64,000 bases of DNA from a virus (lineage: Duplodnaviria > Caudoviricetes). Numbering within the stretch: position 1 is the first letter of the stretch; every line of letters begins with the position of its first letter. Below the pieces are notes generated by a model. That model was given only the letters and a program-made list of their open reading frames with translations. It was not told where the DNA came from and made no database searches. Of this stretch, positions 1 through 64,000 are shown one piece after another. The translations under genes and the position numbers were made by a program. The stretch lies in the IMG/VR virus record IMGVR_UViG_3300035208_004396, one strand, 5' to 3'.

Positions 1-46
1 GCGCCTAGGACGCCATTTTTTGAGGGTTCGAATCCCTTCTTGGCCA
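1..46 (+). tRNA. 3' part of a tRNA, probably Leu(TAG); truncated by the window edge
   Basis: gcg-CCTAGGA-cgc anticodon arm, T arm gaggg-TTCGAAT-ccctt, 3' acceptor strand cttggcc-a; short variable region is atypical for Leu. Confidence 0.55.
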
Positions 47-80
47 CTTTTAAGCTGGAATAGTTTGATAAATATAAAAA

Positions 81-164
81 GGAGATGTGTGCGAGTTGGT
101 TTATGCAGGTAATCCTGAAAATTACTGGTCTTATGGCCCGTAGGTTCGAATCCTACCATCTCCT
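81..164 (+). tRNA. tRNA-Ser(TGA)
   Basis: Acceptor ggagatg/catctcc, anticodon arm gtaat-CCTGAAA-attac, long variable arm, T arm gtagg-TTCGAAT-cctac; no encoded CCA. Confidence 0.9.
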
Positions 165-168
165 CTAT

Positions 169-250
169 GGAAGATTACGCTAAAGGTAAGCGGAAGCTTT
201 GCTAAAGCTTTGAGGCAAAACTCTTATAGGTTCGAGTCCTATATCTTCCT
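169..250 (+). tRNA. tRNA-Ser(GCT)
   Basis: Acceptor ggaagat/atcttcc, aagct-TTGCTAA-agctt, variable arm, atagg-TTCGAGT-cctat. Confidence 0.9.
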
Positions 251-253
251 TAC

Positions 254-325
254 TGCCTAGTCGTATAAAAGCAAGTATAATGGACTTTGAATCCATTGGA
301 CGGGGAGCGTTACCCTGCTAGGCAA
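254..325 (+). tRNA. tRNA-Gln(TTG) with atypical T loop
   Basis: Acceptor tgcctag/ctaggca, atgga-CTTTGAA-tccat, T arm cgggg-AGCGTTA-ccctg. Confidence 0.8.
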
Positions 326-343
326 GATTTTTAAAAATAATAG

Positions 344-372
344 TTGAGAAATAAGAATTTCTTTTCTATATT
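344..372 (+). promoter_or_regulatory. sigma70-type promoter for the tRNA cluster
   Basis: TTGAGA-N17-TATATT; the same motif recurs upstream of several minus-strand genes. Confidence 0.75.
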
Positions 373-415
373 ATGATCATTGGAAACGAGATTTCCAATC
401 GCTTATTGAATATTA

Positions 416-486
416 CGGAATATGGTGTAATGGTAACACAATAGCTTTGCAAGTTATTTTCCCGAGTTCGAATCTCGGTATCTACA
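416..486 (+). tRNA. tRNA-Ala(TGC)-like with a defective acceptor stem
   Basis: D arm gtgt/acac, atagc-TTTGCAA-gttat, ccgag-TTCGAAT-ctcgg; acceptor cggaata/tatctac is poorly paired. Confidence 0.6.
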
Positions 487-490
487 CTAT

Positions 491-572
491 GCTAGCGATG
501 CGGAATTGGTACCGCCCCTGACTGTAGATCAGGCGCCTTCGGGCTATGTGGGTTCGAATCCTTCCGCTAGCA
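491..572 (+). tRNA. tRNA-Tyr(GTA)
   Basis: gctagcg/cgctagc, cctga-CTGTAGA-tcagg, variable arm, T loop TTCGAAT. Confidence 0.92.
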
Positions 573-654
573 CTATGAGATTGAATTTGACGGTTCTATC
601 TCAGAAATGGTTATTATTTTCGTCAAAAAATAATGACCGTTATTATAGTAAAGT

Positions 655-728
655 GACTTCTATAGTATAATTGGTATTACGTGCCACCGTTGCGATGGAG
701 ATATGTGTTCGAACCACATTAGAAGTCC
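655..728 (+). tRNA. tRNA-like gene with degenerate anticodon arm (identity uncertain)
   Basis: Acceptor gacttcta/tagaagtc, D loop, T arm atgtg-TTCGAAC-cacat; anticodon arm ccacc-gttgc-gatgg is irregular. Confidence 0.55.
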
Positions 729-818
729 TAATTTTATTATCTTTTTGGGCATGCTTAGCTGATAACAACATGAAAATCTATCTGATCAAATAATATCTGA
801 ATAAGCATCGGCGAAAAT

Positions 819-925
819 ATGCAACGGGTAGAATAATAAGTTATTTTTTAGGAGAAGCTTATGAAATGGCAGCTACCATTTAAAGACTATTAAAGTCTGC
901 AAAGGTTCGAATTCTTTCTTGCACA
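819..925 (+). ncRNA. tRNA-like structured RNA (possibly degenerate Ser-type)
   Basis: tgcaa/ttgca closing stem, hairpins aaatgg-cagcta-ccattt and agact-attaa-agtct, T arm aaagg-TTCGAAT-tcttt. Confidence 0.4.
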
Positions 926-930
926 CTTAT

Positions 931-1030
931 ATAAAAATCCCATACTTAAATGGGCTATATTGATACAATTGGCAGTATAGATAGCGAGAGTTGGGACTTA
1001 GCTCTAAAATAAGAGGTACCAGATTTTTAT
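931..1030 (+). ncRNA. multi-stem structured RNA candidate
   Basis: Closing stem ataaaaatc/gatttttat enclosing hairpins cccat/atggg, ctatattg/cagtatag and gagttg/tagctc; abuts the 5' end of tRNA-Met. Confidence 0.5.
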
Positions 1031-1103
1031 CGCGGGTGAGTGAAACGGTTTACACATTTGGTTCATACCCAAAAAATAGTCGGTTCGACCCCGACACCCG
1101 CTA
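1031..1103 (+). tRNA. tRNA-Met(CAT), with an initiator-like 1:72 mismatch
   Basis: cgcgggt/acccgct, tttgg-TTCATAC-ccaaa, gtcgg-TTCGACC-ccgac. Confidence 0.88.
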
Positions 1104-1115
1104 TTTAAAGTTTAT

Positions 1116-1187
1116 TCCAATGTAGTTCAGAGGTAGAATAAGCGATTGTTAATCGTGAGGTCGGAGGTTCGAATCCTTCCATTGGAG
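1116..1187 (+). tRNA. tRNA-Asn(GTT)
   Basis: tccaatg/cattgga, gcga-TTGTTAA-tcgt, ggagg-TTCGAAT-ccttc, G discriminator. Confidence 0.9.
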
Positions 1188-1195
1188 TTTTTTAT

Positions 1196-1291
1196 ACATC
1201 ATCATGCTGCAACGGGTCTTATAAGCCTGTACCCAACAACAAATATGCGCGGCTGGTCTTGGGGCACCGGGTTCGATTCCTGGATGATGTA
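1196..1291 (+). tRNA. non-canonical tRNA-Ile(TAT)-like RNA: no D arm, 36-nt variable region
   Basis: acatcat/atgatgt-A, acgggt-CTTATAA-gcctgt, ccggg-TTCGATT-cctgg; only 9 nt between acceptor and anticodon stems. Confidence 0.75.
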
Positions 1292-1315
1292 CTAAGTTTA
1301 GTTATAATCCATTTT

Positions 1316-1388
1316 GACCCCTTGGCGAAATAAGGAACGCGACTGTCTGCAAAACAGTTATGATATGGTGCAATTCCATAAGAGGTCT
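1316..1388 (+). tRNA. tRNA-Cys(GCA)
   Basis: gacccct/agaggtc-T, actgt-CTGCAAA-acagt, tatgg-TGCAATT-ccata. Confidence 0.88.
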
Positions 1389-1407
1389 TTTTAATATATA
1401 ATCCATT

Positions 1408-1482
1408 ACGGTCTGTAGCTCAGTACAGTAGAGTACTGGTTTTGGGAACCAGATGTCGTGAGAGCGAAGCTCACCAGACCGA
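1408..1482 (+). tRNA. tRNA-Pro(TGG) with atypical T loop
   Basis: cggtctg/cagaccg-A, ctggt-TTTGGGA-accag, gtgag-AGCGAAG-ctcac. Confidence 0.88.
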
Positions 1483-1534
1483 TAATAAATAGAGCTTCTA
1501 CTTTTAAGTTTTGAAGAGCACTTCGAAAAACTCT

Positions 1535-1604
1535 TTAGGTTGATTAACCTTTGAACGATCACTGTTAGGAATGGTTTACCGGAGTTCGATTCTTCGACCT
1601 AGCA
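1535..1604 (+). pseudogene. degenerate tRNA-like element
   Basis: taggt/accta closing stem and a GTTCGATTC T-loop motif; no clean D or anticodon arm. Confidence 0.3.
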
Positions 1605-1840
1605 ATATTAAGAATAAAAGCGCAAAATGTGATAAAATCAAGTTTATCATTTCCGATATGTTTAATGATTTCGGCGTTTTTATTTTTTTTAACTATATTA
1701 AGTCCCTTATATAGTGTCCAAGAACAACACTATATTAAAAGTCTGCCGAAAAAGCCTAATGATTATTACTTGGTAATCTAAGGCGATCTGATACACCACG
1801 AGGCTAGATTTAGAGGTATATACGGTGAGATCAGAATTAT

Positions 1841-1915
1841 ACTCGATTAGCTCAAGTTGGTCTAGAGCAGCTGCGTCAGGCAGCAGGGTCATTGGTTCAA
1901 ATCCAATATCGAGTA
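1841..1915 (+). tRNA. tRNA with a 5-nt anticodon loop centred on TCA (identity undetermined)
   Basis: actcgat/atcgagt, D stem gctc/gagc, gctgc-GTCAG-gcagc, attgg-TTCAAAT-ccaat. Confidence 0.75.
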
Positions 1916-1920
1916 CTTTT

Positions 1921-2000
1921 GCTCTCGTAGCCACATCGGTCTTCTAAACCGCTAAGTGTAAATGGAGCTGTAAATACAGGTTCGATCCCTGTCGAGAGTA
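1921..2000 (+). tRNA. non-canonical tRNA-Arg(TCT)-like RNA: no D arm, 23-nt variable region
   Basis: gctctcg/cgagagt-A, cggt-CTTCTAA-accg, acagg-TTCGATC-cctgt; 8 nt between acceptor and anticodon stems. Confidence 0.75.
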
Positions 2001-2048
2001 CTAAAAGATATTTATATTTCTTAAATTTAACAAAAACAAAGGAATCTA

Positions 2049-2504
2049 ATGAAAAAGTTAATCGTTTTGTGTTTCATCCTTGTTATTACGGCATGCAGTA
2101 ATAATTATTCTAATGGTGAACGAGTTGGTCTTGTAACTCAATTCTCAAAAACAGGTCTGATTTGGGATAGTTGGGAAGGACAGTTGAATATGACACAGAC
2201 TGGTATGAATAGTTCGGCTGAGTTCGATTTCAGTTTGGATAACGATATGCCAGAATTGCAAGATAAGCTTATCCCGATACTCGATTCAGCAGCTCATTAT
2301 GGTTGGAAAGTATCGTTAAGTTATACTGAAGTAACTGGATATAATTGGTTGAATAATAGAGGTTGTACAAATCATTTTATTAAAAATGTAGTTGTTTTGG
2401 ATAAGAATCCTATGCATAATGTATTTAATAAGGATACTTTGAATAAAAGTGATACCATTTATGTAGGACATCGTGATACCATTTATGTAGTAATAAAGAA
2501 GTGA
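2049..2504 (+). CDS. putative lipoprotein
   Basis: Signal peptide with lipobox ITA-C; YSNGERVG...FSKTG...WEG.L conserved-looking block; SD-like aaggaa. Confidence 0.7.
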   Translation: MKKLIVLCFILVITACSNNYSNGERVGLVTQFSKTGLIWDSWEGQLNMTQTGMNSSAEFDFSLDNDMPELQDKLIPILDSAAHYGWKVSLSYTEVTGYNWLNNRGCTNHFIKNVVVLDKNPMHNVFNKDTLNKSDTIYVGHRDTIYVVIKK

Positions 2505-2510
2505 GTTTTA

Positions 2511-2581
2511 GCCCTTATAGTTCAATGGTAAAACACCAGATCTGTAATCTGGCTTTCTTGGTTCGAGTCCAGGTTTGGGCG
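2511..2581 (+). tRNA. tRNA-Thr(TGT)-like
   Basis: ccaga-TCTGTAA-tctgg, cttgg-TTCGAGT-ccagg; acceptor gccctta/tttgggc has two T-T mismatches. Confidence 0.65.
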
Positions 2582-2595
2582 TAAATAGGATAATT

Positions 2596-2718
2596 ATGAT
2601 ATATTTCGTATTTGCTTGTATAATTATTATGATTTTAGAATTAGTATATTTGATTAAATATCGTAGAGATTATGAGAACTGTTTGATCAAATTAGGTAGA
2701 AGAAATCGTAAAAAATGA
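2596..2718 (+). CDS. small membrane protein (40 aa)
   Basis: MIYFVFACIIIMILELVYLIKY..., SD agga; below the ORF-track cutoff. Confidence 0.5.
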   Translation: MIYFVFACIIIMILELVYLIKYRRDYENCLIKLGRRNRKK

Positions 2719-2743
2719 TTATATTTGACATTGGAGAATAAAT

Positions 2744-2896
2744 ATGATTGTTGCTTTAATAATTGTTTTTGCTTTGTCTTTGATTTTGAACTTCAAATTG
2801 ACCGGTGATGTTGCCGATTTGGAAGAAAATATTGTTATAAATAAAAATCAAATTGAAAAGTTAAAGAAGAAACTTCAAAAAGGAGAAAAAAGATGA
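2744..2896 (+). CDS. small membrane-anchored coiled-coil protein (50 aa)
   Basis: MIVALIIVFALSLILNFK..., SD ggag; stop overlaps the next ATG. Confidence 0.55.
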   Translation: MIVALIIVFALSLILNFKLTGDVADLEENIVINKNQIEKLKKKLQKGEKR

Positions 2897-3093
2897 TTCT
2901 TAATATCATTTTAGGCATTATTATTATTTGTACAATTCTGCTAGCCATCCAGTTTAAGCATGATGGTAATATGATTAAGGCCGACAGAGATTTTATCCAA
3001 GCGAGTTTGGATACATATCGTGTTTCTGGTGATATGGCAAAGGTGAAGTCTGTTAAAACTACTGTTAAAAAGTCTAAAAAGAAGGCAAAGTAA
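2893..3093 (+). CDS. small membrane protein with basic tail
   Basis: N-terminal TM helix, SD aggag. Confidence 0.6.
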   Translation: MILNIILGIIIICTILLAIQFKHDGNMIKADRDFIQASLDTYRVSGDMAKVKSVKTTVKKSKKKAK

Positions 3094-3263
3094 TGAATTT
3101 TCCCGAATATTTCAAGTTAGTTTCATTAGAAGCTGAAAAGATTAATCCGGATATCAAATTATCCGAAAGGGATATTCGGGAATGTTTTAATTTGAATATG
3201 TCTGTAGCTAAAGCCGCTGTTAAATGTTTATATAATATCAATTTTTCTGAATGTTTTCATTAA
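3093..3263 (+). CDS. hypothetical protein (56 aa)
   Basis: TAATG coupling; MNFPEYFKLVS... Confidence 0.45.
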   Translation: MNFPEYFKLVSLEAEKINPDIKLSERDIRECFNLNMSVAKAAVKCLYNINFSECFH

Positions 3264-3359
3264 TCTGGTTGTTATTTGAAAATTAATCATTTTTTCGCTA
3301 TAGTAATTACGTAAAAAGAATTAATAACTAACAATTTCATCTAAAATTAGAGAAAAATA

Positions 3360-3968
3360 ATGGAAATAAATCTAATAAGTGGAAGCGAAGGTTTTGATAA
3401 TATACATGGTACAGTTTTCGCTATTAAAGAAGCTGCATGTATTACTATGGGTCTTCATGCTAATCCTGAACATGTATTAATGATGACTAATGAAGATATT
3501 TTCGATTATCTAAAAGATTTATTTATAGCCGAACACTCCTTATCCAAGATACCAGTAATTCGAATTATCGATAAAATGGATAAAAATGTAAGGAATCAGA
3601 TATTTAGACACACTAAAGCTAGTCCTCATTTTTATGCTCAATCTAGTAGACCAGATTGGAATAAAGGCAAAGCTAGAGATCAGAACGAATTCACTAATAA
3701 TGTCATGGATTTTAATGTTGAAGCCTTTTTAGCTATGGCTAAACAAAGATTATGTTATAAAACCGAGAAAAATACTCGTATTTGGATGGAAAGTGTTGTA
3801 GATTATCTAAAAAAATCAGATAATCCAATATTTAATGCTATTGCATTTTGTTCTGTGCCACAATGTATTTATCGTTATGGTTGTCCAGAACTTAAAAGCT
3901 GTGGTTTCTTTGATAAGAAATACTCAACTAATAAGATCGAAACTAGATATTCTGAATATCATAATTAG
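3360..3968 (+). CDS. thyX: FAD-dependent thymidylate synthase ThyX-like
   Basis: EHS, QIFRH...QSSR and RLC motifs typical of phage ThyX variants. Confidence 0.7.
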   Translation: MEINLISGSEGFDNIHGTVFAIKEAACITMGLHANPEHVLMMTNEDIFDYLKDLFIAEHSLSKIPVIRIIDKMDKNVRNQIFRHTKASPHFYAQSSRPDWNKGKARDQNEFTNNVMDFNVEAFLAMAKQRLCYKTEKNTRIWMESVVDYLKKSDNPIFNAIAFCSVPQCIYRYGCPELKSCGFFDKKYSTNKIETRYSEYHN

Positions 3969-6235
3969 ATAAAATCAAATCTGAATCCGGCTCTATCTTG
4001 AGCTGATTCGTTGTTTGAACTCAAAGTCTGAACTATATCATATGTTAAATAAGAACCAGATATAAATTGATAATCTATTCCACTTTCACTCTCGAAATCT
4101 GCTAAAGCTGAGCCATATATACTCAAATTTTGTGTAGTATCGGTCATAGTATAAGGCAAAGAACTAGAAATATTAGTAGCTTGATCTAATATAAAACTAG
4201 AGAATTTCTCGAATTCTATTTGATGTTCCGGATTATAAGGTATAACTAACTCAGCAGAATGATAATACATTGGTTCGTTTATTCCATTATTAACATATAG
4301 ATAATCTTTATCAAAACGATGATAGAAATCTACCGGCATAGTTAAATTACCATAATCTACACGTTCATGAGCTAAATCCGGATAAACAAAACCAGACCCA
4401 CCAGATATGGCATTATCGATTATTCCATCATCCAGTCTATAAACATCTTCATTTAATAATGTGGGTACAATAGATGCTTTTAATGATAGAGTATATGTGT
4501 CATAAGATAGGTTATAATCATTTATAATTTCATCTGGTATAGTCATATTGACATCTATATTTACGCCATTAAAACCAATATCGACACCGTTATTTTCAGC
4601 TCCTATGATCAAATCTAGAGAATCCCCGTTTATTTCAACAAATAGTAGATAATTATGAGAATTATTTACTATATTATAAACATAAGGTAAACTAGTTTCT
4701 TCATCTATACCAATCTTGAATGTCGAAGATACCTGAGTTACTCCCTGTATTTGGAATAGACTGGTTATCTTGAATGAAAAACGAGTTATATCATCAAGGA
4801 AATCAGTATCTATATTATCTGCGAATTTAATCTCTATTTTATTATATAAACCAGCGAATAATACGAAATCTTCTTTTTTGCTATTATAACCCCGAGTTAT
4901 TTCTAAATCTGCTGAGTTATCAAGGAATGTATAAACTCCAGTGATTTTATAACCTGTGTTCAGGTACAATATAACATCATCAAAACGATTCGATTTAACA
5001 GTTATTTTTTTAGAATCTAAGCTGGAAACTGGATCTATTTCGAAGGAATATACTCTTTTTACTATCAAACCTTGTTCTATGTTAGCTACTATGTTTTGAT
5101 CGAGATTTGTATCTATTTCTTGATTATTTACTATAGCAGTGCCATCCAATTTCAATTCTGACTTATTTTCGGAATATATCGCTTCACTAGAATCCGTTTG
5201 TTCGACTAATATTGGTGTTTCTTGTTCTGAATAAGATCTTACGGCATAAATATTGGTAATTTTAGTAGGTTTAATCTCAGTATCATCAATATAAAATGTC
5301 TCATTATCTAAACCAATGTAATTTGCTATAATATCAAATGTCAAATTAGTAGAATTTTCGACATTACTCAAGTTTATTTCCGGATATAATTTTGAATAAA
5401 CTGTATATGTATCGGAATAATAATACTGATAATTGTCATCATAATCTACTCTGAAATTAGGAATTCCAGCGGTGTCTAGACTAGATAATTCGAACGATAA
5501 TGGATTCTGTTCGAATTTTTCTGAAATTTCACTAATATCATCTATATTAGTTACTTCGAACCGAGACGTATAATCTTTTGAGCTATGATTAACAGTCTTA
5601 TTTGCTACTTCGAAATATGATACATTACTCCAGGTTAAATGTTTTTGCTGCATAACATAGCAACAATATGAATAAGGATTCATTATTTCAGGAGCAACTA
5701 CTTGATAAGTAGCTTGATTATTACTCGAATAATGTAAAGTTAAACTAGTAAAAATGTCAGGTTTAACCGCTTCATTGGGTATACAATTCAAAATATATGT
5801 AGAATTATCAGTTTTGAATGTTAAAAGCAAATTTAATTTAACATCGTTAAATAGATTGAATTTGCTTTCTTCGGAGAATTGTAGATATACCCTAGTATCT
5901 TTTTAAAAAGAGATGGCTTTTTGTTTATGTAAAGCAACAGTATTAGCAAAATCTGCTAACTTAACGAATTTAATGTCATCCTCATCGATTCCCAAATAGA
6001 AATCGAAGGATAGTTTCCGATCTATATAACTGATGCTAGTCTGGTCTATTATTCCAAATGTATCCATACTGCTATCGGGATAAGATTGTACAGCCAAATC
6101 ACCGTCTCTATCAGTTAAATTGAAACCTACTCCTACATTTCTCACACTTTCATAATAATCAATATTATCAATAGAAACTTTATAATGATCTTCTAATTTG
6201 GTAACATTAACATTATGTTCATCTACAATACTCAT
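3965..6235 (-). CDS. large acidic putative virion protein; one reading frame interrupted by a single in-frame TAA at 5903-5905
   Basis: ORFs 5903..6235 and 3965..5830 are in frame, and the 72 nt between them are open; late motif upstream of 6235. Confidence 0.65.
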
Positions 6236-6337
6236 TATGATATATATGATCCATTATACATTTAATTTTCAAGACACTACATAAAAAAGTAGCCCTGGTA
6301 TTTCTACTGAGCTACTTATATAATCGTTAAAAACTAT

Positions 6338-7669
6338 CTAAAAGTTATCAAATTCATCAGCTATATTTTTAGCTTCTGTAGCTTTTATTTCTTCAATTGA
6401 ATTAGCTGCTATATCATATAACTGTTGTTTTGAGATATTTACTCCGATCGGTTTCAATTCAAATTTATTTGCACCTTCGCGAGTTTTAATGAGCTTTATC
6501 GTGAAAATGTTGTTTTGATTCTGTTCTTCTGATTGAGTAATCGATAAAACTTCATCTGCTTTTTCAGCCATACCGATAGAATTGCCTATATCTTTAAGCT
6601 CCAATGACATAGCATCCAGAGCATCTCGTTTAACCTGTGCAGCAGTTATAATTGGGAATCCTTCTGCCATAGCTAACGATTTCACCTGATCTGTAATCAT
6701 TGCTAATTGAGTAGACATATTAACTTTGCTATCTATTTTACCATTTGGAACCATACAACCAACATAATCTACCATTACGACTTGTGGTATGAAATGACAT
6801 TTTTCTCTTAATTCTTTTATATTACTTCGTAATGCCAATGCTGATTTTTCACCACCAGGAAACTCTTCTATTTTTAGCTTTTTAGCAATAATCTGCTTTT
6901 TTTCGTTCCATCTTTTCATGAACGCATCTTTTTTGATGAATAGATACTCATCTTCAGTCAAATCTAGCAAATTCTGCAATACTCTTTGGGCAATTTTAAT
7001 TTTACCATCTTCAAATGTATAGTATAAAACATCATAGCCATTTCGGATCAAATTAGCCGATAAAGCACACATAGTCATAGTTTTACCAACGTTAGTTGGA
7101 CAAAGTAAGAAAGTAAGAGTTTTCTTAGATAATCCCCCTTTAAGCATCTTATCTATGGTTATTAAACCGGTTTTAATATGTGCATCCTGAGCATGACTTT
7201 CGTCATAAATCTGTTCTATATCATCAATCAGATCGTAACCTAATTTTGAATCTAATGAGAATCCTTCGCTATCGCTTACATCCTGAGCATAATCCGATTC
7301 CATGTTTTCATCATTAGAATTGACATATTTCATGATATTCATAACATTCTGATACAAACGTTTCTTTTTCATGAAAATTTCGATATTGTGAATGATATAT
7401 TTTGTATTTGCTGTATCAGTATCTATCGAATTAGCTTTCCTGTATAAATCCCATTCAGTAGGATCATTTTTGAATAAACTCGATATTTCGAAATCATTTG
7501 GGAAAACTTGATATTTAGTGTAAAAACCAGACAACTTAGAAATTACATTTTTGTAAACTTCATCATCATTAAACCATTCTGGATCTATTACGGGCATTAC
7601 CTTTTCACAAATCTCTTTATTAGATATAATGGCTTTTAACATAACAAGCTCTAAATTATTCATAAACAC
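6338..7669 (-). CDS. DnaB-like replicative helicase (T4 gp41-like)
   Basis: Walker A PTNVGKT, VDY, TAAQVKR, KTR motifs. Confidence 0.92.
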   Translation of the reverse strand: MFMNNLELVMLKAIISNKEICEKVMPVIDPEWFNDDEVYKNVISKLSGFYTKYQVFPNDFEISSLFKNDPTEWDLYRKANSIDTDTANTKYIIHNIEIFMKKKRLYQNVMNIMKYVNSNDENMESDYAQDVSDSEGFSLDSKLGYDLIDDIEQIYDESHAQDAHIKTGLITIDKMLKGGLSKKTLTFLLCPTNVGKTMTMCALSANLIRNGYDVLYYTFEDGKIKIAQRVLQNLLDLTEDEYLFIKKDAFMKRWNEKKQIIAKKLKIEEFPGGEKSALALRSNIKELREKCHFIPQVVMVDYVGCMVPNGKIDSKVNMSTQLAMITDQVKSLAMAEGFPIITAAQVKRDALDAMSLELKDIGNSIGMAEKADEVLSITQSEEQNQNNIFTIKLIKTREGANKFELKPIGVNISKQQLYDIAANSIEEIKATEAKNIADEFDNF

Positions 7670-7742
7670 CTCTTAAAAGTCTTTTTTAATCTATACCATA
7701 TAACTATATCGTAAAAGTATAAAATGAGTTTAAACGATCGTT

Positions 7743-8765
7743 TTATATAAATTCCGAATATAATGAGAAAAATTTATCCAATGTTTCATCTTTGTATTGA
7801 ATGTCTGACTCATTAACATACTTAGTAGTTATCTCTCTCAAATCGAATTTAGATATATCGGATAAATCTATATCGACATCACTTATTGGTAAATCTTCGA
7901 AATTTATAACGAATTTATAAGGTTTAAGGTTAGATAAATCGGCTGTATATTTACTTATCTTGGCAATTTCATTATCAAAAGCGTAAGGAATTTGTAACTT
8001 TATATAATTATTCGTTATATCATTTAATTCTTCGGGATAAATTATAGTTTTGAATTTCATAGAAACATTATTCTCTATAAAATTCAAACTCATATTTTCT
8101 AGATCTAATACGCCACAGCCTTTATTTTCATTCTCATCGATCATCGTGAGTTGATATGGACTACCTATATAAACTATATTTTTACCATTTTCGTGTATTT
8201 CGTTACGTTTATGAAAATGCCCCGTATAAACATAATCGAATTGCTTAAATAACGTCTCTTTCTCGATACCTTTAGTTGCTACATGGAATTTATCCATAAA
8301 CATATCTACAATATCAAGATGAGCAAACAATATCTTAGCTTCTTTAGTATATACCAAATCATCGAATAATGTATAATCTGTAAGCCAAGGCAACATGAAT
8401 ATTTTTTTACCAGCTAATTCTATCTCAGTTGGATTTTCATATACTGTACAATTCGGTAAATTCATGAACATTTTCAACGAATGTGTAGAAATGTCGTTCT
8501 TATTATAAGTATCATGATTTCCGATTATCATTGAAACATGAAAATCTGAAAAAATCTTATTAAATAAATCATAACTTACATTATAAGTAGATACATTCAA
8601 TTCGTGTCTATCATCGAAAATATCGCCCAAGATAAAAAGTTCGCTAATAGATAAAGATTTTAATTTCATGCTTAAAATCCGGAAAAATCTAAGTTGACTT
8701 TCTAAAAACTCAGGGTCATTTTGTTTAATTCCCAAATGTAAATCTGCTAAAAGTCCAATTTTCAT
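7743..8765 (-). CDS. recombination nuclease, Mre11/SbcD-like (T4 gp47)
   Basis: DLHLG, LGDIFD, GNHD, GHFH, GSPYQL motifs. Confidence 0.93.
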   Translation of the reverse strand: MKIGLLADLHLGIKQNDPEFLESQLRFFRILSMKLKSLSISELFILGDIFDDRHELNVSTYNVSYDLFNKIFSDFHVSMIIGNHDTYNKNDISTHSLKMFMNLPNCTVYENPTEIELAGKKIFMLPWLTDYTLFDDLVYTKEAKILFAHLDIVDMFMDKFHVATKGIEKETLFKQFDYVYTGHFHKRNEIHENGKNIVYIGSPYQLTMIDENENKGCGVLDLENMSLNFIENNVSMKFKTIIYPEELNDITNNYIKLQIPYAFDNEIAKISKYTADLSNLKPYKFVINFEDLPISDVDIDLSDISKFDLREITTKYVNESDIQYKDETLDKFFSLYSEFI

Positions 8766-8823
8766 GAATGAAATATACTCTATTTGTTATAGAAAAAATA
8801 CCAGTTTTCACTAGGGTTATAAT

Positions 8824-9993
8824 TTAAACTAACATGGATAAAAATTGGTTTAAATATTTCTCGTTTTCCATGATGTGATTATCAATATATCGATATTGCC
8901 AGGTTAAAATCTCATTATAATTGTCTTTTTTACACAATTTCTGAAAAATTTCATCTATTTTGCTACAACTATAATCATTATGGAATTTACAATCTGGATA
9001 AATTTCTTCATAAGGTGAATCTTTATTATCGTCAAATGTGGCACCTAAAAATACACTACCCGAAATACAAGATTCATAAAATCTCAATGCCGATTTGCAC
9101 TTATTAAATTCATTAGATACTAACGGTGCTACTTGGAAATCAGCATTGATTTTCTGTACGATATCTGGATATGAATATGAATTTGTCCAAGGTATAAACT
9201 CAATTTTATCCCTAATTGGCTCAAAAAAGTAAGGCATTACACCTAATACTGTAAAATCGATACGTTCGTTTTTAACATTTTCTATGATCCAATCTTTTAA
9301 ATTAGTATTCCAATCACCGAGATGACCAACAATACCAGGAAAACCCTTAGGTTCAATTGGACTAGGTTTGCGTTCTGGTATATTTTGCGTATAATGTGTA
9401 GGTGAACCGCTATATAAGATCTTAGGTTTATCAATATCTTTCGATATTGGCTTTTTATAATCTTTATTCCAGAGATATTTCGGAACTGTATTCTTTATAG
9501 TTCTTACAGTCGAAATCTTATATTTTTGACTAAAACATTTACCCAAATAATCAGTACTACACATTATTATATCGAAATATGAAACGATTTCGGCCATAAA
9601 TGGGGATTCTTCTGGTCTATTTGGATTCATACTACGACTAGGGTTATAATCGGGTACTGAAATACCTTCGTATTTCGTTTCCCAAGGAGATCTGAAAAAT
9701 ATATCATCTATCTCATAAATCAATTTGAATCCGAATTTAGCTTTGATTGTAGAATATTGACGTAAAATATTCAGATGATTCTGATCATTAGGCTTTTGCC
9801 ATATTATAGCAGCTGTATTAGCTAAAATACCAATGTCCATAATTGGAATAGGTGATACTATAGCAACAAAACCTTGATCGTTAATTGCATTTATATAGTT
9901 AGCTAGATATCTCAATCTAACATGACTACATCCAGAAAAGTCTGAAGTATAGATCAAGATAAGTTTTTTTTGGTTTGGATTTTTAATGATCAT
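8824..9993 (-). CDS. glycosyltransferase (GT-B-like, phage type)
   Basis: DFSGCSHVRL, YEIDD, STDYL, APL..NEFNKCKS, PY motifs. Confidence 0.8.
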   Translation of the reverse strand: MIIKNPNQKKLILIYTSDFSGCSHVRLRYLANYINAINDQGFVAIVSPIPIMDIGILANTAAIIWQKPNDQNHLNILRQYSTIKAKFGFKLIYEIDDIFFRSPWETKYEGISVPDYNPSRSMNPNRPEESPFMAEIVSYFDIIMCSTDYLGKCFSQKYKISTVRTIKNTVPKYLWNKDYKKPISKDIDKPKILYSGSPTHYTQNIPERKPSPIEPKGFPGIVGHLGDWNTNLKDWIIENVKNERIDFTVLGVMPYFFEPIRDKIEFIPWTNSYSYPDIVQKINADFQVAPLVSNEFNKCKSALRFYESCISGSVFLGATFDDNKDSPYEEIYPDCKFHNDYSCSKIDEIFQKLCKKDNYNEILTWQYRYIDNHIMENEKYLNQFLSMLV

Positions 9994-10015
9994 ATTTTAA
10001 ATTTATATATTTTTA

Positions 10016-11440
10016 TTAAATTGATTCGAGCAATCTTGGTTTATAAAACTCTTTCAAATTTTTCAATTCAGTTAGAACAGAAACATCTGGATTTTTAATC
10101 AAATTATCATGATATTCGATATTTTTATTCAAATCTGATATATATTTTTCAATTCTGCTAATCTCTAAACGTTTAATCGAATCCAATGATAAAGACAAAA
10201 TATATTTACAATCTTCACGATTAACTTTCAAACTCTTTTCCAGAATATCGGATGTATCTTCTGATTGTAAACTTTTTTTAACAATATCCAGATTATTAGC
10301 AACTTTTAATTTTAATTCTAAATGGTGTAAGTCTAGATCAAGTATATGCTTTTGATTTTTATTAAGTTCTATTTCTACTTCTTTACGCCAATTTAGCCAT
10401 CTTTTCATCAAATTTATGAAATTATCTGTACAAAGCTCAATATCGAGATCTTTCTCTTCTCCCCGAGAAGGTTCTTGAGTAACAGAATAAATCTGATATT
10501 TTACAGATTTAATGAGATGTTTATGAATATAATCTTCGAAATCTTCAGAATTTCTATAAACAACTTCTATTTTACAAGAATTATTTATATCCGAACTATC
10601 ATTAGCATAAAGTATGATCTTTTCATCATGCAATTTAGCCATACTTTTCAAAAATACTTCGGGATCAAAACCGGGACAACAATCTGTTACTGTTAATAGA
10701 TAACCTTTTTTACACTTTTCGATCGAATAATGACATTCGTAAATTAAAGATCCATTGTTTGTATCGTAAAGATTAAATAAATCATCTTTAGTCGATAATA
10801 AGCGCCCACCATACTTATAATCAGGTCCTTTTAAGAACTTCATTAAATCGTGTGTATTAGCATCGGGATGTTTTAACACATATTTAAGTGATTCGACAAT
10901 TTCTTCAAGATTATGATCTGGGATATTGACTCGTATACCAACAGCAATACCAAAGATTCCATTGACGAAAAATGCAGGAAAACGACTCGGAATATCGATA
11001 TATTCTTCTAATTCCCCTGTATAATTCTTAACCATCTTAGCTGCACTTTTACATTCTAGCATCTTCATGCCTAATGGCGATAACTTACATTCGGTATATC
11101 TGGTAGCTGCTGGACCATCTGTTAAATTTCCCCAGTTTCCATGTCCATATACAAGTGGATAAAGTTGATTTACCAGTGTACATAAAGCATTAGCAATTCC
11201 ACTATCACCATGGGCATGATATTTACCCATGCAATCGCCTACTATCTTTGCACTTTTAACAGTCGGTTTATCAAAATAAGCTTTAACATCTTCTAGACTT
11301 TTAATTAAACGACGACCACAAGGGATTAAACCATCACGCCAAGAGCTTATAGCTCGGTTTTGTATTAATTCTTCCTGATAATCTTTAATGTTTGTTTCTA
11401 ATACTTCTGTAATATCTCTATTTTCTTGCTGCATATTCAA
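10016..11440 (-). CDS. type IIA topoisomerase subunit A (GyrA/ParC/gp52-like, no CTD)
   Basis: DGL.P..RR, KSAKIVG..MGKYH.HGDS, GNWG, AATRYTE (catalytic Tyr), GIAVG, IP.HNL. Confidence 0.93.
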   Translation of the reverse strand: MNMQQENRDITEVLETNIKDYQEELIQNRAISSWRDGLIPCGRRLIKSLEDVKAYFDKPTVKSAKIVGDCMGKYHAHGDSGIANALCTLVNQLYPLVYGHGNWGNLTDGPAATRYTECKLSPLGMKMLECKSAAKMVKNYTGELEEYIDIPSRFPAFFVNGIFGIAVGIRVNIPDHNLEEIVESLKYVLKHPDANTHDLMKFLKGPDYKYGGRLLSTKDDLFNLYDTNNGSLIYECHYSIEKCKKGYLLTVTDCCPGFDPEVFLKSMAKLHDEKIILYANDSSDINNSCKIEVVYRNSEDFEDYIHKHLIKSVKYQIYSVTQEPSRGEEKDLDIELCTDNFINLMKRWLNWRKEVEIELNKNQKHILDLDLHHLELKLKVANNLDIVKKSLQSEDTSDILEKSLKVNREDCKYILSLSLDSIKRLEISRIEKYISDLNKNIEYHDNLIKNPDVSVLTELKNLKEFYKPRLLESI

Positions 11441-11478
11441 AATATAAAAACTAATTCACCGATTAAACGTCGAAAAAA

Positions 11479-12198
11479 TCAAATCGAATGAAAACAATAT
11501 ATGCAGTTATGTTTACAGATCTTATTTTCCAATAATTCGACACGGTTTCCCGGAGCCAAACAGAAGTTTCGGTTACGTTTCCCAGTTTCAAAAACAACTT
11601 CTTTTTTAAGAACACGTTCAGCTTCGATTTTGGACATGCAACCAATCAGTTTAACATCCAAATCTTTAAGCCAAATGCCAGCACAAGATTCAAAAGAATA
11701 ATCAAAACCTTTAGATTTAGAATAATTGATTAATTCTTCAGCTTCTTCATGCATCTTTTGAATATGCTTATCTGAAAGTTCATTATCTGTGTAATTAGTC
11801 AAGTTCAAAAATGAAAAACGACACCTTTTAACACCAGAAGATTCAAAGGCATCGAGAACATGTTTAGCTACTTCTACCGAAATCATAGGATCTATTCTAA
11901 GAACTGCTTGATTTACTGGAAAACCTAAATCAAACAGGATTTTAAGCTGTCTGGCATTAAATGTAGCTTTGGGTACACCAGGTTCGATAAAACTTCCACC
12001 TAATCCTGTAACAGTAAGGTGCAAAACCATCTTATCCTTATATTTCACAAGCTTCTCGATCAAATCGTCACTAAGATTTTTGGTAATGATCAAGTTAATA
12101 TCTTGTAACTTTTCGAGCCAAGATTTATCAAAAACAGGATCTCCGGCTTCTGTACTGCCCCAAGTTGTGATCATCGGCTTAGATTTTGTAAGTTCCAT
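11479..12198 (-). CDS. DUF1848-like / radical-SAM-related protein with C-terminal CxxxCxxC
   Basis: TVTGLGG..IEPGVP, LRIDP, C-terminal CKHNCIYC. Confidence 0.65.
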   Translation of the reverse strand: MELTKSKPMITTWGSTEAGDPVFDKSWLEKLQDINLIITKNLSDDLIEKLVKYKDKMVLHLTVTGLGGSFIEPGVPKATFNARQLKILFDLGFPVNQAVLRIDPMISVEVAKHVLDAFESSGVKRCRFSFLNLTNYTDNELSDKHIQKMHEEAEELINYSKSKGFDYSFESCAGIWLKDLDVKLIGCMSKIEAERVLKKEVVFETGKRNRNFCLAPGNRVELLENKICKHNCIYCFHSI

Positions 12199-12204
12199 GA
12201 TAAA

Positions 12205-12233
12205 AATATAGTATTTCTAAGATTAATTGGCAA
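12205..12233 (-). promoter_or_regulatory. sigma70-type promoter
   Basis: TTGCCA-N17-TATATT. Confidence 0.65.
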
Positions 12234-13175
12234 TTACAAATTGATGAGATTATGTGTGTTCCAAGACAAACTGAGATCGCCACTTACGAGCAATTTAACT
12301 GTATTTACTTTAGCTTCTTCATTTTCACAAACCTGCTTTGAAACCTTAGAATCGATGTTTCGATTAATAATAATTGCCGATTTCATAGGTACCATTGTAT
12401 AATCTACAAAACCTAAAGCTGTGGAATTGTTAATTAATGAATACTGCTGACTATAATAATCGATCAATTCATCAAATAATTGATTATAATAATCGTTAGT
12501 ATGCATCATATCGAACGTTTTGTCATTATTTTCGGGATTTACCGAAAAATCATCCTTCTTAATGATGTTAGAAACTCGAATAGTATCCGACATATATTGG
12601 AGAGTATTGAGCCAATCTACCAATGTTTCACATTTATCATGATTTCCTTTCCATACATTGGTATTAATTCGAACGGGGATTTTTTTAGGCTGTTTTTTAG
12701 CCCATTGATAGATTTTTTGCATCTTTTCCAGTCCAATAGTGGCAAATTCACCATTATCATTATGTACTGAAACATTAAGATGTGTAAGTCCGGCAGTAAT
12801 CAACTTACTAAGAAAATCTTCGGTCATATTGACACCATTAGTCGTCATAACAACCTTTTTGAAGCCAATTTTGGAAAGTTGTTCGACCAATGGTACTAGA
12901 TGGCTATACAATGTAGGTTCACCACCTAAAATAACACATTCTTGAATACCCAAAAGATTATGGGCCTTTTTAGCATTGATAACTGCTTTATCAAAAGGAA
13001 GTTCCAAATTAGAATCAGATTTGGAATTGATACAATATGGACAAGCCCTATTACACGAGTTTGTTACCACAATTGACATATAACACTTGGTGTTTATATA
13101 TTTCTTCAAAAACTCACTATAAACATAAGAATCGTTTTCTTTTAATACTTCGATATCACCAAGTTTGAATATCAT
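12234..13175 (-). CDS. radical SAM protein
   Basis: CNRACPYC, GGEP, TTNG motifs. Confidence 0.88.
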   Translation of the reverse strand: MIFKLGDIEVLKENDSYVYSEFLKKYINTKCYMSIVVTNSCNRACPYCINSKSDSNLELPFDKAVINAKKAHNLLGIQECVILGGEPTLYSHLVPLVEQLSKIGFKKVVMTTNGVNMTEDFLSKLITAGLTHLNVSVHNDNGEFATIGLEKMQKIYQWAKKQPKKIPVRINTNVWKGNHDKCETLVDWLNTLQYMSDTIRVSNIIKKDDFSVNPENNDKTFDMMHTNDYYNQLFDELIDYYSQQYSLINNSTALGFVDYTMVPMKSAIIINRNIDSKVSKQVCENEEAKVNTVKLLVSGDLSLSWNTHNLINL

Positions 13176-13197
13176 TATAACCTCTTATTGTAGCATA

Positions 13198-13226
13198 AAA
13201 ATATGAAAATCTAACCCTGTTCTCAA
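13198..13226 (-). promoter_or_regulatory. sigma70-type promoter
   Basis: TTGAGA-N17-TATTTT. Confidence 0.55.
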
Positions 13227-13243
13227 TAGTAATATATAGAAAT

Positions 13244-15844
13244 ATGGCAGAAAATACAGAAAACCAGGTTCAAAATGAACCGAGTATTAAAGAATATAAT
13301 AAGGCTTTTGATAAAATAAGCAAAATATTCAAAAAATATAATGGGATAGATCGTGTTAAACAATTCAGTCTAGCCGAAGAACCATTGTCTACTATATTGC
13401 CTATATTCAAAATTAACAAAACTGATGTCGTAAATGAAGAATATTTAAAAAATAAGAATAATATCCCTAATATCCAGAAAAAGTTGCTTAATATAGCAAA
13501 TAAACCTAAAAATACGCCATATAAGGACCTTAAAGATTCGAGTATGCCTAAAGAAATATGGAATACGGTTATTTTGGGTCTAATGGGTAATAATGATAAA
13601 TCTGCCAAAATTATAAGCATAACAGATCGATTGAAAAGTGCTTACTATCAACCTAAAAGTTATAATCGAAATGATATTGTTGAAAAATGGACTGATTTTG
13701 CTAAAGCATTCGTGGAAAGCAGTGCTGATCATCTTGCCGGTATAATCGATACTACTGACTTGACTAACAAGAACAATAATATCGATATGAAAGCTTTACA
13801 CTCGAAAACAGGTGATATGATCTACAAAGATGCGACTTGTGCAGAAGATATGATAAAGGTAGACTGTGCTAGCTGGGCTTGCAATGATGATAATTTAAAA
13901 TTACAGGAATTAGCTAAAGAATCTGGTATTACTATTCACGATGAAGCTAAAGATCCTACTAAAGAAATTCACCTGATGCCATTGCCTAATTCATTCTCTA
14001 ATATGGCCGAAATGAATAAAAATATGAGCAATTATGTCTCGTGTAAAGGCATTTATGCTCAACCAGAAGATATAATGACTGACCCGAGAATTGGTGATGT
14101 TAAACAAAATAGTGTCATAGACAAGATTAAAAACTGGGATAAAAATGTAAAAGATAAGTTGTTTAATAAAACCGCTCGTGGTAATTCCGTAGAAAACAAA
14201 TACCGAGAAGTCTTGAAAGCTTATTATGCTGCTATGGATAATGCGAGAAAAGATCCAAAAAACATGACTCGGTTCGATAAATTGCTAAGTCCAGATGGCA
14301 AAGTGGGTAAATTGATCGACAATATCGAGATTAATCCTTATACTTTACCATTTAAGATGGCACTTTCATTATGGCGTAATAGGGATATTTTCCGGGAATT
14401 AGTAAGAAGTGCTAAGATTAAATTTCCAAAACTCTATAAATTTGCTCAAAATGATCCTAAAAATAGTGAAGCAGATGGCTTAGGTGAAGCTATTGATATA
14501 GGTGAATTAAGATTAACCGATATTCTAAAAATAGCCGAGTATTATGATAAAAACGAGCCAAAATTCGTAGATAAAGATGGTAATCTTATTGCTGTACAAA
14601 AAAATAAAACAGAATCATTCGAAGAGTTATGTAGAAATGAAATATCCAAGTTATTAACAGAAGATGACAAAGAAAATACTCCTGAAAATACTGATTATGT
14701 AGGTACATTATCGGATTACGATTTGAAAAACATTGATATGGTCCGTAATTTCTTAGCTATTTTAATCTATAGTTTCATTTCTTCTTTTGATATGGTAGAT
14801 TCTTGGAAAGAATATGATTCTAAGATGGAAGGAGTTAAATTCTATTCTGGTAAAGGTAATAAAAGTGGTAGTTTTTTATTAGCTAAAGCTGCAAAATTTG
14901 AAAAAACGGCTAAAACACCGGAAAATAAGTCAGCAGATCAATCTGAAAATAAAGATTCTGTTCTAAATCTAATCAATAAAGCTATGAGCAAAATAGAAGA
15001 ACTCAAAGGCCGTACATTTTATGATCTTAAAAAAGAAGAAAAACAGAAAATTCCTCAAATTTTGAAGAATTATACTAATACTGCTACTCCAGAAGAGAAG
15101 AAAATTTTAGATTATATAAGTAAAAATCCCGATAAACTCAAGAAATTATTATCAGAACAATTAAGTTTCAGGAATTTTTACTTATTAAATGAAATACGTG
15201 CAAAACATCCAGAAATTAAAAATGGAGCTAAAAAACAGGTTAATATTGAAAAAACACCAGAAGTTAAATCTGTACCAGAAATAATTACACTTATTCGCCC
15301 TTATGCTGAATCTACAGATAATAATGAAGATCCTATCATAATGGAGGATGATAAAGCTAAATCATTTGGTCCTTTAGGAGGATTCCTTTACGTATTAACA
15401 TCAGCATATACAGCATGGAATAAAATGAGCAAAATTATTAACGACAAGATGATAGCAGCTAAACTTAAACCGACTGAAATAGCCTATGCTGATTTAGCTC
15501 AAATTGGTCCTCTTGAAAGTTTAGTAAATGTTGTTTCGGTTTCCGAAACATCTATTAAAGATCTAGCAAACAAGTCTAAAAACAAGTTCGTTGGGGCTAT
15601 TGCTAAAACATTAGATGCAATAAAACAAGTAAAATATGAAAATTTAACTATACATAACTTTGAATTCGGTAGTAAATTGGTACAAGAATTACCTAAACTA
15701 GATTCATTCGATGCTAATTATATTAAATTTGATGAAGATATTAAAACATTACCAAATTGCTTATGTGATGTTTATGACTTAGATAATGCTAAAAAAGATG
15801 CTGGATTTGAAGAAAATACACCAGAACAAAAGGAACAAAAATGA
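13244..15844 (+). CDS. large hypothetical protein, candidate internal head protein
   Basis: 866 aa; late motif upstream; internal F..L..E/LLxE segments resembling prohead-protease sites. Confidence 0.5.
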   Translation: MAENTENQVQNEPSIKEYNKAFDKISKIFKKYNGIDRVKQFSLAEEPLSTILPIFKINKTDVVNEEYLKNKNNIPNIQKKLLNIANKPKNTPYKDLKDSSMPKEIWNTVILGLMGNNDKSAKIISITDRLKSAYYQPKSYNRNDIVEKWTDFAKAFVESSADHLAGIIDTTDLTNKNNNIDMKALHSKTGDMIYKDATCAEDMIKVDCASWACNDDNLKLQELAKESGITIHDEAKDPTKEIHLMPLPNSFSNMAEMNKNMSNYVSCKGIYAQPEDIMTDPRIGDVKQNSVIDKIKNWDKNVKDKLFNKTARGNSVENKYREVLKAYYAAMDNARKDPKNMTRFDKLLSPDGKVGKLIDNIEINPYTLPFKMALSLWRNRDIFRELVRSAKIKFPKLYKFAQNDPKNSEADGLGEAIDIGELRLTDILKIAEYYDKNEPKFVDKDGNLIAVQKNKTESFEELCRNEISKLLTEDDKENTPENTDYVGTLSDYDLKNIDMVRNFLAILIYSFISSFDMVDSWKEYDSKMEGVKFYSGKGNKSGSFLLAKAAKFEKTAKTPENKSADQSENKDSVLNLINKAMSKIEELKGRTFYDLKKEEKQKIPQILKNYTNTATPEEKKILDYISKNPDKLKKLLSEQLSFRNFYLLNEIRAKHPEIKNGAKKQVNIEKTPEVKSVPEIITLIRPYAESTDNNEDPIIMEDDKAKSFGPLGGFLYVLTSAYTAWNKMSKIINDKMIAAKLKPTEIAYADLAQIGPLESLVNVVSVSETSIKDLANKSKNKFVGAIAKTLDAIKQVKYENLTIHNFEFGSKLVQELPKLDSFDANYIKFDEDIKTLPNCLCDVYDLDNAKKDAGFEENTPEQKEQK

Positions 15845-16221
15845 TAGTAGAAGTAACCGATGATGAATATAATCGAATTTTAATGTCTAATTATAACTAT
15901 AAACCTGTAGATTCGGTTAATAATGAGGGTACTGATGAATTTTATGACCAAATTCGAGAAAATTATAAAAACATGATTGGTTTTATTAAAAGAGTATTAG
16001 ATCAATCCCACATATTTTTCGATATGAATGATGAAGAAAATGTGTTCTATCTTGATAAAAAACTAACAAAACCGGATCAAGATCACATTAGAGCTATAGT
16101 TAAGGGTTATAATATAGCATTTAACAATGGTAATTCGGATTTAGAAGGTGTTGATCATTATAACGTCTATTTTTATAATACTGAAGAAAAATACATTATA
16201 AAACTAGCATTAGAGGATTAA
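15841..16221 (+). CDS. hypothetical protein
   Basis: ATGA-coupled ORF, 126 aa. Confidence 0.6.
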   Translation: MIVEVTDDEYNRILMSNYNYKPVDSVNNEGTDEFYDQIRENYKNMIGFIKRVLDQSHIFFDMNDEENVFYLDKKLTKPDQDHIRAIVKGYNIAFNNGNSDLEGVDHYNVYFYNTEEKYIIKLALED

Positions 16222-16342
16222 ATATATAATATAGGAGAATTTATGAAGAAAGTATTATTGCTGATATGCACGAAGAAGAAAATTGTGTATTAAACATCGA
16301 TCTTGTTGAAGCCATGTAATAAAAAATAACTAATATCAATTA

Positions 16343-16370
16343 AAAAGAGATCAAATAAGAGCTCTTTTTT
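16343..16370. terminator. putative bidirectional intrinsic terminator
   Basis: aaaagag...ctctttt stem between convergent genes. Confidence 0.45.
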
Positions 16371-16394
16371 ATAGTTTTATCTAAACAATAATCT

Positions 16395-16742
16395 TTAACA
16401 ATATCTTTCTTCGAAATAATCATCATAACGCTTTAGAAACTCATTATATTTAATTTCATTTTCAAACACTAATTTCTTATTATAATCCAAAATATAAAGT
16501 ATATCATCATGACAATTTTTAGTCCTGAAAAAATCAGTCAATTCAGGAAACAATGATACGAATTGATCAAATATAGAATTTTGTGATGTACAATTTGTGA
16601 ATTTCAAGTATTTTTTGTTAAAAAATGGCCAAAAATGATAAACCGAGTATTTAATACGACCATCTTTTTTATAAGTTATTCTAACACGAAGAACATCTTT
16701 ATAAAAACGAATTCTACCATAATGTGTTTTATTCAAGAACAT
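16395..16742 (-). CDS. hypothetical protein
   Basis: 115-aa ORF. Confidence 0.55.
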   Translation of the reverse strand: MFLNKTHYGRIRFYKDVLRVRITYKKDGRIKYSVYHFWPFFNKKYLKFTNCTSQNSIFDQFVSLFPELTDFFRTKNCHDDILYILDYNKKLVFENEIKYNEFLKRYDDYFEERYC

Positions 16743-16745
16743 TAG

Positions 16746-16952
16746 CTATCTCTCCAATATGTGAAAAATTGAATGAATGAGATCTATATAATAGGATTGT
16801 ATTTTTTGTATTTCGGGAAACGTTAAGGTCGGATCATCGGCTAGGAAAGCTATCCACTGACCATTACGGCGAAACATATATACGCCATCTACTAAAAGCA
16901 TATTTCCATTATACTTATAATTTTTCATACTGTTAAATATATGAAATTTCAA
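16746..16952 (-). CDS. hypothetical protein
   Basis: 68-aa ORF directly upstream of 16742. Confidence 0.45.
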   Translation of the reverse strand: MKFHIFNSMKNYKYNGNMLLVDGVYMFRRNGQWIAFLADDPTLTFPEIQKIQSYYIDLIHSIFHILER

Positions 16953-16980
16953 TGAAAAACGAAGATGATAAATAAAAAAT

Positions 16981-17190
16981 ATGATAGAAAATTCAATTTT
17001 AGATCAGTTCAGTTCTTTAGGAAATGTGTATAATTGTGGAGTTCATATCCGTATTTTAGATGATTATTATGATGCTACTATAACATTTAATCCTATTCAC
17101 ATCGAATTAAGTAAGGACGACAATTATTCAGATAGATATTTCGATACTATTCCCGAATTGATAGAGTTTATCAAAAAACAGGTCGAATAA
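16981..17190 (+). CDS. hypothetical protein
   Basis: Late motif ATAAATA-N6-ATG; coupled to the gp5-like gene. Confidence 0.6.
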   Translation: MIENSILDQFSSLGNVYNCGVHIRILDDYYDATITFNPIHIELSKDDNYSDRYFDTIPELIEFIKKQVE

Positions 17191-17912
17191 TGGATTTATC
17201 GAAAATAGGCTTAAAAAGTCAAACTGATTTGATTAACGATCAAAATGTCATAAAAAATGATCCTAAAACAGGTAATTGGACCGGAAAGGTAGTAGATATT
17301 GCCGATCCTTTGATGCTTGGTCGTATTAAAATAGAGATATTTGGCTATTATGATGGCTATAATACAGATTCTTTACCTTGGAGTATACCATCTAATTCAT
17401 TCTTGGGTGCTAAAAACAGTAATTTCATAGTACCAGAATTGAATAGCATCGTAACTGGTTATTTCGATAATAACGATGAAATGAAACCTATTTACGAAGG
17501 CATTATTCGGACAAAAGAAACCGATTTAGCTAGCACAACATTATTCGAAAGAACTTTGGATTATCAAAATACTCAAGTTTTATATGAAAATGATTATGGC
17601 GATGCTTTAATTGTGAATAAAAAAGAAGGCAGTTACAAGTTCAAGCATCGTTCTGGTTTGCTTATTACGATAGGTAATTCTGGTAAATTGGAGTTAACTA
17701 CTAATTTAGCCGATTTCGGTATGACTATTAATGGCGATGTCAACATGCAAGTAACAGGTAAAACAGATATTGTTTCACAGGGAGATGTAAATGTAGATGG
17801 TAAAAGTGTGAATTTAGGCAAAAATTTGCAAAAACAATTAGTAAATAATTTACCAGCATGTCTTATTTGTGGTAGTCCCCATCAAATAGGAAACACTAAC
17901 GTAAAGGCATAA
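17190..17912 (+). CDS. baseplate spike protein, gp5/gpV-like OB fold, no lysozyme domain
   Basis: GKVVDIADPLMLGRIKI..FG, LPW, VPE.NS.V.G.F; beta-repeat C-terminus ending in CLICGSPH. Confidence 0.85.
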   Translation: MDLSKIGLKSQTDLINDQNVIKNDPKTGNWTGKVVDIADPLMLGRIKIEIFGYYDGYNTDSLPWSIPSNSFLGAKNSNFIVPELNSIVTGYFDNNDEMKPIYEGIIRTKETDLASTTLFERTLDYQNTQVLYENDYGDALIVNKKEGSYKFKHRSGLLITIGNSGKLELTTNLADFGMTINGDVNMQVTGKTDIVSQGDVNVDGKSVNLGKNLQKQLVNNLPACLICGSPHQIGNTNVKA

Positions 17913-17916
17913 TTTA

Positions 17917-18840
17917 ATGTTATTCAGAGAATTTCATAGAATCTTAAACATCGATATGTATTTCAAAAAGAAAAATATTACGTCAGATTATACGAAATAT
18001 AAATTGAAAAGAATGACCAACGACATAATGTCCTTGATAAATAAAAAAGATGTTAAAGGTCTAAAAGAATATCTTTATGATTATAACGATAAATCTACAT
18101 TCGATTTATTTGCTTATATTACAGGTTCGAGAAATGCTAGGACAAAAGAACAGATATATAATATTATCGAGGAATATATGACGGATTTACACGAGTATTT
18201 ACATCAAAATAGTCATAAAATAGAAATAAAAGTGGAAAAAACAGAATCTTTGAAACAATATCTAGACAAACATAAGCTTAATGAAGTTGATGATCCTTTC
18301 GGCGATGATAAAGGAGATGATAATGCTATAGATACCGAAGAAGATACTGGTTCCGAAGATCCTTTCGGTGATCATACTAGTGATATGCCAAAAGATTCAG
18401 GCACATCTAGTGATAAAACTGAAGTACCTACTGATACACACGAAGAAGATCCCGATTTTAAGACTGGCCATGCTAATCCAGATGATTTGACTCTTCCTGC
18501 TCAACCCAGTGGAGAAACTGCTATAAATGTAGAAAATGTAATGACTAATCTAAATTCATTATTGTTAGGAAATAATAAGGATTTCGTAGATATGCCTAAG
18601 TTTAAGAAAGCTGTCGAGCTGATCTGTTCTGGTAAGAAATTAAATATGGATGATTTGACATTCGTAGATACTAAAAAAGTAATAGCTAAGCTTAAAACCT
18701 TATTAACCGGATTAGATGATTTCACGGCTAATTATGTAAAACAAAAGATAAGACAACCTATTGCAATAGATTATATGAATAAAAAATTAGATGCTATTCA
18801 ACAAAAACAAAATACAGAATTTTTGAGTCAAGCATTATAA
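17917..18840 (+). CDS. hypothetical protein with acidic DDPFGD repeats, candidate head/internal protein
   Basis: Acidic linker following LNE. Confidence 0.55.
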   Translation: MLFREFHRILNIDMYFKKKNITSDYTKYKLKRMTNDIMSLINKKDVKGLKEYLYDYNDKSTFDLFAYITGSRNARTKEQIYNIIEEYMTDLHEYLHQNSHKIEIKVEKTESLKQYLDKHKLNEVDDPFGDDKGDDNAIDTEEDTGSEDPFGDHTSDMPKDSGTSSDKTEVPTDTHEEDPDFKTGHANPDDLTLPAQPSGETAINVENVMTNLNSLLLGNNKDFVDMPKFKKAVELICSGKKLNMDDLTFVDTKKVIAKLKTLLTGLDDFTANYVKQKIRQPIAIDYMNKKLDAIQQKQNTEFLSQAL

Positions 18841-18966
18841 AGAGGTAAATATGAGCATGAAAATAAGAAAACAAACAAAAAAGTTAAATCAAATAGAACC
18901 TTCTATTTGTCAAGAAACCATAGATATTAAAGTGGAAAATCCAAAAAAACATAAAAAGAGTTAATT

Positions 18967-19785
18967 ATGACCCCATCATTCCCATTTATTCCAGATACTC
19001 AATTCTTAACAATCCCAATCGATGGGGAATGTTGTTCTGGTGAAAATTCTTGTGTCTGTGTTACTAGTGGGGATGTGGATAACTGGAATTCTGCTTACTA
19101 TATAATCCAAAATAACAGTGCTAATTGGGGAAACCAACACGATTATTCTGGTGAAATAGGTGATATAAGTGCCATTCTTAAACCAGAATTATGGAATTCT
19201 GCTGCTTCTATGTTAAATAGTGCTGATATTTGGAACTCAGCATATTCCACATCTAAAGAAATTTCTGAAAAATATATATCGGCAGTTAATGTAAAATACT
19301 ATGATGATGGCGATTTAGGCTGTTTTGGTTTATCTGGCAATGGAACAATAGATGATCCTATCAGATTAAATAGTGCTACAGAAAATAATCTCGAACTATA
19401 TTTCAAATTATTTGAAGATCTATATAAAAATCCGGGTGATATTAGCACTAGAAACTGGATGGAATCTGCTTATGGTGAATATCTTTACACTTTAGCAAGT
19501 GGAAATCTTGAATATATGGGTGAAATAGATCAATCCCTGAATAAACTATGGCTCATCATTCAAAGTATGAATTATAGTGGCTGTAATTATATTCAAGGTA
19601 AATATATACAGATTGAAAATCAAACTATAAGTGTTACGGGATTATCTGCTTATTTAGCCGGTGTTGGTATAAAGATTGAAAATAATACGATTATAAACAC
19701 TAATGCTTATACTTATGATGCTGCTATGAATTATACTAATTACTCTAGTTATAGTGGAGATTCAATATATTACAATGAAAAATGA
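18967..19785 (+). CDS. putative tail fibre/virion protein
   Basis: WNSA/SANW repeats, GNGT..DP, AG.GI.I motifs. Confidence 0.55.
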   Translation: MTPSFPFIPDTQFLTIPIDGECCSGENSCVCVTSGDVDNWNSAYYIIQNNSANWGNQHDYSGEIGDISAILKPELWNSAASMLNSADIWNSAYSTSKEISEKYISAVNVKYYDDGDLGCFGLSGNGTIDDPIRLNSATENNLELYFKLFEDLYKNPGDISTRNWMESAYGEYLYTLASGNLEYMGEIDQSLNKLWLIIQSMNYSGCNYIQGKYIQIENQTISVTGLSAYLAGVGIKIENNTIINTNAYTYDAAMNYTNYSSYSGDSIYYNEK

Positions 19786-20086
19786 TCAAATTTTAATACA
19801 AGCTATTAAAAAAGTATGTCTTGATAAAAAAACACCGGGTTTTGTCAAACACATTTTAACAGATGCGACCAAATCATATTTCTCCGAATCTATTAACTTA
19901 GTTTATACTAAACCAGAATTAGGAGATTTATGTCATAGTATTAAAAATATAAATGAAGAGTATAAGATTCTAAACAATAGTATAATCTGTGAAAACGTTC
20001 AATTAGTAGATGCCATTATGACAAAAGGTGAATTTATCGGTACCGTTTTTCATAATATTCCCATTAATATGTTAAGCAAAAACTAA
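19754..20086 (+). CDS. hypothetical protein (likely start at MKNDQ)
   Basis: ORF overlapping the upstream stop. Confidence 0.55.
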   Translation: MEIQYITMKNDQILIQAIKKVCLDKKTPGFVKHILTDATKSYFSESINLVYTKPELGDLCHSIKNINEEYKILNNSIICENVQLVDAIMTKGEFIGTVFHNIPINMLSKN

Positions 20087-20784
20087 AAAGTATAGTTATA
20101 CCATATTTTCTTTAACTGAGAAAAATCTGGTTTATCTACTGTAAATTCGGTTAATACACCATTTTTTATCATATCTTGTATTTCTTCGAAATTTGCATAT
20201 TTTTCTACTCTTTTAGATAATGAACTAGATTTATAATTAGATGGTGCTTTATATATTGCTAAAATGTGTGCTTCAGTCAATTTTTCAATTTCTTCACGAT
20301 TCAAATATTTGGCCACTATAAAATTAATGCCATCTAGATTGATTATATAACAATTTCTTATAGTTTTAGTTTCATCTCTTGATTTAATCCAACTCAATTT
20401 TTTAGATTCTTCCTCTGTAGCATAACGTTGAATAATACCTATATCTTCACCATAATAATCTGATGCTATCTTAGCATATTTATTCCAAAATGCACCATGA
20501 TAAGCACCATATTTACTCTGTTTTTTACCATTAACAGAACCATCTAATACATGTATCATTTCATGTAAAATAGTATTTACTAATAATTTTCTATTATCGA
20601 AAATTTTATCTTTTAATCTTATTAAATAACCATTTCTATATTCTGATGTATCACCGAACTTATCTTCATCTTTAGGCAATCTAGCCAGAAATATAGGAGG
20701 TAATATGTAACCTAATTCTTTCTCAAAAAAGTCCTTTCTGAAAAATTTAACAATATCTTTAGCATCTGCAATAGAATATAACAT
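20083..20784 (-). CDS. SprT-like zinc metalloprotease
   Basis: ILHEMIH...HGAFW motif. Confidence 0.8.
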   Translation of the reverse strand: MLYSIADAKDIVKFFRKDFFEKELGYILPPIFLARLPKDEDKFGDTSEYRNGYLIRLKDKIFDNRKLLVNTILHEMIHVLDGSVNGKKQSKYGAYHGAFWNKYAKIASDYYGEDIGIIQRYATEEESKKLSWIKSRDETKTIRNCYIINLDGINFIVAKYLNREEIEKLTEAHILAIYKAPSNYKSSSLSKRVEKYANFEEIQDMIKNGVLTEFTVDKPDFSQLKKIWYNYTF

Positions 20785-20843
20785 ATAATTATATATTTAT
20801 ACAATATAACACGAAATAAATGCAAAACTAAATTATGTAAAAA

Positions 20844-22859
20844 TTAGTTCACAAGGATGGAAGCTTTTACTTTTTGTCCATTTACTTCGACTAAGTCATC
20901 AGGATAAAAATAATCAATTTTACCATTATCAAAGGTGATTTTTATTGTAGGCAAATATTTATTAGCAGATTTCAAAATAGCATCAGATTTATAAAATTCA
21001 TCAGTTGCTTCTATCAAACTTCTAATTGTACATCTGGCCCCCCTAGTAATAGCTCTTGCACAATCTATGTTGTAGAATCTAAACTTGGGATAGAGTAATG
21101 CCCCATAAACCGAGTTAATGATAGTTTTTCTGGTTCTCTGTTCTACGAAATATCTAATAGTTCCAACTTCATCTTTTTCAGCTTTTGCCTTGAGCCATAG
21201 TTTCTTAAAATACTTTCTTTCGGCATAAACAGTTTTAACGAACTTTGGAATCATACCCTCTTCAGGTAAGAAATATACTCCATTTATCTTAGATTTGATC
21301 AATTTCAAAGACTTAATTTTATCCGGTGTGGGCTTAATTACAACACATTCTGGACTTATATTATATTGTCTTATATGATGAGGATATGAACTGTTAATGT
21401 CACCATCTAGTCCATGTAGATATAAGCCGGTCTTATTTGCACAAAAACCAGCTTTAACACTAAATGGAGCATAAGAATAATAAGCTTTTTTTTCCGGTAC
21501 CCAAACTAAATAATCTTTCTTTATTTGCTCAATAGATGGTTTTTTTACCATACTATCGGGAATTAGGTTTTGCCATTCTATTGTACCATCTGCCAGTTTG
21601 TTCTTATAATAACCTTCTTGAATCCACCAATCTTGTACATTTCTTTCTTTATTTAAAGGAACTGTTTTTTCTTTTAACACGAACTGGAGAATATAAGCTT
21701 CTGCTAATTTTGACATAGAAGAAATCTTATTCACCAAGATCAAACCATTATGACTCAATGAAATAGCAGTATTTATCAACCCAGTTTTATCATTAAGTTT
21801 AACGAAACATCTTACGTCTTGTCTGTTATAAACAACATATTTGTTATAATCTTTTCTATAAAAATCTCGAATGGGACCATCATATTCTATCTTACCAATC
21901 CCAAGCTCTTTCATGCAAATATCATTCAGTTTGAAACTTGGCAGATTGAATTGTCTTGTTAAATGTCTATACATTACCATATAATCGATGTGAATCAAAC
22001 CAGGGATTTCACAATTATATGAGTAATCATAATTGACATTTGCTGAAGTATTCTCATTATCTATTTCTGGTGCTATATTCAGAGGTGATAACAATTTAGA
22101 CAATCTCGAATCTAATTGATTCATCCTGTTAACAACATAAGGTACGTCGAAATGTGCACTATTCCAGCCAGTCAATATATCGAAATTCTGTTTATTGAAC
22201 CAATTAGCAAAATTTGTGAGCATTTCGAGCTCAGTTTTGAAATAATGATAATGATCTACACTTGGATCGTCCCCAGTATAAGGTTCAAGACCCCAAGTAT
22301 GATAAGCTTTATCTATATTTGAATATACCGTAATTAAATTAATCGGATATTCTGCAAGATTAGCAAAAGGAAATTCTGCTTTATAATAACAACTTCTTCT
22401 ATATGGTGTTACAATTTTCTCTTCTTCATCATAAACCGGTGTATTCAGATAATCTCGATCGATTTCTAGTTCTAATATAGTTTTATATCCAGTTTTAACT
22501 CTAACTTTATGATATAATGGATATTTTCGGCCGGATTGAATTTCAATATCAAAAAAAGCAATACGATAATCACTCTCGGAAATATATCGATCTTCGTTGA
22601 GATAAGTATATAATAAATACTGTTGAACTGGTGGTAAATCATATAAAAATGCTTTATTTGCTTCACCTAACATCCTAACATTATCACGATCATCTGAACT
22701 GGTCAACTTGACTTTTTCGTGAGTTCGCCACAAAGAATAATCACCATTTTCATCCCTAACGAAGTATTTCCTCACATAACGCTTACGATTATATTTTAGG
22801 TCATCTTTGTTTTTGTAATAAATGTAGCCTTTATGATAACAAACATTCTTATAAATCAT
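20844..22859 (-). CDS. family B DNA polymerase, N-terminal part (exonuclease, motif A, motif B); split gene
   Basis: DIE, GWNS..FD.PY, YN..DV, DINSSYP, K..INSVYG; no YGDTDS or thumb domain. Confidence 0.92.
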   Translation of the reverse strand: MIYKNVCYHKGYIYYKNKDDLKYNRKRYVRKYFVRDENGDYSLWRTHEKVKLTSSDDRDNVRMLGEANKAFLYDLPPVQQYLLYTYLNEDRYISESDYRIAFFDIEIQSGRKYPLYHKVRVKTGYKTILELEIDRDYLNTPVYDEEEKIVTPYRRSCYYKAEFPFANLAEYPINLITVYSNIDKAYHTWGLEPYTGDDPSVDHYHYFKTELEMLTNFANWFNKQNFDILTGWNSAHFDVPYVVNRMNQLDSRLSKLLSPLNIAPEIDNENTSANVNYDYSYNCEIPGLIHIDYMVMYRHLTRQFNLPSFKLNDICMKELGIGKIEYDGPIRDFYRKDYNKYVVYNRQDVRCFVKLNDKTGLINTAISLSHNGLILVNKISSMSKLAEAYILQFVLKEKTVPLNKERNVQDWWIQEGYYKNKLADGTIEWQNLIPDSMVKKPSIEQIKKDYLVWVPEKKAYYSYAPFSVKAGFCANKTGLYLHGLDGDINSSYPHHIRQYNISPECVVIKPTPDKIKSLKLIKSKINGVYFLPEEGMIPKFVKTVYAERKYFKKLWLKAKAEKDEVGTIRYFVEQRTRKTIINSVYGALLYPKFRFYNIDCARAITRGARCTIRSLIEATDEFYKSDAILKSANKYLPTIKITFDNGKIDYFYPDDLVEVNGQKVKASILVN

Positions 22860-22919
22860 TAAATTCGAACCTATATTTTTAATAAAAATACTAAATTATG
22901 ATAAAAAGGAACGTCGAAA

Positions 22920-24086
22920 ATGTATATAGCAGTATGCAACAAAGATCAATTCAAAATTAAATTGGATTCTATTAGGCATTATTATAATCCTAGATTAGAT
23001 ACCAACATTGATAAAGTTGATGATCAATTATATTCCGAATTATCGGCATTATATTGGCTCTGGAAACATAACAACGATGATATCATAGGACTTGAACACT
23101 ATCGTAGATTCTTCGTTAGCAAAGATAGCGATGTTTGGAATCACGAAAAAGCTAAAAAAATAGAATTGGTTAATGAAAATGAAATTAATGAACTGTTGCA
23201 AACTAAGGATATTATCTTATGTGAACAAGAAGTACCTGCAAAGAATGCTCTGACATTCCTTTTTTCTACAAGACATAATTCAGTAGACTCCGATTCCACG
23301 ATGTATGATATGTTCATAAATTGGTTCGAATATTTAGCTAAATCGAATAACAAGGATTTCTATTTCTACATGATAAGGGAAATGTCTAAATCCCCCACGT
23401 TATATGCTAATAATATGTTAATTGGCAAAAGAGAAGTCATAAGTTCATACTGTAACTGGTTGTTTCCTACCTTATCAGACTTTAAATCTCGTTATTATCC
23501 AGCAAAAATGGTACAACGTGGATTCGGTTATCTTGCAGAATGGTCTATGGGATATTGGTTCAAATTCAATAAAATAGCAATAACTAGCTTATATAAAGTA
23601 GTTTATGATGATGATGCTAAACCTACTAGATGTTGTTTTACTCATGAAGAACTAACTAATTCTAAAAATGATGTTTATGTAAATAAAATATTGGACAAGA
23701 TTAGCCGGGATTTCAAAGAAACACTATCTAAAAACATGCATTTTGATAAAAACGGTGTAAATATTCAAATTACCGAAAGAACCGGAGATGTTTTGATGAT
23801 TGCTCACTATCTCAGATTTGGATTTAATGTATATTATATCGGTAAAAACAACAACGAATTTATTAAAAAACTAGTTGAATTATATAATGATGATAATTAT
23901 GCCAGAATAGTTTTGGGTCATGTACCACCATTAGAACACTGTTTATATACCGAAACATTATTAATATCAGATTTAGCTCAGGGTATTTCCGCATTAAAAG
24001 ATCATAAAGAGGGTATAAAAGCAACAGCTAAAGCTATCGATTTAGATCATAGAAGCATTATAGATACAGTGGTGTATCTTAAATGA
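22920..24086 (+). CDS. DUF4422-like (capsule glycosyltransferase-related) protein
   Basis: YSELSALYWLWK, IGLEHYRRFF, NMLI, YC.WLF, R.FGYLAE motifs. Confidence 0.8.
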   Translation: MYIAVCNKDQFKIKLDSIRHYYNPRLDTNIDKVDDQLYSELSALYWLWKHNNDDIIGLEHYRRFFVSKDSDVWNHEKAKKIELVNENEINELLQTKDIILCEQEVPAKNALTFLFSTRHNSVDSDSTMYDMFINWFEYLAKSNNKDFYFYMIREMSKSPTLYANNMLIGKREVISSYCNWLFPTLSDFKSRYYPAKMVQRGFGYLAEWSMGYWFKFNKIAITSLYKVVYDDDAKPTRCCFTHEELTNSKNDVYVNKILDKISRDFKETLSKNMHFDKNGVNIQITERTGDVLMIAHYLRFGFNVYYIGKNNNEFIKKLVELYNDDNYARIVLGHVPPLEHCLYTETLLISDLAQGISALKDHKEGIKATAKAIDLDHRSIIDTVVYLK

Positions 24087-24850
24087 AAGTCTATTGTGTA
24101 AGTAATCTAGAACTGACTACATTAAAGAATCTGAATTATGATTCTATGTTTCCGGAGGCGGATATAATAAGTATAGCCGGTAATATATCAAAAGATCCAA
24201 ATATAATAAGAAAGTTATTTAAAGAATTAACTAACATTTATAATGCTATTGTATATGTAAATGGACCTTTTGAATATGCAGGGGATAATCCTCTTTATAA
24301 ACTAGATGAAATCGAACGATTAACTACATTGAAATCATATCATAAAAAGTATAAAATCGATCGGAAATTACCATTGTATCCAGTACATCTAAAAAATAGA
24401 GAAAATCGAATATTCATCAATTATCGTTATATAGATGGCAATGATTCAATCTGTGATAATTCATATTACAATAAACCAGATTTTAGCGATTTATTCATGA
24501 ATGAGTTTAATATGCTCTATTATCAAAACATGTTGACTGATGAAATTGTAAAAGATACTATAAATGCAGCTAAAACCGATACGCATCTCTTTGTTTCTAG
24601 ATATTGTCCTATTTCTAAAGATTTGAATCCTTTGCCCTGGAAATATGAAGATGTTTCTTATTTTGGTACTTATTCTGGTGAAACTATCTTCGATACTTTG
24701 AAAGACGGAGCTGTTATACATTACGGATTTTTACACTGGAAAGATAAAAAAACAATATCTTACAAAGGTAAACAAATAACATTCATCTGTAATTCAGAAA
24801 TTTCACCTTGGCCTAAATACAATCGAAATGATTATGTCATCTCTATCTAA
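24083..24850 (+). CDS. calcineurin-like metallophosphoesterase fold, apparently catalytically dead
   Basis: Motif spacing is conserved but residues are substituted (SNLE, AGNI, NGPFEY, SRYCP, YGFLH). Confidence 0.6.
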   Translation: MKVYCVSNLELTTLKNLNYDSMFPEADIISIAGNISKDPNIIRKLFKELTNIYNAIVYVNGPFEYAGDNPLYKLDEIERLTTLKSYHKKYKIDRKLPLYPVHLKNRENRIFINYRYIDGNDSICDNSYYNKPDFSDLFMNEFNMLYYQNMLTDEIVKDTINAAKTDTHLFVSRYCPISKDLNPLPWKYEDVSYFGTYSGETIFDTLKDGAVIHYGFLHWKDKKTISYKGKQITFICNSEISPWPKYNRNDYVISI

Positions 24851-24871
24851 ATATCCTTTATTTTTCATTTC

Positions 24872-24895
24872 AAAGGCCTTTTAGGGCCTTTTTTC
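24872..24895 (+). terminator. intrinsic terminator
   Basis: aaaggcc-ttttag-ggccttt followed by a T run, just after the 24850 stop. Confidence 0.6.
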
Positions 24896-24973
24896 ATTAG
24901 ATCCTATATAGTTATCCAGATTAAGAATAATACGCCTTTATAACACCGTTTATGTCAAATTAAACAACTATAG

Positions 24974-25372
24974 ATTTATTTTCATTTTAAGGCCCTTTTA
25001 AGACGATTAAATTGAAAATTAGTAACTATTCAGTATATAAGCTAAAAACGTCTAAAACAGGCATTTAACGCCAATAAAACTGGTATATTAGATAATACTA
25101 GTACGTAACCTAAAATTATAAATACCGATCTGTGCTTAATCAACCAAGTTTTTATCATAGTATATCATTTTAATTGTAAACTTATTTTAACATTTCATCA
25201 AAACAGATTTTTACCTACTTAGAGTAGTGAACTAAGTGATTTACAAGTCATAAAAAGTCCACATATTTCTCGATAGATACATTATAGTTGGGTAGGGAGA
25301 TGTGGAATCTTTTTTATATAGTATAAAACCTATAGGAGGGGGTACTAAGATAGAAAAGGTTCGTCTATTCTT
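24974..25372 (+). repeat. non-coding inverted repeat, copy A (near-identical core 25252-25372)
   Basis: Core matches the reverse complement of 52675-52796 with 3 substitutions and 1 indel; 24974-25087 matches the reverse complement of 52961-53077 loosely. Confidence 0.92.
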
Positions 25373-25433
25373 CAATCTTGATGTATACGAACAAATAAAA
25401 TGATTAAATTTTGATATATAAAAGGAGGTTTAT

Positions 25434-25808
25434 ATGGAAGAAACAGAACAAGTATATAAGTTAGATGTATCGAATCCAGTATGTCCATGTTGTGGTAAGA
25501 AATTAGTTTTGTTCGATAGTACCGAATCTATACCGAATGATGGATTAGTTAAAGAAAGTTTGAATGAACAAGTAGTACAAACTGAGATAGAACGAGTTAT
25601 TGAAAATACGGCCAATGAGTTATTAGACTTATATGTTCCTGATAATGATGAAAGAGATTCTTGGAAAGTTGATAATGATGTTCGAAATTGGGTTAGACGT
25701 AAAAGCGGGGAATTACATTTTATCTTTATCGAAGAATATGATATCGATATAGATATCATGAAGATCGAAGAAGCTATTTTAGAAAAACTAGATGAAATTA
25801 TTAAATGA
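25434..25808 (+). CDS. hypothetical protein with CPCC
   Basis: Strong SD aaggagg. Confidence 0.7.
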   Translation: MEETEQVYKLDVSNPVCPCCGKKLVLFDSTESIPNDGLVKESLNEQVVQTEIERVIENTANELLDLYVPDNDERDSWKVDNDVRNWVRRKSGELHFIFIEEYDIDIDIMKIEEAILEKLDEIIK

Positions 25809-26473
25809 AAACTGTAATAATAAGTAAAGATCAGCCTAAGTTCGTAGAAGAGATGGTTTCTAAATTAGATACTGATTATGTTATCGTTTTAGATCGTTGT
25901 AGTAAATCTTATCCGGCTGGCTATAATTATATAAAAAATGAAACGGGTTCTGGTTTTTTAGCTGGTTTTTGTAGAGATTTGGGTGCTAAAGATATAAAAG
26001 ATGATATTTTGTTCCTAGATGGTGATAAAATACCAGATATTTCAGAAAGAAAGATATCATATTTGAGTACTATGGGTTATGATTGTGTACTTTTAGGTTT
26101 AGGTCGAAGAGATCTGAGATTATTCATGCGTTGTGGAGAAGGTGTAGTACCATATTTAAGTAGTAGTTCAATTCGTTCCGAAATCTATTCTTGTGGTATA
26201 TATTTAAGTAAAGATATAATTAAAAAGGTAAAAGTTCTAAACAATGGACGAATATTCAATTCTCTTTTCGATGGTCGTTGGGGTGAAGAAGATCGATATT
26301 TAGGTGATGAATTGACTTATTTAGGTGCTAAAATAGGATATACTAGCCATATAGTATTAGCTAATATGATCACTAACTTGACTAAATCGAATGATGAATC
26401 TAAACGTAAGGATTATATAACAAATCATCGGATAAGATTAGATTTAAGATCTAAATTGTTTTCCAATAGATAA
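25805..26473 (+). CDS. glycosyltransferase family 2-like
   Basis: R..GA, LFLDGD, FDGRWGEED motifs. Confidence 0.75.
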   Translation: MKTVIISKDQPKFVEEMVSKLDTDYVIVLDRCSKSYPAGYNYIKNETGSGFLAGFCRDLGAKDIKDDILFLDGDKIPDISERKISYLSTMGYDCVLLGLGRRDLRLFMRCGEGVVPYLSSSSIRSEIYSCGIYLSKDIIKKVKVLNNGRIFNSLFDGRWGEEDRYLGDELTYLGAKIGYTSHIVLANMITNLTKSNDESKRKDYITNHRIRLDLRSKLFSNR

Positions 26474-26481
26474 ATAACTTT

Positions 26482-28035
26482 ATGAAGTTAGAAAACTTAG
26501 ATTTCACCGATTTTGGTTACTCATATCTCAGCGGTGATGTTTGGCATGATCAATTTATCGATAATTCATCTCGTTTTGTACGAACAGGTTTACCAAAATT
26601 AACAGAAAATTCAAATATAAATGGGGATAATCTTCAAAGCTATTATTCTAGCTTAATCGAGAATGATAAAACTCTTGCTGATAATGCATCGGTGTTCATT
26701 GACATAAACTCAGCTAATAATGATATTTTTGCTCGTAAAATTCATTCTGATTTAACAGACGAAGTTATAAATGCCGTATCTACTGAAAGTTATTATGGTA
26801 ATATCCCTAAAGGAATAGGTGATGTAGCAACAATTCCTATTGCTACAGAACCAAGCGTATTAGCTATGACAGAAGATGTTTATAACTCATTTGAAACTAA
26901 TTCGGGTAGATTATATAAAGCTAAACCTTATTGGTCTAAATCTTCACCATTTCAATATAAATTTGGAACTTTTAATACAACAGAAATCAATTTTCCAAAA
27001 GATAAAGTTAAAATAGGGCATATCGATATTCCAGCTACTAATTCGACGGAATTAGTACAAATCGTAGGGACAGGTCTAATAGAATCTAATCAGAACTCAT
27101 TATCAGGCAATGATAGATTAGATTATAATACGTATCATCGAACTTATGCTCTATATTACGGTGATAAAAAAGTTCAAATCATTGATGTTCCTTATGAATT
27201 ATATAATACTATACCATTAAATATCAACTTTTATATGGTAGGATCGAAAGAAAATCCAATATTAAATGATGATCTTTATTTAACTGTCGAAAATGTAGTT
27301 AAAACTGAATATAAATGGACTGGCAATACTGTAAATAGTTCAGATTATAAGGTCTTAAAAAGATATAAACGTGTTAAAAATGGCGATGATATAACTTATT
27401 ATGATGATGAAACTGAAGTTTCTGCTGATTATCTTATCGAGGATAATGATGTTTTAATTTCTAATTCTGCTAATACTTATTCCGTAACATGGCATTCTCT
27501 TACAGATACTAATAGTATATCGCAAGAAATGGACACATTATCTGTTAGTTTGAATGATATTTCTAAAGTTTTAACAGGTGTAGATCAATCTGGTAATTAT
27601 TGGTCTGCTGATATATCTTGTAAATATGGCGAATCTTATGGTTACACATATCTTTATGGCGGTGAATATTTTGATAGTGTACCTGAAATAAACATGTATT
27701 ATATAAGTTCTACTAATGTAGATCCTGTAGGTATATACGGAAGTAATTATTATTTAAATAGTTCAGTTAATTATCAAATAAGTACAATAGCAACACGAAC
27801 AAGTTATGATAAGCGATTATTTAACAACTGTTATTATGTAAAATCCAGAGATATAGCGTATTATGATGACCGTGAACCTAGTATTTGTTATCTCGAATTA
27901 AGACAGCTTAATCAAGTAGTGGGTTCTGGTGTATCAGATTATATTTATACAGATATAACCGACTCGGCATATTACCAAGTCGGCGGAAAATTGACCGTTT
28001 TATCTGATTTAATAGCTAAATTGAAATATCTTTAA
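26482..28035 (+). CDS. putative virion protein
   Basis: 517 aa, S/Y/N/D-rich, late motif ATAAATA-N5-ATG. Confidence 0.55.
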   Translation: MKLENLDFTDFGYSYLSGDVWHDQFIDNSSRFVRTGLPKLTENSNINGDNLQSYYSSLIENDKTLADNASVFIDINSANNDIFARKIHSDLTDEVINAVSTESYYGNIPKGIGDVATIPIATEPSVLAMTEDVYNSFETNSGRLYKAKPYWSKSSPFQYKFGTFNTTEINFPKDKVKIGHIDIPATNSTELVQIVGTGLIESNQNSLSGNDRLDYNTYHRTYALYYGDKKVQIIDVPYELYNTIPLNINFYMVGSKENPILNDDLYLTVENVVKTEYKWTGNTVNSSDYKVLKRYKRVKNGDDITYYDDETEVSADYLIEDNDVLISNSANTYSVTWHSLTDTNSISQEMDTLSVSLNDISKVLTGVDQSGNYWSADISCKYGESYGYTYLYGGEYFDSVPEINMYYISSTNVDPVGIYGSNYYLNSSVNYQISTIATRTSYDKRLFNNCYYVKSRDIAYYDDREPSICYLELRQLNQVVGSGVSDYIYTDITDSAYYQVGGKLTVLSDLIAKLKYL

Positions 28036-28967
28036 GCTGCGATACTTGTATTTTTTACAATATTGATTATATCAATAATCTTGTTCATAGGATTGAAAGT
28101 AGTCTTGATGAACTTAGTATCGTTGTATTTGGTTTGTTTAGATTCAGTCCTATGAGTAAGAATGTCGGTATAGGCATTGATGATTCCCCAGGCAGAACCC
28201 TTGAAGTTAGCATTGTCATCTTGAGAATAAGCATTTACGAATTCTAGTTTCTTTTCCTCGATATTTTTAATCTGTTTTACATCAGCACTCTGCTTAGTAG
28301 GAAAAATAATGTCCATAACGTGTTCGAATTCAGTTTTATTGAATTTGAGCTGGCTAAACCGTCCTGCAATTTGATTAAGTTCGGTCATGTAATTAGAAAC
28401 TCCCTTGAGCACGATCTTTGCATTTTCAAGATTTCCCATCAGATTCTTAGAATGACGAATCCTGATCGTATTGGCAGTTTCCTTGAAGGCAATGTTGAAC
28501 TGATTCTGACAAACTACTCTAAGAGGAGTAATTGCCGCACTAAGCTGATATTTCCCGTTAAATGAATTCTGAAAGATGACATAAGGAGTAAATTTATCAT
28601 CAAGGATATTGATTTCCGGCAGTTTACCGATAAGATAAATCATTCCAGTATGAGTCAGACCCCCTTTTACGAAAGCGAAATCATCATTCAGGTAATTTGC
28701 AAAAGCAAATGCCTCTGGGTTTTGAATGATTTCGTAATTCTGGCCGGTAATGCCCAGGATCTTATGTTCGCCTGTCTTGTAATTTGCAACCTGAGCTACC
28801 TTTCCATTAACCCTAACTCCATTACCCAGAAACAGATTTTCCTTCGTAACATTGAAATTCAGATTCGAAATAGAAAGAGCTTCTTCTACGATCCCTGTAT
28901 GAAGATCTGTTCCGATGTTAGACCAAGTAGATTCTCTAATCATAATAATCCTTGATGGAATATCCAT
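28032..28967 (-). CDS. DUF932/DUF945-family phage protein
   Basis: Y..IQN.EAF, NS.NG, TPLRVVCQN, IRH, GSAWG..NA.T...TH motifs. Confidence 0.88.
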   Translation of the reverse strand: MDIPSRIIMIRESTWSNIGTDLHTGIVEEALSISNLNFNVTKENLFLGNGVRVNGKVAQVANYKTGEHKILGITGQNYEIIQNPEAFAFANYLNDDFAFVKGGLTHTGMIYLIGKLPEINILDDKFTPYVIFQNSFNGKYQLSAAITPLRVVCQNQFNIAFKETANTIRIRHSKNLMGNLENAKIVLKGVSNYMTELNQIAGRFSQLKFNKTEFEHVMDIIFPTKQSADVKQIKNIEEKKLEFVNAYSQDDNANFKGSAWGIINAYTDILTHRTESKQTKYNDTKFIKTTFNPMNKIIDIINIVKNTSIAA

Positions 28968-28986
28968 CTTTTAAGTTGATATTTCA

Positions 28987-29015
28987 AATATAAGAACTTT
29001 GATTATGTTTCGCAA
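28987..29015 (-). promoter_or_regulatory. sigma70-type promoter
   Basis: TTGCGA-N17-TATATT. Confidence 0.7.
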
Positions 29016-29049
29016 TAATAAATCATAAAAATATTCAAATATATAAGAT

Positions 29050-30627
29050 ATGGCTACAATAGCAGAAACATTAGCTAATATCAGTAAACGAGATAGTAAT
29101 TCGAATGATAGTAATGTTATGTTTAGATTATATAAAAAAACAGAAGAAATTGCTAAAATACTGTTAATAAATCAAAAAAATAGCAAAACCGAATTCAAAG
29201 AACTCATCGCGATATTGAAGAAAAATGCTAACATAGAGGCTAAAAAAGATAAAGCTAAACCTAAAAAAGAAACTCATACATTGTCCGATTTAGTACCGGC
29301 TATGTCTAAAGTATTAGATGCTTTAACTGTATTCATTGCTAATTGGTCTAATCCGATAGTAGTAGGTGTAGCTTTAGGCTTAGGTGTGGTTGTAGCACTT
29401 GTACCTATACTGTTAATAGTTTATCTGTTAATCATGAATTTCATCGATAATCTACCTGGATTATTAAACAATGTGTTAACGGGCTTAATCGATGCATTAG
29501 GTAATATAATAAGTAAATTCGCTGTTGTTTTAGTAAATACATTCAAAAATGTATTAAGAGATATATTTGGTCCTAATATAGATAAAGTTTTCGATATGAT
29601 AGACAATACATTATTAGCTTTAGCAACTACAGTAACTACTATTTTAACAACAATATCGAATGTTATCACTGGCATATTTAAGACCTTCGAAGGAAAAACA
29701 TTAGGTCAAATTCTAGGTGGTCTAATAAGTGATATGATAACTGGTATTGTTGATGGCATAATAGATGGAATGACTGATCTATTACAAAAATTAGACAGCA
29801 TTATGCCTTTAATAAGCAAAGTTCTAGATGAATTAGCGAATACTATTGCAAATACTATAGGTGGATTCTTCGATAATTTGGGTAAACATGAACCATTTAT
29901 CACAATTGTATCAGTTTTGAAAAGCATGGGCACAGGAATAGACAAAGTATCGGCTGGAATATATGAAATGACTGGAGCTATCAAATCATATTTCGAAGCT
30001 AAGGGAAAAGAAGCTATTGCTACCGCTGGTACAGCAGTTGGTAAAGCTGGCACTTCTATCGGTACGGGAATATCAGATTTAGTTTCTTATTTAAAAAATG
30101 ATAAAAAAGAAAACCCGACAGAAGAAAATGATATGCCAGTCCGGGTTATCAATTTATCCGAATTAACCGGCGATATTTCATTAATACCTACTAAATTAGA
30201 TGAAAATGGTGCTTCTATAAATCACAGTCTAGGTATTTTAGCCTCTATAGCAAACAAGAATTTCAACATCATTCAAGATACTAATACCCAGTTCCATAAG
30301 ACTATATTAGATAGCATGACTAATATGCTAGAATATAGTAAACCAAAAACAACATCGGTAAATGATGTCGGAAATAGATTGGATACTGCATTATCGAATC
30401 TTTTAGGGCATAAAAACACAGTTAATGATACTACTACATCTACGAAAATGTTGAATACTGCTGATGTTAACAAAACTATGTCTGAAAATTTAATCGATAG
30501 CATTAATTCTATTAAAGATATTTCGGATAACATTTTACAATTATTAACTAAGACATTCAATGAAGGTGTAAACACTAAAACTATAACGGAATCCACATTG
30601 AATGGTTATACATTTCCGAGTAGATAA
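29050..30627 (+). CDS. tape-measure / baseplate hub (gp29-like) protein
   Basis: Long amphipathic helical repeats, hydrophobic segment, late motif. Confidence 0.6.
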   Translation: MATIAETLANISKRDSNSNDSNVMFRLYKKTEEIAKILLINQKNSKTEFKELIAILKKNANIEAKKDKAKPKKETHTLSDLVPAMSKVLDALTVFIANWSNPIVVGVALGLGVVVALVPILLIVYLLIMNFIDNLPGLLNNVLTGLIDALGNIISKFAVVLVNTFKNVLRDIFGPNIDKVFDMIDNTLLALATTVTTILTTISNVITGIFKTFEGKTLGQILGGLISDMITGIVDGIIDGMTDLLQKLDSIMPLISKVLDELANTIANTIGGFFDNLGKHEPFITIVSVLKSMGTGIDKVSAGIYEMTGAIKSYFEAKGKEAIATAGTAVGKAGTSIGTGISDLVSYLKNDKKENPTEENDMPVRVINLSELTGDISLIPTKLDENGASINHSLGILASIANKNFNIIQDTNTQFHKTILDSMTNMLEYSKPKTTSVNDVGNRLDTALSNLLGHKNTVNDTTTSTKMLNTADVNKTMSENLIDSINSIKDISDNILQLLTKTFNEGVNTKTITESTLNGYTFPSR

Positions 30628-31130
30628 TGAGTTCTGTTTTCAATAAGCTTTATTATCAAGGCGAATATGTCCCAGTAAATAAGGACAAATGTATAAATTG
30701 CACTAATTCTAAACTAAAAATACCGTTTTATCGTAGTTCATGGGAATTAAAATTCATGAGGTGGCTAGATAAAAGAATTGATGTTCTTGAATGGGGTTCA
30801 GAATGTCAAATGATAGATTATTATTCAGATCAAGACAATAAGATGCATACTTATTTTCCCGATTTCTATATGAAAGTAAAAGATAAAGATAATGAGATCG
30901 TTAAATATATGATCGAAGTAAAACCCAAATCTCAAAGTCCAAAGTTAGATGAAAATAACAATGTTAAATATCCAAGTTTACCTAAAAACAAAACTAATAA
31001 GAATTTATCACGATGGTCAGAAAAAACAGCTATTTTACATCGAAACAATGAAAAATGGGCAGCAGCAAAACATTATTGCTCTACCCATGCTATGATTTTC
31101 AAAGTATTAAATGAAGATGATCTATTTTGA
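30627..31130 (+). CDS. head completion nuclease (T4 gp4-like, TnsA-type)
   Basis: YRSSWE.KFM.W.D, WGSE, YFPDF, IEVKP, N..KW.AA motifs. Confidence 0.92.
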   Translation: MSSVFNKLYYQGEYVPVNKDKCINCTNSKLKIPFYRSSWELKFMRWLDKRIDVLEWGSECQMIDYYSDQDNKMHTYFPDFYMKVKDKDNEIVKYMIEVKPKSQSPKLDENNNVKYPSLPKNKTNKNLSRWSEKTAILHRNNEKWAAAKHYCSTHAMIFKVLNEDDLF

Positions 31131-31132
31131 TG

Positions 31133-31825
31133 CTAATCTAGGCTATCGGCCAACGCATCTACGTCATTACATATATGGCCATCATCATTGCAATACACTG
31201 GCCTAGATTTGTCATAAATGGTCAACCTGTTTTTCTTTGAATCATATACGGCCGTCTTCTCCTGTGTCATAGGAATACTACAATCACCACACATTGCTGA
31301 AATATACGTATCCCAGTCAATTCCACTGTAATCGAAATCCCACATGAATATTTTTATCTTCTCTGGTGTAAATCCGAATCTAGACTTTACGTTAGCCATT
31401 ATCTCTTGGCATTTTTTAATGGTCACTGGTCCCTTTTGGGTTACAATCCCGATTCCTTTAGTCTCCTTGTGAATATTATCATCTACCATGACATTCCAAG
31501 TCGAACTTTTTTTAGCCCGTTCGAACTTTGCAGCCCAAGCTGCTAGTTCTGTATCTCTACCAATTTTAGCAATCTCTTTTTCGGTCATACCAAGTTCTAT
31601 TGCACGATGGTGCATCATTTTTGCACATTCTATCCAACCCATCAAACTTGCAATATTTGATAATTTAGCTGCTTTTTCTGGTTTTGTTATAGATTTAGCC
31701 AGATGTTCAGGAACACTTTTATTTTTGAAATATTCCGACATATCATCCCAATCTTTATTTACACTGGCTTCATTAATTAACTTATCCATATCCATCTTCA
31801 ATTCTTCTTTTTTGAATAATTTCAT
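31133..31825 (-). CDS. hypothetical protein, candidate internal head protein
   Basis: 230 aa; N-terminal ...KLINE. Confidence 0.55.
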   Translation of the reverse strand: MKLFKKEELKMDMDKLINEASVNKDWDDMSEYFKNKSVPEHLAKSITKPEKAAKLSNIASLMGWIECAKMMHHRAIELGMTEKEIAKIGRDTELAAWAAKFERAKKSSTWNVMVDDNIHKETKGIGIVTQKGPVTIKKCQEIMANVKSRFGFTPEKIKIFMWDFDYSGIDWDTYISAMCGDCSIPMTQEKTAVYDSKKNRLTIYDKSRPVYCNDDGHICNDVDALADSLD

Positions 31826-32065
31826 TTAATCCTCCCTGAAATATAATATACCATCGGAATAATCTTCCAAACTGAAACCTAATTTATCAATTTTATCGGT
31901 TAATTCGGGTGAAACTGAATCAAATTCAACTGAAAGTTCTTTTTCATCAAGATCAACATAGAAAATAATGATCCACTGACCATATTTCTTAAATATTTTA
32001 TAATTATTAACTCGAATATTGGTATAAAATTCTAGAAATTCTTTTATTTTACGGCATTTATCCAT
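31826..32065 (-). CDS. hypothetical protein
   Basis: SD ggag. Confidence 0.6.
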   Translation of the reverse strand: MDKCRKIKEFLEFYTNIRVNNYKIFKKYGQWIIIFYVDLDEKELSVEFDSVSPELTDKIDKLGFSLEDYSDGILYFRED

Positions 32066-32137
32066 AAAAACTCCGATTTATAATTATTTATAACTATCGA
32101 GTATTAATTGGTAACTGATCATCCCATAATAATTCAC

Positions 32138-32512
32138 TCATTTAATACATTCACATTTGTTGAGTTGCTCTTCTATTTCATTTCTATCCGACAGAGATGC
32201 GGAATCGGGCAGATTATCTAAAATAATATCTTTGAAATCCTTCATTGAGCCACAATTTATACTAGATTCAGCATAGTTTGAAATTTCATCTTCGAATTCA
32301 CTAAATTCCTCGGATATATTATCGAGATAGCTAGACATTTCTGCGGACTCAAAATTCTTATATAAAGTGTCTAGAATTTCAAGTACATCCTTAGATGTAT
32401 ATGTTTTATCTTTATTCCGTTTGATTTCTTGTATTTCATCTGAAAGCAAACGATTAAATCCCTTGATAGCATCGTTCAAATCAGCAATATCACAATGTGA
32501 ATAATAACTCAT
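32138..32512 (-). CDS. hypothetical acidic protein
   Basis: 124-aa ORF. Confidence 0.6.
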   Translation of the reverse strand: MSYYSHCDIADLNDAIKGFNRLLSDEIQEIKRNKDKTYTSKDVLEILDTLYKNFESAEMSSYLDNISEEFSEFEDEISNYAESSINCGSMKDFKDIILDNLPDSASLSDRNEIEEQLNKCECIK

Positions 32513-32526
32513 GTTATATCTTTTAG

Positions 32527-33414
32527 TTAATAGTTAATTAAAATTACTTCTCGTGTAGTCGTTCCCTTTTTGCGGGCAACTTTCGCATAATCATGTTCCA
32601 GGTATATGGTCTGGAACTTTCCAGTTTCAGAAAGGAGATCCAAAAGTTTACATCTGGCAAGTCCATGCACCTGTGTTCCTGAAATCATCCATTTAGAATT
32701 CTGGTTGTTCATTATGAAATTGAACAGGCGTTCATCGTCAGTAGATTTCCAGAATGCATTGTACCCGGCGGATGTGTTAGAATACGGGGGATCCGCATAA
32801 AAAAACATATCCGTCCTATCCTCCATGGCGTCAGGCATGCACTTTTCAAAATCGCCTGCGGATATAGTCACATTATGTATGGTTTTAAGAAGATTTCTCC
32901 ATTCAATTAACTTCTTTTCTATGGATTTGTTGTACATCCGCTTTCCACAGGTCTGATTGAATAAGCCATGCTGGTTGAATCTGAGCATATTATTTGTACA
33001 TGAAAGCATAAGACCATACAGCCTATATGCCTTTTCATTTAAAAAATCATATCGATTCCGTATATATTCTGCATGACCCGTGAAATCCGCCGTCATATAG
33101 GCATTATAGTCATCGCGAAGTCGCTGATATATAGCGTAATCAGATGATGAAAATTGTTTCAGGCAATCAATGAGATTTAGAAACTCACTATCGCTTCCGG
33201 ACATAAGAATATGCTGTATCCTCTGGATATCCCCTAGGTACTCATTAGAAATGACGTGCTTGAAGCGGGATGCAGCGTTGAAAGAAACAGTTCCTGAACC
33301 ACTGAATAAATCAATCAATGTAATTTTTTCCGTGAAGTCAGGAAACCATGAAATCAACTGCGGAAGAAGTCTGTATTTGTTTCCAGTGTAGTTAAATGGT
33401 GAATTGATAAACAT
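32527..33414 (-). CDS. DNA adenine methyltransferase (Dam/D12 class)
   Basis: SPFNYTGNK, DLFSGSG, DPPY, EVILINY motifs. Confidence 0.92.
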   Translation of the reverse strand: MFINSPFNYTGNKYRLLPQLISWFPDFTEKITLIDLFSGSGTVSFNAASRFKHVISNEYLGDIQRIQHILMSGSDSEFLNLIDCLKQFSSSDYAIYQRLRDDYNAYMTADFTGHAEYIRNRYDFLNEKAYRLYGLMLSCTNNMLRFNQHGLFNQTCGKRMYNKSIEKKLIEWRNLLKTIHNVTISAGDFEKCMPDAMEDRTDMFFYADPPYSNTSAGYNAFWKSTDDERLFNFIMNNQNSKWMISGTQVHGLARCKLLDLLSETGKFQTIYLEHDYAKVARKKGTTTREVILINY

Positions 33415-33417
33415 CTG

Positions 33418-33660
33418 CTATTTTTCCTCCCTGCCGCAGCGGAAGTCCACCGCCTGCATTATATATCCCCCATGTTTCATCATGAAATCAGAAAGTACCT
33501 CAGACAGCTCCATGGCGGTCCCCAGGTCCTTATGAAGGGAAAAGACATCAATGAGAAAATTGGCCCCTGTCCGGGAATTCCAAAGTAGGGCATCCTCTGA
33601 AAATTCATTAGATTCCAATATAGCCTTGATTTTCTGATCCTCATCATTCCTCATCATCAT
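33418..33660 (-). CDS. hypothetical protein
   Basis: 80-aa ORF, SD gagg; same GC-richer block as the methylase. Confidence 0.6.
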   Translation of the reverse strand: MMMRNDEDQKIKAILESNEFSEDALLWNSRTGANFLIDVFSLHKDLGTAMELSEVLSDFMMKHGGYIMQAVDFRCGREEK

Positions 33661-33708
33661 ATGCGTACCTCAGATAGATTATAAATCATTTTCTATTTTT
33701 CAATGTTA

Positions 33709-34770
33709 TTAATTAATAACCTCATCAATATGAGGAATAACCTCTCCATGACGACTAACCTTCACCGTAGAGCCTATTTCTAAGCCTAATTCTTTAATGA
33801 TGGAAAGATTCGCAACGGATGCACGAGAAACCGTTGTTCCATTGAGTTCTACAGGCTCGATAAGGCATACAGGAGTGAGATATTTACCTGAAACAGACCA
33901 TTCTATGTCTTTTACACGAGTAATAGCAACATCGAGAGCAAACTTGATAGCACATTGTGTAGTAGGGGTCTTTCGTTTGAGATCAGTGTAATCAATTCTG
34001 TCCTGTTTTACTACTACTCCATCACAGTTATAATCGATAATTTTCAATCTTTCATTATGAATCTTGGTTCTGAACTGATCTATTTCACTTATCGTATTGG
34101 TAGTAATCCAGAAAGGAACTTCAAATCCAACTCTTTCTAGCCATTCCATCTTTTCTCGTTCGGTTTCGAAGTTATCATTCATACCAAGACGATCATAAGC
34201 AATAAAACTCATATCTTCTGAACCTTTGCAATCTTGGCGCTTAGCAAGTCCTGCAGTAGCATTTCTGGCATTTTTCATAAGTTCGGAGTATTTCTTTTTG
34301 AAAATGCTTTCTTTAAGGAGAAATTCCCCCCTTATAGATCCAGTGAAACCCGGAATTTCTAAAACCATATTATTCCAGAGTTTAGCTGAATTAGTGATAT
34401 CTTCACCTTCGAAACCATCACCCCTAGAAATAGCCCGATAGATTTCACCATTTCTATATTGAATCTCGGCAGAAGCTCCATCAATCTTAGCCGAAATGTT
34501 GTAATGACCAGATTTATTCTTAAACCAATTGGCAAATTCAGTCATATCTTTGCACTTCGCCTGTGTACCTGTGATAAGAGTATGTTTATATTTAGTTCTG
34601 CCAGTGTTATCGGCCGCGGCAAGACCATTAGCTACCAATTGATTAGTTGGATCAAGAGCTTTAAGTTCAGCTATTAGAATATCATAGTCTTGATCACTAA
34701 TAGATTCAGATCCGTTGTAATAGTTTACAGCAGCTTTTTTAATCTTAGTTTCTAATTCGGTGATATTCAT
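33709..34770 (-). CDS. ligA: NAD+-dependent DNA ligase, N-terminal part (Ia, adenylation and OB domains)
   Basis: YY.G...ISD..YD, KIDG, RGDG..GEDIT, RGE, NARN..AG, DGVV, A.KF, G..TPV, GEVIP. Confidence 0.93.
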   Translation of the reverse strand: MNITELETKIKKAAVNYYNGSESISDQDYDILIAELKALDPTNQLVANGLAAADNTGRTKYKHTLITGTQAKCKDMTEFANWFKNKSGHYNISAKIDGASAEIQYRNGEIYRAISRGDGFEGEDITNSAKLWNNMVLEIPGFTGSIRGEFLLKESIFKKKYSELMKNARNATAGLAKRQDCKGSEDMSFIAYDRLGMNDNFETEREKMEWLERVGFEVPFWITTNTISEIDQFRTKIHNERLKIIDYNCDGVVVKQDRIDYTDLKRKTPTTQCAIKFALDVAITRVKDIEWSVSGKYLTPVCLIEPVELNGTTVSRASVANLSIIKELGLEIGSTVKVSRHGEVIPHIDEVIN

Positions 34771-34788
34771 GATGGATCCTTTTTATTA

Positions 34789-34817
34789 AATATAGAAAAA
34801 CATAGTTTAAATCTCAA
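34789..34817 (-). promoter_or_regulatory. sigma70-type promoter of the ligase N-part
   Basis: TTGAGA-N17-TATATT. Confidence 0.75.
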
Positions 34818-34862
34818 TAAAAAATATAATTTGGTTTGGATATATAAAATTAGAGGAAATTT

Positions 34863-35987
34863 ATGAAGGTTTTAAGTATTAGAGTGGCAATCAGTTCAAT
34901 TATTTTATCATTATGTATTGGTCAAGTTTATGCTTGGTCTTTGTTATCGAGTCAAGTAAATCTGTTATTAGCTCATGACATGTCGTTTGCTTTTTCATTG
35001 GCGATTCTATTTTTGGGACTTTCTGCTGCTTTTATGGGCAAATATGTAGAAAAACATCCTAAAGAAACATACATTTTGAGTTCGATATTATTCGTATTAG
35101 GTTTTATAGGTTCTGCGATAGCATTAAAATATCGAAGTGTTATGTGGTTTTATTTAACTTATGGCGTAATTTTCGGTTGTTCTTGTGGTTTAGGTTATGT
35201 TGCACCTATTAAGACGTTAATGCTCTATTTTCGCCATAATAAGGCCATTGCGAGTGCTATTGCTATATTATCATTTGGTTTAGCAAAAGCTATTTGTAGC
35301 CCAGTTTATGCCTATTTAACGAGCAATTATAAAATAGATAAAGTTTTTATAATTTTAGCCATTATTTATGGCATACCTTTATTCATAGCTGGTCTATTTT
35401 TTAAGAAATTCCCAGTTGATTTCATACCTAAAAACAGTATCAAGTTCAATATCAAATCTATCTGTAACGTAAATTATATAGCAATTTGGTTATTTTTCTT
35501 CTCTAATATTGCATTAGGTCTAGCTTTAATAAGTCAAGAAGCCCAGTTATACAAACATTTCGACCTAAGTTTATCTCTAATCACTTTATTCTGTGCTCTA
35601 TCGGCCACTTTTAATGCATTAGGTAGATTTGGTTATGCTTGGATTTCCGATCATACTAATCGGTATATGCCTTATATAATACTATTTGTTTTGTCTAGCA
35701 TAATGTGTTTTTCGGATATTAGTATTGCTAGTGTTGGTATGTTTGTTACATCTATCATGATTATAAACCTGAATTACGGTGGTGGTTTTTCGAGTTTACC
35801 AAGCCTTTTAGCCGATAAATATGGGATAAATAACACCTCGACAATTCATTCTTTGACTTTGAGTGCATGGGGCATTGCCGGTTTAGCTTCATTATATCTA
35901 AAAAGATTAGATTTAACTACATTATTAATCGTATGTGGTATAATATACTTATTCAATTTAATTTTGCTTTATTTAGCCCATAAATAG
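34863..35987 (+). CDS. MFS transporter, oxalate:formate antiporter (OFA)-like
   Basis: About 12 TM segments; CIGQVYAWS, GLGY.AP, FN..GRF.....SD, YGGGFS.LP..L.D.YG, L.AWG.AG motifs. Confidence 0.88.
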   Translation: MKVLSIRVAISSIILSLCIGQVYAWSLLSSQVNLLLAHDMSFAFSLAILFLGLSAAFMGKYVEKHPKETYILSSILFVLGFIGSAIALKYRSVMWFYLTYGVIFGCSCGLGYVAPIKTLMLYFRHNKAIASAIAILSFGLAKAICSPVYAYLTSNYKIDKVFIILAIIYGIPLFIAGLFFKKFPVDFIPKNSIKFNIKSICNVNYIAIWLFFFSNIALGLALISQEAQLYKHFDLSLSLITLFCALSATFNALGRFGYAWISDHTNRYMPYIILFVLSSIMCFSDISIASVGMFVTSIMIINLNYGGGFSSLPSLLADKYGINNTSTIHSLTLSAWGIAGLASLYLKRLDLTTLLIVCGIIYLFNLILLYLAHK

Positions 35988-36050
35988 CGATATAAAAAGA
36001 TTATTTGAAAATTAAAATACACTTGATATATAATTAAAAATGAGGATTTT

Positions 36051-36434
36051 ATGGATTTTCGAACATATAGAAAAGAAAGATTAGATGAGGAAATCAAAAA
36101 TGGCGAGTATTTCCCAGACGAATTGGAACGTAGTGAGTTATTGAAAGAAACCAATTCTATGACTAGTTTAATGGGTCGTTATTTTGAAAAAGGTAAGAAT
36201 GGTAAAGCTAGTTTAGTAGGTTTTGGTACTGATATTTCTGATGGCATTAACGATTTCGTTAAAAACAAGCTAGTCAGTGATGAAGATTTCCAAAATGCTG
36301 ATATTCACGCTAAATTCAATCAAGAAGTTAGAAATAAACTAGAAGAAACTCAATTAGTTAAATTGAAAGCTGAATTTGAAAGTGTTGGTAAGATAATCGA
36401 TGGTCTATTGACTCAGTATACTTTAAGCAAATAA
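36051..36434 (+). CDS. hypothetical protein, candidate internal head protein
   Basis: N-terminus MDFRTYRKERLDE; SD gagg. Confidence 0.6.
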   Translation: MDFRTYRKERLDEEIKNGEYFPDELERSELLKETNSMTSLMGRYFEKGKNGKASLVGFGTDISDGINDFVKNKLVSDEDFQNADIHAKFNQEVRNKLEETQLVKLKAEFESVGKIIDGLLTQYTLSK

Positions 36435-36451
36435 GCTTACCTGTTTTTAAT

Positions 36452-36479
36452 AAAAACGAGTTAAAATGCTCGTTTTTTT
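36452..36479 (+). terminator. intrinsic terminator
   Basis: aaaaacgag-ttaaaatg-ctcgttttt. Confidence 0.65.
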
Positions 36480-36494
36480 CATTATATATAGTAT

Positions 36495-37850
36495 ATGAGT
36501 AGTTCATTACTAACTAAACTCACCTGTGGTTATCTTTATGACCAATTAGTAGTCATACAAGCAGCAATTGATGCAGTAAAAGAATTATTATTACAATCAT
36601 TAAATGTTATAAATTCGTTACTTGATGCTGAATTAATCTTAATCCGAGATGTAATAAATGTTGCTATTGATTTAATGTTAGATATAATCAAAGCATTATA
36701 TGATATAGTTAATAATGTAATACAATCTTTACTTAAAAAGGGTACAGATTTATATAGTGGTAAAGCTTTTTGTAAAGAATTATTCAAATGTTTAGCCTTC
36801 GTAAACTCTTTATTATCCGATCAATATATTCAAAGATTGTTCAATTTGACCGGTACTAAAGATATAGAACAAGAAGTTATGAAATTAGTTAATGATTTTG
36901 CCAAATTTAAAGATGCGATTTGCGGCAATTTCAACTTTTCTATTGATTTTGGTTTGGCTTATTGCAAGAAAATGACTGTTAAATTGAAAAAAATGGTCAA
37001 TTATTTTTATGATCTAATAATGCGATATAAACTAAAAATAAGAAATCAAATTGAATCTTACATGGGAACTATCGATTTTTCTGGGATTTTGGAATTAATA
37101 GTCAAATTATCCGATCTTTCTACATGTTTATTTTCTAGTGACGATGAAAATTGTACTAGCTTACAAACTGCTACTAATTATGCAGCAATGATCAAAAACA
37201 AACTCTGTCTAACTGACACTGGTACAGGGGATTTGATGTTTTATTCTCCAAAATATAACTCAGTTATGGGTCAAGTTGAAGCAACTACTAAGAAACTAGA
37301 TCGAATGGATAAAAATCTGGATAAATTGACTGATATTTTATCAGCACCATTAAATGTAGGAGCAAGCGCCAATGCTTATTCATTAAATAGATCTATCCGT
37401 CAAATCGGAACTTTTGTTAAAAATAGGGATTATAAATCATTCAAAAAACTTGACTTGGTTAATTATTTCTCGACTAATTTGGATGATTTATGCAAATTAT
37501 ATAAAAATACTTTCGATAGTAAAGATCCAGATCCAGATATTGTTTTACGATATACTAAAACTAAAGATAATAGTATAGTTATTGAAAAAGATGGAATAAC
37601 TGTTAAAGTGCCAACTACAATAACAACAGCAGATCTGATAAGTGTAAGTTCAGATACTGATACTTCTATGATAACAAATTTAGTTATCGATCCTAATTCG
37701 AAAAAAGTATTGCAAATTGCTGAATTAGCAGCTAATTTAGCTAAATATGAATTAGGTGAAAATTCTGATAAAATGTTATATGATTATGCTCATAAAGCTT
37801 ATTCGAATATGAATGACTTAATAAGTGAAGAGGATTTGTTGAAATGTTAA
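36495..37850 (+). CDS. hypothetical protein, probably baseplate-associated
   Basis: 451 aa helical; late motif; coupled to the gp25-like gene. Confidence 0.6.
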   Translation: MSSSLLTKLTCGYLYDQLVVIQAAIDAVKELLLQSLNVINSLLDAELILIRDVINVAIDLMLDIIKALYDIVNNVIQSLLKKGTDLYSGKAFCKELFKCLAFVNSLLSDQYIQRLFNLTGTKDIEQEVMKLVNDFAKFKDAICGNFNFSIDFGLAYCKKMTVKLKKMVNYFYDLIMRYKLKIRNQIESYMGTIDFSGILELIVKLSDLSTCLFSSDDENCTSLQTATNYAAMIKNKLCLTDTGTGDLMFYSPKYNSVMGQVEATTKKLDRMDKNLDKLTDILSAPLNVGASANAYSLNRSIRQIGTFVKNRDYKSFKKLDLVNYFSTNLDDLCKLYKNTFDSKDPDPDIVLRYTKTKDNSIVIEKDGITVKVPTTITTADLISVSSDTDTSMITNLVIDPNSKKVLQIAELAANLAKYELGENSDKMLYDYAHKAYSNMNDLISEEDLLKC

Positions 37851-38248
37851 ATGTATCTGCCAATGTTGATTTTATGAATCTTGATACCAAGATTACAAAT
37901 CCATTTTATGATTTGAATTATAATATGATGGGGAATGAACTTTATGGAGTTAATTCTATAAATCAAGCAATAGATAATCTTTTATTAACAGAACCCGGTG
38001 AAAGATTATTCAATATTTCATTTTTCAGTCCATTATTCCCTCTATTTTTCAAAAAAATGGATATTGGACGCGAAGAACTAGAAGATAAAGCTTTTACTAC
38101 TATTGAAACTTGGGTAGGAAACATAAACATAATTAGATCTCAGTCTAATATACAAACCAATCCGGGGGATCATACTCTATCATTTTCCATTCATTATATT
38201 ATGAGTACAGGAGAAACAGGTAATTATGAAAGAGTTATCAAATCTTGA
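37844..38248 (+). CDS. baseplate wedge subunit (T4 gp25-like)
   Basis: SINQAIDNLLLTEPGERLFN motif. Confidence 0.9.
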   Translation: MLNVSANVDFMNLDTKITNPFYDLNYNMMGNELYGVNSINQAIDNLLLTEPGERLFNISFFSPLFPLFFKKMDIGREELEDKAFTTIETWVGNINIIRSQSNIQTNPGDHTLSFSIHYIMSTGETGNYERVIKS

Positions 38249-38783
38249 TCATATTCAAACCTAAATTTTTACTTAGATTAGAGATTACTGTTTCATCATT
38301 TCGATCATACTTTTCAATATAAAATACAGTTTTAATTCCAGAAGCAGCTATCAATTTCATGCAATTGATACAAGGTTCGGTCGTAATCATGATAATGCAA
38401 TCTTGCAAAGAAACATTCGAATTAGTCTTATTAAGATTCAAAATGGCATTCATTTCGGCATGAATTTCATATTTCTCTGAAAATTTATGATGCAAATCAC
38501 GTATTTTATTCACTTTAATGTTTTGAATCCCCTTAAGATTTGGTTCCCATGTAGGTTCTAGTTCGTGCAGTTTATCGAAATTTACACTATTATCATCAAA
38601 GTTGAATATAGCATTACAATTAAGCATACCCGAAATTGTGCCATTATATGACGTTATTACACATCTACCCTTTTTGTTGAATATACAACAACCCACTTTC
38701 AAACGAGCACAAGTAGAACCCTCTTTCCAAACCAATGAGGTTTTCTTAAACAATTCGATATTTTTATTTGATATTTCAAACAT
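38238..38783 (-). CDS. dCMP deaminase
   Basis: STC.R.KVG, YNGT.SG, HAEMNA, PCINC motifs. Confidence 0.93.
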   Translation of the reverse strand: MFEISNKNIELFKKTSLVWKEGSTCARLKVGCCIFNKKGRCVITSYNGTISGMLNCNAIFNFDDNSVNFDKLHELEPTWEPNLKGIQNIKVNKIRDLHHKFSEKYEIHAEMNAILNLNKTNSNVSLQDCIIMITTEPCINCMKLIAASGIKTVFYIEKYDRNDETVISNLSKNLGLNMIKI

Positions 38784-38803
38784 AATGGTTAATATATAAA
38801 ATT

Positions 38804-39346
38804 ATGACTAATATCGTAGGAGAATCAACAGTAAATAATGTAAATAATTTTACAAATAACAAATTTGATATAATTATATCAAATTTCCCAAATTTTACTG
38901 GATTAACTATCGATTTAGCTGAAGTTTATGCTAACATAAAGGAATTCATGATTCCTGAGTTATCATTACAATTATTGGAGTCTTTTTATCTTCATAACCG
39001 AAGAATAAGTCCAGGTACACAAGGTACTAGAAATTTATCCAGCATAAGCATGAAAATCATAGCTGATAGTGCTCTTAAGAACTGGTATTTGTTTTATTCT
39101 TGGATTATCAATACTAGAAATGGTATAGGTGTAGATTCTAAAAATTGTACGCATGATAATTGTATAAATCAACTAATTGTTAAATTGAAAGACAATAAGA
39201 ATGTTATTAAATCTTCTTTAACATTTCATAATGTTTTTATAACTACTATTACCGATTTATCATTAGTCTATGGAAGTGCTGAAGATTATAACTTCACAAT
39301 TACTATGGAATATGAATATTTCGATTATAAACTAGAGGAAATATGA
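38804..39346 (+). CDS. tail tube-fold protein (T4 gp3 tail terminator-like)
   Basis: NKF...I..FP, IP.LSL, D..L.NW...Y.W, F...F.T.I..L, F.ITM.Y.YF. Confidence 0.65.
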   Translation: MTNIVGESTVNNVNNFTNNKFDIIISNFPNFTGLTIDLAEVYANIKEFMIPELSLQLLESFYLHNRRISPGTQGTRNLSSISMKIIADSALKNWYLFYSWIINTRNGIGVDSKNCTHDNCINQLIVKLKDNKNVIKSSLTFHNVFITTITDLSLVYGSAEDYNFTITMEYEYFDYKLEEI

Positions 39347-40935
39347 GTTTTTTGAATTTTATAAACCCAATGAGTAAATTCTTCCTTAATACAAAGGAAG
39401 ATGCTAATACCGAAAGGGAAAATGCTCTTAATCTAAACCGAGTAGGTTATAATGCTACTGATATAGCTACTTATCGAAATTCGGCTAATTCGTTGTCTTG
39501 GAATTCTATGGAGAGCAACGGTATCTTATTCGATGGACTTACTGAAAATAAGAGACAAAAGGTTATTCTTTATCGAGAAATGGCTCTATACCCATTAATA
39601 AGGAAAGCTTTAAGTACAGTAGCAGATGAAACTATTACTGAAAACACAGATGGTAATTGTGTACTATTTGGAATTAAAAAGGCTTATCAAAAAGAAATTC
39701 ATGAAAGCGAATTGAAAGAATTAAAAGAACAATTCGATTATGTAGTAAACTGTGTCATTAAACAAGAAAGACTTTGGTACTACTACTATCAATGGCTAAT
39801 TGATGGAGAACAAATATGGGAAAAAGTACCCGATAGTTCAGGTAAAAAACTAGTTGGAATAAATATTTTACCATGTTATAATACAATTCCTATTTATTAC
39901 AATGGAAAACGTATCGGCTTTATGCAAGATGCTTCTTTATTTGGAAATGGTATAGATAAAGGAGCTTCTCCAAAAACATTTAACGTGAATCAAATTGCAT
40001 ATTGTAATTATGCTTTCTGTGGGGAAGCGCCAGTAAATAACATATATGGTTATCTCGAACCAGTCATTCGTCACGTAAATCAACTTAGAGCAATAGAAGA
40101 TGCACTAACAGTTTATCGTGTAACTCGTGCTCCAGAAAAGAGAATATTCAAGATATTCGTAGGAAAAACACCTCCTGCTCAGATTCCTGCTAAAATAAAG
40201 AAATTGAAAGAAGAATATCGTAAAGAGTTGAATATAGATGCTAAAACTGGTGTAATAAACACTAATAATAGGGTTCAATCTTTTACAGAAGATTTCTACT
40301 TACCAATTTTAAGTGGCGGAGAAGGTTCTTCACTAGAATCTTTCAAAGGATCGAATGAATTTAATGGCCAAATAGAAGATCTTAAAATGTTACGTCAACA
40401 AGTAGCTGATGGATTATTACTACCAGCTGGCCGTTGGGATGATACGGGTACACCTACTACATATAGTTCTGCTCCAGAACAAAACATGACCGAGATTTCA
40501 TTCCAGAGAATGTGTCGAAGAAATGGTAAAACATTTTGTAATGATCTAATTTTGAATGTGTTTATATCTCAGTTGAAACTTCAAGGTTATAATAAAAAGT
40601 ATCTGGATCCGGCAATTTATAATATCAATTTTAATAATGCTCAAGATTTCCAGCGTATACGAGAATTATCTATAGCCGAGAAAATATCCGGCATTTTAAC
40701 TTCTTATTCGTCATTCTTACCAACATTAGGTAATTCTAAGAATGATAGTGAAGATTTGAGACCGTTATTTGCTAAATCATTCTTATTCGAAAATATATTA
40801 GGCATTAGTGCTGAAGATATGATGTTTAACGAAGCCGAGATTAAGAAAGAACAAGCTAAGTTAATTAAGTCTAATGAAGAAAAAAATACAGAAGGCGGCA
40901 AATCAGATGAAAATGATGATTCCGACGTATTCTAA
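39343..40935 (+). CDS. portal protein (T4 gp20-like)
   Basis: YREMA.YP, W.IDG, NQLR.IEDAL.VYR.TRAPE.RIF, EDFYLP motifs. Confidence 0.96.
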   Translation: MSFLNFINPMSKFFLNTKEDANTERENALNLNRVGYNATDIATYRNSANSLSWNSMESNGILFDGLTENKRQKVILYREMALYPLIRKALSTVADETITENTDGNCVLFGIKKAYQKEIHESELKELKEQFDYVVNCVIKQERLWYYYYQWLIDGEQIWEKVPDSSGKKLVGINILPCYNTIPIYYNGKRIGFMQDASLFGNGIDKGASPKTFNVNQIAYCNYAFCGEAPVNNIYGYLEPVIRHVNQLRAIEDALTVYRVTRAPEKRIFKIFVGKTPPAQIPAKIKKLKEEYRKELNIDAKTGVINTNNRVQSFTEDFYLPILSGGEGSSLESFKGSNEFNGQIEDLKMLRQQVADGLLLPAGRWDDTGTPTTYSSAPEQNMTEISFQRMCRRNGKTFCNDLILNVFISQLKLQGYNKKYLDPAIYNINFNNAQDFQRIRELSIAEKISGILTSYSSFLPTLGNSKNDSEDLRPLFAKSFLFENILGISAEDMMFNEAEIKKEQAKLIKSNEEKNTEGGKSDENDDSDVF

Positions 40936-42025
40936 GTTGATAGACATTATTAAACCGTTATTAAAAGATGAAAAAATAGAATTAATATCTAGACCAATTG
41001 TGCCTATCATTTATATCGAATCTATTAATGATAGAGCTGAGTTGATTAATAAAATAAAAGAATTATTAGATAAAAATGGTGTTAAAACTAGTAGAGATAC
41101 AAATGGTTCTTATTCTAAAACTGCACAATTAGCAGTTAATGGTGTGAAACGTAATGCTTTTATGATAGTGATTAAAACACCAGCTTATTTGAATGCAAAT
41201 TATAATTCAGCAATAACAGAATTAATGCCACTTATTATACTCATATTAGATAATAAACAAAAACAAAACTTGAATGATGTAGAAACATATTCACGAGCAT
41301 ATGTTTATGCCAATAATAATAAAAAGATATTATCTAGATTATATAAAGGGAAATTAGATAAAGTATGGGCCTTTTTAGCACCAGCTAATATAACAAACGA
41401 CAAAATGGAGGAAGCTTTAGCTATAGCTAGATGTTATAAAAAGAATTTCCAATATCAAGTTGAAAATTTTAAATGGACGGGATTCTTAAATATGGGAACT
41501 AACACTTCGGGTTATCGTGATAGAACTGATGTTATTTTAGGTCCCAAATTGAGAATTTCATTAAAAAGTCATGCTGTAAGTGATGATGTGTTTTTGCATA
41601 ATACTTCATTATATCAGTTTATAAACAGATTAATACCAAATTTGACCTATTTTAACTTGAATAAGTTTCAAATTTTTGAGAAATTGATAAAGAATTTGAA
41701 TACCACACCTAAATTGATTAGAAAAGCATTACATATTATAGTAGGTAATTTCAGATCTAATGCCGAAAATGGTTATAATTATATTGTTATATCGGATAAA
41801 ACTTATGCCTATGTAGCTAAAACAGACATTATTAATGTTTGGGCTAATGCTATGAATAATCCAAAGTATATTTTCGAAAATATAAAAATCGTTAACAATT
41901 CGTTAATAATTAATACTAATAAAGAGACATTTAATATCGATTATGTATTATACGAGAATAAAAATATTATACACGCCCCTTTGAAATTCAAATTGTTACT
42001 CAAGTGTTCAAATATTTTACGATAA
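40874..42025 (+). CDS. hypothetical protein, possible PD-(D/E)XK nuclease fold (true start probably near 40913)
   Basis: ITE...TDVIL...ISLK arrangement. Confidence 0.4.
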   Translation: MKKKIQKAANQMKMMIPTYSKLIDIIKPLLKDEKIELISRPIVPIIYIESINDRAELINKIKELLDKNGVKTSRDTNGSYSKTAQLAVNGVKRNAFMIVIKTPAYLNANYNSAITELMPLIILILDNKQKQNLNDVETYSRAYVYANNNKKILSRLYKGKLDKVWAFLAPANITNDKMEEALAIARCYKKNFQYQVENFKWTGFLNMGTNTSGYRDRTDVILGPKLRISLKSHAVSDDVFLHNTSLYQFINRLIPNLTYFNLNKFQIFEKLIKNLNTTPKLIRKALHIIVGNFRSNAENGYNYIVISDKTYAYVAKTDIINVWANAMNNPKYIFENIKIVNNSLIINTNKETFNIDYVLYENKNIIHAPLKFKLLLKCSNILR

Positions 42026-42085
42026 CATGACACTAAATGGAAGTATTTTTATCATTCAAATATATATTTTAAAAGGGATTTAATT

Positions 42086-42679
42086 ATGATTGTATTAAAA
42101 GAATATAAAATGGCAGAATCTACACTTTCCAATGTTAAAAATTCTATTGCTAATGTTTGTTTGAATTGGTTATCTAATTCCAAAGTAGAAAAAGAAATCA
42201 AACTTAACGGTGTTGACATGGTAAAGGATATGATCAAAAATGATGTTAATGACATAATAGGTCATGGTACTAGCAAAGTTGCTGGTTTTAAGTTCATTAA
42301 TGCTCTGGCAAATGCTAAAGGCGGATATTCTTTGATGAATACACTTAAAAGCTTCATGTTAGCTGGTGATGGTATGGGATTAGGTGAAAGCTTAGATAAT
42401 GTTTCCAAAATTGTAGAATTCTTGAAAACTCAGATCTATGGCAATTATAATAAAATAGAAAATCCCGTTGTGGCTAAAAAGAATGGCAATGGTACTATCT
42501 TGATAACATTTAAATTTCCTTATAAAGCTACTAAACTCGATATTATCGATATAGAAAAAGAAATACGTGATAATTCTGAAATGATAGGCCACTATCTAGA
42601 AGTAGCTGATTTTGATATCAATTCTACTATTACAGATGAAAACACAGTAGAAGTACTAATAACTCCTAGTGATCTATAA
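42086..42679 (+). CDS. hypothetical protein, candidate head protein
   Basis: Late motif, MIVLKEYKMAE; followed by a terminator. Confidence 0.6.
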   Translation: MIVLKEYKMAESTLSNVKNSIANVCLNWLSNSKVEKEIKLNGVDMVKDMIKNDVNDIIGHGTSKVAGFKFINALANAKGGYSLMNTLKSFMLAGDGMGLGESLDNVSKIVEFLKTQIYGNYNKIENPVVAKKNGNGTILITFKFPYKATKLDIIDIEKEIRDNSEMIGHYLEVADFDINSTITDENTVEVLITPSDL

Positions 42680-42683
42680 TCAT

Positions 42684-42711
42684 AAAAAGAGCTCTAACAG
42701 AGCTCTTTTTT
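42684..42711. terminator. bidirectional intrinsic terminator
   Basis: aaaaagagctc-taaca-gagctcttttt between convergent genes. Confidence 0.8.
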
Positions 42712-42774
42712 ATTATATTAGATATACCAATATTGAAGAAATATACGATAACTTTAATATTTTACAGATTATTT

Positions 42775-42937
42775 TCATTTAGATTCATATATGGCATTTT
42801 CAATAATGCTAATCAAATTCAATTTTGAAGATTTGTCAATATTGCCTTCTAGATCAACAAAACCACCAAGATCTAGTAGAATTCTGTCGGCAATATAATC
42901 TATAATCAACTAGGCAAAGTTTTATTTTCTTAGTCAT
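42775..42937 (-). pseudogene. frameshifted paralog of the two small ORFs upstream
   Basis: MTKKIKLCLVD, +1 shift, then IDYIADRILLDLGGFVDLEGN...IIENAI. Confidence 0.7.
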
Positions 42938-43109
42938 ATTGTGACCTATCCGAATTAATATCATCAATTATATTATCTATGGTATTTCTTAGACCAGTAT
43001 TTTCCCAAGCATCCAAGTTACCATATCTATCCATGAAATCACCGAGATCTTCGATAATTCTATCTACTAAATAATCTTTTTCATCAGAAGTAAGTTCTAT
43101 TTTCGACAT
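42930..43109 (-). CDS. small acidic protein (59 aa), paralog family
   Basis: MSKIELTSDEKDYLVDRIIEDLGDFMDRYGN...; SD gagg. Confidence 0.7.
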   Translation of the reverse strand: MSKIELTSDEKDYLVDRIIEDLGDFMDRYGNLDAWENTGLRNTIDNIIDDINSDRSQYD

Positions 43110-43139
43110 AATTAAACCTCATTTATATTTATAACCAAT

Positions 43140-43331
43140 TTAATAATTTTTAATTGATTTAAGCAATTCGTGATAATGATCTGTTATATTCAGTAATGTT
43201 GTGTATGATCCGGCGAGTTTACCACTATTATAAGGTTTAGATTCATCATCATTATTCATCTTATTAGTGATATCTGTCAAATAATCATCCAGCATAACAC
43301 CGAAGTTATTAAGTTTTTCTTGAATAGTCAT
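43140..43331 (-). CDS. hypothetical protein
   Basis: 63-aa ORF, SD agga. Confidence 0.6.
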   Translation of the reverse strand: MTIQEKLNNFGVMLDDYLTDITNKMNNDDESKPYNSGKLAGSYTTLLNITDHYHELLKSIKNY

Positions 43332-43334
43332 ATG

Positions 43335-43508
43335 TTAAGTCCTATCTTGATTTAGATCATCAATTGCATTTTCAATAATGCCCATCAAACCAGGTTTAGA
43401 ATATTCATCAGTATTGCCATCTCGATCTACAAAATCCCCCAACTCTTCGAGAATTCTGTTAGAAATGTAAGCCATATCAGCTTGGCAAAGTTCTATTTTA
43501 TTAGTCAT
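43335..43508 (-). CDS. small acidic protein (57 aa), paralog family
   Basis: MTNKIELCQADMAYISNRILEELGDFVDRDGN...IIENAIDDLNQDRT. Confidence 0.7.
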   Translation of the reverse strand: MTNKIELCQADMAYISNRILEELGDFVDRDGNTDEYSKPGLMGIIENAIDDLNQDRT

Positions 43509-43528
43509 ATGTTAACCTATTTTTTATT

Positions 43529-43557
43529 AATATACGAATATATTATAAGTTTCGTAA
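43529..43557 (-). promoter_or_regulatory. sigma70-type promoter
   Basis: TTACGA-N17-TATATT. Confidence 0.55.
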
Positions 43558-43608
43558 TATTTTTCTATAAAAAGGTGTAAACTTTTAGTTAATGCCGGAT
43601 AATTGTTT

Positions 43609-43926
43609 TTATTCAGTAGTATATACACCTTTAAGTACAATTTTATCATTATAAAATACATCTAACTCATTAGAATAATAGCCATTTTGTTCGGAATAAC
43701 ATGGAACAAAGATCATGAAATTACCAAAACCAAAACGAAAACCATAATTGTCGCACATCTCGAAATTCAAAGACTCTGGAAAATCAATATCTTTAATTTC
43801 ATCCGAAATCTGATTAAAATCGGCATAATTATAGACCATATTTACTTGGTCATTATCATCACTAGCGGAAATTATGTAACCGTTATCAAATTCGAGGTAG
43901 TTATCATCTATCTTCTTAACATGCAT
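43609..43926 (-). CDS. hypothetical phage protein
   Basis: NYADF, FVPCYSEQNGYYS motifs. Confidence 0.7.
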   Translation of the reverse strand: MHVKKIDDNYLEFDNGYIISASDDNDQVNMVYNYADFNQISDEIKDIDFPESLNFEMCDNYGFRFGFGNFMIFVPCYSEQNGYYSNELDVFYNDKIVLKGVYTTE

Positions 43927-43942
43927 AAGTTAACCTCTATAT

Positions 43943-44233
43943 TTAGTCTTCCATATCAGTGGGTTCATTTTTTACTCCAAGATCAGAAATAACACACCAA
44001 GAAAATATAGATACCGGATATTTTTCTCCTGTATCAAGGCAAAGATGAAGTCGTACCATATAATCATAATCATTGGCTTCTTCATAGATAAACACAGTTT
44101 TATCACCGAAATCTATACTATAATCATAGTTTTGTTCATTCAAAATTTCGTAGTAATTGTGATTGTAACAAGAAATATCTTTTCGGTATTTCAGTTTTAG
44201 ATTCACATCTTTAGTAAATTGAAGATTGGCCAT
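43943..44233 (-). CDS. hypothetical protein
   Basis: 96-aa ORF. Confidence 0.6.
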   Translation of the reverse strand: MANLQFTKDVNLKLKYRKDISCYNHNYYEILNEQNYDYSIDFGDKTVFIYEEANDYDYMVRLHLCLDTGEKYPVSIFSWCVISDLGVKNEPTDMED

Positions 44234-44319
44234 GATTAACCTATTAGTTTATCCTAAATATAAGAAATTTAGCAAACCGCAACGTATTGTTTAATCTGTA
44301 TTGTAGTTCATAAGATTGT

Positions 44320-44523
44320 CTATTGTGCTTCACCTTGTCTGTATAACTTGTCAAGAAGTTCATTGACAGGGCCCGTCAATTCTTCATCGATGAACTCTGC
44401 ACCGCATTTCGTACAACGGAAGACCGGCATTTCTTTGATTTCAAGAGTTTTGCCTTTATATTCATAGGTATCTTTTACCAAGACTCTCTTTACTTCCGCA
44501 TTGCAAATTGCACACTTTTTCAT
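44320..44523 (-). CDS. YgiT/MqsA-type zinc-finger protein
   Basis: MKKCAIC...YEYKG....I..MP...CTKCGAEF. Confidence 0.75.
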   Translation of the reverse strand: MKKCAICNAEVKRVLVKDTYEYKGKTLEIKEMPVFRCTKCGAEFIDEELTGPVNELLDKLYRQGEAQ

Positions 44524-44569
44524 AATGATTCTGACTTTTGCTATTGTTCTTTGAATGAAATGATGTCGG

Positions 44570-44833
44570 TTACTTAATGATATCCTTCCAATTTTCAACT
44601 TCAATTAAAGTTTTACCATCTGCTGGGCTTAACCACATAGATCCATTTCGAATACTAATTGGGCCAATAGGTAAATCTGAATTACCTGTTTTAAGATTAC
44701 TCCTAGTAATTCGCCTGATAGTTCTATTATATTTACGTTTCCAGTTCTTCATAGTCCCAGATTTAACCGAACAACACCACCTAACTATCAAATTAGACGA
44801 GCGCTTCAAATATTTTCGATATGAATGGGACAT
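44570..44833 (-). CDS. small basic hypothetical protein
   Basis: MSHSYRK...WKRKYNR.IRR; promoter TTGAGT-N17-TATTTT at 44890-44918. Confidence 0.6.
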   Translation of the reverse strand: MSHSYRKYLKRSSNLIVRWCCSVKSGTMKNWKRKYNRTIRRITRSNLKTGNSDLPIGPISIRNGSMWLSPADGKTLIEVENWKDIIK

Positions 44834-44931
44834 ATTAGTAAACTACCTATTAGTTAAAGACCAATGAAATTTCTCTCGTCAATACCGTTAAAATAGTAAA
44901 ATATACACAATTACTCAACTAAAATTAGAAT

Positions 44932-45717
44932 TTATCCGATATAAAATTCACAGAACGTACTCTCTTGATCGATTCGTTCTACTGCTGCATCATAACGTTC
45001 CTTAAATGAACTATACATAGAATCAGCATTCAAAGTTCCACCACCAGTCAAACTAATGTTGTACTTACGAAGAGCATTTGACCATATCATTCCGCATTTC
45101 GTGATGACCATTTCCCTGAATAATGGATCATTGAAGATTTTAGTAGTTTTTTGTTTTTTGAAAACTCTCATAAGGCCAGTTACAGGAGCAGTTGGTGTAG
45201 GATAAATTACTAATTCTTTTTCAAGTTTGTTGTATTTTACACGATACGATTCACCGAATGTAAGGTTTAGTTCTTTAAGCCATATCAAGCTAGAATTCCA
45301 GTTCCCAAGTATATCGCCATAACCAGCTCTTGTTCCCCAGCAAGTTCCTGAATAAGTGTAAGTATTAGCAACATTTCCCAATGCAAGTGAATTAGAAACG
45401 AAAAGATCATTTAAGTTACCAAGCATACCGCCAAGTTCGAAATCAACTATAGATTCTAGATCATCGCAGATTTTATAATGAGTCATACCAGGAACTAATT
45501 GGAAAGCCATATAATCATCTATAGAGCCTATATCGAGATAGTATTTTTGAACCCATCTGACACAATCCAATATGACAGCATTCATTTGATCTTCTGATAA
45601 TTCTATACAGATCACCGGACTGCCTAAATTGAGTAAAATCCAGTACCTCATTTCAGCCATGCTTGATATATCACCAGCATTTATCAGAGGATCTTTATTT
45701 TTACAATAATCGCTCAT
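44932..45717 (-). CDS. neck protein (T4 gp13-like)
   Basis: LGSPVI.IELSEDQ, W.NAL.KY..L.GG.TLNA, F.IG motifs. Confidence 0.9.
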   Translation of the reverse strand: MSDYCKNKDPLINAGDISSMAEMRYWILLNLGSPVICIELSEDQMNAVILDCVRWVQKYYLDIGSIDDYMAFQLVPGMTHYKICDDLESIVDFELGGMLGNLNDLFVSNSLALGNVANTYTYSGTCWGTRAGYGDILGNWNSSLIWLKELNLTFGESYRVKYNKLEKELVIYPTPTAPVTGLMRVFKKQKTTKIFNDPLFREMVITKCGMIWSNALRKYNISLTGGGTLNADSMYSSFKERYDAAVERIDQESTFCEFYIG

Positions 45718-45768
45718 ATTTGTATATATTATAACTCTGATATATAGTTTTATATAGGGTTTATAAAT

Positions 45769-46371
45769 ATGGCCGAAACTAATAATTTAAATCTGTTTAC
45801 ATCTAATCTGGTGAATTTGCCAGATCCTGTTAAAGCACATGAATTCCAATGTATTTTTGAAACTACAACAGATAGTCCATTGTATAAATTGTTCGGTAAT
45901 AGTGACGATTTAACTATTAGAGCTAGAAAAGTTTCAGTACCACAGAAAGATTTCGGCGAACTATCAACTGAATATCTCGGAATGAAGAGAGTTTTTCCAG
46001 GAAAAGCTGTTGTAAATGGTACAACAGGTATTACTTTCGATGAATTTCAAGACTTATTCATTACAAAAACTATGCATTTATGGCAATCTTATATATTCAA
46101 CAATGGTATTTATAAGGATATTGGGATTAATAATGCTAACATAGGAGCTGCTTCGAGCAACTATTTAAGAGATTATTCATGTACACTTAAAATATACATG
46201 TATGATTCAGCTCTTTCAAAATTGTTACCATATTATTACTTACTTACCGAAGTTTATCCTAAAACAGATGCTGGTTTCGAATTAAACTATGAAACAGATG
46301 GTAAAATTCAAAAAGAAATCACATTTAACTATAATAACTTTGAAGTAGTAGATTCAACAACGATTTCATAA
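45769..46371 (+). CDS. tail tube protein (T4 gp19-like)
   Basis: R...VP......YLG....FPG, ITF.E, W, VYP......L.Y motifs. Confidence 0.85.
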   Translation: MAETNNLNLFTSNLVNLPDPVKAHEFQCIFETTTDSPLYKLFGNSDDLTIRARKVSVPQKDFGELSTEYLGMKRVFPGKAVVNGTTGITFDEFQDLFITKTMHLWQSYIFNNGIYKDIGINNANIGAASSNYLRDYSCTLKIYMYDSALSKLLPYYYLLTEVYPKTDAGFELNYETDGKIQKEITFNYNNFEVVDSTTIS

Positions 46372-46399
46372 AAAATGGCTCCTAAAAGGAGCCTTTTTT
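46371..46399. terminator. bidirectional intrinsic terminator
   Basis: ggctcc-taaaa-ggagcc flanked by A and T runs. Confidence 0.8.
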
Positions 46400-46962
46400 C
46401 ACATAATGAAATCTTCCATTGGCCAATCTTTCTTTTTACACTTGCAATTATATTCAGAGTTAGAACTTTTCTTACCATCGGGACAGATAGTTTTCCGATA
46501 AAAATGGAATTCGTTTGGATTTACTTCATAAGTTTTACACAATTTGTTTTGTTCATAAAACTTCATAACTTGATGATCAGTCTTGACATTATATGTCCAA
46601 ACTACCTTATAAGATTGATCGGGAAAATAATAAACTATTACATTTTTCTTATTATAATAACTAACACGCCAATAATCGGTATAGTCAAAAGATACACTAT
46701 CTTTTACTTCAACTCCTTGTTCAATAAAATCATAATATTCTTCTTTATTATCTTTATAATATAATACACCATCATAAAATTCATCATTTTTGGTATAATA
46801 TCTGCGAATTTGATCCTCTTCACCGGGATTAGTAGTCTTTATATAGAAATTAGTATCTGTCCAATTACTATCGGGGTATTCGAACAATACGTGATCTACT
46901 ACTTTAGAGGAGAACATACTTGCATTAGCAATACAAGCAAAGAAAAGAAGAATTTTAATCAT
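46399..46962 (-). CDS. putative exported protein
   Basis: Signal peptide MIKILLFFACIANA. Confidence 0.6.
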   Translation of the reverse strand: MIKILLFFACIANASMFSSKVVDHVLFEYPDSNWTDTNFYIKTTNPGEEDQIRRYYTKNDEFYDGVLYYKDNKEEYYDFIEQGVEVKDSVSFDYTDYWRVSYYNKKNVIVYYFPDQSYKVVWTYNVKTDHQVMKFYEQNKLCKTYEVNPNEFHFYRKTICPDGKKSSNSEYNCKCKKKDWPMEDFIM

Positions 46963-46965
46963 TTT

Positions 46966-47817
46966 TTATCCTTTGAAATTAATGAATTCATTCGAAGTCA
47001 TAATCTTGATACCGAGCTTTTCAGCCTTAACATTCTTACTAGAACCAGAATCAGTATCATCGGTAACTAAGTAAGAAAGTCCTTTTTTAACAGAACTAAT
47101 AATTCCACCATTGTCTGTTACCATTTTTTCAAGTTCCGATCTGGGTTTGCAAGCTTTACCTGTGAAACAGAACGAATAACCATCTAGAAAACCAGATTTA
47201 TTTTTCGGAATTTCAAACTTAAAATAATAAAAACATCTACTCATATCATCTATTTTGTCATAGATCTCTTTATAAAGATCCATTTTCACAGAATCAGATT
47301 TAATCGTGGGAATATCCATTTTAATGAAATCTTCTGGCTTAATACGACGAAATACTGTGAGATTATAGATTGGATGAATATAAAAATCTTTAAAAATAGG
47401 CGTATTTTCTAGATATTTTAACTTTTTCTCACCAAAACCATCTAGATCGAAAAGACTTAGAAAAAGTCCCAATGTGATTGGTGTTTCTAACTTTTTATGA
47501 AGATTCTCATATATTTTATTACCATTTATGCCATTAGCAACAGAATAGAAATACTTTTTGTCAGCAATCAATATATCAGCAATTGTAAAGCTATGTTTAG
47601 TTAAATTATTGCATATTGATTCACCTGCTCCATCAATTTTTAGCAATTCGAAGAAATTACGGAATTTATGAGATATTTTAGCAGGACAATCTGGATTAAT
47701 GCAAATAATAGTTCCATTATCCTGAATTTTGAGTTCTTTACCACAAACTGGACAATTTTCCGGGATATTTAGAATGTGATTTTTCAAATAGTCCGAAAAA
47801 ATTGAATTATCTATCAT
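46966..47817 (-). CDS. NAD+-dependent DNA ligase, C-terminal part (Zn finger, HhH, BRCT)
   Basis: PENCPVCG...CINPDCPA, IDGAGE, DGFGEK, FCFTG...R...GG...SSV.K...YLV...SSK..KA..LGI motifs. Confidence 0.92.
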   Translation of the reverse strand: MIDNSIFSDYLKNHILNIPENCPVCGKELKIQDNGTIICINPDCPAKISHKFRNFFELLKIDGAGESICNNLTKHSFTIADILIADKKYFYSVANGINGNKIYENLHKKLETPITLGLFLSLFDLDGFGEKKLKYLENTPIFKDFYIHPIYNLTVFRRIKPEDFIKMDIPTIKSDSVKMDLYKEIYDKIDDMSRCFYYFKFEIPKNKSGFLDGYSFCFTGKACKPRSELEKMVTDNGGIISSVKKGLSYLVTDDTDSGSSKNVKAEKLGIKIMTSNEFINFKG

Positions 47818-47838
47818 ATAGTTCCTTTATTATTTCAA

Positions 47839-47867
47839 AATATAGGAAAACTAATTGTTAATCTCAA
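47839..47867 (-). promoter_or_regulatory. sigma70-type promoter of the ligase C-part
   Basis: TTGAGA-N17-TATATT. Confidence 0.75.
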
Positions 47868-47875
47868 TACAAAAA

Positions 47876-48697
47876 TCAAGAAATATCTAACATTCCGCCA
47901 CTGGGACTAAATGTAAATTCACAAAGATAGGGTTTATCTATAAAAAAGTAGTCCATTCTTACAAAATCAAATACTTTTCCATAAGAATCTGAAGTTTTTC
48001 TTATTTCGGAAAGTGATTTTAGCATCATAGAATTTAGATCATCTATAATTGGTTCACCACCTATAATATGTTTACTCTTTTTGCCATTTTCATCTACACA
48101 GGCTAAAATAGATACTATAGATTTGTTTATTTTCCGAGATATTTCGATAACTTCTAATTTACCATTAAGATAATATAATTGCCAATCTAGAGGTTTATCT
48201 ATTAACAAGGGTTGAATTAGTACACCAGGTTTTATAGTTTCATATTGTTGTTCATAAACTGGAGAAATATAAGCATAATTTAGATTTAACCAATTATCAA
48301 TTTTGTTTTTCACAAATGTCGGATCATAGTCATTAGTTATTATGATATTCCAACCTGAACCATGATTACATTTAACTATCAAAGGTTTAGTTAAATCGGC
48401 TAATATTTCTACATCAAACGACTTAGTATATTTGGAATATAGCTTGGGTATTAAAATACTGTTTGGTACACGAGAATAAACACCTATTTTATCTGCAAAT
48501 TCGGATTTAATCGGATCTGGATTATCAAACATATCTTTTAAGATATAATCTCTTAAATTTTCAGGTTTTTCAATATTTACTGAATAAGGCAAATGTTTCA
48601 GAGATAATGTTTTTCTATCATTGCTGAAACGCATAGAGTTATATGAACTCTGATGTAAACCTTTAAGCCATTCAGTTTTATATTCTTCTTCAGTCAT
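47876..48697 (-). CDS. TupA-like ATP-grasp protein
   Basis: ADK..V, KCNHGSGWN, E.QY..IKP, FVRMDYF, EFTFSP.GG motifs. Confidence 0.85.
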   Translation of the reverse strand: MTEEEYKTEWLKGLHQSSYNSMRFSNDRKTLSLKHLPYSVNIEKPENLRDYILKDMFDNPDPIKSEFADKIGVYSRVPNSILIPKLYSKYTKSFDVEILADLTKPLIVKCNHGSGWNIIITNDYDPTFVKNKIDNWLNLNYAYISPVYEQQYETIKPGVLIQPLLIDKPLDWQLYYLNGKLEVIEISRKINKSIVSILACVDENGKKSKHIIGGEPIIDDLNSMMLKSLSEIRKTSDSYGKVFDFVRMDYFFIDKPYLCEFTFSPSGGMLDIS

Positions 48698-49379
48698 GGA
48701 ATTTAGTATACTTCGTTATAGGCCAAAAATCGATCTTTTCAGACCATTTTTTAACCAAGTAATCACGTTCACTTAAATAATTATACATATTTTCACTTTC
48801 TTCTCTTCGACCAAGAACAGTAGAAATATCTATAATATCCAGATCGTAATGTTTAGATAACAATTGTAAACACATATCAGTTTCAGCAAAATGATAATCA
48901 TTCAAATTATCATCGAATATCAGATTTTCTATTGCTTTTCGATTAAAAAATAGACAATTTCCAGCTAGTGTAGCCATTTTAGAATGATCTCCAGCCCAAT
49001 ATAATAATCTACCAATTCGATCAGATTTAACTTCACCTTTGTCATCTAATTCGAGTTGTTTAGTTTGGCCCGCTCCAAATAGCTCTATACCAGTAATAAA
49101 TTCTCCATTTTGAGCTAAAATACTATTACCTATGATACCAGCACAACCTAAATTAGAATGACGCTTCAGCTTAAACTCGATAACATCTTCACTAGTTTCA
49201 ATCTTGATATTATCATGTTTCAAACAAAACCAATCAGATTTAACCAAAGATAAAGCATAATTATATTTTTTGGCTATATTCAAACTAATTTGTTTCTTAC
49301 CAAAAACTAACGAATCTGTTAAATATATACCATTTTCACGATTAGCTGGCAAATCGTGACACAAGATAAAAGTTTGCAT
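48690..49379 (-). CDS. glycosyltransferase 2-like protein (divergent)
   Basis: IAKKYN, HDNI, G.AG.IG, FD.....YHF..TD.CLQ motifs. Confidence 0.65.
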   Translation of the reverse strand: MQTFILCHDLPANRENGIYLTDSLVFGKKQISLNIAKKYNYALSLVKSDWFCLKHDNIKIETSEDVIEFKLKRHSNLGCAGIIGNSILAQNGEFITGIELFGAGQTKQLELDDKGEVKSDRIGRLLYWAGDHSKMATLAGNCLFFNRKAIENLIFDDNLNDYHFAETDMCLQLLSKHYDLDIIDISTVLGRREESENMYNYLSERDYLVKKWSEKIDFWPITKYTKFHD

Positions 49380-49398
49380 AATACAAATATAAGATAAT

Positions 49399-50349
49399 CT
49401 AGTGAGTCATTTTCGATATGAATTGGTCTTGTGTAAGTATTCTATCACAAGAAACTTCTAAATCTAATGTTGTATAACTCGAATAATATTGATCTACTAT
49501 TTTAAACTCTTCGTTACTATGTTGAATCTTCCATTTCTTAATTACAACTACGAAAGGTAATTTGAATACCCCCATCATGATATACATGTACCATAAATAA
49601 GAACCGGCAAATGATTTATCGAAATTGTTTTGTGCTACTCTTTCATTATCATTGCCACCTAATGTCCCCGTATCTTTAACTGTTTCGTTATATAATGTCT
49701 TTCCTGATGCAGCTAAAGAATCAAAAAATCCGCCCTTGTTATCTTTGAACGTTTTCATAGTATTAAATAAGACATGAGATATATCTATTACGCTCTTATT
49801 CATACTTTCCACTTTAGATCCAAGATCTCTCCCGATACTATATTCAGAACCATGTGTCAATCCGCCATAATTAGCTAAAACTTTTTGTAAATCATAACCC
49901 GAACTGAAATAATCTAGTGAACCAGCACGACCTACTATTTTTCCATTGGTGTTCATTTTATTGGGTATAACCAAGTTCAAACTGAAATTTAGATGATTAT
50001 TACCATTATATACGCTTCCCGTTGCACTATCTAGTTTATATTTGGGTTCTGGCAATGAACCAGTACCAAATTGTACGGATTGTACCATATCACTATTCAT
50101 AAGACTATCTAGTTTCGAAATGATGAAATTTACTATCAGATTTTCATTTTTAGCATCTTCCCAGTTAGCACTATCTGAAACAGCTGGTAGTTTAGTTAAA
50201 ATACCATTTACAGTTACAACACCATTAGTCAATATTATATAATTGTTACCAAAAATCTGCAACATACTTCGGTTAAAAGTATAAACCGACATATTGTTTT
50301 GATTACTTAATTTTTTAATTTCATCAGCAGTAAGTTGCATCTTATTCAT
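49399..50349 (-). CDS. putative baseplate / tube-cap protein
   Basis: Tube-fold-like beta pattern, late motif; weak similarity only. Confidence 0.4.
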   Translation of the reverse strand: MNKMQLTADEIKKLSNQNNMSVYTFNRSMLQIFGNNYIILTNGVVTVNGILTKLPAVSDSANWEDAKNENLIVNFIISKLDSLMNSDMVQSVQFGTGSLPEPKYKLDSATGSVYNGNNHLNFSLNLVIPNKMNTNGKIVGRAGSLDYFSSGYDLQKVLANYGGLTHGSEYSIGRDLGSKVESMNKSVIDISHVLFNTMKTFKDNKGGFFDSLAASGKTLYNETVKDTGTLGGNDNERVAQNNFDKSFAGSYLWYMYIMMGVFKLPFVVVIKKWKIQHSNEEFKIVDQYYSSYTTLDLEVSCDRILTQDQFISKMTH

Positions 50350-50361
50350 ATATATCTTAGA

Positions 50362-51117
50362 ATGAATTACGAAATATATGATATAAATGACACTTCTTTA
50401 TTAGTTGGAAAGACTGATTTGTCTCAGATCGTAACAAAAATTGAATACCAAAAAGGTTTCTTTTTATGTAATCATAATGAATTATACACTAATATTTCTA
50501 ACATTGCACGAGCTAATAGCGAAGAATTCATTAAAAATGGTGAAACTCTATTCAATATGATCACCAGACATGATGAATTAGATACGGTAATATTAGCAGA
50601 AGGTGAAGATTCTAATCTAGATTCATATTTTCAAAGAGTGAATCGCGATGAAGTAATGAAATTCGATAGTTATTCGTCATATTTAAGAGAAGAAATTTAT
50701 CAAATTAAGATTAAATTATGGACTGAAGTGTTATATTCTTCATTCAACTTGAATAACTGGTACCGAACATATAACATGACTATGCCTGAATATAATATCG
50801 ATCAATTTTTAGATAACATAGTGAAAACTAAAGATTTCGCATCATATTTAGATACACTAGATGAAAACATTTTGGATTTATATGGCTCTAAAATGAGAGA
50901 ATTAAGCAAAATTCTTATCAACAAATACAGATCTGAGATTATCGAACATTATAATAACATAGTATTATCTAATGAAAAAATTATATTAGTTAATCCGATT
51001 ATTTTAGACATCTATATGAGTTATTCTTATGTTCGCGAATTCAACAAAACATTTCCGAATATAAACGTAAAAGGCATAGCTAAGAAAAGCTTAAGCTTAT
51101 TAGGTATATCTCTATGA
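50362..51117 (+). CDS. hypothetical protein (start at MNYEIY)
   Basis: First ATG after the divergent ATATATA; ATGA-coupled to gp14. Confidence 0.6.
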   Translation: MNYEIYDINDTSLLVGKTDLSQIVTKIEYQKGFFLCNHNELYTNISNIARANSEEFIKNGETLFNMITRHDELDTVILAEGEDSNLDSYFQRVNRDEVMKFDSYSSYLREEIYQIKIKLWTEVLYSSFNLNNWYRTYNMTMPEYNIDQFLDNIVKTKDFASYLDTLDENILDLYGSKMRELSKILINKYRSEIIEHYNNIVLSNEKIILVNPIILDIYMSYSYVREFNKTFPNINVKGIAKKSLSLLGISL

Positions 51118-51887
51118 GTTTTCAAGATGAATATAATCGATTATTCATCAATGGTTGCAAAGTATCCGGCAAAGACTGGACTAAATCGAGATATTTCGAC
51201 CCTATTAATCCATGTTATAGCGGTGAAGCAGCTTTAGTTTCATCTTTGACAAGTGAAGCTTATTCTAATTTCGGATTAAAAGTAGATTATTACATTAAAA
51301 AAATATCTACTAAACGAGATAAATTATTAGGCGAAGATCCATTAGAATCTATTGTTAGACGATTCAAATTAGATATGTGGACTGAAAATGTTCCTTCACT
51401 TCAGAAATCCTATCAATTACAAGGCATGCTATATGAGGAATATATACATATCTATTGTACAATAACTCATTTTCACGAAGCAAGCCAATATAACGAAAAT
51501 AGAACTAAAATACTATTTCCAGAATATACTCCTAAAATAGGTGATTTAATTCAATTTACTTATAATGAAATCTATTATGAAGTTATAAATGTGAAAGATT
51601 ATGGTCAAAATTCAACATTTTTAGCTGTACCAATAACTTATGAATTCATATTGAGACAATGGAAAAATGATCATTCTGATGTCGAAGATCAAAACTTACC
51701 TATCTCAGATGTAACTAACTTAGGTAAAATATTCAACTTGGATCAAGAAAAAGTGAATCCCGATGGTGATATTTTGAATGCTAACCAAACTGTAACTGAT
51801 AAAGATCAAACTGGGGATAATCATCCCGAGTTAGTAATCGAAAAAGAAAATCACGTCAATACACCAGATAACATGTTAGATTTTTGA
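51114..51887 (+). CDS. neck protein (T4 gp14-like)
   Basis: E..L...L..E....FG..V.YY, D.LLGEDP, PKIGDLI, YEV..V motifs. Confidence 0.85.
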   Translation: MSFQDEYNRLFINGCKVSGKDWTKSRYFDPINPCYSGEAALVSSLTSEAYSNFGLKVDYYIKKISTKRDKLLGEDPLESIVRRFKLDMWTENVPSLQKSYQLQGMLYEEYIHIYCTITHFHEASQYNENRTKILFPEYTPKIGDLIQFTYNEIYYEVINVKDYGQNSTFLAVPITYEFILRQWKNDHSDVEDQNLPISDVTNLGKIFNLDQEKVNPDGDILNANQTVTDKDQTGDNHPELVIEKENHVNTPDNMLDF

Positions 51888-52579
51888 TTTATTATAGTAC
51901 GAACTAAATTCGAATAATAATCAAAAGTCTTGTAAGTATTATAATTTGCTGGCTTTATAATGCTCAACTGTGTAGGTTTAATATTAGTTTTATAAAATCT
52001 ACAAGATTTAAGTACACCAGTGATGAACATAATGAAAGCATAAAAGAAGTCATCTTCATTCAAATCTATAATTTCATCGGTCAACCATGATACAATTCTA
52101 GTATCGAATAGATTAGGTGTATACATAGAACATCTACCCATTGGAACCGGAACATTAAAGAAATTTGCTAAATTTGCCGTAGTAACATACGAATTTGGTC
52201 CACTTACACTCTTCAAATCTACCATTCCCCTTAACAAACCAGGTTCATATAAACAATCATCATCAATCGTCATTATCATAGTATCGGGTTTATCTTTATA
52301 ACGCATCAACGTAGGGATCAATTTCTTATACGTCTTAATGTCATGATCTACCCAACAAATCTCAACATTTTCATGATGTTCGATATATTCTATTAACTTT
52401 TCAGGAAGATTGACTACCATTTCTGGAAATTGTGATTTAGCTAAATTCAAAATCAACTTATCCGGAGTCAAGATTTTATCAGAAATAATACTATCTATTG
52501 TTGGTGTAATATCCAGCTCGATTCTTTCTGGAATGGATGTCATAGTAACTATAATTTCAGATCTATCTACCATAATCAA
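51851..52579 (-). CDS. glycosyltransferase family 2-like
   Basis: TMTSIPERI, YKKLIP, TIDDD..Y, EDD motifs. Confidence 0.8.
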   Translation of the reverse strand: MIMVDRSEIIVTMTSIPERIELDITPTIDSIISDKILTPDKLILNLAKSQFPEMVVNLPEKLIEYIEHHENVEICWVDHDIKTYKKLIPTLMRYKDKPDTMIMTIDDDCLYEPGLLRGMVDLKSVSGPNSYVTTANLANFFNVPVPMGRCSMYTPNLFDTRIVSWLTDEIIDLNEDDFFYAFIMFITGVLKSCRFYKTNIKPTQLSIIKPANYNTYKTFDYYSNLVRTIINQKSNMLSGVLT

Positions 52580-52674
52580 AATATACTTTAATTTATCGAA
52601 TTAATGTTCTGACACATCTATATTTAAGAATAGTATTTCAATTCTACATATCTACCTCATCATTATAAGTATCT

Positions 52675-53077
52675 AAGAATAGACAAACCTTTTCTATCTT
52701 AGTACCCCCCTCCTATAGGTTTTATACTATATAAAAAAGATTCCACCTCTCCCTACCCAACTATAATGTATCTATCAAGAAATATGTGGACTTTTTCCGA
52801 TGTAAAAATCACTTGGTTTCTTACTTAGAGTAAGGACGGATCACTTCTGTAGCTTTTGTAAACATATTTTTACATATTTGTAATTAAAATATAATGATAT
52901 ATGTTATTTGGTTTTTTCGATAGGGTAGTATAATTTTTATGAATATATGAGTTTATCTCGTATACCAGTTTAATTTGAGTTTAACGCCTGTTTTAGACCG
53001 TTATATTATATTTACGATATAGTTTTATAGGTGTATTATAAAAACGTATTAAAAGTGCCTTAAAATGCAAAATAAAT
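52675..53077 (-). repeat. non-coding inverted repeat, copy B
   Basis: Reverse complement of 24974-25372 (core 52675-52796). Confidence 0.92.
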
Positions 53078-53093
53078 GTTGATAAATAGAATG

Positions 53094-54491
53094 ATGGCAA
53101 CTAAGATCAACATTCCGGAAGGTTTCGAATTAAAATCGGAAGATTTGTATAAGCAATATTCGGAATTTTATAAATCTAAACCTTTCATGAATTGGCGTTA
53201 TAGTGTAAAATTCATGAATAAACAAGGTGTTGAATTATGTAATGGCATGTTAACTTATCTAGTTAAAAACATAACGATGCCAGTTACAACATTAAATAAA
53301 GTTACGACCAATTATAAAACTTATGATTATAATGAAGTTTTCATTTCACCCGGATCGAGAAGATTAACATTCGGATTATATGAAAATGAAAATCTAGATG
53401 TGTTAAATTTCATAAAATACTGTATGTTCGGAGAAAATCGAGATAATTATTCATTTTATGACGATTTTATGCCCCCAGAGATCTATATCCGGATTGAAAT
53501 AGAAGATATATGGGAAGATAGAACAGATGCTGATCTAAGAATGGACGATCTGTTAAACCCTAATTATTGTACTCCTTATACTCAACCCGTTAAGAATGTT
53601 ATTGATGTAATAAACAAGTATAATGAAGTTAAACCAGAAAAATTAATCGAAAACTATGTTAATGTTAACAATGGCAACGAAACTAAACTTAAATTCAACA
53701 AAGTTTTGAATTATACCTGCACTTATTGTGATTTCAGTAAAGATAAGTTATCTACTGATAGTGCTATGGTAGATGGTTATTCTTTGACTTTTGTGATAAG
53801 GTCTGAGACAATAGGTTTTGATATAGGCAAAGCTGGTGAAGGAGGATTACTCGATAAAGATATCAATTTGGAAGCCAGAATATCTAAAAAGAAGATGAGC
53901 CTTGCTGGTGGTGTAGATGTAAACAACATTAAACATAAAGGCTTCGGTAGTATGAGTGGGGATTTAAATGGTAGTTATGAAACAATTGCGAGTGGTTATG
54001 AATCTTGGCTAAACGGAACCGGACGAGAAAGAAATCTCGAAAGTGCTCATGCTTATCTTTTAGCTACCGGTTATATAACTAAAGCTTATGATGACAGTGC
54101 TAATGGATTATGTGCTAGAGGTGTAAGTGTCATGACGAATTTAGCTTCAAATAATAAGAGTTATGTTAATATAGGTGCTAATAATGGTAAAGGTGAAGCT
54201 TCATTATTAGCCGAATCGAATGAATTTAGTCAAAAGTATACCCCAAAGACAGTTACGGATTCAGAATATCGAAATATGGTCGCCAATGGTGAGATTAAAG
54301 CTGGTACAGTAGTATCTTTATCATATTCTAATAAGAGTGGAGATAAATGGGTAAAATCTTCAAATGGTCACACTTTTGTATGGATTGACAGCAATCATAC
54401 AGCATCGGATTACGAGCAAAAATCAACTTATGGTTTGAGTTTAACTAATAAGAAGATCGATAAGATAGTTTTAGCAATTCCTACGACTTAG
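53094..54491 (+). CDS. tube-fold baseplate protein fused to a C-terminal Cys/His peptidoglycan amidase-like domain
   Basis: N-terminal YLVKNITMP/LTFGLYENE tube-like pattern; C-terminal CARGV...GH.F.W...SDY.Q. Confidence 0.6.
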   Translation: MATKINIPEGFELKSEDLYKQYSEFYKSKPFMNWRYSVKFMNKQGVELCNGMLTYLVKNITMPVTTLNKVTTNYKTYDYNEVFISPGSRRLTFGLYENENLDVLNFIKYCMFGENRDNYSFYDDFMPPEIYIRIEIEDIWEDRTDADLRMDDLLNPNYCTPYTQPVKNVIDVINKYNEVKPEKLIENYVNVNNGNETKLKFNKVLNYTCTYCDFSKDKLSTDSAMVDGYSLTFVIRSETIGFDIGKAGEGGLLDKDINLEARISKKKMSLAGGVDVNNIKHKGFGSMSGDLNGSYETIASGYESWLNGTGRERNLESAHAYLLATGYITKAYDDSANGLCARGVSVMTNLASNNKSYVNIGANNGKGEASLLAESNEFSQKYTPKTVTDSEYRNMVANGEIKAGTVVSLSYSNKSGDKWVKSSNGHTFVWIDSNHTASDYEQKSTYGLSLTNKKIDKIVLAIPTT

Positions 54492-54990
54492 TTTGATCCA
54501 TTATGAATTTTGGTAACTCGTAAGTTTTCTTAGTTAAACCAGCATCTGTTAAATGTTGAATCAAATCTTCTCGGTTCATGACATAAGTGTTATTTTGGAT
54601 ATTCTGTGCATTTTGAACTGAACTTTTCTTTTTATTTACTATATCATCTTTTATTTGATAATCTGTTAACATTTTGTTAAGAGACAATAATTCTTGAATA
54701 TTTGATGTTATAGCATTGCTTATTTGGGTGAAACTCATGAATGTTCCCGGCGGAGCACCTATTTTGCATTGCATTGCAACATTTTCAAGCACATTTCTAT
54801 TTAGATCTATTAAGTTTACTAATTGTTCGCGTATATATTCTTTATCTTGTATATCATATTTTTGAGTTTTGAACTCGGTTATTTTATTTTTAGTTTCTTT
54901 TATTTTAATCGCTGCTTCTTCGAACACTTCTTTTTCTTCTGTATGTTCAGGAAGTTCGGATAAATTGAATTCATCATCTAATTTTGACAT
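54481..54990 (-). CDS. terminase small subunit (T4 gp16-like)
   Basis: SKLD..FN, D.EYIRE.L..LI, helical core, Q.NTY C-terminus. Confidence 0.65.
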   Translation of the reverse strand: MSKLDDEFNLSELPEHTEEKEVFEEAAIKIKETKNKITEFKTQKYDIQDKEYIREQLVNLIDLNRNVLENVAMQCKIGAPPGTFMSFTQISNAITSNIQELLSLNKMLTDYQIKDDIVNKKKSSVQNAQNIQNNTYVMNREDLIQHLTDAGLTKKTYELPKFIMDQTKS

Positions 54991-55637
54991 ATAAACTCTT
55001 TATACGTTGTATTTATAAGATTATTATTTAATCTAGATCGTTTAATTAAATAAATATCCCCTTCATCATAATCGTTAGAATCAAATAAATCGAAAACTAA
55101 TAATGGGTAAACATCAATTATATTTTCAAATGCTTTAGCTTGATCTTTTACTGTAAAATCGTGTAAGTCATTAAAAATCAATAACTTACGTTGTTTTATA
55201 CCACTCATTTTAATTTGATATATTTGATCATTCGAATAGTTTTTAGGGACAATAGCAATTAATGGTGAACATGAATTTTTGATAATGTCTATGTCATCTA
55301 TTTTAGATTGGTCTAACTCTTTCATTATTTTATAAATAGGATTCAACTGATCTTCGAAAAGCATTCCTAGATATACTGAATCTAACTTATTTCTTTTGAA
55401 TATAGCAGTTTGTGGCATACCAATATGACCAGTAAGTTCATAAATAGCATCTTTTTCTTTTTGCAAGATACATTCTACGAAATATAAGGAATTAGTTTCA
55501 ATATCGGCGATTTCTTTCTTATAATCCTCACAGATTTGACAAACATCGTTTACGAATATAAACACACCATGTTTTATCTCCATATTATAAAAGGCATCAA
55601 AATTCAATTGATGTTTAACTAAGATTTCTTTTCTCAT
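54978..55637 (-). CDS. thioredoxin-fold protein
   Basis: CQIC and G.P.T..FK motifs. Confidence 0.6.
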   Translation of the reverse strand: MRKEILVKHQLNFDAFYNMEIKHGVFIFVNDVCQICEDYKKEIADIETNSLYFVECILQKEKDAIYELTGHIGMPQTAIFKRNKLDSVYLGMLFEDQLNPIYKIMKELDQSKIDDIDIIKNSCSPLIAIVPKNYSNDQIYQIKMSGIKQRKLLIFNDLHDFTVKDQAKAFENIIDVYPLLVFDLFDSNDYDEGDIYLIKRSRLNNNLINTTYKEFICQN

Positions 55638-55679
55638 AATACTCCGAAGTTATCGAATATATATGAATAAGAGGATATT

Positions 55680-57872
55680 ATGATTGTAAAAGACGGGAAA
55701 ATTATAGCTATCGGTAGAATAAATCATGATGAAAGTCTTGTTGGTGATGGTGTTAGCTCCGATTTGGGAATATCTGAATCATATAAAAATGTTTTTTCGT
55801 CCTATTTGAATCACAGTGCTACTTGGGATAACAAAATTGATAGTTCTTTTCTTTTAGATTACTCGGCTTTTGTAAATTATTCTAATTTAATGGATCAAAA
55901 CTTATCTAGCAATATCGATAATATCGCAAGCTATATCGATAATAACTCTGCAATCTGGACTAAAGATACTACTTACAATGGTAGTGAATATATCAATGTT
56001 GATAGTGCTATAAGTTTAATAAAAATACCCGAGGAAATAGCCACTATTTCTGGTATTCAAACTAATCTTTCTCTTAATTTAACTGAATTATCTGGTTATA
56101 CTTATCAAAATATAAATGCTTTATCGAGTGATATTTATCAACTTTCATCAGATATAATATCATTGAGCGGTGAATTAAACACAGTATCTGGAAAAATACC
56201 AGAATTATCTAGCAATATAACAAACATATCATCGAAACTAAATGAATTTTCTGCTGATGTTAGTGAAAACTTAAATACTATCTATGGAAATATTGATGAT
56301 CTATCTAGTCATGTTTCAGAAAATTCGGTAAACATAGATAAAATTTCTGGCGAAATTGATACTATTCATGGCAATATAGAATATTTATCTTATGATGTTA
56401 GTAATTTATCAAGTGAATTAATTAATAAACAAGATATAATTTCCGGTGGACAATATATCAATGTTGATAAAAACATAGTTTCTTATACTGGTCCTATTTA
56501 TAATAATGCTTTCTATAGCGGAACAGATCTTTTAGGTTATTTAGTCAATAAAGGTGTAAATGGCCAGATTTTAAGCATGTCAGGTGATAATTTCGAATGG
56601 ACTGAACAATCGAAAATAGCTGATGTTGAAATATATGGTTATGATGGCATTAATGTAAATTCTAGTTATAGTGGAAATACCTTGATTTTCGATATATCGG
56701 GTAGTACTAATCCAGAACATGTCGGATTTATCGAACTTAACACTAATTTAAGTGCAATATCAGCGAATCAAGATATTTTGGATAATATATCAGTAATAGA
56801 TAATTATCTTTATACTGTTTCGGACAATAAAATAGTAATACCTAGTGGTACTTCTCAAATATGTGTTAATGTCAATGCTAAATTTACTCCTACCGCACAT
56901 AATACATCTACATTATATGAATTCGGGATAGATTTGCTAAATAGTCAAGCTGAAGTTTTATCTAATCAGTCTAAATTTGCTTTAACAAGTGGTTCAGATG
57001 TCTTATCTTATTCAAAATTAGTGAAATTAGACAGTTCTATAGAAAATTCTATCTATTTTAAGTTTGACGGTGATAGTAATCAGTTCGAATTGAATTCATG
57101 TCTCATCGATGTTTATGAGAATAAAACTGGTTCTAGTGAAGGTACTTCTGATACTTACGAAGTTAAAGTATCAAGTTCGGGTACAGCAGGATATTTGAAA
57201 GATAAAATGAATACTATTGCCCCGATACAAAACAGAATTGAAAATGACAAATATGTAATATATCAAGATCCGATTGGGGCTTCACCACTTTCTCGTATTT
57301 CTACTCCGGAGAGTGATAATGTTAGAGAGGTATTGAATGTTGTTACTAATGGTATAATAAAAGGCGAGAAAATTGCTATACAATTGCATGCATTCACGGT
57401 AGGAAACTATTTTGTACCAGAAAATACTGATATTTGGACTTATATTAATACTAATATACAGGGTATTAGTGAAGAAACTGTACATTTCGTGGGCATATAT
57501 GAGTTAGATGAAGAAAATCAGACATTTCATCTTGTAGCAATGAGTGTTAATGGAGCAAGTCACGATAATAGTGTAATAGGTTTAGCTAGTTTAGATACGG
57601 GATATGTAGATACAACTTATAATACGATTAAACCGAGTAAAATATATTATGCTTTTCATGCTTGTGATCAAACCGCATTAACTATAGCAGGTAATACTTC
57701 ATCTACTTATAATTTAGTAAATCCTTATATGTCATTAATAATTTACAACATATCTAATGCTTTAACAATATCCGATTTTGTTGCTAATTTAGCTACTATT
57801 AATATCTCAACTACAACTCTTTCTCATCAAGAAAGTACGGGAAAGAGATATCTGAGTTTACAACATATATAA
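55680..57872 (+). CDS. tail fibre-like protein
   Basis: HD.SL.GDG, SA.W repeats, heptad LSS coiled coil, KQD..GGQYI.V, GYL.DK. Confidence 0.65.
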   Translation: MIVKDGKIIAIGRINHDESLVGDGVSSDLGISESYKNVFSSYLNHSATWDNKIDSSFLLDYSAFVNYSNLMDQNLSSNIDNIASYIDNNSAIWTKDTTYNGSEYINVDSAISLIKIPEEIATISGIQTNLSLNLTELSGYTYQNINALSSDIYQLSSDIISLSGELNTVSGKIPELSSNITNISSKLNEFSADVSENLNTIYGNIDDLSSHVSENSVNIDKISGEIDTIHGNIEYLSYDVSNLSSELINKQDIISGGQYINVDKNIVSYTGPIYNNAFYSGTDLLGYLVNKGVNGQILSMSGDNFEWTEQSKIADVEIYGYDGINVNSSYSGNTLIFDISGSTNPEHVGFIELNTNLSAISANQDILDNISVIDNYLYTVSDNKIVIPSGTSQICVNVNAKFTPTAHNTSTLYEFGIDLLNSQAEVLSNQSKFALTSGSDVLSYSKLVKLDSSIENSIYFKFDGDSNQFELNSCLIDVYENKTGSSEGTSDTYEVKVSSSGTAGYLKDKMNTIAPIQNRIENDKYVIYQDPIGASPLSRISTPESDNVREVLNVVTNGIIKGEKIAIQLHAFTVGNYFVPENTDIWTYINTNIQGISEETVHFVGIYELDEENQTFHLVAMSVNGASHDNSVIGLASLDTGYVDTTYNTIKPSKIYYAFHACDQTALTIAGNTSSTYNLVNPYMSLIIYNISNALTISDFVANLATINISTTTLSHQESTGKRYLSLQHI

Positions 57873-57876
57873 GTAT

Positions 57877-58191
57877 ATGGAATTTAACAATAGAAATACG
57901 GTTTTTAATAATCCCAGTTCATATTCGAATGAAGTTTACACAATTGCATGTAATTATTCTGGCCGTGATTATAATAGGCAGCTCGGTAAGCTAATTATAG
58001 ATGAGTTATTAGACAAAATGAGTTCGACCGATGCAACAGAATTCATATCTTATGCTAATGTATTAGTATTCATAACGAACGGCATGTTTTATTCAAGTGC
58101 AAAATACTTAGACAATATAACAGTTAGCTCAAGTTTGCAAACTACTTTGACTTGGTTAAAAACTACATTAACTAATTCTGATTCGATATAG
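57877..58191 (+). CDS. hypothetical protein (possible fibre chaperone)
   Basis: Immediately downstream of the fibre gene. Confidence 0.55.
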   Translation: MEFNNRNTVFNNPSSYSNEVYTIACNYSGRDYNRQLGKLIIDELLDKMSSTDATEFISYANVLVFITNGMFYSSAKYLDNITVSSSLQTTLTWLKTTLTNSDSI

Positions 58192-59893
58192 TAGAAAATC
58201 CACTATTTTTCTCTATTTTCAAAATGGATTTGAATGTTTCGTTATGCGTGTCTAATCTATGAGAAATCAGATAACAAGATTGATTTTTTATCATAATTAA
58301 AGAGTTTAAAGACTTTAATAATGCATCTATACCTTCATTATCTATACCGCTATCGAATAATTCATCGATGAATAAGATATTGGTATTCCAATTTGCTAAA
58401 TCTCCACTTAAATTCAAGAAAGCTAATAATATACCCATATCGATTCTCGTTCTTTCTCCACCACTGAACTGATTATATTCGATATTTTCACCACGTAACC
58501 CAGTAATAACATAATCCAAATTAGAATCGAATTTAACTTGTACCTTGACTGATAAATTATGTAAATTTTTATTTACAATATTATTGAAAACATTTATTAA
58601 TTTTCCAAACAAGAAATGACGTATTCCATCTTCACTTGTGATACGAAAAACATTATCTATTATTACACATTCTTTATTTTTATCGGTTATTTCTTTTTTG
58701 AAAGAAACTATATCAGTATTTAATTTCGATTTAATAGAATTTTCTTTTTCAAGAAGTTCGGATAGATCTATTTCAGATTTTGTTTTTCTTAGTTTCTCTA
58801 TTTTAGATAAATTATCCGATATTTTAGCTTCACCTATTGTAATAATATTATTACAATCGGAAATTATCTTCTCATTTTTAACATTATTTTCTTCGATTTT
58901 ATTCAAATCACGTAAACTCGACTGATCTTCATTCAATAATTTAAGTAAACTATCTCGTTCTTCTATTTTACTATCTTTATCTTGAATATGTTTATCATCT
59001 GTTAATATATTACCGCATACTGGACAAGAACCTTTATCTAATACAGACAAATAGATATCTATTTTTGAAATAGACACTGTTAAATTATTAATTTCATTTT
59101 GTAACGTATCTTTTTTAGATCTAACATCTATAATGTTAGAAGTTGCAATTTTAGATTTTTCACGAAATTCACTTAATATCTTGGTATTTTTCTCATTTTT
59201 TTCTATTAAATCACCAATTTCTTTATCTCGTAGAGATTCTGCTTTATTTTGATTAGTTAAAATAGTCTGGTTTATATTAGCTATACTAGTATTAGTTAAA
59301 TTTAACTGATTTTCGGCATTTTCCAGATCTTTCATAACAAGTGTAAGATTTTGTTTAGCAATGATGTTTTCTCCCTTTATAGCTTTTTCAATTTTTCTCA
59401 AAATTGCTAAATTGAATAGATTTTCTACTAGTTTATTACGATCGGTATTGGATAAACTTAAAAATGGTTGATTATATGTAGTAGCTACGGCTACAATATT
59501 CTTAAACAAGAAAGAATCTATACCTATTATTTGATCTAGATCGGTTTGAATCAACTTTTTAGTAGATGTCAATGCAACTTCTACACCATTTTTTTTATAA
59601 CTCAATAGATCAGGTTTTTGTCCGCGTATAATTTCATAATGGTCATCACCTTTTTTGAAAAACACTCTACAAACCATATTTTTCTTATTTAATGAATTAA
59701 CTAAACTAGCCAATTTAATATTTCGGTAAGGTTTTCCATATAATGCAAAGAACAAAGCATCTAAAATAGAAGATTTACCCGAACCATTTTTAGCAAAAAT
59801 GATATTTATTCCTGGTTTAAAATCTATTTCAGTTTCATTATTACCATAAGACAATATATTACGAAAGATCAATTTTTCAAATTCAATGTACAT
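58172..59893 (-). CDS. recombination ATPase, Rad50/SbcC-like (T4 gp46)
   Basis: NILSYGN, NGSGKS, CPVC hook, FSGGE, FIDE, ISH motifs. Confidence 0.95.
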   Translation of the reverse strand: MYIEFEKLIFRNILSYGNNETEIDFKPGINIIFAKNGSGKSSILDALFFALYGKPYRNIKLASLVNSLNKKNMVCRVFFKKGDDHYEIIRGQKPDLLSYKKNGVEVALTSTKKLIQTDLDQIIGIDSFLFKNIVAVATTYNQPFLSLSNTDRNKLVENLFNLAILRKIEKAIKGENIIAKQNLTLVMKDLENAENQLNLTNTSIANINQTILTNQNKAESLRDKEIGDLIEKNEKNTKILSEFREKSKIATSNIIDVRSKKDTLQNEINNLTVSISKIDIYLSVLDKGSCPVCGNILTDDKHIQDKDSKIEERDSLLKLLNEDQSSLRDLNKIEENNVKNEKIISDCNNIITIGEAKISDNLSKIEKLRKTKSEIDLSELLEKENSIKSKLNTDIVSFKKEITDKNKECVIIDNVFRITSEDGIRHFLFGKLINVFNNIVNKNLHNLSVKVQVKFDSNLDYVITGLRGENIEYNQFSGGERTRIDMGILLAFLNLSGDLANWNTNILFIDELFDSGIDNEGIDALLKSLNSLIMIKNQSCYLISHRLDTHNETFKSILKIEKNSGFSTISNQN

Positions 59894-60359
59894 AACTATT
59901 ACCTGGTGTTGCTACAATTTCGATAATCAATCTCGTAGTTTCATCCAGATCATATTCCGGCAATTTATTATGCATTAAATACTCGGTTAAAACTACTGTT
60001 TTTTTCAAGAAAACCGCTAAATTTACCTTTTGTGCTTTATTAAGATCTTCGTATAAATCCACTTCATTGCACATATTAGGTATATTCATAATGGGCAATT
60101 TAATTAAAATAGAATCTTTTTTTAACAATTTCCTAGTCTCTTTACTTACACAAGAACGATCTATTTCTGGCATATATCCAGATTGATCTAGAATAAAAAT
60201 AGAAGCTGGAATATCATTAGTAGGATATCCAAAAAAGAGATTATTTTCCAATAATCCCCAATGATAATTTTCGTAATCTTTAACCAAATATTCTATCATA
60301 ACTCTCATACTAATCGAATATGTAATATGTTCATCATTCTCAACATTTTCAGTTTTCAT
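59883..60359 (-). CDS. hypothetical protein
   Basis: 158-aa ORF coupled to gp46. Confidence 0.6.
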   Translation of the reverse strand: MKTENVENDEHITYSISMRVMIEYLVKDYENYHWGLLENNLFFGYPTNDIPASIFILDQSGYMPEIDRSCVSKETRKLLKKDSILIKLPIMNIPNMCNEVDLYEDLNKAQKVNLAVFLKKTVVLTEYLMHNKLPEYDLDETTRLIIEIVATPGNSYVH

Positions 60360-60408
60360 ATAATTAAATATATTAAAATTCGGGGATAATTTTCGTTATA
60401 TATACAAT

Positions 60409-60792
60409 ATGCAATCATTTATAGCGTACTTGAAAGAACAATTGTTAAATGAACAACCTCATGTCGAATTGATACCCAGTGAGGACCAATATTGGGATTT
60501 TTGTGCTGAAGAATCATTTTCGCCAAAAGATATGGCCAATGGAGGATGGCTTAAGCAATTATATAACATTTATCACGATAATGTGGTAATATCTTTAAAT
60601 AAAGACAAAAACAAACCAACTGTGTTGAAATTGGATCCTAATGAAATCGATGAAATAACAGATCAACTAAAAAATGATGTTTTCTTCATAAATAGAGTAA
60701 AAGCAGATTTTGCTAAGACTAATGATAAATTTCGAGAAAAATTGATCGAAGTTCTGCCTTACAAACTCTATATAAAAATAGGTAAAGCATAA
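60409..60792 (+). CDS. hypothetical protein with capsid-targeting-like N-terminus
   Basis: MQSFIAYLKEQLLNE; late motif. Confidence 0.65.
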   Translation: MQSFIAYLKEQLLNEQPHVELIPSEDQYWDFCAEESFSPKDMANGGWLKQLYNIYHDNVVISLNKDKNKPTVLKLDPNEIDEITDQLKNDVFFINRVKADFAKTNDKFREKLIEVLPYKLYIKIGKA

Positions 60793-62918
60793 TGAATAAT
60801 AAGACTATTTTATTGAGAAAAGGACTCGAATCTCTAGTAAAACAGAGTAATGGCATAAAATGGGAAATTGATGGTTATGCTTATTATTGTGGCAATATAC
60901 CAGATATTACAGATGAAAGTGCTTTAGAAACACTTAAAAATTATAAACTTTCTGATTTCGAAGACAACGGCACATTAATTTTATCTGATATTACTTATAC
61001 AAAAGGGGCTAGAAATTCATTACGCTTTGTAAACTCAAAAGATTATAATTCTGCACTTCTAGATATAACAAATCACCTATTCAGGGGTAATTATCTCCCA
61101 GCTTCTAATAATGCTACTTCTGATACTGTAATGGGGACATATTCAGTATCTTTTGATGCTTCAGCATTTACATTAACTAAAATGGCTGGTGCCACTATTT
61201 CTAGTCCGGCATATCTCGATGCTCTTATCATATTTGGCCAATCTTTTTATCAAGTTTATCCCGATGAACGTAAAATTTGGACAAGTGAAGGTTTAGTACC
61301 TCTGGCAATAGTAGTTTTTACTGGAAATGATACTGATACCAAGCCATTTATAATTAATGATCAATCTAAATACTTGAATCTTCAGATTAATGTGCTTTTA
61401 GGTGTAAATGGCATAGATGATACTAGTAATGTATCATGGAATGTTGGAACTGATGACGTTTTAGGCTCTATGCAAGTTGTAAATGATGCTATTGGCACAT
61501 CTGCTAGAGTATTATTAACTAGTGATGATGATATTGCAATAAGTGCTAATAATTATAAACTATATCCAAATTTACTTAAAAATGGAGTAATATCGACAAC
61601 TAAACGTTTGTTCATGAGCTATGATTTCTCGAAAAACTATTCAAATGACTTCGGATCTCCTGCTCGTTTGAACATAATGAAAACTAAATCAGATGGATAT
61701 AGAAGCCCACAGTTAATGTTATCTGAAGCTACAGTAGGTGAAAATTATACTACTTGGGATGGTGCTATGCAACACTATCACACTTTTGCTAGTGGCGGCA
61801 TGTACTGGTTAGATAGTTGTGGTCCTAGTAAAATGGGTACTAGTTTGATGTCCGATCAATCTACGGCATATAATGGTGCAATAGTAATCGGAGGAAATAC
61901 TCAATGGGTTTATGGTAATCGAATTGCTATAGGTGGATCTGATAATCAACTCGGCGTAAATTATTCTGATGAAGCCGGGGTTTTGATCAACACTACTGCT
62001 TGCGAAATTGGTCGTGGTGGGGGCACTATATTTGGATCTTATGAATCTGTAATTCAATGTAATGAAGATCTTGTTACTAGAAGTGGTGGCAATTATCAAG
62101 GTACATCTATCTTACTTGGGGGTGAAAGGAATATTATTAACAGCTATGATAAAGTGGCTAGTGAATTCATAATCGGTGGAGCAGATAATATTCTATATAG
62201 TACAGAAAGTTGTGGTTTATTAGCTTGTAATCAAAATAATAACTCTTATTCATATAATACAATCGGTTTAGGTGCTAAAGAATGTATATCTTGGAATAAT
62301 AGACAAGTTACTTTCGGTGGCTTGCAGAATGAAATATGGAATAGCTACAGAAGCAATATCATAGGTCAATTGAATTACACTATTAAAGGAATAAATTCGG
62401 AATTTTTAGGTTATCATAATTATTCGGAACATGTAGTTGATTCATATATCGGCGGATCATATAATAAATCATTTGACACATTTAACTCGGTTCAAGTAGG
62501 TCATGGTTGTACAATAAAGGGCAGAAATAGTTCTATAAGTATAGGCAATGGAATAGATATACGTGATGGTGATAACCCAGTAGTAATATTCGGACAATAT
62601 CCATCGAGGATAACTGGTGATGATGTATCTTTTGTAATTGGAAAGGGTGAAAGCGATAATAATAGATTAGATTTGTTAAATTTAACTACTAGTGGGCAAT
62701 TAAAAATTCAAAAAGACAATAATTCTTGGTATCAATTAACACCTAATGGTTTATCTTTCACTAATACTCATACTAGTGAAAACCAAATAGTTGTTGATAC
62801 AATGCTTTTATCTACTAATGGTAGTATAATATATACGACATTTAATAAAACAACTTCTGAAATGATACGGAAATATTCTGTCACTATAGATCAAATCCTA
62901 CAAGCTATATCTATCTGA
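60792..62918 (+). CDS. tail fibre / adhesin-like protein
   Basis: GG..N beta-helix repeats, G.Y....FVIG.G.SD.NR.D motif. Confidence 0.65.
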   Translation: MNNKTILLRKGLESLVKQSNGIKWEIDGYAYYCGNIPDITDESALETLKNYKLSDFEDNGTLILSDITYTKGARNSLRFVNSKDYNSALLDITNHLFRGNYLPASNNATSDTVMGTYSVSFDASAFTLTKMAGATISSPAYLDALIIFGQSFYQVYPDERKIWTSEGLVPLAIVVFTGNDTDTKPFIINDQSKYLNLQINVLLGVNGIDDTSNVSWNVGTDDVLGSMQVVNDAIGTSARVLLTSDDDIAISANNYKLYPNLLKNGVISTTKRLFMSYDFSKNYSNDFGSPARLNIMKTKSDGYRSPQLMLSEATVGENYTTWDGAMQHYHTFASGGMYWLDSCGPSKMGTSLMSDQSTAYNGAIVIGGNTQWVYGNRIAIGGSDNQLGVNYSDEAGVLINTTACEIGRGGGTIFGSYESVIQCNEDLVTRSGGNYQGTSILLGGERNIINSYDKVASEFIIGGADNILYSTESCGLLACNQNNNSYSYNTIGLGAKECISWNNRQVTFGGLQNEIWNSYRSNIIGQLNYTIKGINSEFLGYHNYSEHVVDSYIGGSYNKSFDTFNSVQVGHGCTIKGRNSSISIGNGIDIRDGDNPVVIFGQYPSRITGDDVSFVIGKGESDNNRLDLLNLTTSGQLKIQKDNNSWYQLTPNGLSFTNTHTSENQIVVDTMLLSTNGSIIYTTFNKTTSEMIRKYSVTIDQILQAISI

Positions 62919-62967
62919 AAAATTGCTGATATATAATGTATATTTTTAAAAATTTAGGAGTTAAGAT

Positions 62968-63198
62968 ATGATTGATTATAATAGTAATAATACAAGTAGC
63001 ACTGATAGCACTACCTATATTTTTAATGCAGTTCGGGCTTTGAAAAGTGCCATTTATGAACGTATCGAAGAAGTTAAGAAATTCGAACCACCTAAAGATG
63101 GTACAGCTACTAAGAAGGAAGAAGAAGCATATAAAAAGGGCTATCTTGAAGCATTAACTGATATTACAAAGATAATGCACGAACAGAATCTTCTTTAA
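62968..63198 (+). CDS. hypothetical protein
   Basis: SD aggag. Confidence 0.65.
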   Translation: MIDYNSNNTSSTDSTTYIFNAVRALKSAIYERIEEVKKFEPPKDGTATKKEEEAYKKGYLEALTDITKIMHEQNLL

Positions 63199-63203
63199 CA
63201 ATT

Positions 63204-63229
63204 AAATCCCGATTAAATCGGGATTTTTT
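63204..63229 (+). terminator. intrinsic terminator
   Basis: aaatcccga-ttaaa-tcgggattt followed by a T run. Confidence 0.8.
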
Positions 63230-63242
63230 AATAAATATAAAC

Positions 63243-63617
63243 ATGATATTTGGTGATTTAATAAAATTAGCTGAAGCTAAATTAGAAAAAGATAATAATG
63301 TTATTGACTCTAGAGGGGTTGAATTAGTCGATTTTGTAAATAAAACCGAACAAGGAAAATGGTATAAATTCGTAAAGGATGATGTTTATTTAGTTTATAA
63401 CAAACATTATCTCAATATGACTAAGTTACATAACGAAATTATAACAGTTTATAGTCTTAAAGGCTATATAGGTTTAGGTATGTCGAAATTGAGTATAGAA
63501 CAATTATTACGTTATTCTGGAGTGAGATTGCTCATAAAACCATTTTTTCTCGATATAAATCAGAATATAGACCCCAATGTTGTAGCTAATATGTTATTAA
63601 GAAAAGAATATATATGA
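63243..63617 (+). CDS. hypothetical protein
   Basis: Late motif ATAAATA-N5-ATG. Confidence 0.6.
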   Translation: MIFGDLIKLAEAKLEKDNNVIDSRGVELVDFVNKTEQGKWYKFVKDDVYLVYNKHYLNMTKLHNEIITVYSLKGYIGLGMSKLSIEQLLRYSGVRLLIKPFFLDINQNIDPNVVANMLLRKEYI

Positions 63618-63665
63618 AAATTGCCAGTCTAGATTTATCTATTTTAACTAAAATAAGGAAATAAT

Positions 63666-63812
63666 ATGATCAAACGAGAACCGATAGAATATGATGAAAA
63701 TGGAAACATCATTTATCATAAGTGGAAAGACGGATTAGATGAGTGGTATGATTCTACGGGACATCTTATACATTCTAGAAATAAGGATGGCTATGATATA
63801 TGGTATAAGTAG
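63666..63812 (+). CDS. short YD-repeat-like protein (48 aa), probably truncated
   Basis: EYDENGNIIYHK..DG..EWYD..G.LIH....DG..W repeat. Confidence 0.5.
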   Translation: MIKREPIEYDENGNIIYHKWKDGLDEWYDSTGHLIHSRNKDGYDIWYK

Positions 63813-63953
63813 ATGAAAACTAGTCTGATCTTTCCATTAATATTGATAATAATAGACCTATTAGCTGGTATAGTTTATGGTTTAGATGGAAATGTCAGAA
63901 AATGTATCTACTGGATAACCGCTGCTATTCTATCTATAACTGTAACTTTTTAA
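63813..63953 (+). CDS. small two-TM membrane protein (46 aa)
   Basis: MKTSLIFPLILIIIDLLAGIVY...IYWITAAILSITVTF. Confidence 0.6.
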   Translation: MKTSLIFPLILIIIDLLAGIVYGLDGNVRKCIYWITAAILSITVTF

Positions 63954-64000
63954 TAATATTACGAATATGTTATTAAGGAAAGACTATATATGAAAATCGC

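What the first reader, a model, noticed from the sequence alone, without database searches (positions are those of the whole stretch)
1196..2000. Two D-armless tRNA-like RNAs (Ile-UAU and Arg-UCU) share a non-canonical fold
Seen: 1196-1291 and 1921-2000 each have a 7-bp acceptor stem, a canonical 7-nt anticodon loop (CT-TAT-AA; CT-TCT-AA) and a canonical T arm. Each has only 8-9 nt where the D arm should be, and a 36-nt or 23-nt variable region. In both, the short 5' linker is complementary to the expanded variable region. Ile: gctgc 1206-10 pairs with gcggc 1249-53, which lies inside a cccaa/ttggg stem, giving a pseudoknot. Arg: tagc/gctg and acat/gtgt. Two sequence-unrelated RNAs with the same rearrangement and intact core arms argue against random decay. 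Known: AUA is normally read by lysidine-modified tRNA-Ile2(CAU), and AGA is a rare codon in many hosts; both codons are visibly common in this phage. Inference: a distinct class of phage tRNA (functional decoders or decoys for tRNA-targeting defences) in which the D-stem function has moved into the variable region.
Basis: partly seen in the sequence, partly recalled or inferred. Interest (0 to 1): 0.85.

Follow-up and report, generated by a model that had tools for sequence, protein, structure and literature searches.

The report
Two rewired, non-cloverleaf phage tRNAs
Two genes in this phage's tRNA cluster look like arginine (UCU) and isoleucine (UAU) tRNAs whose D-arm hairpin is replaced by a helix formed around the anticodon arm. 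Many other phages share these layouts, tRNA finders miss them, and I found no paper that describes them.

Summary
Both observations hold. Neither 1921-2000 (anticodon UCU) nor 1196-1291 (UAU) has a D hairpin. ARAGORN calls neither, and neither reaches the Rfam tRNA threshold.

**The UCU gene** belongs to a large, mostly viral family that includes cultured Pseudomonas and Escherichia phages.
- The 5' linker forms two helices (P2, P3) with the enlarged variable region, so the anticodon arm is nested inside them.
- A D-loop-like bulge containing GGA sits between P3 and P2.
- Covariation supports every helix: 95.6% of cells pair, 18 of 25 pairs show compensatory changes, and 0 of 500 shuffles reach this.
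- RNAalifold predicts the same fold unaided.
- Paralogues with UCG, CCU, GAU, UAU and CAU anticodons use the same layout.
- GG is followed by A in arginine types and by U in isoleucine types. All isoleucine and CAU types end in A73. This fits charging by ArgRS and IleRS.

**The UAU gene** is not matched by either family model. It does follow, segment for segment, a second, pseudoknotted plan shared by one other UAU gene and five GUA (Tyr) genes.

The most likely function is working AGA and AUA decoders; these codons make up 46% of Arg and 41% of Ile codons here. Expression and charging are untested.

Earlier agents of this scan reported the same class many times on other DNA.

The parts
1921..2000 (+). 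Rewired tRNA-Arg(UCU) gene, nested design, 80 nt including discriminator A2000. No CCA is encoded.
   Evidence: Model R1 scores it 91.9 bits, E 3e-22. It is a gapless row of alignment A1. It begins 5 nt after the preceding tRNA-like gene.
1921..1927 (+). Arg acceptor stem, 5' strand. It pairs with 1993-1999.
   Evidence: 6 of 7 acceptor pairs show compensatory changes across A1.
1928..1931 (+). P2 5' strand (TAGC). It pairs with 1967-1970 (GCTG).
   Evidence: 100% of cells pair. G-C changes to A-U, and C-G changes to U-A or U-G, in family members.
1932..1934 (+). P3 5' strand (CAC), the D-stem equivalent. It pairs with 1956-1958 (GTG) and encloses the anticodon arm.
   Evidence: Pair 13-37 is GC 7, AU 2, CG 2. 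Pair 14-36 is CG 4, AU 3, GC 2, with 2 A-C mismatches.
1936..1952 (+). Arg anticodon arm. Loop 1941-1947, anticodon TCT at 1943-1945.
   Evidence: Sequence. The stem covaries.
1959..1966 (+). D-loop-like bulge TAAATGGA, read as the equivalent of G18 G19 A20.
   Evidence: Columns 39-41 and 44-46 are invariant or nearly so in A1. A follows GG in the arginine-type members found without that constraint.
1976..1992 (+). Arg T arm with loop TTCGATC.
1196..1291 (+). Rewired tRNA-like gene with anticodon UAU (probably Ile), pseudoknotted design, 96 nt including A1291. No CCA is encoded.
   Evidence: Segment plan identical to L072:6560-6644 and five GUA genes. Its single-sequence model R3 finds rewired UAU genes full length. 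R1 and R2 do not match it.
1206..1210 (+). Ile P3 5' strand (GCTGC). It pairs with 1249-1253 (GCGGC).
   Evidence: 5/5 pairs. It sits at the same fixed place (3 nt after the acceptor stem) in 7 of 7 genes of this build. Relative to L072b the outer pair changes from G-C to C-G.
1213..1229 (+). Ile anticodon arm. Loop 1218-1224, anticodon TAT at 1220-1222. The stem has two G-U pairs.
1232..1236 (+). P4 5' strand (CCCAA). It pairs with 1259-1263 (TTGGG). This hairpin's loop holds the P3 3' strand, which makes the pseudoknot.
   Evidence: P4 pairs fully in all 6 genes tabulated, with different sequences in each.
1254..1258 (+). TGGTC, a minimal D-loop-like element directly after the P3 3' strand.
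   Evidence: YGG follows the P3 3' strand in 7 of 7 genes.
1267..1283 (+). Ile T arm with loop TTCGATT.

Best explanation
Both genes encode elongator tRNAs that keep the acceptor stem, anticodon arm and T arm but build the D-domain differently.

In the Arg(UCU) RNA:
- The strand leaving the acceptor stem (TAGC-CAC) runs straight down into the anticodon stem.
- After the anticodon arm the chain comes back up and pairs with it in two steps, P3 (GTG) and then P2 (GCTG).
- An 8-nt D-loop-like bulge (UAAAUGGA) lies between P3 and P2.
- The result is a three-way junction. P2, P3 and the anticodon stem probably stack as the D-stem and anticodon stem do in a normal tRNA.
- The GG of the bulge is placed to reach the T loop, and the following A stands in for A20, the ArgRS identity base.

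In the UAU RNA:
- The same long-range D-stem substitute (P3, 5 bp) is used.
- Its 3' strand and a UGG lie in the loop of a variable-arm-like hairpin (P4), which gives a pseudoknot.

Likely life cycle: both are cut from the polycistronic tRNA transcript, receive CCA from the host enzyme, are charged by host ArgRS and IleRS, and read AGA and AUA, which are frequent in this AT-rich phage.

Shown here: the sequences, the helices, their covariation, the spread of the families, the identity-base pattern and the codon use.

Inferred: the stacking and L-shape, processing, charging, and decoding. Why the core is rewired is open; escape from host enzymes that need a normal D-arm is one possibility.
For: - Family spread. 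Homologues of 1921-2000 occur in distant cultured phages (Boevelstad, PAK_P2, phiPsa397, 121Q, HHBS10_2 and others) and in about 65 of 76 IMG/VR pattern hits.
- Fold. On 11 gapless members, 95.6% of cells pair, 18 of 25 pairs have changes on both sides, 0 of 500 shuffles reach this, and slid controls give about 40%. RNAalifold finds the same structure unaided.
- Other anticodons. UCG, CCU, GAU, UAU and CAU occur in the same layout. A 25-member UAU set is 99.2% paired, with P3 covarying. Its model R2 aligns the window's Arg gene full length at 40.4 bits.
- Identity marks. A follows GG in arginine types, including those found by BLAST or by the model rather than by pattern. U follows GG in 33 of 36 isoleucine types. 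The discriminator is A in 37 of 37 Ile/CAU types. CCA is encoded in many members.
- Only UCU gene. In 14 of 18 loci with at least 10 ARAGORN-called tRNAs, the rewired gene is the only UCU tRNA in the stretch held.
- Codons. AGA is 45.8% of Arg codons and AUA is 41.0% of Ile codons.
- Ile gene. It has the same segment plan as L072b and five Tyr genes, with P3 and P4 paired in all and YGG after P3 in 7 of 7.
- Feasibility. [quoted passage not shown]
- Array position. Both genes sit in register in the tRNA array, a few nt after the preceding tRNA.
Against: - There is no expression, end-mapping or charging data for any member.
- The Ile gene has only one UAU relative of its own design. Neither family model matches it, and its key helix is not significant on its own.
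- Its anticodon stem has two G-U pairs.
- Two near-identical metagenome copies show no change in either gene, so they say nothing about constraint.
- The A after GG in most UCU members was forced by my search pattern. Only about 10 members are free of that bias.
- From my own knowledge, E. coli-type IleRS reads G34 or lysidine-34, so charging of a UAU tRNA is uncertain. An unmodified U34 could also misread AUG.
- Some phages carry a canonical tRNA-Arg(UCU) beside the rewired one, so the rewired copy is not always needed for decoding.
- This cluster holds several other damaged-looking tRNA bodies.
Confidence: 0.68

Rival explanations
1. The RNAs are made and folded as described but are not used for decoding. 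They act as decoys or sponges for host tRNA-targeting nucleases or other tRNA-binding defence proteins, or serve another tRNA-mimic role.
For: - Phage tRNAs have been proposed to counter anticodon nucleases (PMC10264068, listed).
- Some phages carry a canonical UCU tRNA next to the rewired one.
- The Boevelstad copy lies directly after an RNA ligase gene.
- The unusual core could be a way to bind some partners and not others.
Against: - A decoy needs no isoacceptor-specific marks outside the anticodon loop. Yet A after GG tracks Arg anticodons, and U after GG plus A73 tracks Ile anticodons.
- Many members encode CCA and keep a strict 7/5 acceptor/T geometry.
- In most large tRNA sets the rewired gene is the only UCU tRNA.
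Confidence: 0.12
2. The UAU gene at 1196-1291 is a decaying or rearranged tRNA remnant. Its linker/variable pairing is chance, and only the Arg gene is functional.
For: - No close homologue was found in phage records or in pattern scans.
- R1 and R2 do not match it.
- A 5-bp helix somewhere appears in 42% of shuffles.
- Its anticodon stem has two G-U pairs.
- The cluster contains other defective-looking tRNA bodies.
Against: - The acceptor stem is a perfect 7/7, and the T arm and anticodon loop are intact.
- P3 lies at exactly the family position, which 0.4% of shuffles reach.
- P3 is followed by UGG and enclosed by a 5-bp P4, as in six other genes of the same plan.
- R3 retrieves rewired UAU genes full length with E down to 2e-6.
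Confidence: 0.15
3. Both are ordinary cloverleaf tRNAs that were misread, for example tRNAs with a long variable arm, a tRNA-Sec-like form or an intron.
For: - 121Q's copy is annotated tRNA-Leu(taa).
- ARAGORN sometimes calls family members with odd boundaries.
- There is a weak tRNA-Sec hit of 22.5 bits.
Against: - Only 8-10 nt lie between the acceptor and anticodon stems, which leaves no room for a D hairpin.
- Neither gene reaches the Rfam tRNA or tRNA-Sec thresholds.
- The acceptor/T geometry is 7/5, not 8/5, 8/4 or 9/3.
- Covariation supports the long-range helices, not a variable-arm hairpin, in the Arg family.
Confidence: 0.03

Closest known systems
Canonical bacterial and phage elongator tRNA-Arg(UCU) and tRNA-Ile (Rfam RF00005)
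   Same: 7-bp acceptor stem, 5-bp anticodon stem with a 7-nt loop (U33, purine 37), 5-bp T stem with a TTCGA-type loop, a discriminator base, a GG element, position within tRNA arrays, and isoacceptor-specific marks (A after GG in Arg types, A73 in Ile types).
   Different: There is no D hairpin between the acceptor and anticodon stems. The D-stem equivalent forms between the 5' linker and a strand 3' of the anticodon arm, so the RNA is a three-way junction (Arg) or a pseudoknot (UAU) rather than a cloverleaf. Both genes score below the RF00005 threshold.
D-armless mitochondrial tRNA-Ser (metazoan AGY/N; Ascaris tRNA-Ser UCU) and the engineered mini HisT of E. coli (PMC7609411, PMC11551756)
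   Same: A short connector lies where the D arm should be. Both show that translation can use tRNAs without a D hairpin.
   Different: Those RNAs simply lack the D-domain and are short (about 55-65 nt) and flexible or Y-shaped. Here the RNA is 80-96 nt and keeps a D-stem substitute and a GG D-loop element, so it probably restores the L-shape. These are also phage genes that rely on the bacterial translation machinery, not on a co-evolved mitochondrial one.
allo-tRNAs and (8/4) tRNA-Ser/His of bacteria and phages (Mukai et al., PMC5389517)
   Same: They are non-standard tRNAs found in phage tRNA clusters and metagenomes. UAU is a common anticodon among allo-tRNAs.
   Different: allo-tRNAs are still cloverleaves with a D arm. 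They differ in acceptor/T lengths (8/4, 9/3) and in having a long variable arm. The genes here are 7/5 and have no D hairpin.
Circularly permuted and split tRNA genes (Cyanidioschyzon, Nanoarchaeum). Named from my own knowledge.
   Same: The order of tRNA parts along the DNA departs from the standard.
   Different: In those cases processing restores a normal cloverleaf. Here the 5' and 3' acceptor strands are at the gene ends, and the rearrangement is internal and would persist in the mature RNA.
tRNA-like domain of bacterial Y RNAs (YrlA). The lead came from an earlier scan note; the description is from my own knowledge.
   Same: It is an RNA that mimics tRNA with non-standard wiring.
   Different: As I recall, YrlA has no anticodon arm or acceptor end suited to charging and works with the Ro protein. 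No Rfam family other than weak tRNA-clan hits matched here.

Membership tests
Canonical tRNA (Rfam RF00005) | Score at or above the curated gathering threshold (29 bits) | tested here: not met
   Neither 1196-1291 nor 1921-2000 is listed at the gathering threshold, nor at E up to 10 for RF00005. ARAGORN calls neither.
Canonical tRNA (Rfam RF00005) | D hairpin between positions 9 and 26 | tested here: not met
   Only 8 nt (Arg) or 10 nt (UAU) lie between the acceptor and anticodon stems.
Canonical tRNA (Rfam RF00005) | 7-bp acceptor stem, anticodon arm with a 7-nt loop, T arm with a T-loop motif | tested here: met
   Read from the sequence. The stems covary in the families.
Nested rewired tRNA family (model R1, built here) | Full-length match to the covariance model with P2, P3 and the D-loop-like bulge | tested here: met
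   1921-2000 scores 91.9 bits, E 3e-22. It was one of the 11 sequences the model was built from, but the UAU-type model R2, built without it, also matches it at 40.4 bits. 1196-1291 is not matched at E up to 10.
Nested rewired tRNA family (model R1, built here) | Compensatory changes in the long-range helices | tested here: met
   P2 and P3 each have 2 pairs with changes on both sides. 0 of 500 shuffles reach the observed score. RNAalifold agrees.
Pseudoknotted rewired design (descriptor) | Segment plan: acceptor, 3 nt, P3 5' strand (5 nt), 2 nt, anticodon arm, P4 5' strand, spacer, P3 3' strand (5 nt), YGG, P4 3' strand, T arm | tested here: met
   1196-1291 fits with all helices paired. So do L072:6560-6644 (UAU) and four of the five GUA genes. 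The fifth, L370, was checked only for P3 and YGG. The set is small (7 genes), and no alignment-based statistic was possible because MAFFT misaligned them.
tRNA-Sec (RF01852) | Gathering score of 47 bits; 8/5 acceptor/T geometry; 6-bp D stem | tested here: not met
   22.5 bits. The geometry is 7/5 and there is no D stem.
allo-tRNA / (8/4) tRNAs | 12-bp acceptor branch split 8/4 or 9/3, with a D arm present | tested here: not met
   7/5 split and no D hairpin. Definition taken from PMC5389517.
Working elongator tRNA (functional class) | Processed, CCA-ended, aminoacylated and used on the ribosome | not testable with these tools
Only indirect marks are available.

The most novel reading that the evidence does not exclude
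Natural tRNAs that are not cloverleaves are charged and used by bacterial ribosomes during phage infection. The D-domain can be rebuilt in at least two other topologies (nested and pseudoknotted) for Arg, Ile and Tyr. The rewiring may let phage tRNAs escape host enzymes that recognise a normal D-arm.
Probability: 0.55. Interest if true: 0.9.

Novelty: new variant of a known kind. Interest (0 to 1): 0.8.

Why it matters

If these genes work, that statement fails for tRNAs used in bacterial cells:
- Hundreds of phage tRNA genes for AGA, AUA and other codons are being missed or mislabelled by standard finders. One example is the 'tRNA-Leu(taa)' of phage 121Q.
- Phage tRNA repertoires and codon-compensation analyses are therefore incomplete.
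- The translation machinery's tolerance for alternative tRNA cores becomes directly testable in cultured phages.
- The designs could serve as scaffolds for orthogonal tRNAs.

This window is useful because it carries both designs about 630 nt apart in one array.

Tried and rejected
- Near and distant BLAST of the whole cluster against phage records. There were no near matches, and only the Arg gene had a distant hit.
- BLAST of 1196-1291 alone gave nothing meaningful.
- The first exact pattern for the Arg gene found nothing in IMG/VR.
- Looking for relatives of this phage through neighbouring proteins. Neither protein tried had a relative in IMG/VR.
- The 151-aa protein has many homologues. Only two near-identical contigs (L204, L205) share the tRNA array, and they carry no change in either gene.
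- Two metagenome pattern scans and two viral scans aimed at the UAU gene found no close homologue.
- Single-sequence folding was uninformative: z-scores of -0.46 and -1.73.
- The MAFFT alignment of the pseudoknotted set was structurally wrong, so I did not use it for pair counts.
- PAK_P3 sRNA2, an abundant late RNA lying between two tRNAs, turned out to be a different, 111-nt tRNA-like RNA. R1 does not match it, so it gives no expression evidence for this family.
- Literature searches for a description of this layout found none.
- I considered and rejected a tRNA-Sec, allo-tRNA, intron-containing, gene-permuted or YrlA-like reading. See the membership test.

Full report
**Setting.** The window is AT-rich phage DNA (about 30% G+C) that encodes a family B DNA polymerase, a topoisomerase subunit and an SMC-like ATPase. 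Its first 2.6 kb is a tRNA array. ARAGORN finds 9 tRNAs and Rfam finds 12. No whole genome is held. Two metagenome contigs (L204, L205) are 99.2-99.9% identical over the array.

**Observation.**
- Both elements are as described. Exact coordinates of every stem are in the parts list.
- Each has a 7-bp acceptor stem, a 7-nt anticodon loop (CTTATAA or CTTCTAA) and a T arm with a TTCGA-type loop.
- Each has only 8-10 nt where a D arm needs about 17, and a long variable region (37 nt and 23 nt).
- ARAGORN calls neither, and neither reaches the Rfam tRNA threshold. The only hit is tRNA-Sec at 22.5 bits against a threshold of 47.
- Neither encodes CCA.

**The Arg(UCU) gene belongs to a family.**
- Distant BLAST hit Pseudomonas phage Boevelstad at 89% identity over 63 nt, in an unannotated spacer just after an RNA ligase gene.
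- A more permissive search added 121Q-like Escherichia phages, PAK_P2, phiPsa397, the vB_PpuM phages, HHBS10_2 and a 635-kb uncultured phage.
- In these, the acceptor stems differ at almost every position yet still pair. The interior is conserved, and most encode CCA.
- An anticodon-loop plus GTAA..GGA pattern returned 76 IMG/VR loci, of which about 65 carry the same RNA.
- The same pattern gave only 7 real cases among 100 hits in 185,579 prokaryote genomes, all but one checked on MAG contigs. The family is therefore strongly phage-associated.

**Fold of the Arg family.** Eleven members, including the window's, align without gaps over 80 columns (A1). I proposed the following structure:

| Element | Columns |
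|---|---|
| Acceptor stem | 1-7 with 73-79 |
| P2 | 8-11 with 47-50 |
| P3 | 12-14 with 36-38 |
| Anticodon stem | 16-20 with 28-32 |
| Bulge UAANUGGA | 39-46 |
| Linker | 51-55 |
| T arm | 56-72 |

- Counting on the alignment gave 95.6% paired cells and 18 of 25 pairs with changes on both sides. The covariation score was 0.76 against 0.20 in shuffles (0 of 500 reached it), and about 40% of cells paired when partners were slid.
- P3 varies as CAC/GTG, CCC/GGG, CGA/TCG, CGG/CCG, CTC/GAG and CCT/AGG across the wider set.
- P2 changes from TAGC/GCTG to TAAC/GTTG and TAGT/ACTG.
- RNAalifold, run without my structure, returned the same helices.

**Topological reading (inference).**
- In a normal tRNA, the 3' strand of the D stem continues into the anticodon stem. 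The 5' strand is followed by the D loop.
- Here the linker plays the 3'-strand role. The strand after the anticodon arm plays the 5'-strand role and is followed by a D-loop-like A-rich segment containing GG.
- The D/anticodon domain is therefore re-threaded, not lost.
- P2, P3 and the anticodon stem can stack into one arm, with the GG bulge near the elbow.

**Other anticodons and identity marks.**
- Model R1 found further copies in the fetched loci with anticodons UCG, CCU, GAU, UAU and CAU.
- A second pattern scan gave a uniform 77-nt UAU family. On 25 distinct sequences it is 99.2% paired, with P3 covarying as CG, UA or GC.
- Its model R2 aligns the window's Arg gene over its full length at 40.4 bits. 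The Arg and Ile families therefore share one architecture.
- Across 89 distinct rewired genes, GG is followed by A in 48 of 49 UCU genes and in the UCG and CCG genes.
- GG is followed by U in 33 of 36 UAU/GAU genes. The discriminator is A in all 37 Ile/CAU-type genes and is mixed in Arg types.
- The A after GG was forced by my pattern for most UCU genes. It also holds for about 10 members found by BLAST or by the model.
- From established identity rules (my own knowledge), A20 with C35 marks tRNA-Arg and A73 with the anticodon loop marks tRNA-Ile. The pattern is what charging by the cognate synthetases would select. A decoy would not need it.
- In 14 of 18 loci with at least 10 ARAGORN-called tRNAs, the rewired gene is the only UCU tRNA in the stretch held. 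In 4 loci a canonical one is also present.

**The UAU gene.**
- R1 and R2 match only its T arm and anticodon hairpin.
- Several pattern scans found no close relative.
- On its own, a 5-bp helix between linker and variable region is expected in 42% of shuffles.
- A single-sequence model of it (R3) retrieved rewired UAU genes with long spacers at full length: L393, L373 and L330.
- R3 also found a new one, L072:6560-6644 (34.4 bits), which lies 275 nt downstream of a nested Arg(UCU) gene, much as in the window.
- I then ran a descriptor that asks only for an acceptor stem, a T arm, an anticodon arm, a 10-nt linker and a long variable region. It found 7 genes in all loci: the window's, L072b, and five with the GUA (Tyr) anticodon.
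- In all 7, linker bases 4-8 pair 5/5 with a 5-mer that is immediately followed by YGG.
- The six I tabulated share one segment plan: acceptor, 3 nt, P3 5' strand (5 nt), 2 nt, anticodon arm, 0-2 nt, P4 5' strand, 8-12 nt, P3 3' strand (5 nt), YGG plus 1-2 nt, P4 3' strand, 0-3 nt, T arm.
- P4 is paired in all six and has a different sequence in each.
The position-specific helix occurs in 0.4% of shuffles.
- I conclude that 1196-1291 is a member of a second, pseudoknotted rewired design. My confidence is lower than for the Arg gene because the set is small and was assembled by descriptor.

**Function.**
- I could get no expression or charging data.
- PAK_P3 lacks the family. Its abundant late sRNA2 is a different tRNA-like RNA.
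- The best reading is that both genes are decoders for AGA and AUA.
- A decoy or other mimic role, and decay of the UAU gene, remain possible.
- Feasibility is supported by the finding that E. coli's machinery accepts a tRNA with no D-arm once PNPase degradation is relieved (PMC11551756).
- From my own knowledge, charging of U34-A35-U36 by an ordinary IleRS and avoidance of AUG misreading are open problems for the UAU gene.

**Novelty.**
- Nine full-text searches and two reviews gave no description of this wiring. A 2024 paper states that all known bacterial tRNAs are cloverleaves.
- Earlier agents of this scan reported the same class many times on other DNA: Arg, Ile and Tyr with a 'rewired D-arm'. 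I used those notes only as leads.
- One such earlier claim was marked as having partly failed a later check. I could not learn which part.

Noticed in passing
L166, L197, L146, L333 and many other loci (for example L333:511-599): A separate, abundant class of UAU tRNAs in viral and metagenome contigs. They keep a normal D arm but carry a variable-arm hairpin whose 7-nt loop reads CAGATTA or similar, which copies a GAU (Ile) anticodon loop. It may act as a second handle for IleRS.
   Followed up: partly
window 1841-1916: ARAGORN calls a tRNA-SeC(tca) and Rfam a tRNA at 46 bits. It is an intact body whose anticodon loop is centred on TCA, directly upstream of the rewired Arg gene. I did not check for recoding.
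   Followed up: no
window 1534-1606: A third tRNA-like body with a 6/7 acceptor pairing, a good T arm (loop TTCGATT) and a GG-containing segment, but no recognisable 7-nt anticodon loop. R2 gives only 7.9 bits.
   Followed up: partly
window 254-325, 420-481, 656-727: Rfam scores these as tRNAs (38.8-49.2 bits), but ARAGORN does not call them. One has an odd T loop and one a broken acceptor stem. The array holds several irregular tRNA bodies.
   Followed up: no
L541:1509-1622 (Pseudomonas phage PAK_P3): The published 'sRNA2', abundant late in infection, is a roughly 111-nt tRNA-like RNA with a 7-bp acceptor stem, a T arm and an encoded CCA that was never annotated as tRNA-like. It is not a member of the families studied here.
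   Followed up: partly
L001:1556-3074 (Pseudomonas phage Boevelstad): The rewired Arg(UCU) gene is the only tRNA-like gene in the 6-kb stretch. It lies about 50 nt after a small ORF that follows an RNA ligase gene, which may link it to tRNA repair or counter-defence.
   Followed up: no
window 842-1018 compared with L205: 15 of the 16 differences between the window and a 99.2% identical metagenome contig fall in this 180-nt spacer. None falls in 1019-2267. Downstream, the relatives have a 756-aa ORF where the window has 621 aa.
   Followed up: no
window 2049-2504: A 151-aa ORF with a lipoprotein-like N-terminus and no Pfam family. It has 472 homologues in metagenomes, phages and Bacteroidota genomes, in unrelated gene contexts.
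   Followed up: partly
L004:11277-11365 and L004:13783-13873 (minus strand): In one phage, both the rewired UCU gene and a rewired UAU gene carry a similar insertion of about 10 nt in the linker before the T arm. This suggests the two paralogues evolve together or that the site tolerates inserts.
   Followed up: no
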